Shown in pieces: positions 1 to 18,412 of a DNA stretch of 18,412 nt (within the stretch, counting starts at the first letter, position 1; every line of letters begins with the position of its first letter). This DNA comes from Octopus sinensis (Eukaryota): the NCBI RefSeq assembly GCF_006345805.1, contig NW_021824504.1, positions 1 through 18,412 on the forward strand. Direction: 5' to 3'. A program made the translations under genes and the position numbers. A model generated the notes under the pieces. The model saw only the letters and a program-made list of their open reading frames with translations, searched no databases and was not told the origin of the DNA.

Positions 1-36
1 TGTCTCCCCTCACTCTCCCCTCTCTCTTTCTTTCTT

Positions 37-81
<45 letters not shown>
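1..81. repeat. Compound (CT)n/(AT)n microsatellite
   Basis: Directly visible dinucleotide runs. Confidence 0.95.
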
Positions 82-82
<1 letters not shown>

Positions 83-351
83 TATTATCTTATAATGCAT
101 AGTGTATGTTGTAAAAATATCTGTTACAGATCTTATAACGGTGTGAAAATTACTGAAGACCGTTGCTAATAGTTCTGTTAGATCAGGTGAAATCGAGTAG
201 ACTAAAGCTTCAACCACATATGACGCCAGACCAACGGAGCCTCTACACGTCACTCAATATGCCAGAAACAACGGCCAAAATTTCCACAAATTCTACTATA
301 TCGTCTTTAAGAACCAAGTAGCGTGAAATTAATTATTTCTAGACACATAGA

Positions 352-682
352 CGCGGGCGTGGCTGTGTGGAAAGAGGTTTACTTCCCAACCACATGGCTT
401 CGGGTTCAGCCCCACAGCATGGCACCTTTCGCGAATGTCTTCTGCAATACGGACCAAAGTTCTGAGTGGATTTGTTAGACGGAAACTGAAAGAAGCATGT
501 CGCACGCTTGACAACTGGTGTTGACTTGCTCATCTCCCCGTAACTTAGCGGTTCGGCAATAAGTATCGATAGAATAAGTACAAAACTTTAAAAAGAAAAA
601 CAAGTACCAGAGTCGATTGTTCGACTAAACCCATCAAGGCGGTGGTCCCAGCATAGGCGCAGTCCAGACTGAAACAGATAAA
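352..682 (+). mobile_element. tRNA-derived SINE (octopus-type, GGCGTGGCTGTGTGG head), near full length, internal microsatellite linker absent
   Basis: Head GGCGTGGCTGTGTGG...CTTCCCAACCACATGG.TTCGGGTTCAG (B-box-like GGTTCA), body GACGGAAACTGAAAGAAGC, 3' part GTAACTTAGCGGTTCGGC...GTCGATTGTTCGAC...CCAGCAT...GACTGAAAC. Homologous to copies at 2889-3188, 9551-9716 and 13337-13697. Confidence 0.9.
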
Positions 683-865
683 TGGTACAACACAGTCTTT
701 GAACAAAAAGACAGGAATGTCGAACCTAGCCTGCCTATGATCACATATATATCTACTCTTTTCAGACAGACCTAGGGCTAAATAACACAAGAAAAACAAC
801 AGCAGTAACAACATAGAATGCTTAACAAAATACATAAAACTCACAACCCATAAATATGGGTAGAA

Positions 866-936
866 CTGTGATTTTTAGTCTTATATATATATATATATAT
901 ATATAGATATATATATATAAAGACTAAAAATCACAG
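866..936. repeat. Inverted repeat: perfect 17-bp arms around a (TA)n core
   Basis: CTGTGATTTTTAGTCTT (866-882) and its exact reverse complement AAGACTAAAAATCACAG (920-936) flank a self-complementary TA run. Confidence 0.95.
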
Positions 937-974
937 CTACGCGAACTCTTGTCAGAGAGCAAGCTAATGAGGAC

Positions 975-1150
975 TAGTCACGTGACAGGCGTCATTCTAT
1001 CGGCATCTTCCGGTATTTTTTTTTCTCTGGGGTGTTTTCCTGTTGTTTTCGTGCTTTTTTTTTTCTTTCATGATGAGCACGTGAAATTGTGTAGATCCCA
1101 GTAGCGTTGTTATTATATACATCCTTTGCCTGATGCGGCTCATTGGTCAG
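975..1150. promoter_or_regulatory. Candidate housekeeping-type promoter motif cluster (direction unresolved)
   Basis: GTCACGTGAC palindromic E-box (977-986), CCGGAAG ETS site on - strand (1007-1013) overlapping a YY1-like AAGATGCCG, CACGTG (1078-1083), GACCAATGAG NF-Y box on - strand (1139-1148). Unique, CpG-containing sequence. Motif match only. Confidence 0.4.
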
Positions 1151-1352
1151 AAGCAGAAAACAGACAGACAGACAGACGGACAGACAGATAGGCTGGAAGG
1201 TACTTAGTTGCTAGGTTACCACTGTCTAACTCTCGTTTATCACTGTTTACTATTTCTGCTTCTTCCATCTTCCACCACTCTGTCTCGGTTAATCTATCAA
1301 TTTATCCTATCTAGTCTGTCTGTCTAAACTCCATACCTGTCTAGTACTCTAC

Positions 1353-1356
<4 letters not shown>

Positions 1357-1407
<51 letters not shown>

Positions 1408-1451
1408 CATATATATATATATGTGGTGTAGAAGGGTATACATATATATTG

Positions 1452-1521
<70 letters not shown>

Positions 1522-1530
1522 CAATATATA
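1357..1530. repeat. Compound (CT)n/(TA)n/(CA)n/(TA)n microsatellite
   Basis: Directly visible. Confidence 0.95.
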
Positions 1531-1531
1531 T

Positions 1532-2167
1532 GTGGTGGTTGTGGTTGGAGCGAGCGATGTGTATGTGTGTGTGTGTGTAGTGGTGGACGTCGTATGGTGA
1601 ACGCTGTTGGGTTAGTATACACTCTCTCTCACCCTCTGTCTATCTCTCTATCTTTCTATCTATCTGTCTGTCTGTCTGTCTGCAGATGAACTTTGGAACT
1701 TCGAGAGATGTGAAATAATTCTTTTTTGGAACGGTGAAACTAGAAATATATAAAGCTATAAATAATGGAATATAAATATTGGGTTAAAAATACATTTGGA
1801 CAGAAAAAGTCAAAGGATTTGTGTGTGTATGTGTGTGTATTTATAAATATATATATATAAATACACACACACACACACACAATCCTTTGACTTTTCTGTC
1901 CAAATGTATTTTAACCCAATATTATATTCCATTTTATAGCTTTATATATTTCTAGTTTCACCGTTCCAAAAAAGAATTATTTCACATCTCTCGAAGTTCC
2001 AAAGTTCATCTGCAGACAGACAGACAGACAGATAGAAAGACAGAGAGATAGACAGAGGGTGAGAGAGAGAGTAAGAGATATTACTAACCCAACAGCGCTC
2101 ACCATACGACGTCCACCACTACACACACCCACACACACATACACATCGCTCCAACCACAACCACCAC
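1532..2167. repeat. Large near-perfect palindrome (arms ~1532-1845 and ~1856-2167, TA-rich ~10-nt spacer)
   Basis: For example CTGCAGATGAACTTTGGAACTTCGAGAGATGTGAAATAATTCTTTTTTGGAACGGTGAAACTAGAAATATATAAAGC in the left arm has its exact reverse complement in the right arm. Complementarity continues out to GTGGTGGTTGTGGTTGGAG / CTCCAACCACAACCACCAC. Confidence 0.95.
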
Positions 2168-2385
2168 CACCACCATCACCATCACCACCAAACAATAATT
2201 ATTTCCCTGTCATGTTTATTTGACTTTTCAACTATTCTGTAATTAATTGTCGAAAGCAGAGATAACCTTTAACTGCATCGGTTGTGCGTGGATGGGCGAT
2301 ATTTTGTTACAGTCAAACTGACGGAGCAGCGATTCGTGCGGATGAGGTTAACTGGTAATGGGAGGGGGGCTGTCCATGGTGTTGC

Positions 2386-2799
2386 AGTTGGTGCTGTTGG
2401 TGTTGGTGCTGTTGTTAGTGTTGTTGATGTTGTTGTGTTGGTGCTGTTGTTAGTGTTGTGATGTTGTTGGTGTTGTTGCTCTTATCTATTTATGTGTGAA
2501 TGTATACTGTATAGTATATTCATGTATATATATATATATAATATATATATTATATATATATATATATGTGTGTGGGTGTGTGTTGTGTGTGTTATTGTGT
2601 CTAAGTATGTGTGCCTGTGTGTATATGTACCTTAGTATGTGTGTATATATGTGTTGGTACATATGTATTTATACTTTTATTTGTATAGATACATATATTT
2701 ATATAAATGTATTTATACATACATATGTATATATACATATATATATACATATATATGCATATACATACGTGTGCGTATATATATATATATATATATATA

Positions 2800-2861
<62 letters not shown>

Positions 2862-2890
2862 TAATATATATATATGCACATATATATATT
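2386..2890. repeat. (GTT/GGT)n tract followed by a long compound (TA)n/(TG)n microsatellite
   Basis: Directly visible; source of the YIYI/CVCV ORFs. Confidence 0.95.
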
Positions 2891-3187
2891 ACTCTTAATC
2901 TTTACTCTTTTACGCTTTTACTTGTTTCAGTCATTTGACTGCGGCCATGCTGGAGCACCGCCTTTAGTCGATCAAATCGACCCCGGGACTTCTTGTAAGC
3001 TCAGTACTTATTCTATCGGTCTCTTTTGACGAACCGCTAAGTGACGGGGACGTAAACACACCAGCATCGGTTGTCAAGCAATGCTAGGTGGACAAACGCA
3101 GACACACAAACACACACACTCATATATATATATATATACATATATACGACAGGCCTCCTTCAGCTTCCGTCTACTAAATCCACTCAC

Positions 3188-3188
<1 letters not shown>
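2889..3188 (-). mobile_element. SINE copy (same family as 352-682), 5'-truncated
   Basis: Reverse complement of the 3' body: TTTTACTTGTTTCAGTCATTTGACTGCGGCCATGCTGGAGCACCGCC...GAACCGCTAAGT.ACGGGGACGTAAACACACCAGCATCGGTTGTCAAGC...TTCCGTCTACTAAATCCACTCACA. Confidence 0.9.
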
Positions 3189-3189
<1 letters not shown>

Positions 3190-3220
<31 letters not shown>

Positions 3221-3720
3221 ATAGGTACACACACCTGTGCGTGTGTAGCGAGCACCCTTGGCCTAATTTGGTTACTTCCCTTGGTTGATCACTTTGTGAG
3301 TATGCGTGATTGCCTATATGTGTGTTTTTATGCGTACGCGAATGACTATTCTGTGCACATGTATTTGTATAAATGTGCGCATGTGAGTGTATGTGCATAT
3401 ATGTGTGTGTGTGTATACATGTGTGTGTATGTGTATATATATATGTGTGTATGTGTGATTGCGTGTTAGTTTATACGTTTTCCTCATTTTACAATTACGT
3501 TTTTTTCCACCATTTTTCCATTCCAATTTTCTTGATTTTGTTGTCACTGTTATTATTGTCTTTCTTCTTCTCACTTCACCCTCCCATCCCCTTCTCCATC
3601 ACTCTTCCTCCTCCTCCTCCTCCTCCTCCCTCTCCTCTACCATTTCCCACACTTCTTATTCTTATTTTCATAGGTTATCGGTGGTGGTGGTGGTGGTGAT
3701 GGTGATGGTGGTGGTATCAC
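3190..3720. repeat. Low-complexity block: (TA)n/(TG)n, (CCT)n, (GGT)n
   Basis: Directly visible simple repeats with short unique spacers. Confidence 0.85.
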
Positions 3721-3959
3721 TTGAGGTGGTTTTGGTGAAAGATCATCAATTTAGCATCAATTCACACTTCCTCCATTCCACTAACATCTAACCTCTACCT
3801 AATGGTGCAGACGGCCTCCGTTTTTATACTATCTTCTGCTCCTCCCCTTTCAACCACCACACGCACACACACACTCGCGCATTACTCGATAACTTAGATA
3901 GACATATGCACTAAATGCATACATAGTTATATATGTATGTATATTTGCAAGCAAACACG

Positions 3960-4095
3960 CACTCATACACACATGTTTATATAAACATTATGTGTGTGTG
4001 TGTTTGTGTGTGTATAATACATGCTTGTATACATAATAACACACACAGACACATATATATATTTATATATATATGTGTTTGATATATATTTAGTT

Positions 4096-4157
<62 letters not shown>

Positions 4158-4535
4158 ACACACAGAAATAACTACATCTATACATATCAATATATACTTG
4201 ATATGTATACATACCACACGTATGTGTATATATGTATATATATACATACATATATACATGTATGTATATGTGTATATATATGTATATATATATTATATGT
4301 ATATGTGTATAAGTATATATATGTATATATATATGTATATGTATATATATATATATGTCTATATATATGTATACACAGATATATATATATTATTTCTATA
4401 TATAATATATTACCATATATATATATATATATATATATATCTATATATATATTATATATGTATGTATGTATGTTATGTATGTATGTATGTATGTATGTAT
4501 ATATACGCGCGTGTGTGTGTGTGTGCGTGTATATA
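3960..4535. repeat. Long degenerate (TA)n/(TG)n/(TATG)n microsatellite
   Basis: Directly visible. Confidence 0.95.
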
Positions 4536-4674
4536 CTGCAACCTTCTTCCAGTTACTTTCGCCATTTATCTTTCAAACAAAATTAATTCTCGCCCTTGAA
4601 GTCTAATTTTTCTACTTAACACCACGGAAATATTATAAATCTTTCTGGATGGATTAATTGCGTAGCATCTACTC

Positions 4675-5376
4675 CCTCCCCACCACCGCCATCTCCCCAC
4701 CGCCATCACCACCGCCACCACTACTACTACTACACCATTGATACCACTTCTGTGGTATTCATAGAACTACCACCAGGATACCATCTCTACCGCCTCCACC
4801 ACCACCAACACTGCCACCTCCTCTCCAACCTTATAGCCGTGCAGACATGCTGCTTGTTACCCGTCAAGGGGCTGGCTGGAGATTTATACAAGAATTTATT
4901 TAAAACCCCAAATTGCTTGCCACTGATGATGATGGAGACGACGAGGTGGAGGAGGAGGAAATGATGAGGATGATGCTCATTATGATGATGATGATGAAGA
5001 CAACGACTATAATGATGATGCTGACGACGACAACGATAATGATGAAGTTGATGATGCTGATGCTGATGATGATGATGGTGATGATGATGATGATGATGAT
5101 GATGATGAGGGATGAAAGAGTGATGTGATGGCAGGGAAACATTCAGATAATTCTACTGATAACGATGTGGGAGTTGATAAAGCCAACAACGGCAATGGTG
5201 ATGATGATGACGATAATGATGATGATGGTGGTGGTGGTGGTGGTGGTGGTGGTAGTGGTGGTGGTGGTGATGATGTTAATGTTGATGATGTTGATGATGA
5301 TGATAATGACGACGATGATGATGATATAATAATGCGCGAGCAGACATCACGCATGTCTCCGCATACGTGTTCGTCA

Positions 5377-5407
<31 letters not shown>

Positions 5408-5426
5408 CTTGTGTGTGTGTGTGTGC

Positions 5427-5478
<52 letters not shown>

Positions 5479-5485
5479 ATGTATG
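4675..5485. repeat. Trinucleotide tracts (CCA)n, (GAT)n, (GGT)n followed by (GT)n
   Basis: Directly visible; source of the poly-M/D/G/I/H ORFs. Confidence 0.9.
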
Positions 5486-5782
5486 CACATGACCTTGATT
5501 TTTTTTACATGATTAGAATGCCACAAACTGAACCGCAGTATATCGACTGGTACTTATTTTTGGGAAGGGTAGTGATGAAGGTGGGAACGTATAAGGAGAT
5601 TAAATGTCGACTCATTCTGGTAGAGTATGGCTTTGGCATACGAAACGTAGAGTCAGTAATGAAGACGGCAACAAAGACGTTGGTATGACAGGTACCACAA
5701 AGAGAGACAGACAGACAAACTGACGGACAGACAGAGACGGAGAGAGAAGACCTAATGCATTTGGTATTATCTCTCTTTGCAG

Positions 5783-5808
5783 AAAGCAGAAGTGTTCATA
5801 AAACCTCG
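5783..5808 (+). other. Candidate 26-nt micro-exon (host gene unknown)
   Basis: Branch-like CTAAT (5752-5756), pyrimidine tract TTATCTCTCTTTGCAG, donor TCG|GTAAGA at 5809. Splice-signal inference only. Confidence 0.35.
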
Positions 5809-5868
5809 GTAAGAACATTTGATTGAGTACAAAAGTCCGAGCAATGTGAGAAGATTCATAGTCGTTTA

Positions 5869-6354
5869 TGCAAATACTCCAAGGACACAGATATTGTCTA
5901 AAGCCAGCTAGAGACGAAGATCTCTTGGGGCTATAAAGCTACAGTAACACCCCCTCCCCAATGTGGTTAGCCATGATAAGATGGCTCCTATACTTTACAT
6001 TATCGAGCGATTACTGTTTCAATCTCATTCTGAGATTTAATTATGCTTACTGTTCGTTTTTCGACATCAGTGGCAGACGCCATTAGAAAAACATATATAT
6101 TTGCAAAGAGGCCTTCACTTTCATCGCTACCTGGTGGTTACCGCCCGTTGACGAGGGACAACAATCCCGAAACTAGTTCGAGCGTATCACTCAGGCTTGC
6201 GAGGAAGGGATGGCCTCCCTTTGCAAGTACTCCAGGACACCGATATTGTGTCTAAAGCCAGCTAGAGACGAAGATCTCTTGGGGCTATAAAGCTACAGTA
6301 ACACCCCCTCCCCAATGTGGTTAGCCATGATAAGATGGCTCCTATACTTTACAT
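5869..6354 (+). mobile_element. Partial-tandem element: 353-bp unit plus repeated first 132 bp, carrying a hammerhead ribozyme (retrozyme / Penelope pseudo-LTR-like)
   Basis: Direct repeats 5869-6000 and 6222-6354 are identical from TCTAAAGCC to TTTACAT (about 105 bp), with a few differences at the 5' end. The hammerhead lies in the intervening 221 bp. No ORF and no target-site duplication (TSD) seen. Confidence 0.65.
6101..6226 (+). ncRNA. Type I minimal hammerhead ribozyme motif with long extended stem I (probably partly decayed)
   Basis: Core TTGACGA (6148-6154; consensus CTGANGA), stem II GGGA/TCCC with CAACAA loop (6155-6168), GAAA (6169-6172), palindromic stem III ACTAGT (6172-6177), NUH triplet GTT (6176-6178). 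Stem I strands 6101-6147 and 6179-6226 pair as an imperfect ~45-bp helix. Confidence 0.8.
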
Positions 6355-6380
6355 AATTTTTAATCCTTTTTGGAATAGTA

Positions 6381-6633
6381 TTGGGTTGGTCCATAATTAT
6401 TGCGGCCTTTTTTATTCAACAAATTTTATTCAACAAAAACAATAACAATATTTAACAAAATCATCTTTAAATGACGGTCTGACCGTCTGCCAAGGAAATG
6501 GGAACCAGTAATTGAAGTAGATGGTGAATATGCTTCGGAATAATCATTTAAAGATGTTTTTGTTACATTTTATTGTTTTTGTTGAAAAAAAAAATTGTTG
6601 AAAAAAAGCCGCAATAATTATGCACCAACCCAA
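6381..6633 (+). mobile_element. Mariner-family MITE / internally deleted mariner with TA target-site duplication
   Basis: TA|TTGGGTTGGTCCATAATTATTGCGGC ... GCCGCAATAATTATGCACCAACCCAA|TA. The terminal inverted repeat (TIR) resembles Hsmar1/MADE1 TTAGGTTGGTGCAAAAGTAATTGCGG, and imperfect inverted arms extend ~90 bp. Confidence 0.92.
6481..6543 (+). pseudogene. Mariner transposase C-terminal remnant DRLPRKWEPVIEVDGEYASE*
   Basis: Matches the conserved mariner C-terminal pattern L..RW..VI...G.Y and lies between the two TIR arms. Confidence 0.85.
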
Positions 6634-6863
6634 TAGCTCTCAAAGTAATCAGAGTAGCATGTAAATATTGGATTCGGTATTCACTGTTCCAAAAAAGAAT
6701 TATTTCGCGTTCTTCTGGCGTCGATAATTTTTAATTAATACAAATTTCAGAGTTAACCCCACTATTTTTTTTTTTTTTTTTTTTACCTCACTAGCTCACT
6801 GTACTAACGATTATTTCACCGAACCATTAGTTTCATTAAAACATTATTTTTTCCGTCTCACAG

Positions 6864-6951
6864 GATGAAAAGTGCTAGCGTTGGGCTTGCTATTTCCTGC
6901 CCTTGCAGAGCGAGTTCCTGGGTACTTTTGCCTCGTCCTTCTATTAAAGCA
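6864..6951 (+). other. Candidate 88-nt exon (host gene unknown)
   Basis: TACTAAC branch consensus (6802-6808), TTTTTTCCGTCTCACAG acceptor, GCA|GTAAGT donor at 6952. The frame from ATG 6865 is open (MKSASVGLAISCPCRASSWVLLPRPSIKA). No homology recognised. Confidence 0.4.
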
Positions 6952-7225
6952 GTAAGTGCGTTCTGATATTGCCAGGATCTGTGACCTTTTAATCTACGGC
7001 TTACGACACAAATCACGAAGCAATTTATTTTGATAGATTTGTGCCTGAAATTGAAATGAAAACACTGTATAAGGAAGTGTTTTGTTTTGTTTATAGGTTC
7101 AAAGGTTAAATGGTCCTTGCATTAAGTTAACGCATGCGTTCTCACTTTTCATGGTTTGCCATTTGCTCTTGGATTTCAGAAGTAGTCGGGGTGAACAGGT
7201 CAACTCACTTAAATTTCGATATCCG

Positions 7226-7342
7226 CCACCACCGCCACTTCCACCACCACTACCACCCCACCACCACTACTACAACTACTTCCACCACCACCACCACCAC
7301 CACCATCACTGCAGCTACCACTAGCACCATCACTACCACCTT
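7226..7342. repeat. (CCA/CTA)n trinucleotide tract
   Basis: Directly visible. Confidence 0.9.
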
Positions 7343-7486
7343 CTGCATTCCTTAACCCGTCCTGAGAGAAGATGCTTCAGAGCACAAACATATTGGAATT
7401 AATGAATATATCGTTAGCTTGACGTTCTGAGTTCGAGTACCTTGTACGGGCCTGAAAAAGCAAGAAATGTCCCAATTCCCAGGACT

Positions 7487-7887
7487 CAGAAAGGCTGCTA
7501 GCTGGCAGAAACGTTAGCACGCCAAGCGAAATGCTTAGTAGTATTTCGTCTGCCGCTACGTTCTGAGTTCAAGTTCCGCCGAGGTCGACTTTGCCTTTCA
7601 GCCTTTCGGGGTCGATTAAATAAGTACCAGTTACGCACTGGGGTCGATATAATCGACTTAATCCATTTGTCTGCCCTTGTTTGTCCCCTCTGTGTGTAGC
7701 CTCTGTGGGTAGTAAAGAAATAGGTATTTTGTTTGTCTTTACGTTGTGAGTTCAAATACCACCGAGGTCGACTTTGCCTTTTATCCTTTCAGGGTCAATT
7801 TATTAAGTATCAATTACGTACTCGGGTCGATATAATCGACTAGCCCCCTTCCCAAAAATTTCGGGCCTTGTGCCTAGATTAGAAAAG
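7487..7887 (+). mobile_element. Full-length dimeric tRNA-derived SINE (second family, GCTGGCAGAA..GTTAGC head) with 13-bp TSD
   Basis: A-box-like GCTGGCAGAAACGTTAG and B-box-like GAGTTCAAGTTCC. Internally duplicated body (GAGGTCGACTTTGCCTTT...GGGTCGATATAATCGACT twice). TSD AATTCCCAGGACT at 7474-7486 and 7888-7900. Confidence 0.92.
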
Positions 7888-8151
7888 AATTCCCAGGACT
7901 TCTTTTAAAGCAAGGTGATGCAGGTAATTTATCCCGTCCTCCTCCAACTTTTAGTTCATGCAATTGAAAAAAAACGCATTTTTTTTATGGGATGATCTAA
8001 TACTTCATTTAAAATGAAATACAAACTTGTTACCGGTTCAAGTATGCGTGAGACGAATTTGAACCCGTAAGAAAGACATTCACTGTATTTTGTAATGGAG
8101 AAAATTTTCCACAGTAAATATATCGACTCAGATCACAACGCTCCCGTATTA

Positions 8152-8258
8152 AAATGAAGTGTTTTGCTCAAGATCAAAACGCGCCGCCCGGACCGAGAAT
8201 CGAAACTGATATCATAGAATCGTAAATATAACACCTTAACCTCTAAGCCATGCGCCTT
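8152..8258 (-). mobile_element. tRNA-derived SINE head fragment (third type)
   Basis: Reverse complement reads AAGGCGCATGGCTTAGAGGTTAAGGTG...GTTTCGATTCTCGGTCCGGGCGGCGCG, with A-box and B-box spacing typical of a tRNA-like head. Confidence 0.7.
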
Positions 8259-8449
8259 CTTTCTGTGGAGTTAGCTCACATTTAGAAGTGCGCATTTTTC
8301 ACCAAATTCTGTACAGCGAGCTTTACCTTCCACAGTGAAATATTTAACTTGTATAAACCTACTTACAAGGAAATAGAGGCCAGTGAGGGTCTTTGTATGT
8401 CATTGAAGGCAAACTGTTTTGGCCCGGCCTGTCAAAATTTGAATTCCTC

Positions 8450-8717
8450 CTTCCCTCCCCAAAAGTTTCGGGCCTTGTGCCTAGAGTAGAAAAGATTCTG
8501 TAAAATCTATTATGCAAGACCATAAAGACGCTGCCTAGAGCTTCGATGCTTTTTAGCTCGGCATTATTTTTCTTTTACTTATTCTGCCGGAGTCGACTTT
8601 GCCTTTCATCCTTTCGGGGTCGATAAATTAAGTACCAGTGAAACACTGGGGTCGATGTAATTGACTTATCTCCTTCCCCAAAATTCCAACCTCCTGTTTC
8701 CAGTAGAAAGAATTATT
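8450..8717 (+). mobile_element. Two fragments of the 7487-type SINE (tail 8450-8497; body plus tail 8581-8717)
   Basis: TTTCGGGCCTTGTGCCTAGAGTAGAAAAGA and GTCGACTTTGCCTTTCATCCTTTCGGGGTCGATAAATTAAGTACCAG match 7487-7887. Confidence 0.85.
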
Positions 8718-9004
8718 TTTCTTTTACTTGATACAGTCATTTAACTGCGGCCATGCTGGAGCAACGCTTTGAAGGATTTAGTCGAAAAAATCGATCCCAT
8801 TATTTGTTGTTGTCTTTTTTTAACGTGGTGCTTATTCTAACGGCCTCTTTTACCGAGCAGCTACGTATTAAGAACGAAACAGACCAGCATCGGTTTTCAA
8901 ACGGTGGTAGAGGACAAACGGAAGAGATACACTTACACATGCATACATACATACACAAACACACACACATATACATACATGCGACGGCTTCTGCACAGTT
9001 TCCG
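8718..9004 (-). mobile_element. SINE 3' portion (352-type), tail-to-tail with the preceding copy
   Basis: CTTTTACTTG..CAGTCATTTAACTGCGGCCATGCTGGAGCA...CCAGCATCGGTT..CAAACGGTGG...CGACGGCTTCTGCACAGTTTCCG. Confidence 0.85.
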
Positions 9005-9257
9005 ATCGATATAGAAATCGTTAACTAAAACATTCGCTGATTTGTACAAAGTTGGCCGAACTAGACTTAATTCCACATACACACAAGAAACAGCATTAGA
9101 TTAAAATACTGTTTTTACTTCGTGTATTGACCAGAAGAAGCGTTTTAGATCAAAGAGTTCCATTTAATTGCACTTCGCTAGAATCACAATTTTGATTAAT
9201 TAATTAACCAGTCAGTATAATGTCAAATCATTTTACCATCTGTAAATTCATATGTGT

Positions 9258-9306
<49 letters not shown>

Positions 9307-9550
9307 CGTGCGTGTGTGTGCGTGTATATATATCGTAAATCCAAAATTTTATTTTGGTAGTTATGGGAGCAACTGTCTTCGAAGCCTCATATTGTCGCTC
9401 AATGCTCGAAATGAGGAGTAGTTAGACAGCTGACAACTGATGAAGGGTCGTTCTTTATGTTACTTGTCCTGTTTTCAATTTGTTTCTCTCGTTGTTTGCG
9501 TATTGAACTCATTTGCTTTCGTATTTCATGTAAACACACATGCGATGATG

Positions 9551-9716
9551 GGGAGAGAAACACATACACACATAGGACTTTCAGTTTCTGTGTACCAAAT
9601 CCACTCGACCCGAAGCTATAGTAGAAAACTCTTGCTCAAGGTGCCACGCAGTGGGACTGAACCCTGAATCATGTGGTTGGTAAGCAAGCTGCTTACCACA
9701 CAGCTACTCCTGTGTC
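9551..9716 (-). mobile_element. SINE 5' portion (352-type)
   Basis: GTGCCACGCAGTGGGACTGAACCC.GAATCATGTGGTTGGTAAGCAAGCTGCTTACCACACAGCTACTCCTG is the reverse complement of the family head. Confidence 0.9.
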
Positions 9717-9811
9717 TATATATATACACACATACATAAATATATATGTGAATAATATAATATATAATCATGCATATATGCATACCTATATATATGGGTG
9801 TATATATATGG

Positions 9812-9851
<40 letters not shown>

Positions 9852-9859
9852 TATATATC

Positions 9860-9897
<38 letters not shown>

Positions 9898-9904
9898 CAT
9901 TTCA

Positions 9905-10077
9905 CATCGGTTTTCAAACGGTGGTAGAGAACAAACAGAAGAGATACACTTACACATGCATACATACACAAACACACACACACACACCATATACATACAT
10001 ACGACGGGCTTCTGCATAGTTTCCGATCGATATAGAAATCGTTATAAAACATTCACTGATTAGTTTACAAATTGGCC
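9905..10077. repeat. Local direct duplication of 8888-9057 (SINE fragment plus unique flank)
   Basis: Both copies share CATCGGTTTTCAAACGGTGGTAGAG..GAAGAGATACACTTACACATGCATACATAC and the non-SINE junction TTTCCGATCGATATAGAAATCGTTA...TTGGCC. Confidence 0.85.
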
Positions 10078-10119
10078 TATAATATGGGTGTATATAATAC
10101 CTATAAATATGGGTGTATA

Positions 10120-10152
10120 TATAGAGAGAGATAGATAGATCGATAGATAGAC

Positions 10153-10185
<33 letters not shown>

Positions 10186-10223
10186 GACAGACAGATAGAT
10201 AGATAGATAGATAGATAGACAAC

Positions 10224-10257
<34 letters not shown>

Positions 10258-10258
10258 T

Positions 10259-10320
<62 letters not shown>

Positions 10321-10321
10321 T
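10120..10321. repeat. (GATA)n/(GACA)n tetranucleotide satellite
   Basis: Directly visible. Confidence 0.95.
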
Positions 10322-10409
10322 GTCATTTCACTCAGTACGTGTATGTAAATTTGTGTGTGTGAATGTGTGTATGTGTATATCTGTGTGTCTGACTCTGTGT
10401 CTGTGGACT

Positions 10410-10634
10410 ATAACGCATGTCTTTGTGTTTGTGCTCCTTCATCCTAGGGCAACCATGTTGAATTGTTTAGATCGCCGTAACTTAGCGATTCAACAAAAGA
10501 CACCGATAGATTATGTACCAGACTTTAAAAACAAATACGTGCTAGGTTCGATTTTGGGACTAAATCCTTCAAGGCGGTGCTCCAGCATGACAGCAGTCCA
10601 ATCACTGAAACAAGTAAAAAGATAAAAGAATAAA
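10410..10634 (+). mobile_element. SINE 3' portion (352-type)
   Basis: CCGTAACTTAGCGATTC..CAAAAGACACCGATAGA...AAGGCGGTGCTCCAGCATG.CAGCAGTC...CTGAAACAAGTAAAAAGATAAAAGAATAAA. Confidence 0.85.
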
Positions 10635-11698
10635 CGAATGGTCTAGCTTTAGTTTTGTTTCTGTTTTGTTTGTTGTGTTCCGTGTAAAACGTCATCTCTT
10701 GTATCCTGTATCATTACTCAATATCCTGTTTGTCCATTGGTTGTTCATGCAACTTTAAAAGTGTTGTGGGTAAGACCAGGGAGGTAATTGATAAAATATA
10801 AGCGATGAGTGATACGATATTACATTACGAAACAGGTAGATATCAGAGATAGAACGATGTGTTTTGATGATGATGATAACAACAACAACAACAACAACAA
10901 TAATAATAATAATAAAGATGAAAAGACCTGCATCAGCAGAAATATTTGTGCAATGTAATTTCCCCCTGACTACGAGCAGTGGAATCGTAGTTTTCGCTTT
11001 TGGACATTTCACAAACGACCAATGAAAATTAGATTGGTAGAAAAAAAATTTTCAGAAATCAACCAATAATAACATATCAGTCGTATAATCACCAATGTCA
11101 AAACCGGAAACCCGCATATTTTATTTTATCTATTTATTTTATTTTTTTTCATTTTTGTTTTTTACTGGTCGAAATGGAAATTATAGGTGTTGATAATGAT
11201 TCATACCTTTGGTCATATTATTGATTTTTTTCTTCCTTTTATTTTTGTATTCTGGTGATTTTTATTATATATTTTTTTCTGCTCTTTGATAAGAAGGTAA
11301 AGATATTGGTTGTGATCAATAAATTTTGGTGACGTTTCGTTTCTGTATAAACCCATGACTCTTTGAAAACTAGATCGGCGCTTTGGAAACAGAACTCTAT
11401 TCGTTACGGTTTATTTACCGCACCCTATATGTATATAGATCAAAGCATTGAAATAACGGTTGCTCTCTAGATAAATAGTTTTTCAAAGAAATTCTCTCTT
11501 TATAATCCTCTTGGGTTTCCTGCGTTCACTAATGGCTTTTCTGTCCAGTTAAATAATCACTTGGTTGGTACAAAATACCATCACCAGCCACTTATTACGG
11601 ATTCTTTATTATTAGTATTTTCACTGTACCAGATGATCAGTGAGTGTCCGAATCGATAGCGCTCCAGCTAAAATGCATTATGATATTTTACTAGATCT

Positions 11699-11977
11699 CA
11701 GCGTTCAGAGATCGAATTACGAAGAGGTTAACTTTACTTTTAATCCTCCCGAGATCTGTAAAATAATGAATTAGCCAAATAATTCTTTCTATTTTTGGCA
11801 CACAGTTACAAATTTTAGGAGAGTGAGACTATTATATTACATAGGCATCATTTACTTGACTGTTATTTTTCATCATATTTTTCATCATCCCTAGAAGGAT
11901 GAAAAGCAAAGATGACCTCGGCGGAATTTGAACTCAGAACGGAAAACGCTGAAAGAAACATCGTTAAGAACGATTTG
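11699..11977. mobile_element. Two decayed 7487-type SINE fragments, tail-to-tail (+ 11699-11767; - 11779-11977)
   Basis: GCGTTCAGAGATCGAATTACGAAGAGGTTAACTTTACTTTT on +; GGATGAAAAGCAAAGATGACCTCGGCGGAATTTGAACTCAGAAC is the reverse complement of the family body. Confidence 0.7.
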
Positions 11978-12019
11978 TTTTGATGATGATGATGATGATA
12001 ATAATAACAACACATAAAA

Positions 12020-12215
12020 CCACCTAAAAGCACCTTCTAAAAGTGCCAAAACTATAAAATCAGCCATTTTTGGCCTTCTAAGGGCTTTAGAACCCAATAA
12101 CTATAGTTTTTTTGTTTCTTTATTTTTTTGTTTTTTGTTATTTTTGCTTTAGAGTTTAAAAAGACTGATTTCATAGTTTTGGTTCATTTTTAGGTTTTTA
12201 AAGGCTTTTAGAGCC
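12020..12215. repeat. Imperfect inverted repeat downstream of the hAT coding remnant (possible subterminal repeats)
   Basis: CCAAAACTATAAAATCAGCC (~12046-12065) versus GACTGATTTCATAGTTTTGG (~12163-12182), with further weak pairing on both sides. The true element terminus is not identified. Confidence 0.5.
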
Positions 12216-12339
12216 AGAAAAGGGTTTAAAAAACCCTCAAATGAAACACTATACTATTATTAAACTAAAAAAGTTTATTGATAAAATGGCTGTAAAAAAA
12301 TAAAATAACAAAATGAAAAACGCGATATATACATAATTT

Positions 12340-12700
12340 AATTTTTTCTCTTCCTCGTTCTCCATTTTGTTCATGAGATGCATGTTGACCTTCATGAAAA
12401 TTAGTATGTCAAAATTCTCATCGGACAGGGATGAACTCTTGGCCTTCAAGATGTCCTCGCTCACAGAGAACAAACTCTCCACTGCAGCATTGGAAGGGAA
12501 TGGCTGTGTTGGACTTGATGAACAAGTCCACCAACACTTGTTCACCCAAGAAGGTAGCATCTGGCAGCAAGTCCTAGAAGTTGGTCTCCAACCAGGTCTT
12601 CACCAAATTCTGGGCCTTGTCCTTGAGTGACCTGTGGCCCTGCTGCTCTCTTTTGGCTGGATGACAAAAGTCCTCCTCCCATAAATAACCTTGCCTGGAC
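12340..12700 (-). pseudogene. hAT transposase C-terminal fragment including the dimerisation domain
   Basis: Reconstructed HRSLKDKAQNLVKTWLETNF*DLLPDATFLGEQVLVDLFIKSNTAIP/SNAAVESLFSVSEDILKAKSSSLSDENFDILIFMKVN. Matches the hAT motif P.S...ER.FS.......R..LS...F..L.F.K.N. In-frame TAG at 12574-12576 and a +1 frameshift near 12495. Confidence 0.88.
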
Positions 12701-12744
12701 TTGTGCCTCGGGGGGGGGGAACTTTCTAGGTGCAATCCCATGGT

Positions 12745-12912
12745 CATTCATGACCGAAGGGGGTCTTTACTTTTTATTAGGAATTTTATAGGAAAATTGT
12801 TAAAATATTTCACGTATTGTCGGTGTATATCAAATTTGTTGCTCATAAACATTAACAACGAAATCTTAAGTGGACCCCCAAAGGTCATATGAACCCTGGT
12901 TGAGAAACACTG
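12745..12912 (-). mobile_element. hAT/Charlie-type MITE end (one intact TIR)
   Basis: Reverse complement of 12891-12912 is CAGTGTTTCTCAACCAGGGTTC, a typical Charlie/MER5-like terminus. A degenerate partner arm CATGACCGAAGGGGGTC lies near 12748-12765, but its outer TIR is missing. Confidence 0.7.
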
Positions 12913-13336
12913 GTGTAGAATCTTCCTCGTTAAATTGTTAATTAGTATCACCACTGATATCATTGTTATTTAGCGTCAGGTTAACCCTGATCCAGTAGAC
13001 CTATGATCAAATACTTTCTAGCCGTGACCATATCACCATATTCTCCAGCATGCAAAGGACCTCATTGTCACAATATTCAATACGTTATTTTGTAAGAAAG
13101 TAAATTGAGAATCGAAGGAGATTTATGGAACATAAAAAAGAGAGCTTGCAGTACAGAATTTGAACCCACGAACTTCACCTATGCAGGTGCTACCCAGAAT
13201 GGTCAAACTGAAGGAATTAAGGGTCAAAGTGAATTTTTGAAGGGATAAAATTGTGCAGAATAATTGTGGGAAGACTGAGGTTTCCGGGGAATAGCGTTTC
13301 TGGAATGGAGCGGTCGAGTAAAATGTTTAAGTATAA

Positions 13337-13478
13337 GGCGCAGGAGTGGCTGTGTGGTAAGAAGTTTGCTTCCCAACCACATGGTTCCGGGTTCAATCCC
13401 ACTGCGTAAGTGTCTTCTACTATAGCCTCTGACTGACCAAAGCGAATTTGGCAGACGGAAGCTGAAAGAAGCCCGTCG

Positions 13479-13535
<57 letters not shown>

Positions 13536-13697
13536 ATATGTATTTGTGTGTTTGTTTGTCAGCTCCACCATCGTTTGACAACCGATATTGGTGTGCTTAC
13601 GTCCTTGAAAGTTAGCGGTTCAGTTAAAAAAAACGATAGAATAATTCCTGGGGTCGATTTGTTCGACTAAAGGCGGTGCTCCAGCATGGAGTCAAAT
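13337..13697 (+). mobile_element. SINE (352-type) with internal (TA)n(TG)n linker, 3' end truncated
   Basis: GGCGCAGGAGTGGCTGTGTGGTAAGAAGTTTGCTTCCCAACCACATGGTTCCGGGTTCAATCCCACTGCG ... AGGCGGTGCTCCAGCATGG.AGTCAAAT. Confidence 0.92.
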
Positions 13698-13750
13698 TCT
13701 GGGCCTTGTCCTTGAGTGACCTGTGGCTCCTGCTGCTCTCGTTTGGCTGG
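13693..13750 (-). pseudogene. Second hAT transposase fragment, near-identical to 12604-12660
   Basis: 58 bp versus 57 bp with one substitution and one 1-nt indel. Encodes QPNESSRSHRSLKDKAQNL. Confidence 0.85.
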
Positions 13751-14324
13751 GTAAAAGAATAGAGGTTGGAATAAGCGTTAAAAAAGACTGGATTCTGATT
13801 GTTAAGCATCTATTCTTCGATATTCCAAGAGAGAATAAGGTTTTGGATTTTTCAAACAAGGATTTCCAAGGGTACCCCCTCCACTGTTCACTGTTCAATG
13901 TAATCTATTAAAATCTATTAAAACCTTTCGCATCATCTCACCTCTCGCCATCTTTTAATTTTTTATTTTAATTAATTTTTCATTATTTCGTTTTGTCATT
14001 TTTTCTAGTTTTCTTCGTATATTCTTAGCTTTTGCTTTCCCTATCACTAATTGCTAACTTCTCACTTATCACTTCCTTCCTTCCTTCCTTCCTTCCTTCT
14101 ATCTGTTCATTCCTCCTGTCCTTCATTCCCCTTAGCTTAGTTTTACTTATCTTAACATAGCACCCTCACCTCTCACCATCCTACTAACGGCGTTACCCTG
14201 TTATCTCTCTGTAAGAGAGAGGAAATATGAAAAACGAGTTCAATTTAATAGCTTCACTGGGGATCGAAACTACATTGTCGTGAACAGCAATATACAACGT
14301 CATTACCTTAGTAATAGTAGTGAG

Positions 14325-14426
14325 CTATATTACACAGTAGCAACAGACTCCGCTGCCCACATCGTCACCATCATCAGATGGCAGTGAGGTGTAATCAACA
14401 TTAACAACAGGCTCTGTTGCTTCACA
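14325..14426 (-). CDS. Candidate terminal coding exon CEATEPVVNVDYTSLPSDDGDDVGSGVCCYCVI*
   Basis: Open frame from a CAG acceptor (14429-14427, phase 0; in-frame TAA just upstream) to TAG. Non-repetitive, protein-like composition. ATTAAA ~80 nt downstream on the - strand. Pyrimidine tract is weak and no homologue is recognised. Confidence 0.3.
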   Translation of the reverse strand, partial: CEATEPVVNVDYTSLPSDDGDDVGSGVCCYCVI

Positions 14427-14548
14427 CTGAGGTTACGTGATGCTCAATGGTCGCCATTAAATTTAAAGAGAAGCATTGTCGTGTGTTGGCGTCAATAGAA
14501 ATAAATTTCATTTTATTGGCTGGATACGTGTGTAGATGTATACCAATG

Positions 14549-14549
<1 letters not shown>

Positions 14550-14630
<81 letters not shown>

Positions 14631-15050
14631 TAAATACATATTGCATATATACATATATATATGTAATATGTATTTATATGTGTTTATATATATATGTACA
14701 CATATGTATATATACACACACACACATATATATATATATATAGACGCATATATGCATACACACACATAAATTTGTATATATATATATATATAATATAATT
14801 TCATGCGTATATATATGTACATATATAAACATATGTATAATAGATAGATATATGGATAAATAGATAGATAGAAAGACTGATAGATAGATAGATAGATAGA
14901 TATATATCAATTAGTTTTTTTCTTTTAATATATGTAGGTATATCGATTAACTTGAATGTACATAGATACGCAATATACATACATAAATACACACACACAC
15001 ACACATATATATATAAATATACATATATATATATATGTATGTATGTATTG
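14550..15050. repeat. Compound (CT)n/(TA)n/(CA)n/(GATA)n microsatellite block
   Basis: Directly visible. Confidence 0.9.
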
Positions 15051-15269
15051 TATCGATTAGTTTGACTGTGTAATAAAATTGGAATTATCGATTTGATTGC
15101 CTGTGTGTTTGTGTGAAAGAGTCAAAAGGTAGAGGGTGGGGGAGATATGAGTGGCAGTGGGGGGAGTGGTATATCCGTTAGAGCTATTTGATAAATCTAG
15201 CGTACCTTGCTATGAATCATCATCAAACCGAGATTGGACGAAAGAAATGTATAAATAATTCATAACTAC

Positions 15270-15974
15270 GTGTATGGATGACCAGGGATAGTGTGAGGAG
15301 TGGTGCAGGGGTGGGAGAAAGTGAGGTGGACAGGAGGGAAGAGGGTATGTATGCGCGCGTGTGTATGAACCAAGGGCAATCTAGGAAGATAGAGAGAGAG
15401 GAGGAATGGGGAGAGGGTGTGGAGAAAGAGAGAGTGGAGAGAGAGAGGATAGAGAGAGAGACGGTGGATAGAGTGAAGGTGGAGAGAGAGTGGAGTGAGC
15501 AAGAGTAGAGAGAGAGGGTGGAGAGGGGGTGGAGAGAGAGTGGAGAGAGAGAGAGAGAGAGAGTGTGTGTGTGGAAACAGAGAGGGTGGAAAGAGAAAGT
15601 GGAGAGAGAGGAGGGAAGAGGGAGAAAGATGAACAGACAGACGTGGAGAGAGAGAGAGAGACAGAGAGACAGAGACAGAGAGAGACAGAGGCGGGTGTCT
15701 GAGTATGTGCGTATAAATGGGCCTTGTGTTATAGAGAAAGAAAGAGATGTGGTAACAGGAGGAAGAGATGGCGGAGAGAGGAAGGGAGAGAAGAGGAAAA
15801 GAGAGAGGAAGAGAAAGGTGAGGAAGGGAGAGAGGAGGAGAGGGAGATGGAGGGACGGACAGACAGGCAAACAGGTAGAGGTCTGTATTAAATATTGGGT
15901 GTGTATGTGTGCGTGTGTGTGTATGCGTGTAGGAATAGGTAGTGTGTTTGGAGATAATAACCAGAAAGACAGAC

Positions 15975-16012
<38 letters not shown>

Positions 16013-16044
16013 TTGGGTGGGTAGATAGATAGATAGATAGATAG

Positions 16045-16087
<43 letters not shown>

Positions 16088-16230
16088 GGATAGATAAATA
16101 TATAGATAGACAGATAGAGAGAGAGGGGGGACTGGGGGAGAGAGATTGAGCGAGAGAGGAAGAGACAGGAAGAGAGGAGAGGGGGAGTTAGGAGGAGAGA
16201 ATGAGAGATGCACACACAGGTCGGTAGAAA
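15270..16230. repeat. Strand-asymmetric purine-rich tract: GTGGAGAGAGAG-like minisatellite, (GA)n, (GATA)n
   Basis: Nearly pure G/A on + over long stretches; source of the spurious 330/315-aa Leu/Ser ORFs. Confidence 0.9.
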
Positions 16231-16555
16231 AAGAGAGAAATGAGTCTGTATTAAATGTATGTGCGTGTGCGCGCGGGAGCTTGTGTTAGAGCGCGTTTTA
16301 GATATAGCATTTGACGTGTGTAGTACCTAATTTCCAGCGGGCTAATCACGGGATATTTCAGATTTGGAAATGGTGACTGTGATAAGGAACGCGGGCTGAA
16401 AAAATATCACATGAAACCCCGCATCAGAAAATACTTTTATAATTGTGCAACGGAATTCAGGATATGAGAAACAAACTTATACCTTACAACGGATTTACGT
16501 CCGATGCTCCACTGGATCTTACTAATTTTTTTATTCAGGACATGCTAATAATGAC

Positions 16556-16593
<38 letters not shown>

Positions 16594-16595
16594 TG

Positions 16596-17150
16596 TTCTG
16601 ATGCAGTACCAGGCAGTGGCGCTCATGGCTTCTGATCTCAACTGATTGGAAGTGTTATCTAGTACATTGTTTTGTCTTGGTATAAAAGATGGGCTACAGC
16701 AAATATTCTGCTCAATACCACAGATTTGCTTGTCAGTTGTTTGACTTTAATCAGTTGAGCATGTCTCTTGGTGGTTGACGACATGTGCATCTCTGATCAC
16801 AAGTCGAAGTAGTGGGGGAGCATCATAGCCATGTGTTGAGAGGAATTCTTTGGGATTTGAACAATTCACCTCTGGAAACATGGGTGTTTCATTCATCACC
16901 CTTAAACAACCGTTATTGAGAGACATTTTGAGCGGAATGAGCTACTCGATCTGAAGGAAATTATAACTGGGCTCCACCTGAAAGGTCATGCACTGTTTTA
17001 CTTGATATAAGATCACCATGTTGCGCACATATGGTTGTGATGTATGTGCCTGGTGTAACCTTATCAGACGGGTAGTCATGATGGTTAAATTGGGCTTTGT
17101 ATATTTGTATCCCAGGGCCACTTTGATGACATGCATTACTGTCTCACTCA
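16596..17150. mobile_element. ~555-bp interspersed element flanked on both sides by (TAA)n; possibly Dong/R4-clade related
   Basis: A complex sequence that I recall as a high-copy octopus repeat, bounded by (TAA)n at 16561-16590 and 17151-17184. No intact ORF. Family assignment is inferred from the target sequence only. Confidence 0.55.
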
Positions 17151-17183
17151 AAATAATAATAATTATAATAATAATAATAATAA

Positions 17184-17255
<72 letters not shown>
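17151..17255. repeat. (AAT)n/(AGT)n microsatellite
   Basis: Directly visible. Confidence 0.95.
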
Positions 17256-17256
<1 letters not shown>

Positions 17257-17435
17257 TTCAAATTTTTGGCACAGGGCCAGCAATTTCAGCAGAACTGGTA
17301 CTTATTTTATCGACCCCGAAAATATGAAAAGCAAATGTTGACCTCTGTCGAATTTGAACTCAGAACGTAAAGCCGGAAGCAATACTGTTAAGCACTTTGT
17401 CCGGCATACTAACATTTCTCCCAGCCCTCTCCCAT
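17257..17435 (-). mobile_element. 7487-type SINE, internally shortened
   Basis: ACTGGTACTTATTTTATCGACCCCGAAA..ATGAAAAGCAAA.GTTGACCTC.GTCGAATTTGAACTCAGAACGTAAAG is the reverse complement of the family body. Confidence 0.85.
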
Positions 17436-17439
17436 AAAA

Positions 17440-17465
17440 ACAACAGCAATAGCAACAGCAACAAC

Positions 17466-17518
<53 letters not shown>

Positions 17519-17540
17519 AGGAGGAGGAGGAGGAGGAGTA
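17440..17540. repeat. (CAA/CAG)n-(TAG)n-(GAG)n compound trinucleotide repeat
   Basis: Directly visible. Confidence 0.95.
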
Positions 17541-17620
17541 GTTTTCATTTCTTTGCCTCGGGGGCCATCAGTGCATTTTTACAAAATATATATATTAATT
17601 TAGACAAAAAACAAAAAATA

Positions 17621-17790
17621 CAGGGTGCAATTGGTAAACTGTCGCCATTTTATATTTTAAATTTCGCGCATAGTTTATTTTTAATTTTGTCGACAATACA
17701 GTATAGTAGGGTCAATTGGCCACCGTCTGTGAAAAAAACATCACCATGACGAAATTCACTCTACCAGAAATTTGGGGCAAAATATATGGT
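17621..17790 (+). mobile_element. Possible Tc1/mariner-type element end (single terminus)
   Basis: Begins TA|CAGGGTG, a common Tc1/mariner terminus. No partner CACCCTG|TA seen in the window. Confidence 0.35.
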
Positions 17791-17844
17791 AAAAAAATAT
17801 GTATAAAACACACATAAGAAATATATAATATTGTTTGCACGCGC

Positions 17845-18045
17845 GTGTCGTTGTGTCCATGTTTGTCCCCACCACCGTTTGACAACTGATGTTGGTGTGT
17901 TTACGTCCCCGTAACTTAGCAGTTCGACAAAAGATACTGATAGAATACGTACAAGGCTTAAAAAAGAAGTACTGATTGCGATTCATTCGACTAAAAATTC
18001 AAGACAGTGCCCCAACATGGCCACAGTCTAATGACTATAAAAAGA
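17845..18045 (+). mobile_element. SINE 3' portion (352-type)
   Basis: TTTGACAACTGATGTTGGTGTGTTTACGTCCCCGTAACTTAGCAGTTCG.CAAAAGATACTGATAGAATA...CATGGCCACAGTCTAATGACT. Confidence 0.88.
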
Positions 18046-18049
18046 TTGT

Positions 18050-18185
18050 GTGTAAGTGTTTGGTGTGTGTGTGTGTGTATGTGTGTGTGTGTGTGCATGA
18101 GAGAGAGAGAGAACAATATATGTATGTCTAGATATATAATCGATAACATAATAAATATATGCATAAACAGACAAACAGACAGACT

Positions 18186-18262
<77 letters not shown>
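18050..18262. repeat. (GT)n/(GA)n/(GATA)n microsatellites
   Basis: Directly visible. Confidence 0.95.
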
Positions 18263-18357
18263 TGATATTATCGCGATATAGATTCTTGGGTTAGTTTTGA
18301 AATGAAACTGCGTTAAAACCAATGTTATCCTATTTGGGAAAACTCATAATAATTAGC

Positions 18358-18412
18358 TTCAAATTTTAGCACAAGGCCTGCAATTTCGGGTTGGGGGTAA
18401 GTCGATTACATT
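18358..18412 (-). mobile_element. 7487-type SINE tail running off the window edge
   Basis: AAATTTTAGCACAAGGCC.GCAATTTCGGG...GTAAGTCGATTACAT is the reverse complement of the family 3' end. Confidence 0.7.

What the first reader, a model, noticed from the sequence alone, without database searches (positions are those of the whole stretch)
6101..6226. Type I minimal hammerhead ribozyme with palindromic stem III capping a ~126-nt rod
Seen: core T-T-G-A-C-G-A (6148-6154), a 4-bp stem II GGGA/TCCC, GAAA, self-complementary ACTAGT and triplet GTT, predicting a cut after 6178. Stem I pairs G6147-C6179, C6146-G6180, C6144-G6182, G6143-C6183, C6142-G6184 and continues imperfectly out to TTGCAAAG (6101) / CTTTGCAA (6226), about 45 bp. 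Established: minimal type I hammerheads with a palindromic stem III that fold as dimers are characteristic of Penelope-like elements, newt satellite 2 and metazoan non-LTR retrozymes. Inference: this is a slightly decayed copy. U at position 3 (normally C3, pairing with G8), U at 17 (GUC is most common) and one C-A mismatch in stem I are each a single transition from a canonical motif.
Basis: partly seen in the sequence, partly recalled or inferred. Interest (0 to 1): 0.88.

Follow-up and report, generated by a model that had tools for sequence, protein, structure and literature searches.

The report
Hammerhead ribozyme in a retrozyme-like repeat
The motif is a real relic of a self-cutting RNA (a hammerhead ribozyme) carried by a small 354-base mobile repeat of a kind already known in animals, and this copy is probably crippled by one base change, so it is a sound but ordinary find.

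Summary
A type I hammerhead lies at 6130-6200 (+), with its predicted cut after U6178, at the tip of a 44-bp rod spanning 6101-6226. It is not a chance match. Rfam HH9 gives 31.2 bits (E 2e-4 for the whole window), although this is below the gathering score of 52. My relaxed descriptor found this one site and none in 2000 shuffled windows.

The hammerhead sits in a 354-nt unit present as 1.38 head-to-tail copies (about 5869-6357). The overlap includes a 106-nt identical run, and there is only one ribozyme. The unit is non-coding, 45.5% GC and highly self-paired. This matches animal non-LTR retrozymes, which are thought to derive from Penelope-like elements.

The word "minimal" is wrong. Helix I has 6 bp plus an internal loop, helix II has 4 bp, and helix III is 1-2 bp with a palindromic loop. 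That is the canonical metazoan design (newt, axolotl, HH9), which works as a dimer.

U3 breaks the C3-G8 core pair, so this lone copy is probably inactive. U17 is an allowed residue. The near-identical repeats suggest a young insertion, so the three deviations are unlikely all to be later decay. No relatives could be retrieved, so the family consensus and the source organism remain untested.

The parts
5869..6000 (+). 5'-truncated partial unit (the left direct repeat, playing the role of a pseudo-LTR). It corresponds to the last ~135 nt of the 354-nt unit and contains no ribozyme. The left edge is uncertain within 5865-5870.
   Evidence: blastn matches 5869-6003 to 6222-6357 at 95.6% over 137 nt. 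MAFFT alignment. A 106-nt identical run, 5895-6000 = 6249-6354, lies at offset 354.
6001..6354 (+). Full 354-nt unit of the repeat. It is non-coding, 45.5% GC and highly self-paired. The right edge is uncertain within 6354-6357.
   Evidence: Repeat offset of 354. The linear fold has z -4.65. The circular fold is -105.3 kcal/mol with 65% of bases paired, and GC is 0.455. The only sizeable ORF (70-73 aa) has no Pfam match and no homologues.
6101..6226 (+). Rod: an extended helix I of 37 bp with the hammerhead core at its tip.
6130..6200 (+). Type I hammerhead ribozyme motif (full-length alignment to Rfam Hammerhead_HH9).
   Evidence: 31.2 bits, model positions 1-77 of 77. Descriptor hit.
6133..6141 (+). 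Distal helix I 5' strand GGUGG (6133-6137), pairing with UCACU 6187-6191, followed by the 5' side UUAC of the internal loop ('loop 1', 6138-6141).
   Evidence: Alignment to the HH9 consensus gGCCgUUAC.
6142..6147 (+). Proximal helix I, 5' strand CGCCCG. C6145 is mismatched with A6181.
6148..6154 (+). Core strand 1, U3 U4 G5 A6 C7 G8 A9. The consensus is C3. U3 replaces the C3-G8 Watson-Crick pair with a U-G combination.
   Evidence: Sequence. Consensus and the C3-G8 pair from PMC7151607, PMC3088659 and PMC11167929.
6155..6168 (+). Helix II, GGGA/UCCC (4 bp, G10.1-C11.1 present), with the 6-nt loop 2 CAACAA.
6169..6171 (+). Core strand 2, G12 A13 A14.
6172..6177 (+). Helix III/loop 3, the palindrome ACUAGU (A15.1...U16.1). 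It cannot form a hairpin in a monomer. It can form a 6-bp intermolecular helix in a dimer. With U17 the palindrome lengthens to the 8-nt AACUAGUU.
   Evidence: Cofolding two copies gives -45.4 kcal/mol against 2 x -20.0, with the intermolecular helix on this palindrome. Rfam aligns it as helix III with its loop deleted.
6178..6179 (+). U17 and C1.1. The predicted scissile bond lies between 6178 and 6179.
   Evidence: Position follows from the hammerhead numbering applied. No cleavage was tested.
6179..6191 (+). Helix I 3' strand: CGAGCG (6179-6184), internal loop UA (6185-6186), and distal UCACU (6187-6191).
6222..6354 (+). Right direct repeat, which is the 3' part of the full unit duplicated at 5869-6000. 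It includes a small hairpin at 6235-6253 that is one base pair shorter in the left copy (5883-5899).

Best explanation
The locus 5869-6357 is one insertion of a small non-coding retroelement of the animal non-LTR retrozyme kind. These are hammerhead-bearing repeats now thought to be non-autonomous derivatives of Penelope-like elements (PLEs).

Proposed life cycle of the family, inferred from the literature rather than shown here:
1. Tandem source copies are transcribed into multimeric RNA.
2. The type I hammerheads of neighbouring units pair through their palindromic loop 3 (ACUAGU). This builds the missing helix III as a double hammerhead.
3. Each ribozyme cuts after position 17, releasing 354-nt monomers with 5'-OH and 2',3'-cyclic phosphate ends.
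4. A tRNA ligase (RtcB type) closes the monomers into rod-like circles.
5. A PLE-type reverse transcriptase copies a circle or a multimer into DNA. This yields insertions longer than one unit with arbitrary end points.

The copy in the window fits this outcome. It is a full 354-nt unit preceded by a 5'-truncated 135-nt piece of the same unit, 1.38 units in all.

This copy is probably not a working ribozyme. It has only one hammerhead, so it has no partner in cis. U3 also replaces the C3 that pairs with G8 in the catalytic core. It is best read as a dead or nearly dead daughter copy. The repeats are nearly identical, so some or all of its deviations were probably already in the template RNA.
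For: Shown here:
- The hammerhead motif is real and non-random.
- It has the canonical metazoan type I design. Its internal loop and loop 2 align to HH9. Its geometry matches the description in PMC4209133.
- Helix III can form only between two molecules.
- The host is a 354-nt unit present as 1.38 head-to-tail copies.
- The unit is 45.5% GC, 65% paired as a circle and significantly structured, with z -4.65.
- The unit shows no coding signal: its only sizeable ORF has no Pfam hit and no homologues. The window has no substantial non-repetitive ORF and no YxDD or GIY-YIG motif.
- The downstream flank is AT-rich at 78%.

From the literature:
- Non-LTR retrozymes are 150-450 bp tandem units with type I hammerheads and GC below 50%. 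They lack LTR, PBS and PPT. They occur as anything from dimers to long arrays, and their RNAs are highly self-paired circles. Mussel units are 350-390 bp (PMC7229834).
- The axolotl HHR_Amex1 has a 1-bp helix III with a palindromic tetraloop plus conserved loop 1/2 contacts, and cleaves well only as a dimer.
- PLEs and their non-autonomous relatives insert as partial tandems, a full copy preceded by a 5'-truncated copy, at AT-rich sites (PMC8557442; PMC11167929).
- Retrozymes are related to PLE pseudo-LTRs, and monomeric derivatives are common (preprint 10.64898/2026.07.22.740005).
Against: - No second copy of the unit or of the ribozyme could be retrieved from anywhere. Multi-copy status, a family consensus and covariation are therefore untested.
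- The Rfam score of 31.2 bits is below the gathering score of 52.
- The locus has only 1.38 units and one hammerhead, whereas published retrozymes are defined by tandem hammerheads.
- No PLE reading frame lies in the 18.4-kb window.
- No target-site duplication was found.
- The [A][B][A] layout alone cannot separate a partial tandem from short LTR-like repeats.
- Transcription, cleavage and circles were not and could not be tested.
Confidence: 0.72

Rival explanations
1. The element is a very small LTR-type element. Two ~135-bp direct repeats beginning TG and ending CA would flank a 218-nt internal region made mostly of the hammerhead rod. It would be a miniature animal counterpart of plant LTR retrozymes or TRIM elements.
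For: The layout is [repeat][internal][repeat]. The repeat starts TG (5869-5870) and ends ACA (5997-5999). A purine-rich run GAGGAAGGGAUGG (6201-6213) lies just upstream of the right repeat, where a polypurine tract would sit.
Against: In plant LTR retrozymes the hammerheads lie inside the LTRs, so that two cuts release the RNA (PMC4918200 abstract). Here the single hammerhead is in the internal part. No TGG-type primer-binding site follows the left repeat. No 4-6 bp target duplication was found. Animal hammerhead repeats are reported to lack LTR, PBS and PPT. The purine run is simply the 3' arm of the rod.
Confidence: 0.07
2. The locus is a fragment of satellite-type tandem DNA. It would have been produced by DNA-level events (unequal crossing-over, replication slippage or segmental duplication) rather than by reverse transcription of a circular or multimeric RNA. 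The hammerhead would be a passenger relic.
For: Hammerhead repeats were first described as satellites (newt satellite 2; cave-cricket pDo500, PMC2837043). The 2026 preprint discusses local amplification of retrozyme units by unequal crossover. No target duplication was seen.
Against: The locus is an isolated 1.38-mer in an 18-kb window with no other trace of the unit. That looks like a dispersed insertion rather than the edge of an array. The mechanism cannot be settled from one locus, and this reading overlaps with the best explanation as to what the sequence is.
Confidence: 0.12
3. The motif is an exapted, functional cis-acting hammerhead that processes a host transcript, as HH9 and HH10 do in amniote introns.
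For: The best Rfam match is HH9, an intronic ribozyme family.
Against: The core carries U3. Helix III is not stable in a monomer. The motif lies inside a duplicated repeat unit. No gene or exon was recognisable in the window. The score is 21 bits below the HH9 threshold.
Confidence: 0.04
4. The hammerhead-like motif is a chance occurrence on an ordinary hairpin.
For: The match is below the Rfam gathering score. One invariant core position, C3, is not met.
Against: E is 2.1e-4 for the whole window on both strands. My descriptor found 0 hits in 2000 shuffles. Loop 1 and loop 2 also agree with HH9. The hosting repeat has the size, GC content and self-pairing of known hammerhead repeats.
Confidence: 0.03

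Closest known systems
Animal non-LTR retrozymes (Cervera and de la Pena 2020, PMC7229834), for example the Mytilus galloprovincialis 350-390 bp units and the Acropora 220-240 bp units
   Same: A type I hammerhead sits in a non-coding unit of a few hundred bp arranged head to tail. GC is below 50%. There is no LTR, PBS or PPT. The RNA is highly self-paired. The 354-nt unit length falls in the mussel range.
   Different: Only 1.38 units and one hammerhead are present here, against dimers to 62-mers. The core has U3. Copy number, expression and circular RNA are unknown for this element. The mussel ribozymes are reported to lack most of the archetypal loop 1/loop 2 nucleotides, whereas this one aligns with the HH9 loops.
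Amphibian satellite 2 / axolotl HHR_Amex1 hammerhead (330-nt repeat)
   Same: Helix III is reduced to a single A-U pair closed by a palindromic tetraloop (here A-CUAG-U). The loop 1/loop 2 architecture is conserved. Efficient cleavage is expected only as a dimer. The unit length is similar.
   Different: The amphibian motifs keep C3. The source here is presumably a different animal group (organism not identified), and no sequence homology outside the ribozyme was tested. Amphibian arrays reach very high copy numbers.
Rfam Hammerhead_HH9 (RF02275), the intronic type I hammerheads of amniotes
   Same: It is the best-scoring model, with a full-length alignment. Helix I has 6 bp, followed by the internal loop UUAC / UA(C) and a 5-bp distal helix. 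Helix II has 4 bp with a 6-nt A-rich loop.
   Different: The score is 31.2 bits against a gathering score of 52. HH9 has a stable helix III with a loop, which is deleted here. HH9 is single-copy and conserved in introns, not carried by a repeat.
Minimal hammerheads in the pseudo-LTRs of Penelope-like elements (Cervera and de la Pena 2014, PMC4209133)
   Same: Both are type I, have a palindromic 15.2-16.2 / loop 3 region, are expected to act as dimers, and are associated with partial-tandem insertions.
   Different: PLE min-HHRs have a 7-8 bp helix II, a 4-5 bp helix I, an extra unpaired base before helix II, and no loop 1/loop 2 contacts. None of these applies here. No reverse transcriptase or GIY-YIG reading frame is nearby.
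Plant LTR retrozymes (PMC4918200)
   Same: They are non-autonomous retroelements whose RNA is cut by hammerheads and circularised.
   Different: Plant elements carry type III hammerheads inside ~350-bp LTRs, have a PBS and PPT, have GC above 55%, and produce 600-1000 nt RNAs.
Schistosoma Sm-alpha hammerhead repeat (recalled from my own knowledge, not checked here)
   Same: It is a ~335-bp dispersed and tandem repeat with a canonical type I hammerhead whose helix I bulge contacts loop 2.
   Different: Sm-alpha is described as SINE-like with a Pol III promoter and an active consensus core. Neither feature was tested here.

Membership tests
Hammerhead ribozyme, type I | Conserved core C3 U4 G5 A6 N7 G8 A9 ... 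G12 A13 A14, the A15.1-U16.1 pair, and H17 (not G) | tested here: not met
   All core positions match except position 3, which is U instead of C (UUGACGA at 6148-6154). U17 is allowed. U3 with G8 loses the Watson-Crick C3-G8 pair. Natural covariants are U3-A8, not U3-G8.
Hammerhead ribozyme, type I | Three helices around the core, with the open ends in helix I | tested here: met
   Helix I is 6 bp with one mismatch plus a 5-bp distal part. Helix II is 4 bp. Helix III is only a 1-2 bp palindrome that can form as a 6-bp helix in a dimer. The strand order is helix I 5' strand, helix II hairpin, helix III, cleavage site, helix I 3' strand, which is type I.
Hammerhead ribozyme, type I | Score at or above the curated Rfam threshold for a hammerhead family | tested here: not met
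   31.2 bits against 52 for RF02275. There is no hit in gathering mode.
Hammerhead ribozyme, type I | Mg2+-dependent self-cleavage after position 17 | not testable with these tools
   This needs in vitro transcription and cleavage assays.
Canonical metazoan type I hammerhead (as opposed to the PLE minimal hammerhead) | Helix I of 6 bp, helix II of 4 bp, conserved loop 1/loop 2 nucleotides, and helix III of 1-2 bp with a 2-4 nt palindromic loop (PMC4209133) | tested here: met
   The geometry was read. The internal loop UUAC/UA and loop CAACAA align to HH9's UUAC/UAC and CAAAAA. Helix III is A-CUAG-U.
PLE minimal hammerhead | Helix II of 7-8 bp, helix I of 4-5 bp, an unpaired base between positions 9 and 10.1, no helix III, and a location in the pseudo-LTR of an element with an RT/GIY-YIG ORF | tested here: not met
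   Helix II is 4 bp and helix I is 6 bp plus an extension, with no extra base after A9. No YxDD or GIY-YIG motif occurs in any frame of the window.
Non-LTR retrozyme | Head-to-tail repeats of a 150-450 bp unit, each carrying a type I hammerhead (dimer or longer) | tested here: inconclusive
   The unit is 354 nt and arranged head to tail, but only 1.38 units and one hammerhead are present.
Non-LTR retrozyme | Low GC (below 50%), non-coding, and without LTR, PBS or PPT | tested here: met
   GC is 45.5%. The ORF has no Pfam match and no homologues. No TGG primer site follows the left repeat. The purine run at 6201-6213 is the rod's 3' arm.
Non-LTR retrozyme | Highly self-paired unit-length RNA | tested here: met
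   z is -4.65 for the linear unit. The circular fold is -105.3 kcal/mol with 65% of bases paired.
Non-LTR retrozyme | Many copies in the genome, co-occurrence with PLEs, and expression as linear and circular RNA | not testable with these tools
   No collection of animal genomes or transcriptomes was available. All indirect routes returned nothing.
Rfam Hammerhead_HH9 | Conserved single-copy intronic ribozyme with a stable helix III | tested here: not met
   The helix III loop is deleted in the alignment, the score is below threshold, and the motif lies in a duplicated repeat unit.

The most novel reading that the evidence does not exclude
U3, U17 and the helix I mismatch may not be decay. They may have been present in the RNA that was copied into this young insertion, given the 106-nt identical overlap. 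In that case either (a) this family uses a natural U3-G8 wobble core that still cleaves, perhaps only in a dimer with a second unit, or (b) hammerhead cleavage is dispensable for mobilising these elements in vivo. The second reading would match the in vitro finding for an Anolis PLE (PMC11167929).
Probability: 0.15. Interest if true: 0.55.

Novelty: new member of a known kind. Interest (0 to 1): 0.28.

Why it matters
Type I hammerheads in short repeats are already known across animals. Several hundred Hammerhead_1 hits have been reported in a cephalopod genome (PMC6962438). One more degenerate copy therefore does not change the picture.

The locus has two modest points of value. First, it is a clean example of a retrozyme-type unit inserted as a partial tandem, which is the layout typical of Penelope-like elements. 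That agrees with the recent proposal that animal retrozymes are non-autonomous PLE derivatives, a proposal so far examined mainly in vertebrates. Second, the near-identity of its two overlapping copies offers an internal clock. Combined with a family consensus, that clock could show whether ribozyme-defective RNAs are still mobilised.

Tried and rejected
1. Rfam at gathering thresholds found nothing. The hammerhead appears only in E-value mode.

2. I looked for relatives by DNA pattern.
- The 21-mer core (GAGGGACAACAATCCCGAAAC) in metagenome contigs gave one hit. It was a chance 22-nt identity inside a bacterial gene on CEUK01102219.1, read in frame as protein-coding. About one such hit was my own rough expectation by chance.
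- The same core or a longer core pattern in bacterial/archaeal genome contigs and in viral contigs gave no hits.
- A 26-mer from the identical repeat segment gave no hits in either collection.
- The MITE terminal repeat in viral contigs gave no hits.

3. I looked for relatives through spurious ORFs.
- The 70-aa ORF across the ribozyme had no homologues in the word-indexed protein search.
- Its exact product is not on record.
- The exhaustive HMMER search gave one hit at E 1.7e-4, an unrelated 5-fold repeat protein matching outside the ribozyme part.

4. The ORF at 12249-12560 (-) looked to me like a hAT transposase C-terminus. It has no homologues and no Pfam match, so I dropped the idea.

5. 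The third homologue search was not spent. The only remaining queries were old SINE-like translations (74-84% DNA identity between copies). At best they would have yielded random samples of the genome, with a very small chance of containing the element.

6. No target-site duplication was found. Only a non-adjacent 5-mer is shared between the flanks.

7. No paralogous empty site for the insertion exists in the window.

8. No RT (YxDD) or GIY-YIG motif occurs in any frame of the window.

9. The supplement of PMC7229834 contains no cephalopod retrozyme to compare with.

Full report
OBSERVATION

On the + strand:
- Helix I, 5' strand: CGCCCG at 6142-6147.
- Core strand 1: UUGACGA at 6148-6154.
- Helix II: GGGA 6155-6158 with UCCC 6165-6168, closed by the loop CAACAA.
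- Core strand 2: GAA at 6169-6171.
- Helix III/loop 3: the palindrome ACUAGU at 6172-6177.
- Position 17: U6178.
- Helix I, 3' strand: CGAGCG at 6179-6184.

The segment 6101-6226 folds into a rod of -52.5 kcal/mol. Its z-score is -4.67, and none of 200 shuffles folds as well. The fold has 44 pairs, 37 of them on the helix I axis.

IS IT CHANCE?

No.
- Rfam at curated thresholds reports nothing in the window.
- In E-value mode, the Hammerhead_HH9 model aligns over its whole length to 6130-6200 at 31.2 bits. E is 1.7e-5 in a 1.5-kb search and 2.1e-4 for the whole window on both strands.
- It is the only ribozyme hit in the window. The many other hits are microRNA-type models landing on microsatellites and inverted repeats.
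- A deliberately relaxed descriptor of my own accepted C or U at position 3 and one mismatch in helix I. It finds this one site and none in 2000 dinucleotide-preserving shuffles of the window on both strands.

The motif is therefore real, although it is 21 bits short of the family threshold.

WHAT KIND OF HAMMERHEAD?

The Rfam alignment shows more than the core.
- The 6-bp helix I is followed by an internal loop (UUAC on the 5' side, UA on the 3' side) and a 5-bp distal helix (GGUGG/UCACU).
- Helix II is 4 bp with a 6-nt A-rich loop.
- These features match HH9's UUAC/UAC and CAAAAA almost base for base.

Cervera and de la Pena (PMC4209133) define this as the canonical metazoan type I design. 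It has a 6-bp helix I and a 4-bp helix II that interact through conserved loop nucleotides. Its helix III is 1-2 bp, capped by a 2-4 nt palindromic loop, which prevents efficient cleavage in a monomer and allows an active dimer.

Their minimal hammerheads of Penelope-like elements (PLEs) are different. Those have a 7-8 bp helix II, a 4-5 bp helix I, an extra unpaired base, and no helix III.

The closest published architecture is the axolotl/newt HHR_Amex1 type. It has a single-pair helix III closed by a palindromic tetraloop, conserved loop contacts, a 330-nt repeat, and poor activity as a monomer but good activity as a dimer (PMC7229834).

Cofolding two copies of 6130-6200 does produce the intermolecular helix on the palindrome, at -45.4 kcal/mol against -40.0 for two monomers. 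With U17 the palindrome is 8 nt (AACUAGUU). In a dimer that could also tie up A14 and U17, which the active core needs unpaired. This last point is my inference.

The ribozyme lies in a repeat.
- Segment 5869-6003 matches 6222-6357 at 95.6% over 137 nt.
- The offset is exactly 354, and 106 consecutive bases are identical (5895-6000 = 6249-6354).
- The locus is therefore a full 354-nt unit (about 6001-6354) preceded by a 5'-truncated copy of its last ~135 nt. That makes 1.38 units head to tail, with the single hammerhead in the non-duplicated part.
- The left end of the insertion (5865-5870) corresponds to 6220-6223, the outermost pairs of the rod's 3' arm. This could mean that cDNA synthesis stopped when it met the rod a second time, but that is speculation.

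Properties of the unit:
- GC is 45.5%.
- The fold is strongly structured: z -4.65 as a linear RNA, and -105.3 kcal/mol with 65% of bases paired as a circle.
- Its only sizeable ORF has no Pfam match and no homologues.
- No other trace of the unit exists in the 18.4-kb window.
- No RT or GIY-YIG motif occurs in any reading frame of the window.
- No target-site duplication was found. The downstream flank is 78% A+T.

WHAT IT IS

These properties fit the animal non-LTR retrozymes. Those are type I hammerheads in 150-450 bp head-to-tail units with GC below 50%, no LTR, PBS or PPT, and highly self-paired RNAs that accumulate as circles. Mussel units are 350-390 bp (PMC7229834).

The layout of a full copy preceded by a 5'-truncated copy is the partial-tandem signature of PLEs and their non-autonomous relatives, which insert at AT-rich sites (PMC8557442; PMC11167929). 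[quoted passage not shown]

I therefore read 5869-6357 as one dispersed insertion of such an element.

HOW IT WORKS

The steps below are inferred from those papers, not shown here.
1. Source arrays are transcribed into multimers.
2. Hammerheads of adjacent units pair through ACUAGU and cut after position 17.
3. The 354-nt monomers are circularised by a tRNA ligase.
4. A PLE-type reverse transcriptase copies a circle or multimer. This gives insertions longer than one unit with end points unrelated to the cleavage site.

Here neither end of the insertion coincides with 6178/6179, which fits that last point.

IS THIS COPY ACTIVE, AND IS IT DECAYED?

C3 pairs with G8 in the active site. Single changes at these positions abolish cleavage and swapped pairs restore it. 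Natural covariants are U3-A8. Core mutations in general cause a drastic loss of activity.

U3 opposite G8 is therefore expected to cripple the ribozyme. In addition, the locus offers no second hammerhead in cis. U17 is a permitted residue, and a single C/A mismatch in a 37-bp helix I is minor.

The claim of decay can be partly tested internally.
- The two overlapping copies differ by two substitutions and two indels. All four fall in the first ~30 of 137 aligned columns, and the remaining 106 nt are identical.
- At that divergence (~3% pairwise), about 0.6 changes are expected in the 43-nt ribozyme since insertion. P(>=1) is 0.47, P(>=2) is 0.13 and P(>=3) is 0.03.
- One post-insertion hit, possibly C3 to U, is plausible. 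All three deviations being decay is unlikely, so some were probably already in the template RNA or are native to the family.
- The four clustered differences fall in and beside a small hairpin. It has 6 bp in the right copy and 5 bp in the left, with the same loop length. This hints at a variable but structured region, or at errors made at the end of cDNA synthesis.

SEARCH FOR RELATIVES

The decisive test is a family consensus with covariation. It could not be run, because no collection of animal genomes was available.
- DNA pattern scans of metagenomic, prokaryotic and viral contigs gave only one chance hit, inside a bacterial gene.
- Protein-space routes using the ORF across the ribozyme gave nothing relevant.
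- The literature held here does not describe cephalopod retrozymes. It does report 235 Hammerhead_1 loci in the giant squid genome (PMC6962438).

VERDICT

The finding is a genuine hammerhead relic in a retrozyme-type 354-nt repeat. It is a new member of a known kind, and this copy is most likely catalytically dead.

The main open alternative about the element's nature is a tiny LTR-like element. The repeats begin TG and end CA, and a purine run precedes the right repeat. Against it, the hammerhead lies outside the repeats, there is no primer-binding site, and there is no target duplication.

The most novel reading not excluded is that a U3-G8 core was already present in the mobilised RNA. That would imply either a tolerated wobble core or hammerhead-independent mobilisation.

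Noticed in passing
window 6381-6635: A 255-bp hairpin element lies 24 bp downstream of the retrozyme-like insertion. Its ~27-nt terminal inverted repeats are TTGGGTTGGTCCATAATTATTGCGGCC and GGCCGCAATAATTATGCACCAACCCAA, and it is flanked by TA on both sides. It looks like a mariner/Tc1-type MITE; the resemblance of the repeat to mariner-derived MITE ends is from my own memory. Rfam mis-scores it as MIR8007 at 38 bits against a threshold of 195. The DNA fold has z -13.5.
   Followed up: partly
window 1532-2167: A large near-perfect inverted repeat has arms 1624-1762 and 1933-2071 (139 nt, 93% complementary), with an outer pair 1532-1682 / 2017-2167. It surrounds a TG/TA-rich centre at 1806-1894 that draws many sub-threshold microRNA-model hits on both strands. 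It is probably a foldback element or MITE.
   Followed up: no
window 347-597; also 3004-3189(-), 9578-9719(-), 10456-10553, 13336-13644, 17876-17968: An old dispersed repeat family (71-85% identity between copies) occurs in both orientations. It is often followed by (TG)n/(TA)n microsatellites and looks SINE-like. ARAGORN finds no tRNA-like head in the window.
   Followed up: partly
window 4935-5340: A long imperfect (GAT)n/(GGT)n triplet tract would encode Asp/Gly-rich low-complexity peptide on the + strand. The GC skew here is strongly positive. There is no evidence that it is an exon.
   Followed up: no
window 15400-16200: An 800-bp purine-rich strand-asymmetric region of (GA)n, GAGAGG-type and (AGAT)n repeats has GC skew up to +0.7. 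It generates the window's longest, meaningless ORFs on the opposite strand.
   Followed up: no
window 12249-12560 (-): A 103-aa ORF has a central part (AAVESLFSVSEDILKAKSSSLSDENFDILIFMKVN) that looked to me like the C-terminal dimerisation region of hAT transposases. It has no Pfam match and no homologues, so the resemblance is unconfirmed.
   Followed up: yes
L001 958-979 (-), contig CEUK01102219.1: A 22-nt exact identity to the hammerhead's helix II region (window 6153-6174) lies inside a bacterial protein-coding gene. It is a chance match, and a reminder that short core patterns alone give false positives in very large collections.
   Followed up: yes
window 5883-5899 versus 6235-6253: A small hairpin in the duplicated part of the unit differs between the two copies by one substitution and a 2-nt indel, yet it remains a hairpin with a 7-nt loop (5 bp against 6 bp). 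All four differences between the copies cluster in and just upstream of it, while the next 106 nt are identical.
   Followed up: partly
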